From assembly GCA_001179505.1 (NCBI GenBank), contig CDMY01000282.1, positions 62,001 through 126,000 on the forward strand: a DNA stretch of 64,000 bases, in the 5' to 3' direction. Source of the stretch: Vitrella brassicaformis CCMP3155 (Eukaryota; Protista; Chromerida). The notes under the pieces are model-generated. The model was not told where the DNA came from, ran no database searches, and saw only the letters and a list, made by a program, of their open reading frames with translations. A program made the position numbers and the translations under genes. Position 1 is the first letter of the stretch. Every line of letters starts with the position of its first letter. Shown in pieces: positions 1 through 64,000 of this stretch.

Positions 1-3000
1 TATGGTTTGTGCACAGCTGTTTGTGTACCTCTTGTTGAAATCATCGAATTCAGGGGAGGATATTTCCCTGTATGCGAGCACGAGTGTCCTCAGCCCCGTC
101 CTGGCGAAGTTGTCGCACTCCTCTGACAGCCAGCTGGTGCCGCGGTGGGACAGACGGGGAATCATCACCGACTCAGCACCCTAGACACACACACAGAGAG
201 AGAGAGTACCTCTCAGGCCGTTTGGGAGAACTCTCTCTCCGTGTATGTTATGTGTGTCTCAGACCTACCTTGATAAAGAAGAGTATGCGTTGGTCTGGCG
301 AGTCCCGCGCCCTCACGACAATGCCCATGCGCTTCGACTCAGATGTGAAGGGGAAACACGCCAGGATCTCGTAGCAGTGGCACACACCATGCGGATCCTG
401 CACACACACAGAGAAAGAAACCCAGAGAATGAATTCGTTGCCCTCTCTCTCTTGCCATTCTTGACTGACAACTGACTGACAGGAGTGCGTGCGTAGCGTA
501 CCCTCAAAGTGATGGAGTGCTGATCTCTCTCCACCAGCTTGACCCCCACAAGCGAAGCGAATTTGACCAGAGCAACCTCGTCCGGGCTGGCGGCCTGGAA
601 GGTGACTTCCCCCGTCTCCTCGTCCGTCACGGGGGTGACGTTGTGGCAGAGCGCCAGGCCGGTGATGGCGTGCCGCAGTACCTGACGCACCTCCACGTGC
701 CGCTTGCCCGAACCGAATCCCGAGAGAGAGAGGCCGCCCACTGCTGATGATGCTGACGCTGACGCTGATGAGTGGGCAAGGGAGGTGTTGGAGGGCGAGG
801 AAGGGTCGTCCGTGCTGAAGCTCATGCGCAGGGCGTGCCTGCAGGACTCACACAGACACAGACACATACGCACACACACATGGATGGGTATGTGTCTGTG
901 GGTCGCACTGTCGGTCAGTCGGTCTGTCTGCGTGTCTGTCTGTGTTTGGCCCACCCCACTGCCGAGTCGCGCACCTACCTGACTTCATCGAAAGACTCTT
1001 CCCCGAAGGCGGCTCGGCCGAGGTGAATCTTCTTGAAGACCATCTCGTTCTGTGTGAGTGTGCCGGTCTTGTCGGAGAGGACGTAGTCCATCCTGCCCAG
1101 CTCCTCTGGGATGGTGGAAGTGCGCACCACAGTGTCGGGGATCTTGGGGTCGCGCATGATCTGCACCGAGTAGACTGTCTTGGCCATGTCGAGGTTGACC
1201 CGCATCGAGATCGGGATGATCGACGAGAGCATCAACAGAAACCTGCGCGGTGGGCACACAGACAGACAGACAGACACACGTCTCTCTGCGTCTGTCTGTG
1301 TCTGAGTGCGGGTGTGTGTTGTGTGTTGTGCGTTGTGTACCTGAAGAAGTAGATTGGCCAGATGCCTTCGAAGCCCTTGCAGACGGTGAGGAGGAAGCTC
1401 AGGGAGATGAGGAGCACAAACAGGAGCTTGGACAGCAGATTCACTTCAAGCTCAAACAAACCAGTCTGCACCACGTGGTGCACGCACGCATCAAAAAGAC
1501 ACACATGGCGCTTGCGCGTTTCCGCCTTCCTGCTCGGTGCTCGCATCCCACCTTGGTCACTGAGCTGCTCGCGTTCATCACAGCTCTGGTCTCCTGCACA
1601 CATTGACCCACATCCACATCAACACGCACCCTCTCCCTCCCTCCCTCCCTCCCTCGCTCCGTCTGTCCGTCCGTCCGACCTTGCCAGTGTATATGCACAG
1701 CCCGAGGCACGTGCCTGACGCCACGACAGCGTTGCTCCAGAGGGTGTTATCGAGGGTGAGGCCCTCCACGTGTGTGTCGGTGCTGGCCATCGAGTGGACG
1801 GCCGTCTGCGCCTCGACGTCCCCGTCCACTGCGTCGGGTGACTCCAGGTTGGGCTCCGAATACATCTGGTGGATCAATCAAGGCAGGAGAAGGAAGCAAC
1901 GACATGTGGCGTTTTGGGAGCGTGGCTGAGGGATGAGGCGGGCGGGTGGCGGGGCCTACCGAGCCGTCCTCGGCTTCATGGCTGATGCGTCGCGGCTGGT
2001 GATGGGCCATGTTGCGGACAGTGAAACGGCCGATGAACTCGTAGATGTCCTTCCTGCAGCATGGACACACACCACACCCAGCACAGAACATGAGTGTGGA
2101 CACACTAGGGCATCGATCTCTGTCCCTCCCTCCCTCCCTCCCTCCTCTCTCAACCAGTGCATTACCTTGGTGCTTCAGCCTGGCACGTGGCGTCGAGCCT
2201 GAGAATATCAGTCTCGCTGGGAAGATGCTGAGTTACCACAACAGCACGCCTGACACCCACACATACACACACCAAGACAAACGAAGCCAGCCATACATGC
2301 CATCCATCCATCAGCTCGAGATCATCTTCTACTACGGCCCGCACCCACCTGAGTTTCCAGTCGGTTTCGCCGTCGAGCTGGTCCGTGCGCAGGAATGTGG
2401 ATCCGCTCTTCTCGGTGGTTCGGAGGAAGATGAAGTCGGCGGGGACCCGCTGGTTGGCCCCGATCTGAATGACGTGCCCCACCTTGATCTCAGACGCTGG
2501 GATGGGCTTGAGGCCCTTCTCTGTCAGCCGCAGGTACTTGCTGCTGTTGGCCTCGCGGTCACGCAGGTACCTGCACACCACACACCCATCAATGGACTGA
2601 CTTTGTGGCTGCATCAAGACATGTGGCTGGCTGACCTTTTGTAGTCATCGTACGCTTCCTTGCCGATGGTCACACACAAGACAAACACCAGGGGGGCCAC
2701 GTAGGTGAATAGGAAACCTGCAGCACACACACACACAGACACAGACACACACACACAGACACAGGCACAGACACAGCAGACAGGCCGTCTGGATGGCCGT
2801 GTGTCGCGGGAGCCATACGATACGATACGTACCAACTTTGAGCACGGGAATGAACTGTGAGAGTGCCACCATCAGGTAGAACAAGTTGAAGAAGAACCTG
2901 CAAACCAATCCAGTGTGCACAACACAACAACCCGTCGGGGCGAGTGTGCTGGCTGGCCGGCCGGCGAAGGAAGGATGAGGCGCCATCAAGCAAGTGTCTG

Positions 3001-3583
3001 TCTGACCTGAATTGCTCGTATAGGACGACCGGCAGGAACGTGATGGGGTTATACTTCTGGTTGCGAACCACATTCGGCACTGAATACACAAGTCAGTCCA
3101 ACACACACGCACATATATGCAACGGCGCATTGCGAGCCGGCCGGCGATTGTTGCATCGCATCTGCTGACTGACCGAATAGCTGCGGTTTGGTCCTCCCCG
3201 AGATGTGCATGATGCGCTCCTCATACCGCGCCCGGACCCCACAAAGGAACACTCCCAAGCCGAACCAACAGCGAGTCAAACAGTTCCCCTCCTGCGCGAG
3301 TTGAATGAAGCCATAGATAGATAGGCACATGCAAACACGGACACATCGATCCCATCCATGGCGTGGCGTGCCTGTGTTGGTCCGTCCGTGTGTGCGTGTG
3401 TTGGTCCGTTCGTTCGTGCGTGTACCGCACCTCGCTGCAGAAGCCGCCCTCGTCGAGCAGCGGGACCCCTTCTGACTCATCGGGCGGGTCGATCTCGAGG
3501 CGGACGCTGCCCGCCCTCATCCCTCCGTTGTTGGCCGCAGCTCCGTTACTCACACTCGCCGCAGATGACTTGCTATCTGTCAT
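1..3583 (-). CDS. ATP9: P4-type phospholipid-flipping ATPase, class II (ATP9A/B, yeast NEO1-like); multi-exon, 3' part runs off the window start
   Basis: Spliced exons give [82 protein letters not shown] (phosphorylation site), [22 protein letters not shown] and [11 protein letters not shown] at 3583 (MTDSKSS). Confidence 0.93.
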
Positions 3584-3829
3584 CACCGATCACACCAACC
3601 GGTCCTGGCTGACCGACCTCCTACCTATGTGCTCAGCTGACGGCACACACGTTCGATTCCACCGTTCCTCTCCGTGCGAGCTTGGTTTGCAAGGCCGCAA
3701 GTGAAACGCAGCGGCCACGGGATCATCAGCGGCGTCTGAAGCCTGAAGCAGATGAATCCCAGCCAATCTGGAGTCGACTCCCCTTCTCTCGAGCCCCTTG
3801 CATGTCTAGACGCCGTCACACGTACCAAG

Positions 3830-4829
3830 ATGGCTGCATCGACACGCCTGGCGCCGCCCAGCGACATCCCAACTTCGGCTGGCAGCACGTCAGACGACGA
3901 TGACGACACCGAGTTCGGGCTGCGCGCAGATGACAGCCCGACGGGTCAGCAGGATGAATACGAGCAGACGGAGTCTTTGCTGGTGCCGTCCCCTCAGTCC
4001 AAGACGCAGCGCGAGGCTCGGCAGTCGTCTCGGAGGGCCAGCAGCCCTCGCCGAAGGAGAAGGAAGAACGAGTGGTGGCTTTTCGGTGAGCGGCTGCGGG
4101 CGTATGGCGGCTTCCTCCTGGGCAAGCTGGAGATGCATTCTGTCGGCGAGTTCATGCGGACCATGGCTTGTCGGATGTACTACTCGCAGAGGGCTAAGTA
4201 TGTCTATGGCGGCGTGCTGCTGCTGAGCTTCGTGTTGCTGACACAGAGCCTGTGGATGGACGACGCCGCCACCAATGGGGTGCTGGGGGTGCTCATGTTC
4301 GTGGCGGAGCTGTTCGTCACATTCATGCTCAATCTGGAGGTCACGATGCGCATCCTCATTCTGGTACGCGGCACACAGCACAGTTCAGAGACTGTCCGTC
4401 CACTCGACTCACTCTCTGTATGTGTGTGGACGTCGGTCGTCTTTGTGCAGGGACGGGACTTTTTCCGGCAGCGGTCGAACGTGTTTGACCTGGCACTGGC
4501 GGTGTCGTGTGTGGTGCTGCTGGTGCTGGGCCACCTGACGGACTTGGACGACACATTAGAGCAGCCGGTGGAGGACCTTTTCCTGCAGTCGCTCATGCTC
4601 TTCCGCTACGGCGTGCAATTGCTGTGCATCGTCACCATCTGGTCATCAGCCAAACGACCACGAGTAAGCAGAGCAGACAGAGAACCACAACGTCGTCCCG
4701 CCCTTTGCTGACGGAGATGCTGTGTCTTCCTTGGCGTCATGGTCTGTGCCGTGTGTGCAGTTGCCTGAGGACGATATAGACTTCACGAGAATGGCGCAGA
4801 TATCCCGAAGAAAGGATGACGCAGTCTGA
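3830..4829 (+). CDS. Stand-alone voltage-sensor-like (Ion_trans S1-S4) membrane protein with no pore domain
   Basis: Three exons (introns about 4364-4450 and 4664-4760). Four hydrophobic helices with S2 ELFVTFMLNLEVTMR, S3 NVFDLALAVSC and S4 LFRYGVQLLCI, then a short tail LPEDDIDF...DDAV* (stop 4827-4829). An alternative in-frame ATG lies at 3752. Confidence 0.65.
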
Positions 4830-5200
4830 TGGATCGATGCGTTTATCGAGGGGAGAGGGTGTGGTGTGCTAAGCCGAGGGGAGCAAGGGAGGGATATCGC
4901 ATGTAGCTAGCGGGCCGATGGATGGATGGAGTACTTTTTAGGAAGGACTCAGTGCAAACGGGAGCCGTGTGCGTCAGACCGATTGATTGTGTATGTACAG
5001 ATTGTCTGTCTGCCTGCATACAAACGTATCCTTGTCCAAACCCATTCATTAATGTGTGGTCTCACGCTGGCATTGAGCTGAGTCACATACACACACTGTT
5101 GTGTACAGTCGAGGAGCGCATCCAACTCAAGGAAGCTGACAGCAAAGACACACACGGAGGGCACAATGACTGAATGACTTGACTGCATCCGTGTGTGGAC

Positions 5201-5249
5201 GTGTGTGTGTGTGTGTGTGTGTGTGCGTGTGTGTGTGTGTGTGTGTGTG
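5201..5249. repeat. (GT)n microsatellite, representative of dozens of GT/CA, ACAG, CCAT, GGGA and GCCT tracts in introns and spacers
   Basis: Read directly from the sequence; one interruption. Confidence 0.95.
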
Positions 5250-5568
5250 GTGCTTGTCTTCCCACCCACGTGTGTAGGCCACACCAATTATGTCAATCAT
5301 GCATCACAGCAGGGTTTCAAACCCCCAGGGTTTCCCGCAACGGCTCATGCGTTTACACACTGTACGTCTCGCAGCCCTCGTACGGTTTCTCTCGCCTTTC
5401 CCGGAGAGTCTGTAGCCTTCCTTCTTTATTGAACAGCGGCAGACCAAGGAAGGAAGCACCGCCCATCCAACCAGCGAGCGTCCAATCCTTCCGCCACACC
5501 GGTACTCTCCTTTCCCCCGCCTCTCTCTCCCACACATCGCCTCGCGTCGTCCGCTGTCGCTGGCCACG

Positions 5569-8270
5569 ATGATGCGAGCCGTGTGCGTCGCGCTTCTGTT
5601 CTGTGCCGTCGCTTTCGCCGAGCCTGAGAAGAAGGCGCCGGCGCCCCCTCCCGAGCCGAAGCATGAGCCGGCTCCCACCTACGACAAGAAGGGCGACTTT
5701 ATGGCCTATGACAAGAAGGATGAGGGCAAGAAGGAGTGGCAGACCATCGAGCAGGAGCCCGTGTACGAGTGCCCGCACGGCTCCACACCCACCAAGGACA
5801 AGGGCTGCGTGACCACCAAGGAGGTCAAGGCCAAGATCTCCTGCCCTCACGGCTATGACAAGGACGGCCACAAGTGCACCAAGAAGGACTCTGTCGCCCC
5901 TTATGAGGTCTGCGACAACGGCGCCAAGGCACACAACGGCAAGTGCAAGCTCGTCGAGCACGTAAGTGTCATCAGAGCATCTGATGTATAGCTATGACGG
6001 GAGCGATGCGGGTGGGGGGACGGACGGGGAGAGGGCAATCATCTGGGCGTGCGTGTCTGCTCGTTCGGTGCAGGTTGCTGCTTCGGCCAAGTGCCCCAAG
6101 CACTACAAGATGCACGGTAGGTCCATCCATCCATCCAAAGGCACACGTCTCTCTGCGTGCCATCATCGTGACGACACACGTGTATGTGTGTCTTGTGTGT
6201 GTCGTCGTTCAGGCCATGTGTGCATCCCCGAGAAGGGCGAGGAGCCCGCCAAGCACGTCTGCAAGGGCGGCTACCGGATGGAGAAGGGCCATTGCGTCAA
6301 GACCGTCGAGACCAAGCCGGTTTGTTCAGCTTAGCGAGCGATGCCTCACACACCCACACAAAGACACTCACCCACGTGACGTTGTTTGACTGCCTGCTTG
6401 TGCATCCATCGATCAGACTTACACGTGCCCGAAGGGTCACACGCTGCACGGCAAGAACTGCCAGTCGACTCACCACGTGGCCCCTGTGTGCAAGAAGGGC
6501 TACACGCCGTCCAAGAACGGCTGCGTGAAGGCCGTCGACCATGGCGCGCCTCACACCAGTTGCCCACATGGATACAAGCTCGACAACAAGGGCGGCAAGC
6601 ACGGCGCCACCTGCGTCAAGGAGAAGCACGTCGATGTGAGTGCCTCAAGACAGATGGACAGACGAGAACGCCCTTATCTGTGCTCATGTATCGTGTGTGT
6701 GTGTTTGTGTGGTGTGTCGCTAATCTGCCAGGCTGATGAGATCTGCGAGCACGGCACCAAGAAGGGTGGCAAGTGCATCACCCACGAGACCGCACCCATG
6801 CAATACGGTGCGTCACGCAGCCACCACCAGCCACACACACACACACACACACCCCACCGACAGAACATTCCGCTGTCTGTCGTTTGTCTGTCCGCGTCGA
6901 CCATCAATCAGAGTGCAAGAAGGGCTACCACATGCAGGGCCACAAGTGCGTCAAGGTCCTCGAGGACAAGCCCGACAAGAGGTGCCCGCACGGATACAAG
7001 CCGTAAGCGACATACCCACCCACGAAGAATCAAGCACAGCGCACACACCTGAACACATTGATGTGTGTCTGATGTGTTGCGGCTGGCTGGCTTTGTGTGT
7101 GCAGTGTGAAGAGCAGCGGCAAGGGCAAGGAGGGCCACTCACACGAGTGCATCAAGGAGAAGGGCGACAAGAAGCCCCACGAGGTCTGCCCCAAGGGCAC
7201 CGTCCTCAAGGGACACAAGTGCGTCTCCCAGCACGTCAAACCCGCCGGTATGCTCACACACACACACACACACTCCTACCTAAGCGGAGAGTTGATGATC
7301 TTTTTGTTGTGCGGTTGCTCACTCGCTCAGAGTACAAGTGCAAGAAGGGTCACCTGGTTAACGGCAAGTGCGTGAGCCACTCTGAGCACAAGAAGGCCCT
7401 CACCTGCGAGCACGGCTACGTCCTGAGGAACGGCGTCTGCGTCCTCCACAAGAGCGAAAAGGCCGTCGAGGTCAGTCAGTTCAGCTACCAGACAGGAACA
7501 GGGGCCCCTGTCCATCTTGACTGACTCAAACGCTCCTGCCTGTCTGTGTCTGCAGACCTGCCCGCACGGGCAGGAGCTCAAGGGCCACAAGTGCGTGAGC
7601 AAGGTGGCCACCAAGCCCACCATCGTCAAGAAGGAAATGAAGACCAAGGGACCCCAGATGACCTGCCCCAAGGTACACTCATCTAGATGCATCAACAGAC
7701 GCAACAGAGGCAACACACACGAACGATACACACAAACGTTTGATGCACACTCCATCCCATCCTGCTGGTGTCCTTCCTGCCCTTCCTCGACTGTGTGTGG
7801 TGTGCAGGGCTACAAGATGTCCAAGAAGGAGGGCAAGCACGGAGCGACCTGCATCAAGGAGAAGGTTGAGCACGCCTCTCCCTCGTGCCCCAAGGGCTAC
7901 ACGCTAAAGGGCCACAAGTGCTGGACCGAGCACGTCGTTCCCGCCACCAGCAAGTGCGACGGCACCACCACCAAGGACGGCAAGTGCGTCAAGTACCAGC
8001 CCACCAAGTCTGTCCCCAAGTGCGAGAAGGGATACTCCCTCAAGGTACTTTCTCTCACCTAGGACACGAGGGATGAGAGAGAGGTGCTAATATGCGGAGT
8101 GTGTGTGTGTCTGTGTATGCCATCAGGGCCACCGTTGCATCAAGAAGATCCAGGTTGAGGTGCCGGCCGTGCCGGTCCACAAGAAGGCCCCCCGCCACGA
8201 CAAGAAGGAGTCCAAAGAGACACCTGTCTACCACGAGCACCACGAGCCAGCACCGTCCAAGAAGATCTAA
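5569..8270 (+). CDS. Secreted Cys/Lys/His-rich repeat protein, oocyst wall protein (COWP/TgOWP) family; about 10 exons
   Basis: Signal peptide MMRAVCVALLFCAVAFA. Many CP(H/K)GY-x(5-12)-C units (CPHGYDKDGHKC, CPKHYKMH, CKGGYRMEKGHC, CPHGYKLDNKGGKHGATC, CPKGYTLKGHKC). Last exon ends ...HEHHEPAPSKKI* at 8268-8270. Confidence 0.8.
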
Positions 8271-9365
8271 ACCTGGACCACTCCTAGCCTAGCCTAGCTA
8301 GCCTCTCTTCCCCTCTCTCTCCCTCTCTCTCCCTTGTCGTCACGTGTGTGTTGTGTGTATCGATTCATGAGATGGTCTTTGTGAGCTGACTAGGTGATTT
8401 GTTGTGTGTGTCTCCCTCTCTCCCTACCTCCCCGACTGCCTGCCTGCCTGCCTGGATGTGTGTTTCCTTTTTCACCTGGCCGGCCGCAGAGTAGTAACAT
8501 AGACAGAGAGCATTATGGATGGATGCGAATCCGAATTCCCCGCATCTCTTCCTTCCCTGCCTCCCTGCCTGAGCTCAGTCAGTCGCCTCCCATGCTACGT
8601 GTGAGTGTGTGCATCCGTCTGTGTGGACGGACGGTTGTAGAGAGCGAGCCGTGTAGCCTGTCGTCCTTAGAGTAAGGAAGAATGGCCCCTGTTCGCCGAG
8701 CCGCCGTGTCTCTCAGAAGATGAGACGCGGCGGCCTGAGGAATGATCATATGCACTCATGCACTGAGCGAGTTGGCTTGGGTGGTGGTGTGGGGACACGG
8801 CTGGGGGGAGGAGGGAGGTGGTGGTGGGGTGGACACATCTAATGCATGGGTGTGTGCGCGTGTGTGTGGTGTGGGTGGTGCGTGCGGACGATAAGACGAA
8901 GACTCTGGCGGGGCGGATCGGGTGAACACGTGTGTGATTTGCTTGCCTGGTTTCCTGGTAACATGGCTGCCTCCCTCCCCTCCCCCCCTGCCCCCTCTCA
9001 TAGTTACATACACATCTAGTTGGTCTGTCTCTGTTGAGTTGAACGTATCTATGTATTTGCTGCCCACTCCTGCCGGCCTGCCGGTCCCCCCTACACCCAC
9101 CGCCCCCTTATTGCCACACGTTGCCTGCCTGCCTACCTGCCTGCCTATCACCCCGTCAGCCCGTCGACCGACCGACCGACCTGCGTTTTCTTCTTCCCGC
9201 CTCCTTCCTTCGTGAATCGCAGTGCTCTGTACAGATTCGCCTGCATGCCTACACTGCCTGCCTAACAGAGACAGACATAATACATACGTCTTACGTAGAG
9301 AGTAATAATTATCCGTACACATCTGGGGGAGGGAGGGGGAGGGAAGGGCGGAGAGGGGGGGGGGG

Positions 9366-9665
9366 NNNNNNNNNNNNNNNNNNNNNNNNNNNNNNNNNNN
9401 NNNNNNNNNNNNNNNNNNNNNNNNNNNNNNNNNNNNNNNNNNNNNNNNNNNNNNNNNNNNNNNNNNNNNNNNNNNNNNNNNNNNNNNNNNNNNNNNNNNN
9501 NNNNNNNNNNNNNNNNNNNNNNNNNNNNNNNNNNNNNNNNNNNNNNNNNNNNNNNNNNNNNNNNNNNNNNNNNNNNNNNNNNNNNNNNNNNNNNNNNNNN
9601 NNNNNNNNNNNNNNNNNNNNNNNNNNNNNNNNNNNNNNNNNNNNNNNNNNNNNNNNNNNNNNNNN
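9366..9665. other. Assembly gap (300 N) flanked on both sides by G-runs
   Basis: Read directly from the sequence. Confidence 1.
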
Positions 9666-10382
9666 GGGGGGGGGGGGAGGGGAGGGGAAGTGCACCGCAC
9701 CACACACCACACCACACCACTGGTTGTCTTGCTGCTTGATTCATTCCTTTTCTGCCACCGATTCCATCCATCCATCCATCGCCCGTCTGTCTGTCTTTCG
9801 TTCATGTCGCTATACCGACCCCCCTGCCTCTGTGGGCGGGGCGGGGCGGAGCGGAGTGGGACACACAGGAGCATGTGTGTGGACACTGCGTGCGTGTGTG
9901 AATGAGCTGGCTGACTTTATGATTCATGTGACGACGTACAACGATGTAACCAACCAATCAGAAACTATTCGTACATGCAGCAAAGAGCACCCAGCAGGCA
10001 GGAGTGGTGGCCATGGCCACCAGGGGGCGTCCAGCTAGCTATTCACAGCGACCAATATACATGCACAGACACGCAAGTGTCATTGATGCAAGTCAAGGCC
10101 AATTCGATTCGTTGAACGCCCCGGGGCGGCCAGGCAGCCGCCCCGTCCTCAGCTATCTACGTATGGTGGGTGGCTTCCAACTCATCTTTGCCTCCGGCCA
10201 GCCAGCCAGCCAGCCAGTCAGCTACTCCTCACTCGTCAGTCGGCCATGTCGCCTTCGCCTTCGCCGTACTGGTCCCACTGCACTTCGCCCTGATCCACTC
10301 CACCATCTCCCATGCCATTTGCACACACAGATGGCCATCCAAGAATGGATTGCCACCACCACATGCATTGCGCGCACACGAA

Positions 10383-11498
10383 TTACTCACCATCCATGTC
10401 GTTGGCAGCAGCAGCTGCTGCTGCTGCTGGGTCTGGTGCGCCGCCCTCCTGTCCTGTGTTGTAGTAGAGTTGATTTGCGATATTGGGGTCGTTGAGCTCC
10501 TCCTCTAGCAGGTCGAGCAGGCTGTTGCCCTCACGCGCACGCTTCTCCTGAGTCCACTCCTCCAAATAGGTCACAGTCTGACACACATCACAATCACAAT
10601 CACATACACATCGTGCTGGCTGGCTCTTCTTTCTCTGTGTGAGTGTGGGTGGGTTGGTTGGATCGCTCACGTGTTTGACGCGCGTCTGGTCGTTGTAGGT
10701 CTCCATCTTGCTGCGGATCGACATGTGGTAACTCTGAACGGACAAACGAAACAACGCGAATGAGCACACACAGCACACGCGCATTCCTCATGTGTCTGTC
10801 TCTTGTGTGAGAGAGTGAGCTACCGACCTTGTGTGTGGCCTCTGTGATGTAGCCCTCGTACGTCGGGTCGCCCTCGTTCTGCCCCGCCTCATACAGCGGC
10901 TCCAACGCAGCGGCATCAATCCCCAATATCACCTAAGAGAGTGTGGGCCATGGCCAAGTCAGTGGTCCATGTGCTGTGCGCACATACGTGCGTGTGTGTG
11001 CGTCGAGGGAGGGCGGAGGGGAGCGGTAGGTACCTTTGCGGTTTCGTCGAATGCAGTGGCGTATATGGCCATCTTGGAGTGGTCCATCAGGTGCAGCGGG
11101 AGAATGTACCTGCACGACGAGGGAGAAGGGAGAGAGAGAGGTGGGGTGGGGTGGGAGGGGAGGGGGCTCGGTCATCGAGACGCACACTTGGACGCCCCGC
11201 CCCGCCCACCGAGGGTTCTTGTGTTCGATGGTCTTCTGGCATTGGTTGCAGCTGAACTTGTTCTCGTCCTGGGGCTCCACCTTCCTCTTGCACTCGGGGC
11301 ACGCTCTGGCAGGCACCACACACACACAACACAACACAACACAAGAGAAGACAATTCAACTCACGCGCATCACAGACCAGACCCTTGTGCAGGCAGGCAG
11401 GCAGGCAGGCAGGCCTACAGGTAGTATGGCGGCCTGTTGTTGGCCGTTATGTCGTGGATCTTGAGGATTATCTGGTGGTCCACACCCTTGTCTGACAC

Positions 11499-11530
<32 letters not shown>

Positions 11531-11915
11531 CAGACACACCACACGAGGGACCACACAACACACGTGTGTGAGTCCATCTGTCTGTCCATCTGTGTGTGCA
11601 TGCAGTTGGCTGGCCCCATACCATTGAGTGCAGCAGAAGCCGCCTGGTTGGCCTCCTCCAACTCAGCTATCGAACCCTGAGTGACAGACAACGCACACCA
11701 GACGCCACACGGTGCACACAGGCGGTGCTGCCTGTGCTGGCCATCAGACGGCCTGCCTGTTTCCCTCCTCCCCTCGCCCGCTCCCCTCTCTCACGCGCCA
11801 TGGTCCCCTGTAGCCGCCCGGCCCGCCCCCCGTCAGCTTGTTGACGCCACTCAAGTCACCCGCCCGCTGACACACACACACACACATTGATGGGGGTCAT
11901 CGTTGCTGGCCGTGC

Positions 11916-11946
<31 letters not shown>

Positions 11947-14601
11947 GGGGGCGGTGTGTGTGTTGGTATACGCCTTCCAGCCACTGGTAGATGGTTTGTG
12001 CTTCGGGTATGTCTTGGGGGTCGTAGAAGATGATCGTAGAGTGGCTCGTGTTGAGCGACTTGCCAGAAAAGGCACTCACACGCGCACCTGCACCCAGACA
12101 TTAATGCGTGTGTGTGATCTGAATGCATGTCTTGGGAGGGAGTAAGCAACAAGGGCGCGGCGCGTGTGGGCGGCGTGTGTGTGTGTGTGTGTGTGTGCAC
12201 CCTTGATGGCGACCACATGCTGGGCGGTGTTGGGGTCCAGAGCATCCAACTCGCCGCACTGCATCAGACGCGCACACCGAGCCATAGCTATACAGCGTGT
12301 GGTGGAATTCCATCCACCCACACACACACGTGTGTGTGCCTTCCTACCTTGTCCCCCCAGAATGTGATTTCGATCTCGGCCATCGAGTCGTCCACCAGGC
12401 CCACCTTCTGCGTCTGGCGCTCCTCACCTTTCTGCACATCCACACACACACACACGCACACACACTCGACAAGGGAGAGTCTGTCTGTTTGTCTGTCTGA
12501 CATAGTGGCCCACTCGTGGACCCTTCTACTGGCTGGCTGACCCTTGTGGTGATGGTTCTTCGGTCCCCAATGTAGGTGACGGCGGCGACGACGTCCACCG
12601 TGTCGCCATCCTCGCGCTGCGCCAGGTCAGCTATCTTGACAAACTCGAAACTGACACACAAAGGGAGGGAGGGAGGGAGGGAGGGAGAGAGGTGCGTGCG
12701 TGTATGTGTATGTGTGTGTGGGGTGTGCTTACTTGTTCTGCGGTATGTCCTGGTCGTCGTCGACCTCCTCAATCATGGTGCTGGTGTCGAAGGTGATCTC
12801 GTATGGGTGCTTCAACTTGTTGAACCGACTGCACACACACACACACATACAGACACACACACACACACACACATATGCCGCAGTGTAAAGCTGTGTCATT
12901 GAGGCGCCCCTCCCTCCCTCCCTCCCTCCCTCCCTCCCTCCATGGTCGCTCACGTGTTGGTCTGCTTGATGACGCCCCGGCTGACGCGATACACCTGCAC
13001 TCGTCCATCCATCCATCCATCCACACCCTCATGGCTGTGTCCTCTCTTGGGATGTTCCTGGCTGGTCTGCTGACCTTGCCCATCTCGAGCACATTGAAGA
13101 ACCTGTCGGCCGCCGCGCCGAAGAAGGTGCCCTTAATCTCTGACTGCACACACACACGCAGAGAGACAAACAAGGAGGCAGGCAACACACAATCGGTCAG
13201 GCCATGGTCGGCTGGAAAGGTGTGTGTTTGTTGTGCTCCCTCCCTCCCGTACGTACGTCTGCGTCTACAAAGTTGGCGCTGAAGAGTTTGCCGTCGCCGC
13301 GAGCGTTGGTGAAGGACCGCATGTCAGACCTGCATGGCGTGAAGTGAACACACACGCTACACACGGTGAGTCTGCCTGCCCGTGGTTTCCCTGGCTGGCC
13401 AGCCAGTGTGTCCGATCCGCACTTGAGTGAGCACCGGGCCTTGAAGGTCCATCGCTGCTGCCAGGGGTTCAACTCACTGATGCTAACGTATTGCCTGTCA
13501 TGTCACGTACGCAACCAGAGAAGACACACACGCATGAGTGTCCGACACTGCCGGCTGCAATTTGTGTGTGCATGTGTGTGTGCGTGTGTTGCTTACGCGC
13601 CCTGCGAGCGTGCGATCGGCCCGCCGCCCATGTTGCCCTGAAACCCCCCTGAAAACACACACACACACACATCCGTACACCGATCCGATCATTCACCAGA
13701 CCAGCCCAGCATCCCTCCCTCCCATCGATCTCATCCACTCCACCCCGCGACCTACCCCTCTGCGGCCCCCCTCCCCGCCCCCTCGCCCCAGCAGCCATCG
13801 GTGGCCGTCCTGGTCGCCCAACCAGCACCCCCGGACGACCAGGCCCACCACCGCCCATCATCCCGCCCCTCCCGCCCCGCACACCCTGCTGCTGCTGCTG
13901 CTGTTGCTGCTGGTACGGGTTGGCGGCCGCCGCAGCCGCCGGCCGCGGCCGCCCGCCGAACGGATTGCGATGCTGCAGGGGGACGGGCGCAGGTGCGACA
14001 GGGGACGCCGATACGTCCTCGGCGGCCTCCTCCTCCTCCTGCTGCTGCTGGTGGTGGTGGTGGGGTGGCGGGGGTGCTGCGGCCGAGTCTATGGGGTCGG
14101 CGTCGGGTGAGCCTGGGTAGACGGTGTAGCTGCCGAGGATGATTAAGGGCTGCCCTTGGCTGCCGTCCGGACTGGTGAACGAACCCACAATGAAGGAACC
14201 CAGAATGAACAAACGAATACAATACTTGTTGCATGACTGACTCCCTCCCTCCCTCTCTCCCGTGCGTTGCCTACTTGGGTCTGGCTTTGAGGCTGCATTG
14301 CTGGAAGTGCACATAGTCGCCGACGTTGACTTCGCCGAAGTGGGCCAGCGCGTTGTCCGGAATGACCATAGCCCGCGGCTGGGTCTCGCCTTGCCGGGCA
14401 ATCACTTTCAGGCTGACGCGGTGGCCACACACACAACGCAGCACAGCACAGCACAGATCAGCAGGATGGCTGGAGAGAGTTGATGTCGTGTCGTTAGTTG
14501 TACGCTCACAGTGTGACATTCTTGTCCGGCTTGTGTTGTGCCTCGACGACCCTCACGAGGCCCTCCGTGGTCTGCTCGTTGAACCTCGGCACCAACTCCA
14601 T
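10383..14601 (-). CDS. RPA1: Replication protein A 70 kDa subunit; about 17 exons
   Basis: OB-fold exons LNPWQQRWTFKAR, GDGKLFSANFVD, EIKGTFFGAAADRFFNVLEMGK, KHPYEITFD, VDVVAAV, EITFWGDK, VVAIKGARVSAFSGKSL and PEAQTIYQWL. DBD-C zinc motif YYLACPECKRKV...FSCNQCQK, then YILPLHLMDH and MSIRSKMETYNDQTRVK. Confidence 0.95.
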
Positions 14602-15333
14602 CTATGCGGGAGGATGAGATGGGATAAGAGAGAGATGCAGATCAAACCAAACCAGGTCGAATCAACGTCGCTATGCCTCCAGATGCTGCGATGCTAACAT
14701 ATATGCGTCGGCAATGCCCGAGAATGCCTCGCGCGGGGCAGATACACTCATTCTTGCGACAAACGTTCCACTTCTTCAACTTCAATTTTTGAGCGCGCAT
14801 CTGGAATGCATCTGATGTGCAGCTGTACCCCCAACCGTGACGCCAAACGAACGAACTCCAACTGGGGATTCATTCAGAACCTGAAGGGTCCTTCTCGCAC
14901 ACACCGAAAAAGAGAGAGCACGTCTGTCTGTCTGTCTGAGTGTGCGGCACCGTGACGGTGTCGAAACAGGTATGCCATCACAGACACAAAACAAGGTGAC
15001 ACACACCCACCTACGCCACTGGTGTGCCCAGCACGGGGGCTCTCTGTCCCCGGCTCCCTGCCTCCCGCCCGGCCGCCACACAGCAGCGCTAGTTGTGCAT
15101 TTGGCACATGGCAGCAGCGTTAGGGGACACGGAGCATCAAAATGACACACACACGGACAGACACACAGACAGACAGACAGACAGACAGAAATGCACTCAC
15201 TGATTTGATCTCCCCCACGGAAGACGCACACGAGACACACACACACACACACACAAAACCACCTGTGCCTGTGCATCAAGAACATGCGCCACTCATTGTG
15301 CACATCCACAAATTAATTCGCAACCACCCTCCC

Positions 15334-18300
15334 TCACTCAGGCGGCCGCAGGACGTCCCCCGGCCCGGATTGCTCGAAGCCCACATCACAATGGGGTCTC
15401 GGGCTACTTGGCCACGCATCACGAGACGACAGGGGAGTGTCGCCCCTGCGGCTGGATGAATTGCTCGCCGCCCCCTGTCCCTCCTCTCCCTGCTGCTGCT
15501 GCTGCAGGTGCCGCACCGTGGCCTTGCGGATGGCGCACCCATCTCGATCGCACCCGTCGCAGTGAGAGAGATCGAGCTGGGTCTCGCCGTCGCCGCCCTC
15601 ACGGTGCGTCAGCTTCAGCAGACCCCAGGCCGGGTGGGTGGCAGGGAGAGAGGACAGCCCGCCGTTGCCGCCCAGGTGCTTGCCGCTCCGACGGGCCGCG
15701 CACGCAACGGCAGCTGCACACGGACAAAGGAAGACCGCACACACTCACTTACCCGTCCGTCACACACAGTGGCTTGGCTCGTGGCTTCAAGCTGCTCACC
15801 CAAGAGGTACGCCTGCGGTCCACTGGGTAAGGGGAAATCGGAGGGGTCGGATGGCGTGGGTGGCGAGCCGGGCGTCTGCTGGCCTTGGCTCGCGGGGCTG
15901 GTGGGGCCTACGGACGGCGACAGGGTCCTCCGCGGGATCGTCACACGCAGCCGGCTCGCACTGGCGCTGCGCCTCAGCCCCAGACCCCCACCCGGATTGG
16001 GGCGGCGGGGCAGCAGCAGGGAGGTGGCTTGAGACGACGTGTCGATGGGGGTAAGGCGGGGCAGGGTCAGGGGCTCGCGGCACTCGATGGCCTTCCGACG
16101 GCCACGGCGATGTCGAGACGACAGCGGCAGCTCGACAGCCTCGTGGTGGGTGTTGGTGTGGGTGATGTGCGATGATGAGCTGGACGGGCGGGCGCTGCCG
16201 TTGCTGCCGTATAGTGTGGATGGTGTGCTGTAGTGGAGGCTCAGGTTGGGGTCAGACTCGATGCGCTTGGTGTCAAAGGTGGTGGTGGTGTGTGGGGGCC
16301 GAGTGACGCCCTCGTCGCTCACTCGCGCGGGCGTGATAAAGATCGGTGCCGCGTCACTCTGTGGCTGGGTCTCGGTTTGCTGTCTGCCGCCAACCGCGGT
16401 GTCTTTTTCGTCCGATGTGTCGGACTCTGCGTCGCACTCGGGCAGAGTGGAGAATACGGGCGTGTACTCGTGAAGTGAGTCCTTGAGGTGTGCCACATCC
16501 TCCTCCTCGACCCAATTCGACCTGACCGACCACAACACACACACACACACACACAGAGAGAGAGAAGCTGATACGTTGGTTGGTGGCATGGGTGCAATGC
16601 ATTGAGGGCGGGAAGGAAGGGATCGCATGCACACACACATACGCACCCACCCCGCGAATGTGTCGGCCATGGAGTCGATGTTGGCGTTCCAGTAGTTGCT
16701 GTTGCTCCGGAAACTGCGCCTGGTGCACCATACAGGCAAGACAACAGACAGGTGAGCTGAGCTGAGCCACCTTATTCACTCACAGTCCGGCTCGCCTCGC
16801 TTACTTGAGTGCGCCGATACAGCCGAGGTACTTGGCGTGCCGGAAAAAGTAGGCAAAGCACATGCCGTTGGACCTTGAAGCATCCATCGTCCATGTATGT
16901 CGTGACACACACATCCCATGCATCCTTGGGTGTGGTGTTGTCTGTGTGGTGGTGTTTTGATGAGGTGAGTGAGGTGCATGTGTTGTGCTGGTAGGTAGGG
17001 TAGCATACCTACCAGAAAGAGAGTGAATGCTGGATGGCGGCCAGGAACTCTGGATGCTCGAGGTAGTAGCCCGTGAAGACCAGCTTGGAGCAGCCGTGGA
17101 TGAGGGCGTTGAAGTACGCCAGCTGCGTGATGTTGAAGGCAAACATCGTCAGCAGAGAGCGGGAGATGTCCTGCAGGCAGGCACCACACACACCACAGCC
17201 AGCCAACACACGTGTGACACACAGTGATATATGCGCCCCGCCCTCGTTGCGTGTTCAGCCCGCGTTTATACGTACGTATTCATTGACGTCATCCGGTACA
17301 TTCTTCTGGCAGTTGCCGAAGGAGGATGCGATGACGTTGCCAGCGAGCCCCACACTCTGGTAGTCGCCGCCGTAGATGTCGCCGACCAACATGTCGACCT
17401 TGCTGTTGTCGCCCCGCACCCCCATCTTGACTGCATCGGCCGGCAGGTGGGCAGACTCGCACAGCATCCGCGACAGACCCATGAAGGTGCCGCCACCGAT
17501 CGTCGAACCACCCTGCTCACCTCACAACGAACGGAATGCATGCCATGTCAGGCAAACATCAATCAGTGAGTGCATCTCATGGCATGGCCTGGCCAGTCCG
17601 TTCGTCTGTCTGTCTCCCTGCCTCCCTCCCTCCCTCCCTCCCTCTTGTTTGAGCGCTCACCACCCGCACGCTGCGATACGCCGACTCAACCTGTCAGACA
17701 ACACAGACGAGACGCGTGGCGTACCCACCAGTTCGTAAGCAAGTAGGTGCACTGACTGAATGGCTGCGTGTCTGTCTCCGGCTTTGCTTACATAGTGAAA
17801 GGCCACACCGGCCTTGACGTTGACGAGCAGGAAGGGGTAGAAGTTGTCCAGCTCCTCCTGAGTGACCCCCACACTCTCGTAGTCACACGCATCGGCATGG
17901 TCGCTCACGCGACGATGCGACGAGGAGCTGCTGGCGCCACCAATGCTACCGCGATGGTTCCTCCCCGCCAAACACCCCAGCGTATCCACGATCTCGTCAC
18001 CCGCACCATCATCCACCGACACACACCCACTGCCGGCCTCTGCGCCACCACCAGCGTCAGTATCAGCGTCGGCACCAACACTCGGCAGCAGGTCGGAGTT
18101 GATGGACCGGAACGCAGAGGCAGACGGCGACACGTCATCATCCCCCTCGCCAACGGTGGAGAGGAGCTCCTCCTCCAACGAGCAGCTCTTCTTGGCCACA
18201 TTGATGGGCCGGGAGGTCTTGATGAAGCGGAAACATGCGTCCTTGCCCATCACGGCCAGCACGTGCTCGATGCCCTGCAGGATGCACCGCACCTCCCTGT

Positions 18301-18792
18301 GGACCTCAGGCACCGCCCCGAAGTCCTTTCGGATGCACTCCTGAAGGTCCGCCCGCAACGCCCCCGCCCCCGTGCACGACGCACTGGCGCCGTCCACCAG
18401 CTGGGAGCGGAAATACTGCCCGGCGGGCGACTTGAGGAACTCCTGCAGCTCGTCGTAGCGGAAGTCAAAGAAACGGATCTCTCGATGAATCTCGCGCAGG
18501 GCGTCCTTTGCAGAGAGGGGGATGCGCGGCCGGCGCGGTTTGTCGTCGTCTGTGTCTGTGTGTGCATGGCCGCTGATGGGGCTGGGACAACTGGTGTGTG
18601 AGGGTGACGTCGGGCCGCTGCCGATGTCCTCTTCGTCGTCGACCTCGACCTCGTCGATAGGGATGCAGAAGGCGACGCTGGCGATGTACCCACCTGCAAT
18701 GCAAACACAAAGCAAACAGAATGAACAGAGATACTTCTCTGCTGTCTAATCTGCCTTGGCTCACCCATGTCAACTCCAACATGGTTCCCCAT
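15334..18792 (-). CDS. PANK: Type II (fumble-family) pantothenate kinase with degenerate ATP-binding motifs (apicomplexan PanK heterodimer-subunit-like) and a long disordered C-terminus; 3' end uncertain (15615, 15334, or further exons to about 14782)
   Basis: Spliced MGNHVGVDMG|GYIAS (cf. canonical DIGGTLxK), CTGAGA, HREVRCILQG, FYPFLLVNVKAGV (cf. YPYLLVNIGSGVS), RVGGSTIGGGTFMGL, GDNSKVDMLVGDIYGGDY, IASSFG, DISRSLL, NITQLAY and FRHAKYLGCIGAL. Confidence 0.88.
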
Positions 18793-19098
18793 GGGTGGCC
18801 ACGTCTTTCAACCGCCTCTCCACTTCTCTCAGGCAACGATACAGCTACCCACGCGCCTCAGGAAGCCCTCTACGCCTCGTGCCAGGGGTAGTCGGGGAGA
18901 AAGAAAGAAAAAAGCAGTGTTCGAAACCGATTTAAGGACTGAGTCAGCGTCGTGCGTTCTCCTCCTTCCATCTTCACAGGCTGTTGTTGTTTTCTCTGCC
19001 GTCCGCGTGTCTCGTGGATCGTTAGGTTCGCACACGTCCCGGATTCAAAACAGGCTCTTCCTTTCCTCTAACGACCAACAGAGGAAGACACGAGCACC

Positions 19099-22000
19099 AT
19101 GCGGAGCTCATCTGCATCTCGGGCGAGAAGCAAACCGCCAAAGCCAGTCGCCTCCCAACCGCCCTCACAACCAATGTCTCCCGGGGAGAATAAGGGCCTT
19201 TTTGGCTCACTGGGAGGCTTCCTGGGCGGCTCGGGGCGCTCTCGGTCCCAGACTCAGTCGCCACCGCGCACACGAAGCATGCCGGCTGACAAATCAGAGG
19301 CCAGCAAGAGCGGGAGTGGGTCTGACGACCAGGGCAAGAAGGAGGGCGGCAAGGAGAGCGAGACCAAGGGGGTTTTTCAGTGGATGCGGCAGTTGGTGGG
19401 CAGCGGGGAGGAGCGCACTTACGCGGTCGTCAACCTGGGCGCCCACGATGGTGAAGGATTCTACTACTGCAAGGAGCACAAGATGTGGATGGAGCGGGGC
19501 AAGGAAGAGGAGATACTCGCAAAGTATGCCGCCGAAAGGGCACCGCCACCCAAGGCCAAGAAAAAAGGTAACTAACCACACACCCCAACCAAACCGTCTC
19601 TGGCTGGGTACGTCCTTATTTGGGCGATGCATGTATGTGATGTGCTTTGTCCTTTCTCTCTCTCTCTGTGCTGTGTGGTTCAGCTGAAGGAGAGGAAAGC
19701 AAGGAGGGCGAGGGCAGCAAGGAGGCCGCGAGCAAGCCTGCCGAGGTGGCCAAGACTGGGGTGGAAGCTCTTATGGCGGTGCCGCAACACAGACTGCCTT
19801 ACGGCAGAGGGTGAGAACAGAGCGATACAAAGGCAAACCGGAATCATTGACGCCTCATTCATCTGTGCATCCCTCCCATGTGTGTATCTGCCAGCCGCGC
19901 CCCCTATTACGCGGCTACTCCCGGTCTGCCGACGAAGCCGCCAACGGGCGCTGGCACAGGACCACCAAGAGGCGGTCAAACACCACCCATGCCGGTGAGG
20001 AGCAGCCCAGCCACCATACATCCAAGAATGGATCAACCAACGGCCATCTTGCTTACGCTGTCTCTCCGCTTCCTCTCTCTGTTTGACTGACATGTCAGGG
20101 CATGTTTCCAATGGTGACACCGGGTGTGTACAACCCCCCGCCCATCCTCGAAGCAGCAACAGACTCACCCCCACAGGACTCTGCGGGCCTCACCAACGAC
20201 GCGGCACCGGCGAGGCCCCTCACGGAAGGCGGCGAGGAGGTGCCCGACCTATCGCCCAAGGTGGGCCCTCCGATCAAGCCCAGCACCCCCATAGCCCTCA
20301 AGGCCTGGGGCGCAGGCCCGCCAAAGAAGTATCCGTCAACGAGGGACAGGCCCATTCCCCCGCCCCCCACGGGCCTCGCCAATCCTTTCGGCGTCAGCAG
20401 CACCCCGCTCAAGCCACAGGCTGCCCCGACGAGCCCCTTCGGACGCCCGGCGAGCGAGGGAGAGGCCCGGCCCATCCCACCAGCCTCGCCACTGCCGTCG
20501 GCCGTGAGCGCCACGTCCCAGCCGCCTACCAATGCCTTCACGTCCCCTGCGTCAGTCAAGGCATCGCCGGGGGAGTCGCCTGGTGGTGTCGGGTACACAG
20601 ATGTTGAGAACGAGGGCTCGTCTGAGGAAGGCTGGAAGAAGCTGGGTGGGTCAAGTGTGCCCTCTGCTGCCGGTGGTGTCGCTGGTAGTGGGGGTGGGAA
20701 GGACAAGGCGGCCAAGGAGGAGGGCAAGGCGGAGGACGGTTCTTCGCCGGACCACTCGGATCTGGTGGTGCTGAGCAGCCAGCCCGACCACGACCGCTCG
20801 GAGCGGTCTGGGGTGTCGAGCGAGTGGGAGGAGGTGGGCAGCAAGACCACACCCAAGACGGTGTCGCCAATCCACCAGAAGGAGCCGCCCGTCACGCAGC
20901 CACCAGTCGTCCCGCCGGCATTCCCCACCGTCAGGGAAGCCGACGAGCCATCCTCCGTGTCAGTGCCGGGTCTGGACGAGGAGGAGGTCAAGTACGTCTA
21001 CGACCCCGACTTTGACTCACACGAATGGGCCGACGAAGAGGCCGAGGGGTCGGATGACCACCACAATGAGGCCGAGGCCACGGGCGGCCTAGTCCGGACG
21101 CGCCAGCGTGGCGAGGGCAGCCACGTGCACCTGCCGATGCCATCGCCGCCGCGGCGTGGCCAGAGGGACACCTCGAGTGGCATGCTCGTCATCGCTGGGT
21201 CGCCATCCCACCGCGGTCTGATGATGAGGCTGCACGACGAGAGCAAGGCCGCCAGCCCCGACGAGATCTCCCCCGTCTCTAAGGCCAGCCCTCCCGCCGC
21301 CACCCAGTCACCAACTCAGCAGCTGCGCCACCATCGGGCGCCCGAGACGGCCGAGGAGACACCCACTGAAGCACAGAAGGGCTACACCGGCGAGGCAGAG
21401 GCCGAGTCGCCCTCGTCATCGCCGGAACGCCGCGCCGACAGCCGGGGGGCCGCGGCCGCGCCCCAGGAGCAGCAGCAGCAGCAGCCGCCGCCTCAGCAGG
21501 CCGCGTCAGTGGATCTCGACATGGAAGGAGGGGAGCCGGAAGCAGACATGGCCGACGAGGGTGGCGACCAGGGATGGGACATCGATCTGGACCTGGGCTC
21601 GCCCGAGGTCATGCTCCCATCTGGCGAGTCGGAGCAGCGAATGGCGGTCGGTGCCAGCCCCTCGATGCTGCCTGAGGGTGAGCCTGGTGACGAGCCGGAG
21701 GGCGGCAGGCCCCCAACAGGGCACGAACAGGACGGTCGGTTCGGCCAGCCTCAGCTACCGCAGGAGCAGCCGTCTATCACAACACCTCGTGACGATGCAG
21801 TGGCTCTGAAGGTGACGATATCTGGTCCTGCTGGGGAGGCAGGGCAGCTTTCTGGCCGGTCGCCGTCGAGCTTTGGTGCGTCCAGCCCAGCGTCAGAGCC
21901 GATAGGCGAAGCGGCAGCTGCTCCGGCAGCGTCAGCTGGCGAGGAGGGGCCTTACGGGATTGGCATTGCCACAGACGAGGAGCGTGTGTCGGAGAAGGCC

Positions 22001-23674
22001 CCGTCGCAGGCACCATCCTCTCCATCAAGGAAGGCAATACCAGACATGGTGAGCGGGCGAGAGAGAGGACGGGGAGTAACGACACACATACCCTTCCATG
22101 GAACATGTAAGTAACCCTGTTGTATCTGTCTGCCTGTGTCGCACCACAGTCGCGTCCGTTGGAGAGTGAGCCCCACCCCCAGATGTTCAACATCGGCGAT
22201 GAGGCCGAGACGCCTGCCGGGGGCGATGACACCCTCCAGACGCCACCCTGGCTGCGGTCGATGGATGACATCGTGCCACCCGCACATTCACACAGCGGCG
22301 ACCTGGCCAAACACGGCGGTAGGGAGGGGAGGGGAGAGAGGGGTAGCAGGGGGGAGGAAGCATTACAAACAAACAGTGGCCAGCCGACTGACTCGCCCGC
22401 CTGTGTGTTGTGCGTGTGCAGAGCCTGGTCCTCCCTCTGACGAGCTGCCGCCGCCACGCGCCAGCCGAGAGGTAACTAACAGACACACTGATGGAAACAT
22501 CACCGCCCACCGGCAGTCTTTGTCACGTCACTCCTCCGTCTCTTTGCCGTCGTCACAGGTGCAGCTAGAGAAAGAGTTGGAGCGAGTCAAGGCCGAGTAC
22601 CAGGCCCTCCTTGTCGAGAGCCAACGTGCCAGGGACGAAACCATCCGGCTGGCCGACGCCAATGAGGACCTGCAGTCCCGGCTCGACGCCGCAGGCGCCG
22701 AGCAGGACTTGCAGCTGCAGGAGGCCCTCCTCAAGATCACTCAGCTCGAGCAAGACAACACACGCCTGATCCAGGCGGGCGAGGAAGCGGCACGAAAAGA
22801 GCAGGAGATGCAGACACTGCGGGAGGCCCAGGCGGCCCAGGACAAGGATGAAGAGCTGGCGGCACTGCGGAGCGAGCAGGCCGAGAGGGATGCGGCGATT
22901 GAGGCGTTGCGCGGGAGGTCTGCGGCCCAGCAGGAGGAGGTCGACGATCTGACGGGTCGGCTGCAGAAGGAGGAGCGGGTGAGGGCGGCGCTCGAGATGG
23001 AGAGGCAGGGCATTCTGCAGAAATACCGAATGGGGTACCAAATCGAGACTGAGGTGAGTGAGAGCCAACCGCACATAACATACACGCACGCACACACAAC
23101 GACGTTTCTTGTCGTCACTTTTGCTGTGTGCGCCACACACAGGCGCAGCGCAACTGGCGTCTGGGTTATGGGGTGATGGAGCGGAGTGCGGGGACTGACA
23201 ACGAGTGGATCCGCGAGAAGGACAAGGAGATCCGTGATCTCCAGGTGGACATGGCGATCAAAGAGGTGAGGTACGGCAAGGGCTTCGCGCGGGCCATCAA
23301 CGCCATCCGCAAACTCAAATGGCGCATTACCACCATGTACTGGAAGGCATGGAGGTACGCACGCACAGAGCTGGCGGGCCACCGACGAACGAAGACGGGG
23401 CTGATGCAATGCAGATGGGTGTGTGTCTGTGTGTCTGTGTGTCTGTGTGTGTGTGTGTTCAGTGAAGAGATCAAGATGCTGGACAAGAACAAGGCGCTCA
23501 TGAAGGACGTCTGTGAGGTGAGCAGACAGACAGGGAGGGAGAAAGAGAAGCGACGGTGATCCACTGCCTTTCTCCCTCAGCGCAATCTAACCATTTCTGA
23601 GCTCAACCAGCGGATCACCAAGATGGTGTGGGAGAAGCACGACGTCAAGAAGGCACTCATGCAGCAAAAGGTAG

Positions 23675-23708
<34 letters not shown>

Positions 23709-26700
23709 CACACCCCTGTGTGGGCGACAAGGCAATACCCATGCGTGTGTTGTCTTCTCACTCATTATATACTCAGGTGAACAATGACGCGCTTCAGAAA
23801 ACGGTGGACGAGTACGTGACGGCGATAGCGGGGTGGAAGGAGTGCTGCGCCAAGCTGGAGAAGAACGGCGAGGAGATGATGGCCAAGGCCAACGCAGAGC
23901 TGCAGCGCGGCCAGACCATGCTCGACGACCTCGCGGAAAAACACAACACCGTCATGGTCAGAGATAGATAGACCACACACACACACACACACACAGTCAA
24001 GGACGTTCGTGACTCTCTTCTCTGTGTGTGTGTGTGTGTGTGTGCACAGAGGGAGTACAATCAGCTCAAGGCCGAGACTGACGCAACGGTCGAAACCGAG
24101 CGTGACAAGATCCGCACCGAGGCCACGGAGAAGATCCAAGAGCTGACTGAGTTGTTCAAGAACCAACTCGTCCAGAGAAATGAGGTCCACCCACCACGCC
24201 ATACATACAACACACATACCGACACTCCCTGCCTGCCTGTGCGTCGCGTCGCTTGCTCATCTCATCTGCCCCCTCCTTTCTCTCTGTCTGCAGACAATTG
24301 CCCACTGGCAATCGGTTTCTCGTGAGCGTGAGGAGCAGCTGACGGCCGTCACCCAGCAGCTCGACACAGCGCGTCAGGAGCAGCAGCAGCTCCGCAGCAG
24401 TCTGCAGGCGTACGAGTCGACCATCGAGCAGACCAAGGCCCGCGAGTGCCAGTTACTGCAGGAGATGCACCAGATCCAGGAGACGCAGCGCACACACGAT
24501 GCCTCCTTCGAGTCATTCCAGCGGAAAGAGGACGAGTTGCAGCGCCAGCTGCAGACAAACAAGGCCGAGATGCAGCGTCTCGAGAGCCTCTGCGAGCAGC
24601 AGAAGGTGGAGATCGTCCAGTACCAGGCCCAGATTGACGCCTACCGCCAGGAGCACGACCGCCAGAAGGGCGAATGGGAGGCGGCCGTGGAGAGCCACGC
24701 AGCCGAGGTGCGGTCATTGCAGCGGGCGGTAGAAGACAAGGAGCAGCAGTGGCGTGAGACCATGCAGGGCGACATCGACAGCCGCACACGGTCCTTTGAG
24801 GACCAGCTCACCGCCCTCCACCAGGAACTGGCAGCGTCTCGCGAGCTCACCGAGGCCAAACAGAAGCAGGTTGGTGCGTGGGGAGGGAGGGTGGAGCGGG
24901 GCGGGCCTTCCTAGGCAGGCGGTGAGGTGAGAGAGGAGAGTGAGGTAGCTGAGCTGGTAGATAGGTAGCTAGCGCCTCTTTACCAATTTCTCGAGGCAGC
25001 CAACCCTCAGGGATCAAATGGCCCGAGGCGCAGACAGACGTTGAGTTGAGCGGGCCCCTGTCTTCCCGAGCGGGGCTGGATGCTTTGCGAGGCACACGCC
25101 CCTGTCGGATGTTCATGAGGGTCACATCACACCCAGACAGACAGACAGACAGACAGGACAGGCGGCCATGCTTGCTGCACGGATCCATCTCCCCCTGATA
25201 TATCTGTGTCATTGTGTTTATCTACCCCTCTCTCTCTGTGCCTGATGTTTCTGATGTGTCTGGTGTGTGTGTGCAGTTGGAGGAAGCCCACACGGCCATG
25301 CAGCTCCGTGAGGGCGAGGCCACCGCTCTGCTCCAGGAGACCGAGAAGCGGATGCAGGCCGCCAACGACGAGCTGTCCGAAGCCCTCAACGCACAGATGT
25401 CCTTAGCGCAGTACTACCGTGAGTTGGCCGACAGCGAGCTGCCAGCCGTCAAGGACGACAGGGAGGCAATCAAACGGCGACTCGCCAACCTCACTGGTGG
25501 GTGAGGTGCATGGGCACCCACATACCATCCATCCCCTGGTTGGTTGGTCCGTCTTCAAATCTGTGGTGCTTGCGTGTCCGTGTGTCCGCTCGATGGATCG
25601 ATCAGCTGCCGTGACAGAGTTCATCAACGGGACGGGCCTCTCCATCCTCCCGTCCGGCCACGCCGCCACCCAACCGTCCCCCGCGTCGACCAAGACCAAG
25701 ACCACCGAGACGGCTCCCTCATTCGACACGCCACCCGCTCCATCATCCAGCAGCGCGCCGTCATCTGCGTCACGCCGTGACGTCGCCGAACTGTTCGGTG
25801 GCGGCGGCGATGCGGACAGCCATGGCTTCGACGGCGGCGACAGCGGCTGGGACATCGGCTTCGACCCCACCCCATCGCCCCCACCGCCAGGGCTGGAGCA
25901 GCCACCAGTGGCCGGCGGCGCGCCGCAGGCCACCGAGGGGCTGACGGACGAGCACCTTATTGCAGAGCTCAAGAAGGTGGGCGGGGCGGGGTGGGGCGTG
26001 AAGCGCGGAAGACCCTATATGGCGAGTCATTGTTCTCTCTGTGTGTGTGTGCTTTGGTGTCGGTCAGGTGCTTTCGCATTATCTGGAGGTCACTGCTGCT
26101 TCGAAGGTGAGAGGGGTGGCTAGTCGGAGTGGGCAGTTCAGCAGTGAGGGCGGCAGGGAGAGAGGGGGGGAGGCTCTGATGAAGGATTTCTATCCCAAAA
26201 CCTTTTAACTCTGCTGAATCTATCATTGTTGACCTCTTTGCAATAACCTGAGCCTAGCCGCTGCATGCAGTCTTGTGCTACTTGTGTGACTCTGTGTGTG
26301 TGTGTGTGTGCCGATTCCTCAATTGTCCTGCTGTGTGTGGCTCTATTGTGCAGGATGCCCAGCAGCTGGCAGAGCAGGCGCAGACACAAGGGCAGCGTGA
26401 GCAGCTGGTGAGTGATCCGATCCACAACACCACCCTTCGTCAAGCAGATCAGTGTGTGTCTGTCTTTTTCCTTTCTCTCTCTCTGTGTGTATGTTTCAGG
26501 AGCTTATCGAGGCAATGCGGCAGGACATCGTGGCCAAGGAGCAGCAGCTCGCCACCCTCGGCTCTGAGCTAGAGGCCGCACGAGACAGGGAGGCCTCCCT
26601 CAGACAGGACCTCCACAACCGCATACAGGTGCTCCCTCCCGCCAAACCCCACCCTTCCCCACCTCATCTTGAGTGTGTGTTTGCACCACCACGTTGTCAT

Positions 26701-28974
26701 GTCATGTGCAGAGTCTGGAGAGTGAGCACCGGGAGAACGGCGACCTGCGCGCGCAGCTGGAGATGGTGCGGCAGCACTACGACGAGCTGCACGCCAAGGC
26801 GTCGCAGCTGGACGGCGTGGACGCGACGGTGCGGCAGCTGCGGGAGGAGCTGCACACCAAGGAGGGCGAGATAGAGATACTCAAGAATGTGGACGAGGAC
26901 ATGCGCCGGCAGATCGCTGACAACCTCTCGCGCGTTGTGGTATGTATGCATGTGACGGACTGACTGACTGACAACCTCTCTCGGCGGTGGAGCGGTAGTG
27001 GATGAATGTATGTGTTTGTGGGTCTGTCTGCCTTTGTCATGTCAGGAGTTTGAGCGGCTCGAGGCAGAGAACCGGGCCCAGAAGGAGCGACTCGTACGCA
27101 ACGACAGACAGATAGACAGACACCCAGGCAGACAGACAGACGGACTCATCCATCCATCCATCCATGTGTGTGTGTGTGTGTGTGCGTTTGTCAGGACTAC
27201 CTCGAGTCCCGAGCGTTTGACGAGGGCCGTTTCAGCGACGACCTGCAGGCCAAGGACCAGCGCATCACGGCCCTCACCAACGAGCTGCAGAAACTGAGGG
27301 ACGACGAGGCCATGCACAGAGAGGAGACGCAGGGGCGACTCAACCAACTCCAGGTAGGTGTGTGGGGTGGGGGCTGATTGATGGAAGCTGGACACAGGAA
27401 TGAATGGCTCCAGCTTAACGATTTCTCTCTCTCTGTTGTCTTTGTCTGTGTCTGTGTGCAGAAAGAGTTGTCCGAGTCCATCACCAACTGCACTCGGCTG
27501 CAGGAGGAGAACAACCGCATCCGGCTGGACCTAGAGAGGACGCAACACGACCTCGCCACCAGCCACGAGAACATGGCCACGGGAGTCGAAGACGTTGACA
27601 AAATGCACGCAGCCCTCGTGGTCAGAGAGTGACGGAGGGAGGGAGAGAGGACCACAGATGCTTGGGTGGATCGCCATGTCATGTTCTGCCTGCGTGTGCA
27701 GGAGGAGAACGGTCGGCTGCTGCGTGAGGTGGACATTCACAAGGAGGCGGCGGACGAGGCCGCACAAAAAGTCGACGTCCTCCAAACCGAATGCGCCACC
27801 CTCAAGGAGGAGCTCGACAAGTGAGAGAAGCGCACACGCACACACACAGCACCTCTGATGTCCGTTGATCGACCGACCACAATTATCCGTGTGTGTGCAT
27901 GCCTGCCTGCAGGTCTCGAGAGCGCGAAGCGGCCATCGTTGAGCTGCAGGCGGCTGTGTCGGAGAAGGACACGCAGATGGTAGAGATGAAGAAGGAGCTG
28001 GCGTACTTCCAGAAGCAGCTGCAAGACGCAGCCTTCCACCCGCCCCTCCCGCCACCTCCCCAGTCCGGCACGCGACACCCTTCCCTCCCGCCCGTCACAG
28101 AGCTGCCCCACTATGGGCCGCCGCAGGAGCTCATGACCGACGGAAGCCCACGAGCGGCACCCATTTCTCGTAAGGAAACAACTACCACTGGCGGGAATCG
28201 TCGTGTCACTTTTGTGTGTGTGTGCGTGTGTGTGCGTGTGCAGATGACGTCCGTGTGTTGCAAGAACGGCTCAAATACGCTAACGAAGAAAAAGCACAGG
28301 TCAGTATCAGATGCAGCAAAGAAACGAGTGTCCCTCCCTCCCTCTCGCTGCCGGCAGCCGGCAGTTTTTATTTCGCATGCATCTCTCTGTATGTTGCCTG
28401 CCTGTGATCTGTCTGCAGATAGCCAAGGCCCTCCAGGAGGCGCTGGACAGCGTTTCGGCCGAGAACCAAGGACTGCGGCAGGAGAACAACACTTTGAAAC
28501 AAATGGTACGTACGGATGCAGCCAGCCACACACGGACGGGTACACGACACCCCACCCCCATGGAACCCCCGCGCAACAAATCCTGCGTCTCCTTCCTTGG
28601 TTGGTTGGTTCATTCAGTTGGGTGCTGCCCCTGGTGCTACCAGCGCCAGCTCATCTCAGCCGCTGCCCGAGCGGTACCCTGTCATCAGCACCGACGCCCT
28701 CCCCACCCACCTCGCCACGCCCCCAAGGCACATGCCATACACAGCGCAGTCGTCATCCAGCGATCCAGGAGCCAGGGGCGTGCCGTCGCCACCCCCATCA
28801 GAGGGGGACGATACTGTCGAGACGGTCCCGTTGACGCCACTGGGTGGATCACCGAGGGCGGGTGCGGGTGCGGCGCCTCCAAAGAGCAGTGGGTGGTCGT
28901 TCTTCAGCCTCTTCCTGACGGAGAGCGACGAGCGGGCCATTGAGAGGGAGAGGGCACGCAACCTAGAACTCTAG
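19099..28974 (+). CDS. Very large protein with a Pro/Ser-rich disordered N-half and a long coiled-coil C-half (golgin/tether-like); many exons
   Basis: A 2-kb low-complexity exon (about 20100-22050) followed by heptad-rich E/Q/L/R exons (QLEKELERVKAEYQALL, EREEQLTAVTQQLDTARQ, etc.). Ends KSSGWSFFSLFLTESDERAIERERARNLEL*. It could be two genes. Confidence 0.7.
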
Positions 28975-29255
28975 CCGAGCCATGCATCTCATCGACAGGG
29001 GCGGGAGGGTGACCTGTGGTGGGGCGGGGTGTGGTGTGCTTTGTCTCTCTCGCCTTTCCTACGTACGTATTGCCTGCGTCTAGCTAGTACTAGCTAGTGT
29101 GGAGGAATTCAATGTGTGCATTCAAAAATGTATCAGATTGTGTGTGGGTGTCGTTGGCTATGCCCGGCCTGCATCGCATCCATCGCACATATCGTGTGGG
29201 AACTGACTGACTCGTCATGTCATGGTCGGTCGCTGTGACGTTCGGTGTTGGTCCT

Positions 29256-30115
29256 TCAATCGACAACCAACTGAGTGAGTCTCTGCGAGTGTTTGCCATT
29301 CATCCATCCATTCATCATTCCATCCATTCATCCATTCGTCCATCAAACTTGCTCTCTCTGTTTTGTTTGCTCTCTGTGTGCTCTTCACGCGTTCTTGAAG
29401 TACTTGTTGGGCCAGCAGCCGGGATTGCCATTGACGAAGCCACAGGAGCACCCCTCCATGCAAGTGGCGCCGGGAGAGAACTCCTTGTTCTTTTTTGATG
29501 GAGGGATAGAGAAAGAAAGTCTTACAAGATTCTGAGATGCATGCGTGTGTCCGCGTTGTACCTACCGGCCCAACCACTTCGGAAGCAGCTGCTGACGAAT
29601 GCGGGTGGGTCTAGCGTACGGCCGCACTCGGTGCCCGGCAGGCTCTCGTAGTCGATGGGCACCTTGACGTCGTACCCTGTGTAGTCAATCGTGTCCACCC
29701 CTGGTTTGAAATGTCAACCAATCACAGCATGCACACACGGTGTCTCCCTCCCTCCCTCCGTGTGCAGGCGGATCATTCATACGTATACCGGGCATGGTCT
29801 TGCGAGCGGACTGCGGCAGCGCTGATGCAGCCTCGGGAACGACGGGCAGCTGCTGCGGCGCCTGCCTGGCCACCGGTGGGGGAGGTGCCTTCCTCTTGCT
29901 TGATCGCCCCACGCCGCCTCTTGTGAAGGTCACGCTAGGCAACGGTCCCTCAGTGGGTGCCGGCTGGCACAGCACCTGTGGCAATGGAAGCACCTCGGAT
30001 GGCAGGCACAACCTGAGACGCCTGACTGACTTCCTATTGAGTCTTGTACCTCTATGGTGCCGCACGAGAGAAGGCAGGCCGCAAAGAGAACCAAGGCGGC
30101 AACAGAGGGGGCCAT
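29256..30115 (-). CDS. Putative small secreted Cys-rich protein; splice model uncertain
   Basis: Signal-like MAPSVAALVLFAACLLSCGTIE at 30115. Downstream exons read GVDTIDYTGYDVKVPIDYESLPGTECGRTLDPPAFVSSCF and KEFSPGATCMEGCSCGFVNGNPGCWPNKYFKN. Joining them needs weak splice sites. Confidence 0.4.
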
Positions 30116-30230
30116 CTTCCCTCGGAGTTTCTCAGACCTATGGTACTACACAGTTCTCAAACTGCACTGGGGCTCTGTGATCTAAGTAGCTCGCAAAACT
30201 TTTTTCTCGCCGACCGATGCAATAGGACCG

Positions 30231-33200
30231 ATGGATGAGCCTCAAGGCGACACGGCATCGAAATGCCTCGCAAATCGCGTGCTCTGTCTCGAGCAGATGC
30301 GGCAGGGAGTCAGGAAGGCGACGCAAGCCACCGAGGGAGCGGCGCCGGCGCAGCAGAGGGAGTTCCTGGTGGATTTGGAGGTCGGCAAGGACAATGCCGT
30401 GGAGGTATGTACGTCAGATACATGACGCCAGATCCATCGCTGACAGACAGATGTTGTTGTGACTTGTGTTGTTTGTGCATTCTCCTTTTCCCTCGTCTGC
30501 TTGCAGAGCTTCCCCATGGGTGAGGAGGACTTTCTGTTGCTTATCGGTCTGCTCAACTCCTCCGCCATCGCTCAAGCCAACCGGTCCTTCGGCAAGCTGG
30601 CGGCAAGGCTCGAGAGAGCCACGCTCGAAGGTGGGCCACGGCTGATACGGACAGCGTATACACGAGCCCTCCCTTCGCGCGTGTGTGTGTGTGTGTGTGT
30701 GGACTGGATTGTTTGTCCAGCCCTGGCCACACGCTTCTTGGCGGTGATGAAGCAGCAGGACATGCAGCTGTTCAGGGCCGTCCAACAAATGCATGACCAA
30801 GCCCAACAGCTCCAGCTTCTGCGGGACATCTCCAGCTGCCCATTCGCGCCCGCTCCGGACGGCTCTGGTGTGCCTCCACCAGAAGCCATTCATGCGGATG
30901 CCCCCAGATCATCTCGACGTGTTCCTGTCAGCCCGCGAGCATCCCCTGCTCAGCAGCATAATGCTGGAGTGCAGCCGGCGCCGGTGCACCAGCCGGCTCC
31001 TGTGCGACAGCCATCGCCACACGCGGCCACCAGAGTCCATGACACACCGGCTCGCGCAGCACCACCTGCTACTGCTACTGCTACTGTTCCTGCGGAGGAG
31101 TTTGCTGATGAGACGGTGGAGCGCATGGTGGAGCCACTCCATCCGCGTGGCCTTCCCCCGGATGTGACTGACGACGCCATACACAAAGTGGGGCTGGGCC
31201 GACAGCTGACGCCGCCAACGAGGTTCCCACCCAGGCCGCCAACCAGGGACGCGCAGACGATGCCGACGATGGCACAGACGGCGCCCGAAGAGCTGCCGCG
31301 GTCTGGCAGAGGGGAGGGGAGGGGACGAGGAGTGACGTCCGGGACCATTGGTGGTGGTGCTGATGGGCGGGGCAGAAGACGGGGGCATGCGGACCCATCG
31401 CAGGGCACGCTGCAGGGTCAGAAGATCAAAAGAGCGGATCCATGGCGTGTTGGTTGATGCGCAAGTCCGTTCCCCTCTCTCTCATTCGATCCGCAGGTGA
31501 GGATTTGACTCCCGCCGAGTTGTTGACGCAGGTGCTCCAGCAGAAGCGGCCCACCCAGGAGCCACCACACCCACCTGCGAAGGTGGCACCCTCAGCCCGT
31601 GAGCTCGGCGCGGAGCTGCTGCGGGATGCATTCAGCTACCTCGACAGCAAGACCTCCGCCACCCCTCCCTCTGGATCCCGCCCACCCAAACGCAGACCCT
31701 CCCCCAAGCCAAAGCCGCCCGCCTCCCCGCCCGTCTACCCAGTCATCCCAAGGGAGCCGGGCGATCCCCCATCGCCAAACTATCTCGACCTCTCTCATTT
31801 CCCACCCAAAGGACCGTCGGCAGGCTTCGGCAGCCGACCCCATGGGGGGATGCACCCCAAGCCCTTCGACGCCAGCTGTCCGCCGATGACTTATTTCTCG
31901 GTGCCGGTGCCGGCGGCGAAGGACGGCGGGGGTGTCGGGGAGAGGGCGGGTAGGGGTGGTGTGACAAGGAGCAAGGAGGAGGTGGATGGGGCGTTTGAGC
32001 GGCTAGCGAGGGAAGCAAAGGAGTACACAAAGAGAAGGAAGGTGGGTTTTTAGGGTTTAGGGGCTTTAGGGTTTAGGGTTTAGGGGCACACAGACAGATG
32101 GACAGCATGGGGGGCGCTTCTCCCTGTGTGGATGTGTGTAGGTGTATGACGAGCTCGGGCTCATGCTCCAAGACGCCTACATTCAGCAGGTCAGCCAGCC
32201 ACCAGGATGCAATGCGCATATGCATATCGATGTGTGATGCTTTCTTGCGTCTATATATGCATGGCCGCGGTGGGCAGACGTGTCCATTCCGGCCTCAGCT
32301 CGTGACCGCGCCAGAGAGCCGGAGCGTGTCGTTCAGAAGCGGTAGGTAGGAGCAACCAACCCCTCCCTCCCCCCTTCCCTCCACGCAGACAGACAGACAG
32401 ACAGACGTATGATTGACCTGATGTCGCTCCTGTGTTGTGTTGTGTGTGATCCATGCCCTGCAGGTCCTGTCCTGTCCGGTGCGCCTGCCAGTGATCGGCT
32501 GTACGGTTCACGTCTGCTTAGGCAGGAGAGAAGCAGGGTACGCTATGCACACACACCCTGAAATGGAATGGAACGGAGTGTGTCATTCATGCCGGTCGGT
32601 CGATCAGATGCTGGCAGCCCAGGAGTCGCAGAAGCACCCCTTCCACCCCGTCACACACTCGGCAAGGAGACCCCAGGTAACTAAGACGATGGATGATCGA
32701 TATGCCGGCCGCATCACCGGCATTTGCTATCTGTGGCTGGATTGATGGACGCAGGGCGACTCTGGGTCGACATTCGAGCGGCTTTACCGGGATCATCGGG
32801 AGCGGCGCGTCAGGAAACAGAGGAGGTGTCGGCAGCTCTTCACCGTGTACGAGCCAGAGTGCACCTTTCAACCCGACACTTCAAAAAGCAAAAGGTGAGT
32901 GAGTGAGTGGGTAAGGAAGTGACAATGCGACAACAAGACAACACAACCACCCTATCTCTATCTGACTCTGATTAACACATATTCCCCCCCTCTGCTGCTT
33001 GACCTTTGACCTGTCAGCTCCGTGCGCATGTCCCTGTCGGCCGACCGCTCCCCCCACCCCGGCAGCAGCAGCGGCACCGGCAGCGGCATCTACGTCCATG
33101 ATCTTGACCTCCTCACCTCCAGCCACCCCCTGTATGCGGCCCCCTGCTTCACGGGCCATGACGGCACCCTCTACGCGGCCTACACAACCACACCCACACC

Positions 33201-34437
33201 GCCGCCAGTCGGCATGACCGCTGCTGATGAGGCCGAGAAGTTGCCTCCCGCACCCCGTTCCCCTGCCCGTGTCCCAGCTGCTGGGCACACCGACGCACAC
33301 ACACACGCACACGGACATGCACACCCATCTGAGACCGACAAAAGGCCACCAGCAACAGGGAGGGAGGAGAGGATGAAAACCGCATCTGCTTCGGCCGGTC
33401 GGCCGGCGCGTAAGCGTGGTGACGGCGAGAGGGGTGGCGGCGGTGGCGGTGTGGACGAGGACAGCCGGGCGGCTGGTGGTGCCAGCAGGGGGTATCTGGA
33501 CGACCACCTGACCTTCTCCGTGGAGGAGAAGGCGCATGCACAGCGGGCAGAGAGGGGAGAAAGGGCTGGGGCCTGCTTCTCGTGGTCTCCTCCGTCTCCC
33601 CCGCACACAAGGTATGAAATATATTCCCGTGAGAGGCTCACTCAATAGCTCATGCATGCACACGTGCATCTATCTGGCCGGTTGGTTGGTTGCAGCACAT
33701 CCCCGTCGTGTGGGCTCGGTGGCAGTGTGTGTGGAAAGCCCCGGCCAAGAGGCGCTGGCACAGTCGACCCCGCACCGTCGCCACCAGCATCGAGTAGCCC
33801 AGAAAAGGTAAGGAAGCAACAGCGGCAGCAAGCAATGTCTGTCCATGTGCACGGCTTCCTTTCTTCATGCCTGTCTGTCTGTCTGTCTGTCTGTTGTGTG
33901 CATCAGGGGCCATCCGCCTTCTCCTCCCCCATCCTCTCCATGTCAACCACCCGCACACCGTTGCCATACGGCGTGTCGCCCTCCCACCGTCAGCATCACC
34001 AACAGCAGCAGCAGCAGCAGCAGCCGGCAATGGTTGCCTCGTCTGCTCATCGTGGCACGTGGGGCGGGACGGTAATGCGTGAGGGTGCGAGGATAGAGCA
34101 GCGTGCTGACACGTCGGATATGAGTGAAGAGGCAGCGCCGGCATGCAGGTGGGGGGAAGGACGGAGAGAGAGGAGAGTGTGTCATCTTCGCGGGCGTGTG
34201 TGTGTGTGTGTGTTCAGGAGCGCTTGTGGGCTGCCCATGGATTTGGTGGATATCGTCCGCACGCTCACTTGCCGGGTGAGAGAGAGAGTAGGCTCGTCAG
34301 TCGGAGCGCTCATTTTATCCGCGCCCGTGCTGATGGCTGGATGGATGTGTGGGTGCCGTGCAGACGTCCCCATCGCAAAGCGCCTCTTCCCTGACACATC
34401 TGCACAAGCCCGGCCGCAATTAGCTAGTCATGTATGA
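30231..34437 (+). CDS. Hypothetical Pro-rich protein with RLY / C-x-F-x-P repeats; multi-exon
   Basis: Exons MDEPQGDTASKC..., SFPMGEEDFLLL..., VYDELGLMLQDAYIQQ, TCPFRPQL, SDRLYGSRLL, KHPFHP and FERLYRDH...ECTFQPDT. 3' end is 34423 or 34437. Confidence 0.55.
32048..32086 (+). repeat. Interstitial telomere-type (TTTAGGG)n, about 5 imperfect units, inside an intron
   Basis: tttagggtttagggg-c-tttagggtttagggtttagggg, a few bases after the donor ...AAG|gtggg. Confidence 0.8.
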
Positions 34438-34724
34438 GATGAGATGAGATGTGCTGTGTGTGTGTGTGGGTGGGGGTGGGGGGAGGGGAAGGGGACAGCG
34501 ACCTATCGACATTGCTGTGTGTGTGTTGTCCATCCCCGGCCGGCTCTTCATTTGTTGAGTGACTCATGTGATGATGCACATACCTACCATACGTGTCTGT
34601 CTGTCGACGTGTGTGTAACATGATTACCGACAGATAAACAAACGGGATTGTCCCACACACAGAAAAAGACGCGCCGTCATGAACTGCCACGTCTCCCTCC
34701 CTCCCTTGCTAACACTCTCTCCAT

Positions 34725-37700
34725 TCATTCGTCCGGCAGCTGAGTGTGCCATTCACTGGACACGAACCGCCTGTATCTAGGCTTGTCTCGCATCAAGTCT
34801 TCATGCCTCCCAGCCGTCATCTCGCCGTTCCTGTCGAAGAACAACACATTGTCCGCCTTCTTGACCGTCTGACCACAGCACCCACACACAGACATAACAG
34901 ACATAAACGAACGACACACACAATCGTCCAGACCACCCACATGCTCACCTCCAGCCGATGTGTGATCATCAGCACTGTTGTGCTGTTCCGCCGCCTCAGC
35001 TCCTCAAGCGCGTCAGCCACCGCCCGCTCGCTCTCCGTGTCAAGAGAGGCCGTCGGCTCGTCCAGCACCAGCAGACAGGGGTCCCTCGACAGGGCCCTTG
35101 CAAGGGCCAGCCGCTGCTTCTGCCCCCCACTCAGGCGGCCGCCTCGCTCGCCGCACACGGTGGCGTATTGGTAGGGGAGTCTCTGGATGAACTCGTGTGC
35201 GTGGGCTGCCTTGGCGGCGCGGCGGACGTTGGCACTCGAGTCGGATGTCGATGCCGATGAGAGGCCGTAGCAGATGTTCTCGTGCACAGTGCTGCAGTGC
35301 AGTGCAGTGCATGGTGGCCATGCCATGACATGCATCATTGCAGACATTCGCAGACAGACAGACAGATCAATGGGATGGGCGGTTGTCTGTCTGTCTGTCT
35401 CTCTGTCTGGGTGGTGGTCTCACTCACCGATTGAAGACGGCGGCCTCCTGCTCGACATAGCCCACCTGCTGCCGCCACCAATGGACGTCCAGGTCCCCCA
35501 GCTCCTCACCGTCCACCATGATCGAGCCATTCTGCGGCTCGTAGAACCGCAGCAGGAAGGAGGCCAGTGTGCTCTTGCCCACGCCAGAGGGGCCAACAAG
35601 TGCCGTGAAGGACCCAGGAGGCAGCTCGAACGACACCCTGTCGATCGGCCCTGTGGCGGTGTCCTTGGCTGCGCCATTCACCTCGTTTGTCCTTCTGCCG
35701 GCGTTGGCAAGTGTGGCCGATTCCGCTGGGTATGCGAATGACACGTTGCAGTACTCGATGAGGGGCGGCTGTGTGAGGTGGGGGCGGAAGTTGTCGGCCA
35801 TTGCAACCGCGTCAGAAACACTGTCCTGGGCATCGCCGATGTTTGGTTTTCTGTCGACGAGCTCGAAGTACCTCTGGGAGGCCCGGCGAGAGGTGGCGAT
35901 CGATTGGTACATGTCGGCCAGCTTCTCGATGCCTGGTCAAATCGGCAGGCAATGAATCAATCGCACACGAATTGTGTGAGCCTGCTCTGTGGTTAGTGAC
36001 TTACCTTCAGAGAATCTGGCGCAGTAGCCGCGGAAAGCCACGTACCTGAACATAGATAGAAACAGCCAGCCAATATCGATTGCACTGCACAGGTCAGTCA
36101 GGCGCATCCATCGCATGCGCTTACCTCCCAATAGTGAGCTGGCCATGCACCGTCAGCCACATACCTGCAGCCCAGCCACAGACAGGTAGACAGACACATG
36201 AGACGACCGACACGCATGGACCGGATGTTGGCTCGCCGTCTGCCTGCGGGTTTCATCGATCGCATCGATGGCTGGCTGACCCAAGATGAAGATGGAGTAG
36301 TCTGTGATGTGGTAGAGCAGCCTCCTGCCGTAGCGCAGGAAGGTCTCCCAGTAGAGGGTCTTGTAGATGACACGCAGGAAACCGTCGATGGCACGACCAA
36401 ACAACTGCACGGCACGCAACCGCAGAGACTCACGTGTACGTCTATATCTGTGTGTGGTGTGGTATCTGCCGGCTTGCGCCCGTGTGGCTGGCTGGCTTCC
36501 TGACCTTCTTCTCGGTGGCTTCGCCGCCATTGGCCTGCACCGTGGGAATGGTCGAGAGCGCCTCATTGGCGACGGCCGAGCAGTGGGCCATGGCATCGTT
36601 CTGCTGCAGGCCATACTGGCCAACCTGCCTCGACGCGCGCCGCACCAGCACTACCAGCCTGACACACACGCAGACAGACACAGACCACAACGCCTTAATT
36701 GTCCGGTCCGTCGTGCCATCCATGTTGGCTGTCGGTCTTACTTACAGGGGCATTTCCAGCAAGGCAACACACGCCATCCGCCAGTCTGTTCTGAAGGTGA
36801 AGTACAGGCCGAGGATCGTGTTGAGAAAACCAGCAAGGACCTGCATGGGATGGAGGCAATCCACACACACAGGCGATGCGATGGAGAGAGGGAGGGCACC
36901 CGCCGATGGCTGCCATCGGCTGTGTCGGTCTCGTACATTCTCAGGCCCTTCGCTGAAGATCTTTTGCATTTCATCGGGATCCTGAGAGAGAGGCGCCAAG
37001 AAGGAAATCGATCACAAGCCCATTTACGAGCGACGCCCCCTCTCGCTCTTCTCGTTTGCTTACGTACCTTCACAAGCCGCGAATTAAGCGTCCCGACAGA
37101 GTGCGTCTTGAAGAAACTGACAAGACATCAGATCGATAAGATAACCCACGCGCAACCGCAACAGTCAGTCGATCGGTATTGTCTCTCCAGGGACGTCTGT
37201 CTGTGGGCTAGGCTACTCACGTACCCCTGTTCCTGCCTAATTAAATTCCCAAACAGCTCCAGCCTCAGCCGTGCGCTCATGCGCCACTTGGCTAAGGCAA
37301 ACAGAACACCCACAGCCACGTTCGAGCTGTACTCAAACAGACGCAGCCCAGCCAGCTTCAGAAACAAGGTCCGCAGGGGGGCAAAGGGGCCGAGGGCGAG
37401 GCTCATTTGGCCCGATGACGTTGTGATTGCTGCGGCGGCCACGTCCATGATTCGGCCGTAGACGTGTGCGCGGGCGAATGCGGAGAGGCTGACGCAGAGT
37501 GAGAGGACGAGGGCCGCTATCACCAGGCCCGGCTCTGCCTTATCCCACAGTTCACTCATCAACCTGAGACACACATACACACAGACAGGCAGATTGACGG
37601 CGCACAACCACACATGAGTGCTTTGCGCACCTCTTGACCGTGACGGTCGCATCGGCCGGCTTCTCTTTGACCCCTGTCGCCGACTGCAACATCTGATCCT

Positions 37701-38085
37701 CAGCAGGACCAGCTGACCAATCAGCTGTTACCGCAACAGCAGCATCGTCGTCGGCATCGCCAGTCCCTCCCGTTTCCTCCGCTTGGTGCGCGGTGCCGCT
37801 TGCATCGGCCTCCCGCTGCTGCCGGCTCTCACCCTCCTCGTCACTCTCTCTGTCCTCACTGGGCTGCCTCGCTCCGCTGCTGTCTGGTGGCAAGATGATC
37901 GGTCTTTCAGGTAGCCGCACGGCAGACAGGACCAGGCGCCTCCTCATCCCGCTGCTGAGTTCCCTCGGCTTTGCCGCATGACGGTAATGAGAGAACGACG
38001 GACTCGCTGACAGAGTCGAGTGATAAAGCAAGGGCGGCTGCTGAAAACTGCACCACGGGAGAGCCGACGTGCACAGCGTCGCCAT
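34725..38085 (-). CDS. ABCB-family half transporter (ABCB8/ABCB10/MDL1-like) with an N-terminal extension, possibly an organelle-targeting peptide
   Basis: TMD exons (RMSARLRLELFGNLIRQEQG, RMACVALLEMPL, AMAHCSAVANEALSTIPTVQANGGE), Walker A GPSGVGKS, Q-loop VGYVEQEAAVFN, signature LSGGQKQRLALARAL, Walker B LLVLDEPTASLD and H-loop MITHRL. Confidence 0.92.
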
Positions 38086-38285
38086 ATCTCCGCCGACAAT
38101 GTGCAGCTCAGGCCTCAGATGTGCGGTGCGCTCTCTGATGATCTCGAAGGTGCATCAAAAGATGCAAAGATGGTAAGATCTCTCTTTTCTCCACTTTCTG
38201 TCCCTCCACGCTTCCCACCAGCGTGCATTCGGCCGCTGTTTTTCCAGTCCTGCAGTTCAGCTTTGCGAGCTTGGATTACCAGCCT

Positions 38286-38791
38286 AGGGCTTTGTGAAAC
38301 CGCTCTTTCTTCAGCTCGCGCTGACACGCTTGACATCCTGGTGCAGATGGAAGGTCTGAACCCTCTCTGTGTGGCTGTTGTGTTGCTTGCAGGTCTCTCC
38401 CTTCGCCAGGACGGCCAGATGCCCCAGATCTTTGATGGCCCTGCGCTTGCTGTCCCGTGGCTGGCCTCCCTGTGGCCGCAGGACGACCACAGAGGCAAGA
38501 TGGCCACAGACAAGGTATCAGGCTTTGTGTTTCACTCTCTTTCGAGAGGGGTACCTTTGGAGGGGGCCCTGTGCCATTCGGAGGGCGTCACTTCCTTCCG
38601 CGTCCGGTGCCTGGCTGCTTTCAGCGCACCGCTTTCCGTCGGTGGACGCTTTTCCTTTTGGTCTTGATTGTCATTTGGCCCTGTACCTTTGTAGAGGATC
38701 TCACTTCCTTCCCTCAGCTCCAGTCTGTTCCCTTGCTGCTTTCGGTCCTTTCAGCGCATCGCGATGAACAGTCAGTCACACAGATCACTCC
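38286..38791 (+). repeat. Dispersed promoter/5'-leader module, copy 1 (longest, with an internal partial duplication)
   Basis: cagatggaaggtctgaaccctctctgtgtggctgttgtg (38344-38382) is identical at 48720 and has one mismatch on the minus strand from 53406. Long further stretches are shared with copy 3, ending ...cagcgcatcgcgatgaacagtcag.cacacagatcactcc. Confidence 0.9.
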
Positions 38792-40552
38792 CGTCCGGCC
38801 CGCTGGCGGGCAGCGATCGATGGCTCGTGACGCACGAGTACACGAGGCTGCGGCTCTGCAGCGAAGTCCACCGATGGGAACCGCTGAAACGGTCAGTGAG
38901 TGAAGGCAGGGAGGGTGCGTCTGTGGGCTTTTATATGTCTGAACGTAATGACAGTTTCCCCCCCTATGTCTGAACGTGTGTTGTCCGTACGACGGTGTGT
39001 CTGTCAATGATCAGGCTGGTTGACGAGGCGCGTCGGTACGTCAACGAATGGAAGTCGCTTGAGAGCCAGATGGACTCGTTCTGGCACCGCAAGTCGAGCA
39101 AGATAGTGCTGGCCGTCGTCATGGTGGTCGAGAAGGGCCGCCTGAGGTTCTACAGGGGCATGAACTCTGAGATATCTCTGCCCTCAGGTGAGACTGCCTG
39201 CCTACTCACACACACGACTGCCAGCCCGCCATTTTGTATGATGTTGGATCTGTGTGGTGTGTGGTGTGTGGTGCGTGTGGTGTCCGAGCAGGCTCGAATT
39301 GCGCGGAGCGTTCGGCCATCTCGACGTGTATATCGAATATGCTCACTGTGCGCCGCAGCGACTTCCGCGCCATCGCCGTGGTCGATCCGAAGGACGAGCT
39401 CAACCCAGTCTTTCCGTGTGGCGTGTGCGACGAATGGCTCAAGAAACTACAAGTACACACACAGACACACACACAGTGCCGGCCTAAATTGTCATGTGCA
39501 TTGTGTTCAGGAGGAGTCCCCGATGTTCTCCATCGTGACGTTCACCACCTCCGAGTGCGATGCGATACTCGAGAGATGTCCCCCCCTCGGCTTCCAATAC
39601 AACACCCCGCTCGTCGCCAGCTGCCAGCAGTGCCGCACGCGCCGATTCCGATCCAGGTTACACAGGCACACACGCCTGGGCATGTTGACACACGGCCGGC
39701 TAGCTGATTTGCGCGCGCGCGCGTGTGTGTGTGTGTGTGTGTATAGGCCGAGGAATCGTGTGTATAGGCGCATCAAGGTGATGGGACTGATCAAGAACAA
39801 CTGCCCCGAGGAGGCGCGGGACACCAATGGCGTTGACTCGGGGGTGCTGCCCGATCTCGATGTGCCCAAGACCTTCGCAGGTGCCGCGGTGTCTTTCAAG
39901 GGCCACAGTGTGGTGAATCTTGGCCATACGGGCACCGTCAAGGGCATGACGGCCGCCTGCTCGACCAAGCTGACGCTGGCTGACGACGGCATGGGAGTGG
40001 GCAACGGGACATTCACGCTGTGCTTCGAGCAAAGCCTGGCGAGTGGCGGTGAGGCCACCGGCAGCAAGAAGCTGCTGAGCGGTGTGTATCGTGTGGAGGA
40101 ATGCGATGCGGGCATCCATGACACGCTGCGGATCGCTCTGCAGTGCACAGAGGTACGTACGGAGCACCTGCACGCAACACCTGCACCCCAGAACAGACAG
40201 ATCGATGTGCACTCCACGTGTGTATGTATGTGTCTGTTGTCCGCCCCGCAGATGAGTGGCAAGTTGGTTACGGCGCACACGACTGCGTTTGAGCGTGCAC
40301 ATGCCTTCAGATCCGAGGCAAGTTTTTCCCTGCACGTCGACACGCACAACAGCCAAGCGTCCCTGTCCATCGCCAACCACAAGGACCAGCTCATGTTCAC
40401 GCCGTACCCAAAGGTGAATCAGCCGTGACACACCATCAATATCTCATCACAGCGAGCGAGCGTCTTACTGTGTTTGGCGTTCTCCCTTGTGTGTGCGTGT
40501 GCAGGAGTTGACGATGCACTCCAAGCCGAGCAGTTGCCCATCCGTGCTGTAG
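38764..40552 (+). CDS. Cytidine-deaminase-family (CDA-like, zinc-dependent) protein with a C-terminal domain of unknown function; 3' end 40552 or up to 41094
   Basis: Spliced HRKSSKIVLAVVMV...FYRGMNSEISLPSG|SNCAERSAI...PVFPCGVCDEWLKKL gives the canonical C-A-E and P-C-x-x-C zinc motifs. It is followed by CQQC and a beta-rich region of about 200 aa. Confidence 0.8.
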
Positions 40553-41332
40553 GCAGCAAGGGGAGAGCCCCAACGGATACCCAACGACCTCAAGTCAGCA
40601 AGCAGCCCCCCTTACACACACACGCACACACACACCCCTTACACACACACACACACATACCGCCTGCCTGCCTGCCTGCCTGCGTGCAGGTCGCTCAAGT
40701 TCATCGAGAAGATCGTCTCCACGCCCAGCACACAGGCCACGGCGGCCTCGTCCCCATCCACACGATACAGCACAAAAACAACCCCGCCAACGCGCGCCGC
40801 TTCCACGCCTCCCCCCTCCTCATGGCCCCCAGTAGGCGAGGGGTCGGCGGTGTTGTGCCCCCGCCCCCCGCTGGCCGCGTCGGGTATCGGCTGACGGCTT
40901 CCGGAATGGACTACTTGGAGCGGACGGACAAGCTGAGCACACCACCCCGCACACAGAGGGAGAAGGAGTGCGTCAACATACGTCAAGATGAACACATGAC
41001 TCCTGCTGAGTGCCAAGATCACACCATGAGAAGGCAGTGCTGCAGTGGCAGTAATTGTGACTGTGTTCACAGGTTACTGCTGCCGGATTTTTAAAGAGAT
41101 TTGCGTGTGTTGTGCATGGGAGTGTGTTCATTTGTGTATCTGTTCGTCTGTGACACAAGACATACGGAACGGCACATTAGACATGACCGTAAAGCATAGC
41201 ACACTTAATCTCCTTGGCAGATGCCCCGCGCAAAGCACAATATATGTATCTGTACCTCGATAAGCTATGTGTGGCTACATTGTGTTGGGTCGCGGCGGCA
41301 GTTCACGGCCGATGGTTTGGCGGCGCTGACTA

Positions 41333-44230
41333 TCACGACGTGAAGGTCAGCACCTCCAACTCATCAGCCATGAATTTCACACTACCACCCAGCCTGACAT
41401 CCTGGATGAGCCCGCGAAACCCAGCTTCATTGTCAGACAGATAATCGAAACCCAGCTGACGTCTCCACATTGGCTGACGGCAGCTACGCATATCATCTAT
41501 AGGGCCGCTGTCCCGGCCGCCATAGCCGAGACACAGACCCTCACGCCGATACTCACGCATAAAATCACCGGCACCGACACCGATCCACAACTTTGCCATC
41601 CCATCCACTGCCGTCTCCCGACCAGCCAAAACTACATGCTGCCCGTCTTGCTTTATGGCGATCTTGGTCGGTCCGTCGAAGTTGCCGGCTAGGGAAAACG
41701 GCACCACGTGGCATTCATATCGACTGACAACGTCCGGGTAGTTGGGCTCGCGTAGTCCGGCAGGGATGAAGCAGCCGAACACATATGTGTCTTTGCGGAT
41801 GACCAGCACAATCGGCCGGACGCCCCCCACTCGGTCCAGCATGTCACCATACTGACAGCCATCGCGTGATGCCCTACAACAAACACTCACACAGACATAT
41901 GCAGACACACACAAACACACGCAGATGTAGACACATCATACATGATGACTCACGCAGATGTCTGTCTCTCTGTGTACCTGTATATGAGTGAGAACTGTCT
42001 CCCTTGAGCGAACCACTCAATCAGCTGATCGACGTCAGCATGACTGAGAGACGAACACTCATCGGGGGCCGCAGCAACCGGGTGCGCGCTCGTGAGCTGC
42101 GGGACGGCAGCCGTGTCGACCCTCTGAGCGCAAACAGACACACAAACAGATACTGCACAATGAGATTCCATGTGATCAGCTCTTCTTCTACTGTCTGACC
42201 TGTGACGAGATGGTTGACACTCCACCAACATGAATGACCTCCAGCTCATCCGCCATGAACTCCATACTACCTCCGAGGATAGCATAGCCATACGTCTTGT
42301 CCCTCACATCCAGGTAGCCGTCAGGTACATCATTACTGCGGAAGTGACGGCAGCTGCGCATATCATCAATAGGGCCACTGTCTTCATCGCGATAGCCCAA
42401 CCACAGACGCCCATCGATCGTCAGCTTCGCCTGGGGACGGGGACGCCCATACCTCAGGCGACTCGGGAGGAAGCTGTCACAGTACAGTGCCCCCTCTCCC
42501 CCAGCTACTTCCACACGGTGACCGTCGTCTCGTGGGGTATCCATCTTGGTCGGTATATGGAAGTGGCCGGCGAGGGAGAATTGCCACACATCACACTGGT
42601 ACTCGTTGACAGCGGTGGGGTCGTCGGGAGCCTTGATGCTGCCATCCATGCAGGCGCCGAAGATGTATTGGCTCTTCCGGATGACGAACACCAAGCCCCT
42701 CGCATCGCCCACACATCGAAGGAGATCGCCAAAGCAGCGACCGTCACGCGAGGCCCTGCAAAGGAACGAAATGCGGGCAATGATGCACGCATGCCGCGTA
42801 CTTGTAGAGCAGTTCCGGTCCGTATGGTCTGGTCGGTCCAAGAAATCGACGGATCGCCGCACATTGGAAGGGGTTCAAACTGCTGCCCTCAATCACCTGC
42901 AGACAAACAGCACACGACGGACAAGGAATAACACAGGCGTATTGACGTGTCGTATCTGACCTCTGGCCTCAGTAGTGACAGTCCGTCGACACGAATGACC
43001 TCCAAATCATCAGCCACGAATGTCTTACTCCCCCCGACACACAGAGCACACACTGAACCTCAGTTACCCCCCGGTCGTGTATGTGTGTGCGTGTGTCCGT
43101 ACTTGTCGAACGGCCTTCCTCCTGGTGTAGCATTTGTCACACAGGTCGAAGTCACATCTACGGCAACGGTACCTATCATACACGCACGTACAGGAAGACG
43201 GCCAGCTGGTATTTGTATTCCGCCAGTCATCCCGGCTGCACTCCTCCTTTCCTCACCTGCCAACGTTGCTGTCGCTGCCGAAGATGCCCGCACTCAGACA
43301 GCTCCCGCCAACTGCACACACCACACACACCGCACCGCACAATGGTTGGCTGCTGGCCGTCTTCCCGTCAGTGTGTGTTGTGGCCGGTCAGCTCACATAC
43401 ATTGTGGCGCGTTGCATCTCCATCCGCATCTCCATCTGCCCCTTCTGTGTGAGCGCTGCAGTATGTGCCCAAGCAGACATGTCGGCTTGAAACTCTGTGT
43501 CGGGATCGGCAGCCGGCTATTGCCCGCCTCCTGGGGACTCCCATTGCCAGCCTCATCTCGCACCCCCGAAAAACCGTCTGGCACATAATCACTGAGGATG
43601 CATGTGCGTACATCATCTGCAGGGCCAACGTCTTGATCGCCATGGCCCAACCACAGACCCCCACCGATCCCCATCCTCGCTCCCCCATGCACTGCGCCCT
43701 CCCGCCCAGCCACATACACACGCTGGCAGTCCCGAGGGATGTCGATCTTGATGGGCGTGCCGGAGTCGCCGGCAAGGGAGTAATGCCACACATCACACTT
43801 GTACTCCTTGCGGGAATTTGAGATGTCGGGCAGCTTCAGCCTTGCTCCCATGTAGGCGCCGAACAGACACTCGTCTTTCCGAATGACCAACACGAGAGAG
43901 CTCGCGTCGCCCACACAGCGCACCAAATCATCATAGCTGCCGCCATCGCAACATGCCCTGACGTATAAAACACACGAGAGCGACCGGTTGATGACTCCTC
44001 GCGTGCCCTCTGTGCTGTGTGTTGCATGTGTGCGTGTGCACCTGTACAGCAGTGTGAATGTGCAATCGTCGAACACGGATGGCACGAACAGCGAGTGGAG
44101 GGCCGCACACTCTGACGCATTCAGACTGCTGCCAACAAGTAGCTGAAAAGGACACATGATACCAATAGACGCCCATCACTGTGTGCTGGTGGGCATCACG
44201 TACATGTGCTGGCTTCTGGACGCCTGTCAT
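41333..44230 (-). CDS. Protein with three tandem TLDc domains, the first interrupted by a ZZ-like zinc finger
   Basis: Three LLY(R/K)|A(S/C)(R/C)DG...(VG)...LV(L/F)VIRK..Y/CxFG...FSLAG...LxLGY/H...DDxRS/TC...GGSxxFxADE/DLEV units, joined in frame by GT-AG introns (SSQ|RVD and RPE|VIE). ZZ-like exons lie at about 43103-43530. Confidence 0.82.
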
Positions 44231-44859
44231 GCTGCTATCGTCGTTCTACAAAGACAAGAAACGACAGCAGAGCATTGCTCTGCCACTACAAGAACCAGAT
44301 GGTATTTCTGCTTACGAGAAGAAAAGGAAGCAACAGAATCAGGCCGGGAAGACCAGCACCCATGCTTATCAGCAACACGCAGGCGATCCCGAGAATCAGG
44401 CCTGCTATATGAGACCCTTCAGGACTCTTCAGTGAACGCGTGTCGATTCGAACACAGCCGAACACCATCACAAGGAACGAAAACACAAGAAGATGTGCTG
44501 ACGATGTCTTCATCATGACCGCTTCTTCTGGATTCTTTTCGTCCTGACCTGCATTTTTGGGCTTCTCTCGTCTTCAGTTCTCAGGACAGAAAACGTGTCG
44601 CCATCCTGATGACGCACGAGACAGAAGGGGCGTCTTGCGAAAATTGGCAGCGAGCTGTTAAGTCTTTATCGCACCTCTTGTATGTCACTCAGGCGGTCAT
44701 CGACAGTGACGCCGATCGCCGACTTGACCGACAAACGAGACCCAGGAGTGTAACGAGACAACACCTACACAAAGACACCATCGATACAATCAAGACAGAA
44801 AGGCTGCAATGCAATCTAGTGTTCCCCATAGACTGCTCACCACAGATGGCGGCGCTTCC

Positions 44860-46065
44860 TTGAACTCGGGGGATTTGTCTCTCTTTCGGATCTTAGGTTG
44901 TCTGTCGCCGCGTGCCGTCCTCCTGTCATCTGAATGGACCACCTGAGAGAACACAGAATGCACGTGTGATGCTGATCTTTGCTAGGCTTGGTTGCACTCA
45001 TGATGTCTTCCCTTACGCTCATGGTGTTACGGCCAGGCGACTGTTCTGACCCCCTGCCCACACCAGCGCGTATATCGTCGTCTGCGGCACTAGGAGTGGC
45101 CTGCAGCCGATGGTCAATATACACACGCGTGTCTTGTTTACTGTCATGTTGTCATCTTGTCCGATCCGTGTACCTGTCCGCTCAGGTTATCAACCAGCAT
45201 AGGCCGTTTTCTTTCTGCCGGCCCTTCTGATTCGCTGCGGTCCTGGCCGATGAATTCATATGCGGCAAGTGCAGCTTCATCGTCGGTCGGCTGCTGTGCG
45301 GCGGAGGAAGATGCGTTGGGCTGTATGGCCGGCTGCAAGGTAAGGGCCATCGGTTGGAGTTGGGGGTGGGGCGGATGCATCGGCCTGGGCGGCGCCGCTG
45401 AGCCAGCCATAAATGATGAGGAGCCGTCCATTGGGAAGGGCATTGGCGGCGAAGGGTAAGAAACAGCCATCAATGGCTGCCAATTGGACACATACGCAAG
45501 CCGTATGCGTGAGGGAATGTGAGGCCATCTGACTACTACAATGTACCTCGCCTGTGAATTCAGGCGTGTTGCGGCCCCAATGCCGCTCCCCAATATGACC
45601 TGCACACACACACTCAATGGAGGCCCTTCTGTATGGTCACATCAAGAAGTGCTCATCTGTCTGGGCCACGTGGAGGCGGAGCTGCTCGCTGATGCGTGCA
45701 GCGAGGAGACGCACCTGTGAGAGGCAAACAACCGTGAGTATGCACCCGTCGGCCAGACCGTCCGAACACACACTTACGGCATCGCTTCGCAAATTATCGG
45801 CATTTAAAGCATCCAGCCGCCAGACAAGCAGGCCAATCTCCTGGTGATCCACCACACCGGTCACGTACTCAAACCGTGTGTGTGTGTGTGTGTGTGATTG
45901 CAATCGGCCCACCTGGGGGGACTGCATCTGCAGTTGGGCGATGAGGTCTTGCCCGCGTGCTCGGCCGTCGATGACTTCACGTATCGCATTCAAAAGCTCA
46001 TCAAACGTCTGCATTACACATGGACCCACAAGCATCTGTGGTGGCCGGCGCCCTGTGGGTGGCAT
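44860..46065 (-). CDS. Hypothetical spliced gene or gene remnant with no recognisable domain
   Basis: Exon-like segments QTFDELLNAIREVIDG..., RFEYVTGVVDHQEIGLLVWRL and PLMAVSYPSPPMPFP... with plausible splice sites. I could not join them into one consistent frame. Confidence 0.3.
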
Positions 46066-46327
46066 CCTTTCAGTGATCTACCTCTGGCGGATGCATGGCA
46101 CCATTGAAGTATTCCGGCTCCTCCCAATCCATCGACTGCACACCGCATGTGCATACATGGACACTCGCAACACGACTGAGCACGCTGATTATTGTCTTAT
46201 CCTTCACCTACCGCCATTCCGTCGGTGTTGTCAGCGGCGGGTGGGGCGGCGGCAGCAGCAGGCCCCTCACATGGCCAAGGAGAATTCTGAAGAGACAGCG
46301 CCATTAATCGATGCAGGATGACCTGTC

Positions 46328-46780
46328 TTAACGCCTTTGACTGTCCTGCTGTGTACCCACCTGCTGGCATCGCTCCTTGAATGCTTTCATGTATCTCTTC
46401 TTGAAGGCTGTGACCCAGTTGTCGCTCGCCGAGAAGCGATCATCGATGCCCAAGCGGAAGGCGATCTTCATCGCCTTACGCTTGATGGCCCTGGGAGGGA
46501 CAGCTGCTGGATCCCCCTGGCTGGCCATCCACTCTCTCATCGGGTCCTCAATTTGGGGATACTTGAGTGGTGTGATGCGCTTGTTGCTAAGGTCCGTTAC
46601 CTCTATGCTCTTCGCTCTCTGCGTCTTGATCGAATAGTACCACTTGTTGAACAGCTTGGGGTCCAGGCCGTTCTCTCTCGCAAACTGAGGTTTCGAGATG
46701 TTCTCCCCACTCTCCTTGCGTCGGATGAATTCGTCCACCAGCCCTAGCCGCATGCCAATTGCCACTTTCAGTGCCCTATA
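46328..46780 (-). mobile_element. pogo/Tigger (Tc1-mariner)-derived CENP-B-type double HTH DNA-binding region with no DDE catalytic domain
   Basis: ALKVAIGMRLGLVDEF...SKPQFARENGLDPKLFNKW (psq/CENP-B N-like HTH), then LKYPQIEDPMREWM...IKRKAMKIA...FSASDNWVTAFKKRY (HTH_Tnp_Tc5 pattern F-x-A-S-x-x-W-x-x-x-F-K-K-R). Stop codon follows about 20 codons later. Confidence 0.75.
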
Positions 46781-48659
46781 AGACGCTCTATCAGATACCT
46801 CCTACTTACACGTAAACACACACAGAAGGTGGAGACAATGTGTTGCTTCCACAGTGTGTTTGGATCTGTTGCCTCCTACATGTGAGAACTGTGCCGTCGC
46901 GGGTCTTCTTGTGGACAGCGATGGCGGGACGGATGCTGTCCGGTGGTGTGATGATCCGTGCGCCGACCGCATGAGGGGCATGTTAGGAGGGAGCGCAGAG
47001 GCGTCCCAAGGGTGCTGTGCGGCAAACACACGGGTGGACATGGATCAGGGTACATTCACGCAGGACAGACAACATGAACGTTGCTGCTCACCTCTGCTTG
47101 TCCCGTCTGCCCGAATGCTGGAGAGGGCGGCATTGTAGCGGGGCTGAATGTCCCAGCTGAATCAATCATCTGTAGGTGGAGCGACGGCTGTGACCGTGGT
47201 TCAGCGTCCGGCTGACAGGGAGGCGCGTTGGAAGGCCGACCGAGGGGCTGCGATGTCGAAGGGTCAGCACCGAGGACTGAGGGCACTGAGAATTGAAAGT
47301 GACTGTCAAAAGGCGGCTGAATGGAACAGCAGACAGAAACATCTCATCGGATACAGATCATCGAGGGCACTAGAGCCTGCATACTTGCGAGAAACTGTAT
47401 TCACGAGGTGTCTCCCCGCCTGCTTGCAAGTCTTCGGGCATCGGAGCGTCCCTCCTGACCGTTCGAACACTTTGCTGCACACCACCACTCCCTTCGTGTC
47501 CCGCAGTGAATGATCCTTCTGGAAACGAGAAGGCAAGAGGGGTGCACAGAGGTGGCACTTCCTGTCGTCACATTGAGTGTACCTGTCGGCTGCGATGGTC
47601 CTGCGTTCGGATCTGAGGGCAACCCGGAGAGGACCGTGCGGTCCTGTGGTATGTCCGATGGAGGGTCGCTGGGGCTGCATACTGACAATCAAAGCGTACA
47701 GAAATGAACAATGCGTTTCCCATGGGGTGTTTCATGGGCAGAGCACGTGTGATCATCACCCGAAGTCGAAGGAATGATGCCATCTCGGTACTGCCTCGCT
47801 AACATGATCGCCTGCGCCACTTGTCCCTGGCCATCGCCTCGGACAGGGAACTGCTTGACGATCCCTTCCCCCACGACACCAATGGACACGGTCCCACTGC
47901 TGTCGCCGTAGCACACCAGGAGGCCCTGATTGAGCGGGTCGGAGGCCACCAACTTTTTGACGTGTTCTGCCAGCGCCAGAGGCTGGGTCGAATCAGAAGC
48001 ATCTGAACAGCGGAGCAACCGGCATTTGGAATGCGTGTATCTCGGCGCATGTGGCCCACTCACTTGCAGGCCCGATGGGCCCTCCCTGTTGCTGCTCGCG
48101 TGACTCATCACCGTGACCAACCTGACAGACAACACATCATGACGGCAAGTTCAGTGGCTCATCACGGCTCTGGAGGAGATCCATTGCTGCACAGTACCTG
48201 TGTTTGTCCGACATGGCGTTGCTGCTCCTCTCGTGTGGGTCCCCTCATCGAACGGCCCTGACTCACAAAACACACGGGAGAGTCAGGCAGGAGGCCATGG
48301 GGCGCGACGCATCACACTACCTGTGAGTCAACACGGCAGCAAGCACCTGTCGGGAACCCTCCGAAAAATGCGCCAGGACGTGCGGAAGGCCTAGGGCATC
48401 CTGAAACCGCCCCTTCTCCAGCTCGCAGAGAAAGACGGGAGAGGACGGACAGAAATGAGTTGCCCTCCTCCGTCGGGGGGTCGGGACTCGCTCCGCGTTC
48501 CGGCGGCCGCGTCGCGAAATGCATGCAAAGCCCCCAAGCTCGCATGCAAGCCCCCATCAAGGAAGACGGTACCGAATGAAAAAGTCTCGATGGCCCCAAT
48601 TACGAACGAACAAACGAACGAACACGAACTTCGGGTAAGAGCGTGCCTCGCTCGCTAAA

Positions 48660-48933
48660 AGCTCGCGAGTCCCGAAAGACGCCCAGGGCTCTGCCGCCAG
48701 AGCTTGAAACGCTGGCGCCCAGATGGAAGGTCTGAACCCTCTCTGTGTGGCTGTTGTGCGGTCTGCAGGTCTCTTCTTTCGCCTTTTCGAATGGCACACG
48801 GTCCTCTCTTTTGAGAGGGGTACCTTTCCAGGGGGCCGTGCCATTCCAAGGGCCTCGTCAGCTCCGCGTGTGGTGCCTGGCTGCTTTCAGCGCATCGCTT
48901 CCGTCGGTAGACTTGGTCTTGATTGTCATTTGG
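48660..48933 (+). repeat. Dispersed promoter/5'-leader module, copy 2 (internally deleted)
   Basis: 39-nt identity to copy 1 at 48720, then gagaggggtacctttc/gg.ggggcc.tgccatt...gtgcctggctgctttcagcgca.cgctt.ccgtcggt...ttggtcttgattgtcatttgg. It lacks the central segment of about 130 nt. Confidence 0.85.
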
Positions 48934-48972
48934 TAGGCCTATGTGATAGAAAACTATCGCTCCTTGGGTTTC

Positions 48973-50150
48973 ATGCGGTCTTACTCGGTGATGCCGCGGA
49001 TGCCATACAAGACTAAGCTATGCACGAACTACGAGCAGGTAATGACCACGTTATGCAATCTCGCCATCGCCCCTTCACAAGGTTGCTTGGTCGTTCAGGG
49101 TTGTTGCTTTCGTGGCGTTGACTGCGGATACGCGCACGGACTTGCATGTGGACTTGTCGAAGTCGATACCTCAAGTAACAAGCACCACAAAGAGCGACGC
49201 CTGCAATACTCCACTTTCTCTCTTTGTATGTGTGTGTGTGTGTCTTCCAGGACACAAGACAAGACACGCTTGTGCGAGTTCCTCAAGTTGGGGAGCTGCC
49301 CGCGTGGTGCTGAGTGCACCTTCGCTCATGGCCGGAAGGACCTGCGCCTCACCAAGATGTGTGACAGCGTGATAAATGGTGAGAAGCGCAAGCATGGGAA
49401 GGCTAGAGTTACGGACACTCGTGCGTGGGTTGTCTTGGTGCAGGTATGGTGCTCGTATGGCGGCGACTGTCTGTTTGCCTACGAAGAAGAAGAGCTATCA
49501 TGTGTACACAAAAGCAATTGAGCCACTCACTCGCTTGAATGTGCATGCAAATGTCTTTGCTGTGCGTCGCATGTTATGCAGCGTGGAGCGTGTGGTGCGC
49601 ATTGGAGAGATCTACTACAGCCAGGACGCCATTAGTACGCCATTCAGGGATTGGACGAGCCTACAGGAGACGCTAGACGCGCTCACCTCCGGCGACCTCG
49701 GTCTGAGCGACATACCTCAGATCACCGTCAGAAAATACGGGGAGCGCTACTATACGCAGGTACGCTGGCAGGGACAGAGAATGAATGCATGATAGCAAAA
49801 GTGTGTCCGTTCTGTTTTCGTGCAGAACAATCGCTGTCTGGCAATGTTGGAGGAGTTCAAAGAATCCCCGGTTCCCCACACCATTCCTCGGCCCCAGCAA
49901 GGACTGCATCCGCGTCTCAGTCTGGATGGAGTCCATGATTGAGCAGCACACAAAGAACTGGGACAGGTTCACCACACCCAACCGTGGTGAGTCGGTCGAA
50001 TACAGGGGAGAGCCTCTGGTGGCGCGGTGCGGCAGGTGCAAGGAGGAGACGTGTGACTGTGGGACGGTGCGGCGCGTGCCCCGGCAAAGTAATACCAACC
50101 TGTTTTGTGCTGGTTCCGACCTATTCTTTCCTCCCCTTGTCATCGCATGA
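48973..50150 (+). pseudogene. Tandem CCCH zinc fingers fused to a ParB/sulfiredoxin-like domain; apparently frameshifted
   Basis: YKTKLCTNYEQ|GCCFRGVDCGYAHG, KTRLCEFLKLGSCPRGAECTFAHG and TKMCDSVING..CSYGGDCLFAY, then IGEIYYSQDAISTPFRDWTSLQETLDALTSGDLGLSDIPQITVRKYGERYYTQ|NNRCLAML. The C-terminal CIRVSVW...RFTTPNRGESV is in a different frame, and several splice phases do not match. Confidence 0.65.
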
Positions 50151-50307
50151 TTGACTGAATTATCGTGCGGTGTCGATCGCATGTAGGTGCATGCATCCAC
50201 ATGCCTTGGCTCGGCTCCCTCTTCTCGACAGATGGACTGCCTGTGGTGTCTGGTGCATGTCTTGACGCATCAGTCAGGGTGCGTGCATGTTGTGCGTCTC
50301 TCTCTCG

Positions 50308-53052
50308 TCACTCTGGGCAACGAGAAGAGAGCCTCGCATGACAGTAAGTACACAAGAGCTGACTTGCTCTACCTATGGTTGTGATGCCTGCCTCCCTCCC
50401 TCCTTGCCTGCGTGAATGCCTGCCTGTGTGCGTCTGTGTTTGTGTGGGTGCATGTTTGTGGTACTTATTGATCATCGTCATGAGGGTGTCTATGATGTTT
50501 TGTGTGCGGTGTGATGTGACATACGTTTTCCCATTTGGTCTTGCTTTCATTTGGTCTTGGAAAACTGTCGCACCAGCTGGCCGGACGCAGAGAGAGAGAG
50601 AGAGAGTGGTTAGCGGTGGACAGCGACACGTACCATACATTGACTCATGATGGTACTCAGTTAATCATCTTCACATATCACGCGTCATCAAACACAAAGC
50701 TGTAGCCACCGACAGCCGCAGCCGCAGCCGCGGACGGACAGACGGATTGTAAGACAAACAGCACAAGATAGAAAATCCACAATACAGCACCAATAATGCA
50801 ACAACACCAATAATGCAACAACACACAACAGATACACACAGGCAGGCAGGCAGGCAGGCACCCACTCCACACATCCCGTTGCGTCAACCATTCATGCACC
50901 CATCACGCACCCATGTACAGAGAGACAGACAAGCGCATGAAGGACAAACGCATGTGCTCGCGCCCATCGCACACAAGCCCCAGCCTTTCCACAACACATA
51001 CATACACACGAACGGATGGACACACAGAGCGTACGACAGCCACCAACAGGCAGGCAGGCAGCCAAGCGCAGCGCTCACTCCACACACATCCTGTTGCGTC
51101 GGTGGTGGGCCGCCCGCAAATCGGCGGCGTGCTTGTATGCTTTCTCAACCGCCTCCCTCACCGCCTTGTGTGTGTGGCCCTTCACACTGAATGCGTGACA
51201 TCCGTGGAAGCCCCCAATCTCCACCCCAATCATGATGCGGTGGGATTCGCCGGTCTGCCAGGCCGTCATGATGATGTCGTCGGGCAAGTGAATATCACTG
51301 ATGATGTCGTGGGCCTTGGCGAGCAGCTGTGTGTCGTCCATTTCGACGTCCTCTTCCTCGTGATCGCGGTGGTAGCTGTCGTCTCTCAGGGCCACATTGG
51401 GGCGTAGTGAGGCCCCGAGAGGATCGGGACTGCTCCACGCACCTACAACCAACGCGAAGGGGGAAAGAGCGATTGCGTGCTGAATGGATCGACGGATGCA
51501 CGTGTCCAGATGCCTTACTTGAGCAGGTACTCGTCGTCGGTTCCACATCTGTAGCATGCTGTTGGGGCTGCATCGGCGGTAAGGGGCCTGAAAACTGTGC
51601 AGCCTGATGGATGGTCGCGGAATACACGAGAGAGAGCGCTTGTTATCACTTTTCCCCACCAACCAGCCAGTTAGCTGTTTCCACTGCACATGGCTCACCC
51701 CAGCATAGCTGTCATCGGCGCCGTCGATCGGCAGCACGTCGAAGGGTGGCCTGCATGCACCATAGTCCACAACCCGCAACACATGCACGCCACTCTACTC
51801 ACCCCATCAGCTGATCTAGCGTGTGTGCTCACGGTATTGCTTCGTCGTCATCGGCGGTGGACGCCCCGGCAGACGAGGTGTCGCTTTGTGGCTGAGGGAC
51901 CACCGTAGCGGCGGAGAGCTGGGTCGCGGTAGCTGCACGTACACACACACACACATACACAGGGGCACGATGTGTGGGTGACTCGCAGAGAAGGCGGCCC
52001 TCGTACGTGTGCTGGTCACGGTCGCCGGCGTCGGTGGCACAGAAGGGGCAGCAAGCTGCTGCACAATAACATAAACCACGACAAGAGCACATCAAGATGC
52101 GACTTGCTGCTATGTGTGTGTGGTCCACACCTCTGCATCCGCATCGGTCAGTCGGTGAGTCATGCGCAGGTGAGAATGCACCACATTGCGGCGGGGGTTG
52201 TTNNNNNNNNNNNNNNNNNNNNNNNNNNNNNNNNNNNNNNNNNNNNNNNNNNNNNNNNNNNNNNNNNNNNNNNNNNNNNNNNNNNNNNNNNNNNNNNNNN
52301 NNNNNNNNNNNNNNNNNNNNNNNNNNNNNNNNNNNNNNNNNNNNNNNNNNNNNNNNNNNNNNNNNNNNNNNNNNNNNNNNNNNNNNNNNNNNNNNNNNNN
52401 NNNNNNNNNNNNNNNNNNNNNNNNNNNNNNNNNNNNNNNNNNNNNNNNNNNNNNNNNNNNNNNNNNNNNNNNNNNNNNNNNNNNNNNNNNNNNNNNNNNN
52501 NNCACATTGCGGCGGGTGTTGTTCAAGCCGCAGATACGCCCGCCGGCACACGGCGCCACACACGTGGCGCAGAGTTTGTCGCCCGGGCCCTTCTTGACGG
52601 GCACATAACCCACCACGCCCACCAGCTGTCCTCCGTGATACACACGCACGCAGCACTCGCTGTTGTAGTCAGTTGCCTGCTCGCCCAACTCCATCCCCGG
52701 CTTGCGGAACACCTGCAGCCGATACAGGTAGCGGAGCGGCCGCCAGCGGCCGTCCTCGTCAATGGCGGCCGGCAGGAGGGCGATGTCCCACCCCTCCTGA
52801 CCCATGATGCGCTCAGTGCTGCCACCAGTGAGCCACACGTGACGGTGCTCTGCCGGAGCGGTCATGTCTATCGGGTCGGCCAGGGAGTGAGAGCGACGGC
52901 GGTCGAGCTCGATGGCATCCCAGTGGTCGTGAAGGACACGCAGGAGGGACGCAGCAGGCAAATCAGCTGCAATCACACACACACACACAGAGGTGATGTC
53001 ACAGCAGTTTCCGAGTGGGTGCATGGAGTGATCTGTGTGGCTGACTGTTCAT
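50308..53052 (-). CDS. Orphan spliced gene (or genes) spanning the second gap; no recognisable domain
   Basis: ATG AAC A|gtcagc...gattgcag|CT GAT TTG gives MNTDLPAASLLRVLHDHWDAIE...CVRVYHGGQLVGVVGYVP. Later exon-like blocks read CCPFCATD and DIHLPDDIIMTAWQTGESHRIMIGVEIGGFHGCHAF. The 3' structure is unresolved. Confidence 0.45.
52203..52502. other. Assembly gap (300 N) with near-identical 21-nt flanks
   Basis: cacattgcggcgggggttgtt (52182-52202) versus cacattgcggcgggtgttgtt (52503-52523). Confidence 1.
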
Positions 53053-53470
53053 CGCGATGCGCTGAAAACACCGAAAGCAGCCAGGGAACAGACTGAAGCG
53101 GAGGGAAGGGAGTACCTCGGTAAGGTACAGGGCCCCTCCGAATGGCACAAGGCCCCTCCGAATGGCACAGGCCCCCTCCAAAGGTATCCCTCTCGAAAAG
53201 TACTCAAAGGAGAGTGAAACACAAAGCCTGATACCTTGTCTGTGGCCATGTTGCCTCTGTGGTCGTCCTGCGGCCACCAGGGAGGCCAGCCACGGGACAA
53301 CGAGCGCAGGCCCATCAAAGATCTGGGTCATCTGGCCGTCCTGGCGAAGGGAGAGATCTGCAAACAGCACAACAGCCACACAGAGAGGGTTCAGACTTTC
53401 CATCTGGGCGCCTGCCCCGCGCTGCGAGCTGACGAAACAACGGTTTCACGATGCCCTTTCTCTGCGAGCT
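53025..53470 (-). repeat. Dispersed promoter/5'-leader module, copy 3 (inverted)
   Basis: The reverse complement aligns with copy 1 from agggcatcgtgaaaccgttgtttcgtcagctcgc through cagatggaaagtctgaaccc..., ccacagacaaggtatcaggctttgtgtttcactctc and on to cagcgcatcgcgatgaacagtcagccacacagatcactcc. It contains a short tandem ggggcc.tgtgccattcgga. Confidence 0.9.
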
Positions 53471-53493
53471 TTGCGGCGAAGCGGCGAAGGAGA

Positions 53494-55078
53494 ATGCGCC
53501 AGCTGATCTTCGCTCTTTTCCTCACGGCCGTGATGAGCCAAGCGTCCGCCTTCCAGCCCCAGCCCCAGCATCTTCCCCTAAGGCACCAGCGCATCGAGCT
53601 GCAGCGTCAGAGCCGCCTGCGTGCAGCCCGTCAGCCAGGCGTGCTGACAAAAGAGAGGGAGGCGGTGGATCTGCACTACATCGACATCCCTGCGAATGGT
53701 AGGTATTATGCGGCATTAGCACGGGCTGCGTCACACCGCGCGAGATACAAGCTGCTTTATTTGCTGGTTTGCACATTGCTACATACACAGGGCATGATAG
53801 CCGGGAGGCGGTTTTGCTCCTTCATGGCCTTCTCGGTGAGGACACGGAACACACAGACGCACACACGCACACACGGCACGAACGAGGAGAAACGCCTGAG
53901 ACCTGTCTCTATGCTGCTTGGCGCTCCCCTATAGGTTCGTCTCGCAATTGGATGACATGGGCGAAGAGGTGAGAGGAGATGCAATCAAGTCGACGGTGTG
54001 TTGGCTCACGGTGTGTATTGTCGTGCGGGTTAGGTTGTCGAGTGAGCTTGACACATCGAGGCGCATCATCGTCCCTGACCTCCGCAACCATGGCTCCAGC
54101 ACGCACGCTGAATCCATGACATACGCGTAAGTGCATGGAGAATCAAACGTAAGTGCACGGGCTTTCGCCTGCAATTCTGTGTGCAGCGAGATGGCTCAGG
54201 ACGTGCTGCGGCTGCTCGAGTCCGTCAACGAGGACCGAATCGTCTGCGTCGGACACAGTCAGCACCCACCCAGCACAGCTAACAACCCAAACCACACACG
54301 TCTGTCCTGTGAGGCTGTCGCTTGCCTGCAGGCATGGGTGGCAAAGTCGCAGCAGCTCTCGGCCTGCTTGAACCGTCTCGCGTCGATGGGCTGGTGATTG
54401 TGGATGTGGCCCCGGTGCCGTACTCGACAGAGGACGGTAACGACTGGAAAGAAATCAGGAGGTACGTGTGTGATGGACGCGATGAAGGTCCGCCCTGCCT
54501 CACTCACTCCACCACTCTTCATTTACCCGCTCTCTATGCTCCCTCCCTCCCCGCAGGATCATCAATGGGCTCCAGGCACTGCCTCTTCATGCTCTGTCCA
54601 CCCGTCAGGATGCCGACAGGGGTTTGAGGGATGAGCACGGCATCGATGACGATGCGCTGAGAGCCTTCGTTCTGACCAATCTTGAGAGGCACGAGGACTC
54701 ATGGAGGTGGCGAATCAACCTGGACGCAATCGCACGGTGGGCCAGAGAGACCAATAACACAGAAGGAAAGGCAGACGAGCCAGCACGGTTTGAATGCCTG
54801 GTTTTGGGGATGTGTGTGTCAGGTCGCTCGAGGACCTGGCGCTGTTTGATCTGGAGGCCGCGTGGGGCAGCGAGTCCGAGCTGCCCCCTCCTTACGAAGG
54901 CGACACGCTGTTCGTGATGGGCAGCAACAGCCGCTACATCCAGTCGCGGCACCTGGACGTCATCCAGCGGCTGTTCGCCTCCTTCACCCTGCAGACAGTG
55001 AAAGAGGCGGGGCATTGGGTGCATGCCGACCAACCTGACCGAATGGTTCAGGTCGTCAAGGCATACCTCGACAGGTAG
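53494..55078 (+). CDS. ABHD11: ABHD11/YbfF-like alpha/beta hydrolase with a bipartite signal plus transit peptide
   Basis: LLHGLLG|[18 protein letters not shown](S)|MGGKVA (nucleophile elbow), [27 protein letters not shown] and [12 protein letters not shown]-terminus [22 protein letters not shown]. Confidence 0.9.
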
Positions 55079-55564
55079 CTAGGTCATCAGACAGACAGAC
55101 CGACGACAGACAGGCAGTGGCTGCATTCCATCGCATGCATCACATAGCTAGGCGTTTTGGACGTGTGACATACATGATGACGTGAGTAAGTAGGGTGTGT
55201 GTCTATGTCTTATGTAGCTATAGAGGGGTTTTTGCCGTGCATGTCTGCCCCTTTGTGATGGCTGGATGCTGTTTGATATGCATTGCATGTCAGTGTGTGT
55301 ATGATTTCTCGATCATCGAGGGGCGGGAGGAGAGGGGTGGGATACGGCGCGGCATGATGAAGGTGGGATGGGGTCAGCGTCTCGTGAACAAGCGATTCAC
55401 GACACAGACACACCTAGAAGCGTCATCCGATCGTCACGTGAGTGGTCATTCTGCCTTCACAGTCAATCCATATCAGTCTGACGCTACGAGCTCTGCCTCA
55501 CATCGTGGCAGGCCCTCCCTGTTTATCGCCCCAACACTCTAGTCTCAGCAGTTGCCAAGAATGT

Positions 55565-55970
55565 CTATTTCTTGACCAGCGCTTCGACTTGAACACCAAA
55601 GGCAGACTTCATGTCATTGATGGTGGCTGCACAACACACACACAGCAGAGGAACAGAGGGACAGAGATGCTCTGCGTGTATTGATCAGCAGCAGATCTAT
55701 CTTCCCTCCCTCCCTTACTTTTGGACTGTGCGACGCCTCCCTGCCAGATGGCCTCTTTCAAGTGGACCTGCCCCCTGCTCAGCGCCTTGCTGCGGTAAGG
55801 CTCCTTCAAACACCTGAAGGCATTGCAACACACAAGGACAGCGACAGACAACGAGATCATGCGTGTGACACTCCTGAGATCTACCGCCGTCATCTCTCGG
55901 CTTACTGTCTGAGTATGTTGGCCATCTCTGTCGTGTACTGAATGTAAGAGACCTTCGCATTCCGCCACAT
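55565..55970 (-). CDS. ATP15: Mitochondrial ATP synthase F1 subunit epsilon, apicomplexan type; 3 exons; not in the ORF track
   Basis: Manual splice (donors CA|gtaagc and A|gtaagg; acceptors cttcag| and gtgcag|) gives MWRNAKVSYIQYTTEMANILRQCLKEPYRSKALSRGQVHLKEAIWQGGVAQSKTTINDMKSAFGVQVEALVKK*. This matches the F1-epsilon pattern WR...Y...A..LR..LKEP. Confidence 0.88.
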
Positions 55971-56012
55971 CGCGCAGCGCAAGGAAAACTTCCCTTCCCT
56001 CCCTTTCCGCTA

Positions 56013-56033
56013 AGCTCGCAGGCTTGGCGAGCT
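56013..56033. promoter_or_regulatory. Inverted pair of the candidate promoter motif (AGCTCGC-N7-GCGAGCT) in the roughly 145-bp divergent ATP15/carrier promoter
   Basis: agctcgc-aggcttg-gcgagct. The same 7-mer occurs in several other divergent spacers. Function is inferred only from position. Confidence 0.45.
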
Positions 56034-56115
56034 AAGAGGTGTGACAAAGAAAGCGCAGCCCTTGAGCACACCACGGAAGAGTATATCCAGCTTGGACCAG
56101 TCGTTGGTCAGCGAG

Positions 56116-58975
56116 ATGGACGCGTTGATCAGCGCGACGTCTGGCGGCGTGGCTGCGGTGTGTTCGTGCGTGGCGTTGTACCCCGTGGACGTGATCCTGG
56201 TGCGGTACCAGACGCGGCTCAAGGAAGTGGGAGGCCGCAGCGGGGAGATATTCGATGTCGTGAGGGACGCTCTGCAAAGGGGGGCGCCCTCGCTCTACAG
56301 GGGAGTCGACATCAAGATGCTCGAGGCACTCGTCCGCAACTTCGTGTACTTCTACTGGTAGATAGATACGCACACACACAAACACACACATGGATACGGA
56401 GAGGACAGACTCACACACAGAGAAGGGGGGTCTGTCTGTCTGTGTGGTGGCGGTGGCGGTGTAGGTATCAGTTCCTGAAGGGCACATATGAGCGTAAGAT
56501 CGGTCGTCTCAACACATCAGCCAACCTCAGTGAGCAAGCGATTTGGCACTGCACTCAACTCACGCCGCGTCAATCTGGCAGCACCGATGACGTATGTCCG
56601 ACCGACGCGTGTGCTGTGCGTGCCGTGCAGTAATGGCGTCCCTAGCGGCTGTGCTGAACCAATGCATGACGGGTAAGAAAGAAAAGTCGGGCATGCCGGC
56701 CACTCACTCACAGTATCTATCGTGCTGCGCTTGTGCTGATATATGCAGCTCCGCTGGAGGTGGTGACGACCAACTTGCAGACGTCCGACTACACTCTCAT
56801 ACCGCTCATCGCCAACATATACAAGAAACAGGGTGGGCACAGCGTAAAGACAGACACTCACACGCAATCAATCGGACACACACACACACACACAAAGACC
56901 ACCGGTCTTGTATTGGTCACGCACTTTGTGTGTGCGTGTGTGTTTCTCTCTGTTTGTTCATCCATCAGGTTTGCGTGGTTTCTACCGCGGCTTCCTGGCG
57001 TCCATCGTGCTCTGCTCCAACCCGGCCATCACAAACGCAGCATTCGACAGACTCAAGTACTTAAGACACACACACTCCATCCATCCATCCAGCCATCCAG
57101 CCATCCATTCATCCACCGAAACAGACACACACTCATTGCTGTGTCTGTGTACACCGCATCCATCGACTCTCCCTCCCACATGTGCAGGTTTGCGGTGCAG
57201 GTGGTGATGTTGGTGCGATTCCAGAGGTTTCGGCAGTACAAGGACGTGTTCCCCGGTGGCGAGGAGGAGGCCAAGAGGGCGGCACGCACACTGGGCCTCA
57301 CTGCCATCCCGGCCATCGTCCACTCCCTCCTCACCAATACCACGGTACCAAGCGCACCGGGATCCCTGCCCGCACCAGCGACGAGCGCCGCGATGACGCC
57401 CTCACAACTCGACGAGGTGAGGCGACCTGGGCCTGCGTGGCGGAGGGCTGTGGGTGTGGCGCTCGCTGCATCAGTCTCATTTGATGTGTTCAGGAGCTGC
57501 CCGAGCTGACGGCTTTCCAGTCGTTCATATTCGGTGCTCTTGCGAAGGCTCTGGCGACCATCGTCACATACCCCTACATCAGAGCAAAGGTGCGCTGACT
57601 GAATGACAGACAAGTGCAGCTACTTGCTTATCCCTTCCCCCCTCTATAATGACGCTCCCTCCCTCAGGTGTTGATGCAGCATCGGTCTGGGCAGCGTGCG
57701 TGTCGCGACCCTCAGAGCACCAAGGGGTCGGACCCCAACCTGGTCTCCAGCAGCAATGGCAGCCAGGAGGTCTCGCCGCAAAACCATGACAGGCGTCCAG
57801 AGAGCGGCAGGGATGGCGTGGAGTCGGAATCGGCTGACAGCTCGGTCGGTGGGAAAGGACAAGAGACCAGACAGACAGCAGCTCAGTAACTAGTGAATGG
57901 AGTGCATGATGCATTGCAATGTCTGCAGGCGAACAGGCTGGGTGTGCCACCGCGGCACCACCAGGCCCCGGCCTTCAATGTCCCACACAGCGACTCAGAC
58001 GCAGGACTCCGTGAGCAACGCACACACACACAGACACACACACACACACTGACGCCATGAGACCAGCCCCAATGTGGCGGTTTGCTCTCTCTCCCCCCGG
58101 TTGATCGATCAGCTTTCCAGCGCTTTGTCAACCCCCCGACCCCATCTGAGTTCCTTCGAGACGTGGTGGGTGCGCCAGCCGACCTGTGAGTGGGTTGCGT
58201 CTTCATACACCGTGTGTGTGTGCGTCTTGTTCGGGTCAGGACACCTATTCCGTGGCGTCCTTCTGCCTGTCTGAAGGAGAACGAGACGTGAGCAGACATC
58301 GCACCAGGACAGGAGGGAGATGCCCATCCGAGTATATACATGTGTGTGTGTGTGTGTGTGTTCTCAGATTGGTGACAGGGAAGAGTATCTGCAGGCGCCT
58401 GGGCCTCTGAGGCTGCAACACAGTGAGCAATGCACCCCTCGCTCGTAATGACAGCGTCACCCCGCCACCCACCAACCGACCACATGAATGTCTGTGTGTA
58501 CTTATACGTGTGTGTGTTGTGCAGTGAACCGCAACCCCTCTTCGGGAATTGTGGCAGAGGTACGGAACCAACGGACACACAAACTCACGAGACACGACAC
58601 CATCTGCATGCTGTGCAGTCCGTCTATTTTCTATGTGATTATGTATGTTATCTCAGGAGGGCGACGGTGTGGTGAACGTGTTGGTGTCGGTCATCATGCA
58701 GGAGGGCGTCATCGGCATGTACAAGGGGCTCCTCCTGCAGCTCGTCAAGACCGTGCTCGCATCCGCACTCCTCTACATGATCAAAGAAAAACTCCACAGA
58801 GCCACCGCAAAGGTACGGGCCACCGACCAACAGATAGATGTTCTCTGTGTGCATTGCATGGTCGTCATGGCATGGCGTCCGTCAGGTTCTGAGGGCATTG
58901 CTGCGGTGCTTCATGGTGCTGTTCCAGTCCAAGCGGGGCGGCCAGGGGCACATGCGGGCGAAAATCGGCCCGTGA
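56116..58975 (+). CDS. Mitochondrial-carrier-family protein, peroxisomal adenine-nucleotide/CoA carrier type (PMP34/SLC25A17/ANT1-like)
   Basis: Three carrier repeats: LYPVDVILVRYQ...SLYRG, APLEVVTTNLQ...GFYRGFLASIVLCSNPAITNAAFDRLK, and FIFGALAKALATIVTYPYIRAK|V...GMYKGLLLQLVKTVLASALLYMIKE. Confidence 0.85.
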
Positions 58976-60129
58976 GAGATAGATAGATAGATGTCAAATC
59001 AATCGCAGCAGCCGTCCATGCCATGCCATGCGACAGATAAGATAAGAGCCTGTCGGCCCGTGGGTGGCGGTAGAGTCTGTGTGTGGCTGGGTGGGTGGGT
59101 GCGTGTACAGATGCCACTAACTATGCATGGTCGGTCCCTTATATGTCCACATATGTATCAGATGGTGACAGGTAGGCGACAGTAGCCATGGATTTGGTGT
59201 TGGCCGGCGGTGTCTGTCTGTGAGTTGGTTGAGTGAGGCGTGCGTCTTTTTGTGTTAGTACGCTGGTTCGCTTCGTTCGCATGACACGTGTGTGTGTGTG
59301 TGTGTGCGTGCCATGCCATTCACATCGCGCCTCGGTCTGTCTTAATGTCTGTCGCGATGAATGAATCAGACAAAGCAGCATCGAGTCTCCCTCAGACAGG
59401 GCAGAATGTGCAACACACACATGACCCGGCGAAGTACACCTTGACTGCCGGTCAGATGATACAAGTGCATTGTCAACGAAAGGCAATGATCGCGACATAT
59501 GTGTGTGTGAATGATGGTATGTATGATGAATGTTGGCGACTGCCGCGTGCACAGATCGATGGGGATGTGAATCAAAGGTCCGTCACACACCCCTCACATT
59601 CACACAAAACACCATTGCAGAGAGAGGCTCTCGCCGCGCATTTCCCGCACATGCGCTCTCCTGTCAGTGCATGCGACTTCAGCCATGTTCAGCAACGCTC
59701 GCCCTCTCCGATGAGGTGAAAACGGGAAACACGGAAAAGCTGGCCTCCCGGCCAGGATTGCGAGCTTTTCGTGTCCGTTGGATCTTTGGAATCGGATCTT
59801 TGTGATAGGGGCAGCTGTTCCAGGGCCCACCTGCGACTCAAACACTGACGACCACTCAAGCAGGACTCCTTCCCATCCCTCCTTCCTTCCTTGGCTCTTT
59901 TTGGCTGTGCCAACCGACACCCAGGCACTCACCCCTTCTCCGCCAGCCACACCCACCTCTGCCACTACTTCCACCGTCGACCCACCTGCCGTATCCATCA
60001 TTGCTTCACTTGTCTGGCTGACCCACCACTCACTCACTGACCGTTGTCTGCGGCCGCGACCCAGCTTCTTGATATGATAATGAGGCTGCTGGCGCTGATC
60101 TGAGGTGTGTGCTTCGTCAGTGTCGTCTA

Positions 60130-63100
60130 ATGCCCGCAGCATTCAGCAGACTGGCCGTAAGCACAGATGAGTCGGGGGGGGGTTCAGACGATACTGCATG
60201 TCTTGTCTGTCTGTCTGTCTGTGGTGCAGCGAGGGGCACGTAACGAGCTGTACACGGCCAAATGGTTTGTGGTCGGGTGGGCTCTCCTGTGCTTCTCTTT
60301 GGTTATCATGTTCGCCACTCACTACTACCTTGGTCAGTCACACATGTCCTGCAAGCCAAGCCACCCCGCTCACAGAAACGCATCCGTGTGTGCGCCGCGC
60401 CCTGATGTGATGTGTGCCTTCCAGAGTGCTACTTCATCGCGACTGCCACAGAGGTGAGTGACTTGTTCTTGACGATCGATCACTCACTCACACACACATG
60501 CATCACTCGCCTCATTGAGTGCGTGTGCATGTGAATGGATGTTGTGTTTTGTGTGTGTGTGCGTGCGTGTGTGTCAGTTGCTCGTGGGGACCGCCCTCCT
60601 GTTCGTTGGCCTACTCGCCATCAAGTACCGATGGGGCAAAGGCATGAAGTTCTTCATCTCACTGTGAGCATCCACCCAGCCAGCCGACACATGAGCACAT
60701 CCACACAAACGATGCACTCACTGCACTGCACAACGCGTTGTGTGTGCCCGTGTGCTCTGCAGAGGGTTGTTGAACGCGACACTGGTGGGTCTGTGGGTGC
60801 TGGAGATCGAGATGCCCGACACCCGTCGGCGTCGCGTCATCAACATGGACATCGACACCTCACCCCACGGAGGCAACAGCGCACCCACCGGACACCCACC
60901 TATGGTCCCCACACTGCCCGCACACACCAACGAATGGTACGTACGCCTCGCAGCCATGCCATGCATGTGCACTGCAGACGGACGGACGGCCGCAGTGCAT
61001 GCAATGCAACGTCTCGTGTGTGGTGTCTCGTGTTGTGTGAAAGGTATTCGGTGTTGTCTCTCGGTTCGGTGTCGGCGATGGTGCTATGCCTCGTGCAGCT
61101 ACTCATCCTGCCCATCGCCTATAACCTCATGTATGTCACACATACACACGGAGCGATCGGACAGAGTGACGGACGACTGGACTGGCATGCACTCGGTGCA
61201 CCTCTCTGTGCTGTGCCTGTCAGGAAACGCTTTATGGAGCATCCGTACAGCCCGAATGACGTGTTAGCGGCTGAGAAGGCCAACCTGGCTGCATCACTGC
61301 AGGTGGGGTGGTCAACCACATCACACACGCACACGCACACACACACAAGGCCTCTCTCTCTCTCTATCTCTCTCTCTCTCGCTGATGGCGTTGTTGTGGT
61401 GTTCATTCAGCGTCACCAGGAGATTTGGGATCAGTGGGATCGCGAGACCGTCCTCCAAGAAGACGAGCGATGCTCACCCCGCCACCTCACGCCAGAGACG
61501 CCCAGCCTGCAGGCCAACAACGAGCCCCTCTGGCTCCCACCGCTCCCCAAGATCGCCCCTTCCTCGCTCGCCACGGCCATCCCCGGCATGCCCGACCCCC
61601 TCACCGTCAGCAGCAGCAGCAGCAGCAGCACGTGCACACCCACTGGGACGGGGGGCGGCGACCTGGAGATGGGCGTGGGGATGGGCGATGGCGTCACGCC
61701 GTCCAGCCCCACCATGTCTGTGGGCGTGAGGGATGCCACGGTCACCGACCGGACCCTGCAATTCATCGAAACGTATGAGCGGTCCATCGATCAGGTCAGT
61801 AAGGCATGCATGAGAAAGAGACGTCCAGACCAGACACACCACTGCATCTCATTTTGTATATATGTATCGATCCATCCCTTCCTCAGATTGTCGCATCCGG
61901 GCGGCTCCCCCGTTGTGTGGACCACGTGGAGGAGGCGGCTGACGACCTGGCTACCCCCGCCCCAGCTCATGCCCTCCCGCCCTTCTCCACCACCACCACG
62001 CCCCGCTCATCAGACCTCTTCCCCGCCGCCCCCACCAGCACGCCCCTCCCCACCCCGTCAGCAGCATCCTCCACCTCGGCCAATGCCGTGGCCACGGCCA
62101 ACGCCCCTCAGACTCGCGCGTCGCTCCAGTCCCAGATGGACGCGGTAGCCACGTCGATGGGAGCTCAGCTGCGGCTGCAAGGGCACGCCCAAGCAGGGGC
62201 AACAGGCAACCTCAGGGCGCCCATGAGCCGACAGTCGACATTCCCCACAGTCCATCACCTCCACGGCACCACCGGCGACGCGATGGGCATGGTGGGCAAT
62301 ATAGGGCACCTCCACAGCAAGCCGACTGCATGCGGCGGCAGACAGCCCGGCAGCAAGCCACAGCTGGACCGCCGCAGCTCACTCGAGTCGGTGCAGCTCG
62401 GGGGGCTTCACGGCATGGTGCAGCGGAGCGCCACTCTGGGCCTGGGGCGGCCGGGCAGCTTCGAGGGCTACCCGATGGCCGAGGAGGTGCCCAGCACGGT
62501 GGGCGGGAGTGGGGTGGACAGCACGGCGAGCTGCCGGAGCGGCGGAGGGCCGCGGACTGCCACACACGTCGGGTGGTGTGTGAGCCCGATGATCAAGAAG
62601 CTCGACCGAAGCGACAGTGAGGACAGCAGCGCTACCGGCGGCAGCGAGGGCGAGGCGACGGTTGTGGCGGATGCCACCTCTCCCACGGCGCATGACGAAA
62701 CGGAGACGACAGAGACTAGTGAGGGGAATGAGGAGAGCGAGCTGGCGGCCATCAAGACAGTCGAGACTCCTCCTGCAGCGAAGGCAGGCAAGCCCCGCCC
62801 CGAGATCGAGATCGATTTGGACGCCGAGGTCATTGACGAGCCCTGGGAGATCGATGTCTCGACCCGCGACACCGTCACCAGTGAGGACGAGCAGCAGCTC
62901 CGCGACACCCTCGCTGCCTCGCTGCCCGCCATCGACGTTGACAACGACAACTCGCCGCAGACGTCGATCGCGTCCCCCACTGACACCGCGCACTCGTCAT
63001 ACGAGTCGCTGATGATCTCCGACCCCTCCCGCCCCCCGTCGCCCGTCCCCAGGGTCATCGTCACCGCTGCACCATCTCCATGTGACACCATTGACAGCAC

Positions 63101-64000
63101 CAGCAAGGGCTGGGGTGGAGACGAAAAGGAGGACGTCAAGCCGGCAGTGTCGCCATCCCTGACGGCCGAGTACCCCGGCAGGGTCAACCTGGCCATTCCG
63201 CCGTCGCCCGCGTCGCCCGTTACGAGCCACTTCACCCCGCCCATGGCGCGCACCTGCCGCTGCACCATCCTGCCGTCCACCCCGCAGACATCCGAGGACG
63301 GCGAGAGCGAGTCGGAGAAGTCCTCCCCCGACTTTCCGGCGACGCCATTCCCCTCCCCTCCCCTGTCGCCACCCACGGCCGCACACAAAGCCAATGCTAA
63401 TCGGGAGATGCCGCCGGGGCTTCCGCGGCTGCAGGTGCTGCCGCCCCCCGCCCCACACTCCCTCTCGTCGCTCGACCACCTGACCGACACGGCCGCCATG
63501 AGTGCAGCGGACGACTCGTGCAGCGTCAACTGGAAGGACCGCTTGACGCCGCGCTCCGTGACGACGGAGGACACGGGGTGGGGACTGTACGACCGCTCGG
63601 GGGCGTCGTCGGTTGCAGGTGGGATGGAGAGCCGCACACCCTCCATCCGGCCATCTGACGGGTCGGAGTACGCATGGACGCCCAGGCACTGGGACGGTGA
63701 CGATGTGTCGCCGCAGGATACTGGGAGTTCCAATGCGAGTGCGGCATCATCAGTGGCGGTGGCCCCTTCCGACCCCGAGGGAGGAGAGTTCGCGGGCGTG
63801 AGCGTGCGTGAGCGCGTGTCTGCGATCGAGGCGTGTGCTGAGGCTGCGGTCCGTTGTAATGGTACTGGTGCTGAGGTGATGAAGGCAGAAATGGGATGTG
63901 GCCGTTATTTGCGCCCTCCCTTCCTGCAGCTGCCTCCCCGCAGCAGCCACCTGTGTGCGTCTTCTGTGCCTGTGTCTGTGTCGTCCATGTGTGGCTCGCC
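60130..64000 (+). CDS. Hypothetical 4-TM membrane protein with a very long Ser/Pro/Thr-rich disordered C-terminus; continues past the window end
   Basis: MPAAFSRLA|RGARNELYTAKWFVVGWALLCFSLVIMF..., LLVGTALLFVGLLAI, FFISL|GLLNATLVGLWVL and YSVLSLGSVSAMVLCLVQLLILPIAY. The final exon stays open from about 61890 to the window end. Confidence 0.6.

What the first reader, a model, noticed from the sequence alone, without database searches (positions are those of the whole stretch)
38286..53470. A portable, intron-containing promoter/5'-leader cassette placed in front of three unrelated accessory genes
Seen: three homologous segments (38286-38791 +, 48660-48933 +, 53025-53470 -) share a 39-nt core, identical between copies 1 and 2 and with one mismatch in copy 3, plus longer collinear blocks. 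Each lies immediately 5' of, and in the same orientation as, a different gene: the cytidine deaminase fusion, the CCCH-ParB gene and the orphan at 50308-53052. Copies 1 and 3 also abut the start of a divergent housekeeping gene (ABCB, ABHD11). The module carries two short GT..AG segments (38354-38392 and 38515-38546) and the AGCTCGC motif. Its coding frame is not conserved: copy 3 has a 1-nt insertion and copy 2 a large deletion. I found no terminal inverted repeats, poly(A) tail or target-site duplication. Inference: a mobile or duplicating expression cassette (promoter plus spliced 5' UTR) that gives new or orphan genes transcription, rather than a conventional TE.
Basis: partly seen in the sequence, partly recalled or inferred. 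Interest (0 to 1): 0.82.

Follow-up and report, generated by a model that had tools for sequence, protein, structure and literature searches.

The report
Duplicated promoter-leader fronting unrelated algal genes
In the alga Vitrella brassicaformis, the promoter, untranslated leader and start codon of one lineage-specific gene family have been copied locally in front of two unrelated genes, and older relatives of this leader front other gene types elsewhere in the genome, so it is a natural case of genes acquiring a borrowed 5' end, not a jumping element.

Summary
The repeat is real. Copy 1 is 38286-38791 (+). Copy 2 is 48711-48933 (+), with a displaced promoter piece near 48392-48440. Copy 3 is 53025-53457 (-). 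Copies are 90-96% identical in shared blocks, and these are the only close copies in the 72.7 Mb Vitrella brassicaformis genome.

It is not a free-standing cassette. It is the native 5' region of a roughly 20-member gene family ("family C", precomputed Pfam PF26910). The supposed orphan, gene C, belongs to that family, and copy 3 sits in its native context. The repeat ends with the family's start codon mini-exon and the first 21 nt of intron 1.

Copy 1 is joined at that point to a 5'-truncated deaminase paralogue. Its annotated protein starts at the borrowed ATG. Copy 2 lacks the ATG part and fronts a CCCH zinc-finger gene.

A profile of the conserved core finds about 21 diverged homologues genome-wide. 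At least 12 lie head-to-head with a Tc5/CENP-B-type HTH gene. Their downstream genes include family C, a second deaminase, a CTP synthase and two PolyA_pol-type genes.

I found no TIRs, TSDs or DDE domain. Spread looks like local segmental duplication. Splicing of the leader is untested because no RNA data were available. The assembly gap is an overlap artefact, and reading across it stays in frame.

The scan noted this same stretch before (s1-205541).

The parts
38286..38791 (+). Copy 1 of the module, the most complete copy. It holds the promoter word AGCTCGCG (38313-38320), the conserved core (38344-38407), a candidate leader exon (38393-38514, bounded by CAG| and |GTATCA), a variable stretch, the family-C start mini-exon ATGAACA (38764-38770), and the first 21 nt of family-C intron 1 (38771-38791).
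38764..40552 (+). Gene A, a chimeric LmjF365940-type cytidine-deaminase paralogue (annotated protein P0001, 407 aa, 7 exons). Its start codon and first 9 codons come from the module. Homology to paralogues P0002 and P0003 begins at 38791-38794.
40870..40968 (+). Relic of the deaminase family's C-terminal exon. It is 79% identical to P0002 residues 576-608 and lies beyond gene A's annotated stop.
46328..46765 (-). Tc5/CENP-B-type HTH exon (PF03221). It belongs to a family with 41 matches in the genome, and members typically lie head-to-head with leader homologues. Here it is the divergent partner of copy 2.
48392..48440 (+). Displaced upstream part of copy 2, containing AGCTCGCA at 48420. An insertion of about 290 nt separates it from the rest of copy 2.
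48711..48933 (+). Copy 2 of the module. It has the core and part of the variable stretch. It lacks the leader-exon 3' half with its GT donor (equivalent to 38408-38534) and the ATG part (equivalent to 38679-38791).
48991..50150 (+). Gene B, a CCCH zinc-finger gene whose first exon reads MPRMPYKTKLCTNYEQ. The rest is uncharacterised, and it has one distant paralogue on contig C257. The 3' limit is approximate.
53025..53457 (-). Copy 3 of the module, in its native family-C context. Two AGCTCGCA words lie at 53423-53430 and 53463-53470, and a 20-nt minisatellite at 53115-53174.
51075..53052 (-). Gene C, a family-C member and not an orphan. It has an ATG mini-exon at 53052-53046, a candidate intron 1 at 53045-52967, and exon 2 from 52966. 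An alternative in-frame ATG lies at 53024.
52203..52502 (.). Assembly gap inside gene C exon 2. It is flanked by overlapping 21-nt ends and is an artefact.
   Evidence: (D14)
37552..38085 (-). First exon of the divergent ABC transporter. Its own AGCTCGCA word (38264-38271, minus strand) lies outside the repeat.
53494..55078 (+). Divergent alpha/beta-hydrolase (ABHD11-like) gene. Its ATG is only about 37 nt from the end of copy 3.

Best explanation
The three segments are paralogous copies of the 5' control region of a Vitrella-specific gene family (family C).

The region is made of these parts, in order:
- a compact, often bidirectional promoter carrying the genome-wide word AGCTCGC(A/G);
- a strongly conserved ~60-nt core at the start of the leader;
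- a ~122-nt block that looks like a leader exon;
- a variable stretch;
- the family's 7-nt start-codon mini-exon, followed by intron 1.

Copy 3 is the native arrangement, attached to gene C. Local segmental duplication or illegitimate recombination placed a second copy in front of a 5'-truncated deaminase paralogue. The join lies 21 nt into family-C intron 1, so the borrowed ATG now opens gene A's reading frame. A third, partly deleted copy sits next to the family's usual HTH partner gene and fronts the CCCH gene B.

The same process has happened repeatedly in this genome. Older leader homologues, usually duplicated together with the divergent HTH gene, front a second deaminase, a CTP synthase, two PolyA_pol-type genes and others.

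What is shown: homology, breakpoints, copy census and gene identities. What is inferred: that the module supplies transcription and a 5' UTR, and the order of events.
For: - Only three close copies exist genome-wide.
- Gene C's exon 2 is 62-69% identical in protein to at least 15 loci.
- Those paralogues share the structure leader, then ATGAAYG|GTRAGT, then a ~80-nt intron, then exon 2. The module's 3' end is homologous to this. In copy 3 the homology continues past the repeat boundary.
- blastn and pattern searches find the core upstream of paralogues.
- Profile R1 finds about 21 hits at E < 1e-6, seven of them at loci that contributed no sequence to the model.
- At least 12 of these lie 660-1930 nt from a divergent HTH exon.
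- Gene A's homology to P0002 and P0003 starts exactly at the module boundary, 38791-38794. P0001 starts MNSQSHRSL.
- P0003's locus carries a different leader subtype fused through a family-C fragment to a deaminase.
- On C908, a 1.65-kb HTH-plus-leader unit is duplicated at 88% identity with sharp ends and different downstream genes.
- In three subtypes a family-C gene and a non-family gene share the same leader subtype.
- AGCTCGCA dimers occur 250 times in the genome against 0 for the reversed control. Five of the nine window hits lie at the copies.
Against: - No transcript data were available, so promoter activity, transcription start site and splicing are all inferred.
- Copy 3 lacks an ~80-nt block that copies 1 and 2 share, so none of the present copies is the direct parent of another.
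- The HTH partner lies beside copy 2 and not beside copy 3, so the ancestral position of the unit in this window is unresolved.
- Gene C's intron-1 donor (GTCAGC) is weak, and an alternative unspliced ATG exists.
- Gene conversion between older pre-existing leaders could mimic recent duplication.
Confidence: 0.72

Rival explanations
1. The HTH gene plus leader is, or recently was, a pogo/Tc5-derived mobile element. It carries an outward-facing promoter and 5' exon. The window copies would be fragments of such insertions.
For: - The divergent partner is a Tc5-transposase-type DNA-binding domain with 41 matches in the genome.
- The HTH-plus-leader unit is duplicated as a block with sharp ends in front of different genes.
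Against: - No DDE domain was found in the three longest HTH frames.
- There are no TIRs and no TSDs at unit ends, and no inverted core lies 3' of the HTH gene in the window.
- HTH copies are old (30-59% amino-acid identity to the window's copy) and clustered on a few contigs.
- Copies 1 and 3 carry no HTH gene.
- Woo et al. 2015 report only 1.5 Mb of TEs in Vitrella.
Confidence: 0.12
2. The three loci each had an ancient leader homologue, and local gene conversion homogenised them. Under this reading there were no recent duplications placing the module in front of new genes.
For: Leader subtypes cluster by contig (C646 x3, C282 x3, C908 x2), as concerted evolution would produce.
Against: - The copy 1 boundary coincides to the nucleotide with the point where deaminase homology begins. 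This marks a fusion breakpoint and not a conversion tract end.
- The 5' boundary is equally sharp.
- Conversion would still require an earlier capture event.
Confidence: 0.1
3. The module encodes a shared N-terminal coding exon, a signal-peptide-like MEGLNPLCVAVV... starting at 38347, spliced onto the three genes.
For: In copy 1 an ORF runs from 38347 to 38514. A GT...AG span (38515-38754) would put it in frame with the annotated ATG. The ATG and first 12 codons are kept in all three copies.
Against: - Copy 3 has a +1 frameshift and copy 2 a 127-nt deletion that removes the donor.
- Differences between copies 1 and 3 are not biased towards synonymous changes.
- Distant homologues keep the DNA core but not this ATG.
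- The annotated P0001 starts at 38764.
Confidence: 0.04
4. The repeat is an assembly artefact or collapsed repeat.
For: A scaffold gap lies nearby, and the short-read velvet assembly has many gaps.
Against: The copies differ by 4-10% and by several indels. They have unique flanks, and one junction lies inside an annotated gene model.
Confidence: 0.02

Closest known systems
Chimeric gene origin by 5'-end (promoter/first-exon) capture through segmental duplication. Drosophila jingwei and Sdic are examples from my own knowledge of the literature.
   Same: A duplicated segment carrying the promoter, 5' UTR and start codon of one gene is fused to the body of an unrelated gene. The breakpoint is sharp, and former intron sequence is recruited as coding.
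   Different: - Here the same donor class has been reused several times, with at least three to four recipient gene families.
- It usually travels with a divergent HTH gene.
- Expression of the chimeras was not shown.
Gene-fragment-capturing or promoter-donating transposons (Pack-MULEs, Helitrons, pogo-derived domesticated genes). Comparison from my own knowledge.
   Same: There is a recurrent association of a transposase-type DNA-binding gene with a sequence block that ends up 5' of diverse host genes.
   Different: No TIRs, TSDs, Helitron ends or catalytic domain were found. Copy number is low, copies are old and clustered, and the close copies in the window lack the HTH gene.
Bidirectional (head-to-head) promoters of the compact chromerid genomes (Woo et al. 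2015, PMC4501334).
   Same: The module sits in short divergent spacers and carries the genome-wide promoter word AGCTCGC(A/G).
   Different: Ordinary head-to-head promoters are not paralogous to each other over hundreds of bases. This one is a duplicated family with a conserved leader core.
Spliced-leader trans-splicing of dinoflagellates and perkinsids.
   Same: A common 5' leader sequence appears on unrelated genes in an alveolate.
   Different: Here the leader is encoded in cis upstream of each gene, in about 20 diverged copies. There is no SL RNA gene array and no Rfam hit. It is not a member of this class.

Membership tests
DNA transposon / MITE / gene-capturing TE | Terminal inverted repeats at the ends of the repeated unit | tested here: not met
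   No TIRs at module ends, at HTH/family-C units, or at the sharp ends of the C908 unit.
DNA transposon / MITE / gene-capturing TE | Target-site duplications flanking copies | tested here: not met
   The flanks of the two C908 units and of the window copies share no short direct repeat.
DNA transposon / MITE / gene-capturing TE | Many dispersed near-identical copies | tested here: not met
   Only 3 close copies, all within 15 kb. About 21 old diverged homologues are clustered on a few contigs.
pogo/Tc5 transposase | DDE catalytic domain following the CENP-B/Tc5 HTH domains | tested here: not met
   Only PF03221 was found in the window ORF and in the three longest HTH open frames tested (416-452 aa). 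Other copies were not examined.
Chimeric gene by 5'-end capture (segmental duplication) | The donor segment can be identified in its native gene context | tested here: met
   Copy 3 is contiguous with a family-C gene. Its ATG mini-exon and intron 1 are homologous to those of paralogues beyond the repeat boundary.
Chimeric gene by 5'-end capture (segmental duplication) | The recipient's homology to its own paralogues begins at the breakpoint | tested here: met
   tblastn of P0002 and P0003 starts at 38791-38794, which is the module's end.
Chimeric gene by 5'-end capture (segmental duplication) | The chimeric transcript is expressed from the captured promoter | not testable with these tools
   Records of this genome are withheld from the transcript and contig look-up. 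There is only an annotated model starting at the captured ATG.
Promoter region of Vitrella genes | Presence of the over-represented word AGCTCGC(A/G) just upstream of the leader | tested here: met
   The word lies 18-52 nt upstream of the core in all three copies. The dimer occurs 250 times genome-wide against 0 for the control. Its role as a promoter signal is a lead from earlier scan notes and was not tested here.
Structured non-coding RNA / SL RNA | Match to a known RNA family, or a conserved secondary structure | tested here: not met
   No Rfam hit in the module, zero consensus pairs in 20 homologues, and z = 0.83.

The most novel reading that the evidence does not exclude
The Tc5-type HTH gene, its bidirectional promoter and the leader exon form a semi-autonomous, duplicating 'promoter-donor' unit. 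The HTH protein binds the conserved leader core, which may derive from a former transposon end. Each new local copy would then wire whatever gene lies downstream (deaminase, CTP synthase, CCA-type enzyme, zinc-finger gene) into one HTH-controlled regulon. This would be a natural promoter-trap system in a relative of apicomplexans.
Probability: 0.12. Interest if true: 0.8.

Novelty: new variant of a known kind. Interest (0 to 1): 0.5.

Why it matters
This is a clean, breakpoint-resolved example of how new genes get a promoter, a 5' UTR and even a start codon, in a lineage (chromerids) where gene birth and promoter architecture are almost unstudied.

The same donor region has been reused for at least three to four unrelated recipient families. 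It usually travels with a transposase-derived DNA-binding gene. That raises a testable question: do these genes share regulation?

The work also defines a conserved ~60-nt leader core and places it relative to the genome-wide AGCTCGC(A/G) promoter word. This is useful for annotating transcription starts and for building expression tools in chromerids.

Three annotation corrections follow:
- Gene C is not an orphan.
- The scaffold gap inside gene C is an artefact.
- Gene A is a rearranged chimera.

Tried and rejected
- Shared signal-peptide exon: rejected because of the frameshift in copy 3, the deletion in copy 2, and the absence of the ATG in homologues.
- Classical TE: no TIR, TSD or DDE domain found.
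- Former-TIR idea: no inverted core lies 3' of the HTH gene in the window.
- Known RNA or structured RNA: no Rfam hit, no covariation, unremarkable folding energy.
- Extension of copy 1/3 homology to the ABHD11 start codon: not significant.
- Similarity between the MPRMP start of gene B and the ORF downstream of the C908:154190 leader: a 14-nt match scoring within the range of the shuffles (23 against a maximum of 26), treated as chance.
- 'ParB' domain in gene B: no Pfam hit even at E <= 1.
- Function of the family-C domain: the local Pfam copy gives nothing, and the Atlas look-alikes are all below 0.85 with a poor model, so I did not pursue it.
- Transcript evidence: the look-up of encoding contigs returned nothing because records of this genome are withheld. 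The annotated models of genes B and C did not appear in the word searches.
- Joined spliced protein models were deliberately not built or searched. All protein searches used single exons or read-through ORFs by reference.
Full report
**Source of the window.** Protein hits name the organism as Vitrella brassicaformis CCMP3155. That paper also reports a very compact genome, frequent head-to-head gene pairs and only about 1.5 Mb of transposable elements.

**Observation.** The three homologous segments exist.
- Copy 1 (38286-38791, +) is the most complete.
- Copy 3 (53457-53025, -) matches it over 421 aligned positions with 388 identities. Clean blocks reach 94-96%. It has a 1-nt insertion, lacks the equivalent of 38598-38676, and has a 20-nt minisatellite there.
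- Copy 2 (48711-48933, +) keeps the core and part of the variable stretch. It lacks the equivalents of 38408-38534 and 38679-38791.
- Copy 2's AGCTCGCA-bearing upstream piece sits about 290 nt further 5' (48392-48440).
- No similarity extends beyond 38286/53457.
- Whole-genome DNA searches with the 506-nt module and with the 73-nt core return only these three places.

**The gap.** The 21 nt on each side of 52203-52502 are the same sequence with one mismatch (D14).
- The piece upstream of the gap aligns to paralogue P0005 up to residue 179.
- The piece downstream aligns from residue 174.
- Both flanks therefore encode the same residues. The gap is an unmerged overlap, nothing is missing, and the frame is kept.

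**The three downstream genes.**
- Gene A is the annotated 407-aa protein P0001, an LmjF365940-type deaminase (PF14421). It has 7 exons and introns of about 58-123 nt.
- Its paralogues P0002 and P0003 align to the window only from 38791-38794 onward, which is exactly where the repeat ends.
- Gene A has also lost part of a RanBP2-type finger and carries a novel C-terminal half. A relic of the family's C-terminal exon lies at 40870-40968.
- Gene B has a CCCH finger (PF00642) and one distant paralogue. The proposed ParB domain has no Pfam support.
- Gene C is not an orphan. Its large exon is 62-69% identical to at least 15 other loci and to annotated proteins P0005-P0010 (precomputed Pfam PF26910). 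Its last exon has one distant match, on contig C801, which also holds a distant family-C locus.
- This family ('family C') has a conserved N-domain, a Cys/His finger-like motif and a variable tail.

**What the module is.** Upstream regions of family-C paralogues show a common gene structure. A leader is followed by a 7-nt start mini-exon (ATGAAYG|GTRAGT), an intron of about 80 nt, and then exon 2.
- The last 37 nt of the module (...CGCATCGCG ATGAACA|GTCAG...) are homologous to this mini-exon and to the start of intron 1.
- In copy 3 the intron homology continues past the repeat boundary into gene C's own intron. Splicing 53046|52966 would give MNTDLPAASLL..., which matches the paralogues' N-termini.
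- Copy 3 is therefore in its native context.
- In copy 1 the family-C sequence stops 21 nt into intron 1 and is joined to the deaminase exon. The annotated gene A reads from the borrowed ATG through former intron sequence (MNSQSHRSLPS|GPLAGS...).

**Deeper homology.**
- The core is also found, diverged, about 300-540 nt upstream of family-C paralogues' exon 2. It ends ...GTGTGGCTGTTGTG YTG YYTGCAG|GTCTC and is followed by ...GGCAAGATCT.
- AGCTCGCA lies 55-95 nt upstream of the CAG| site.
- A sequence-only profile (R1, from alignment A2) finds about 21 hits in the genome at E < 1e-6 (8e-7 or better). The next hit is at 2.6e-4.
- Seven hits (six loci) were not in the model. Among them is C646:11672, about 270 nt upstream of the coding start of the second deaminase paralogue, P0003.
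- The P0003 locus shows a leader of another subtype, truncated, followed by a fragment of the family-C finger fused to the deaminase.
- The block from CAG| to the donor AAG|GTATCA (38393-38514) is homologous end to end to blocks in the C908, C268 and C453 loci. Those blocks likewise end in AG|GTAAGA or GTCAGA.
- That pattern suggests a real leader exon.
- No conserved RNA structure or Rfam family is present.

**The HTH partner.** The ORF at 46328-46765 (-) is a Tc5-transposase-type HTH domain (PF03221), with 41 matches in the genome.
- In at least 12 loci a leader homologue lies head-to-head with such an HTH exon, 660-1230 nt away (1.9 kb for copy 2).
- Where I looked, a short first exon of the divergent gene (presumably the HTH gene's) starts only about 110-130 nt from the CAG| site.
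- No DDE domain was found in the three longest HTH frames tested, and no TIRs or TSDs were found.
- On C908 a 1.65-kb unit is present twice at 88% identity with sharp ends. It consists of the HTH gene, the bidirectional promoter, the leader exon and about 100 nt of the next intron.
- Different genes follow the two C908 units. One is a CTP synthase (PF06418), one of two in the genome.
- Two PolyA_pol-type (CCA-enzyme-like) paralogues carry the same leader subtype as a family-C gene on C238.
- Leader subtypes therefore mix family-C genes with non-family genes in three groups, and copies of one subtype tend to lie on the same contig. This points to repeated local transfers.

**Promoter word.**
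- AGCTCGCA dimers spaced 5-12 nt apart occur 250 times in the genome, against 0 for the reversed control.
- In the window the word occurs 9 times against 3.35 expected, and 5 of those are at the three copies.
- Earlier scan notes on other windows call AGCTCGC(A/G) a general promoter word lying about 15 nt before transcript starts. I did not test the start-site claim.
- If it holds, the conserved core would be the first ~60 nt of the mRNA.

**Interpretation.** Its idea of a duplicating promoter/leader that fronts unrelated genes is largely right. But the thing is the native 5' end of one gene family, spread by local segmental duplication and not by transposition, and one of the three 'recipients' is the native owner.
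- The proposed mini-introns of 39 and 32 nt are unlikely. They are shorter than any annotated intron here, and the GT of the first is not conserved.
- Even so, two of their ends coincide with the probable leader-exon boundaries.
- The order of events in the window is unresolved. Copy 3 lacks a block that copies 1 and 2 share, and the HTH partner lies beside copy 2.

**Limits.**
- No RNA evidence could be obtained. Records of this genome are withheld.
- The annotated models of genes B and C were not retrieved.
Exons and read-through ORFs were searched separately by reference.
- The function of family C remains unknown.

Noticed in passing
window 52203-52502: The scaffold gap inside gene C is flanked by the same 21 nt with one mismatch, and both flanks encode the same residues of the paralogues. 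It is an unmerged contig overlap and no sequence is missing.
   Followed up: yes
window 40870-40968 (+): A relic of the deaminase family's C-terminal exon lies about 320 nt past gene A's annotated stop, 79% identical to P0002 residues 576-608. Gene A has also lost half of its RanBP2-type finger and gained a ~190-aa segment with no Pfam match.
   Followed up: partly
window 46328-46765 (-) and 41 genome matches: There is a family of short Tc5/CENP-B-type HTH genes with no DDE domain in the three long frames tested. They are clustered on contigs C268, C646, C718, C908, C260 and C238, and often lie head-to-head with the leader.
   Followed up: partly
genome-wide; window 38264, 48420, 48537, 53423, 53463: AGCTCGCA dimers (spacing 5-12 nt) occur 250 times in the genome against 0 for the reversed control. 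This is evidently a general cis-element of Vitrella promoters.
   Followed up: partly
L050 (G000:C646:10000-14000), 1673-2160: The annotated deaminase P0003 is itself a chimera. A family-C-type leader, truncated about 125 nt after the core, is followed by about 190 nt of unrelated sequence and then a fragment of the family-C Cys/His finger fused to the deaminase exon.
   Followed up: partly
L043/L044 (G000:C908:144400-150400 and 152700-158700): A 1.65-kb HTH-plus-promoter-plus-leader unit is duplicated at 88% identity with sharp ends, 8 kb apart. One copy is followed by a CTP synthase paralogue, the other by an unrelated ORF. The HTH exon is flanked by a ~100-nt direct repeat.
   Followed up: partly
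window 53115-53174 (-) and 48786-48852 (+): Copy 3 has a 20-nt minisatellite (three units) in the variable part. In copy 2 the same ~19-nt motif forms an inverted repeat around a 30-nt spacer.
   Followed up: no
window 48431-48710: The ~290-nt insertion that splits copy 2 contains TGCATGCA-like words and a further AGCTCGCA at 48537. This may be a second promoter.
   Followed up: no
window 41300-44200 (-): A gene with three internally repeated units (D3/D5) was noted by another first-stage reader as a triple TLDc protein with an inserted ZZ-like finger. I did not examine it.
   Followed up: no
window 49800-49930 (+): Gene B's last part switches reading frame between '...NNRCLAMLEEFKE' and '...IRVSVWMESMIEQ...' with no intron of normal size in between. 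This could be a frameshift, a pseudogene or a very short intron.
   Followed up: no
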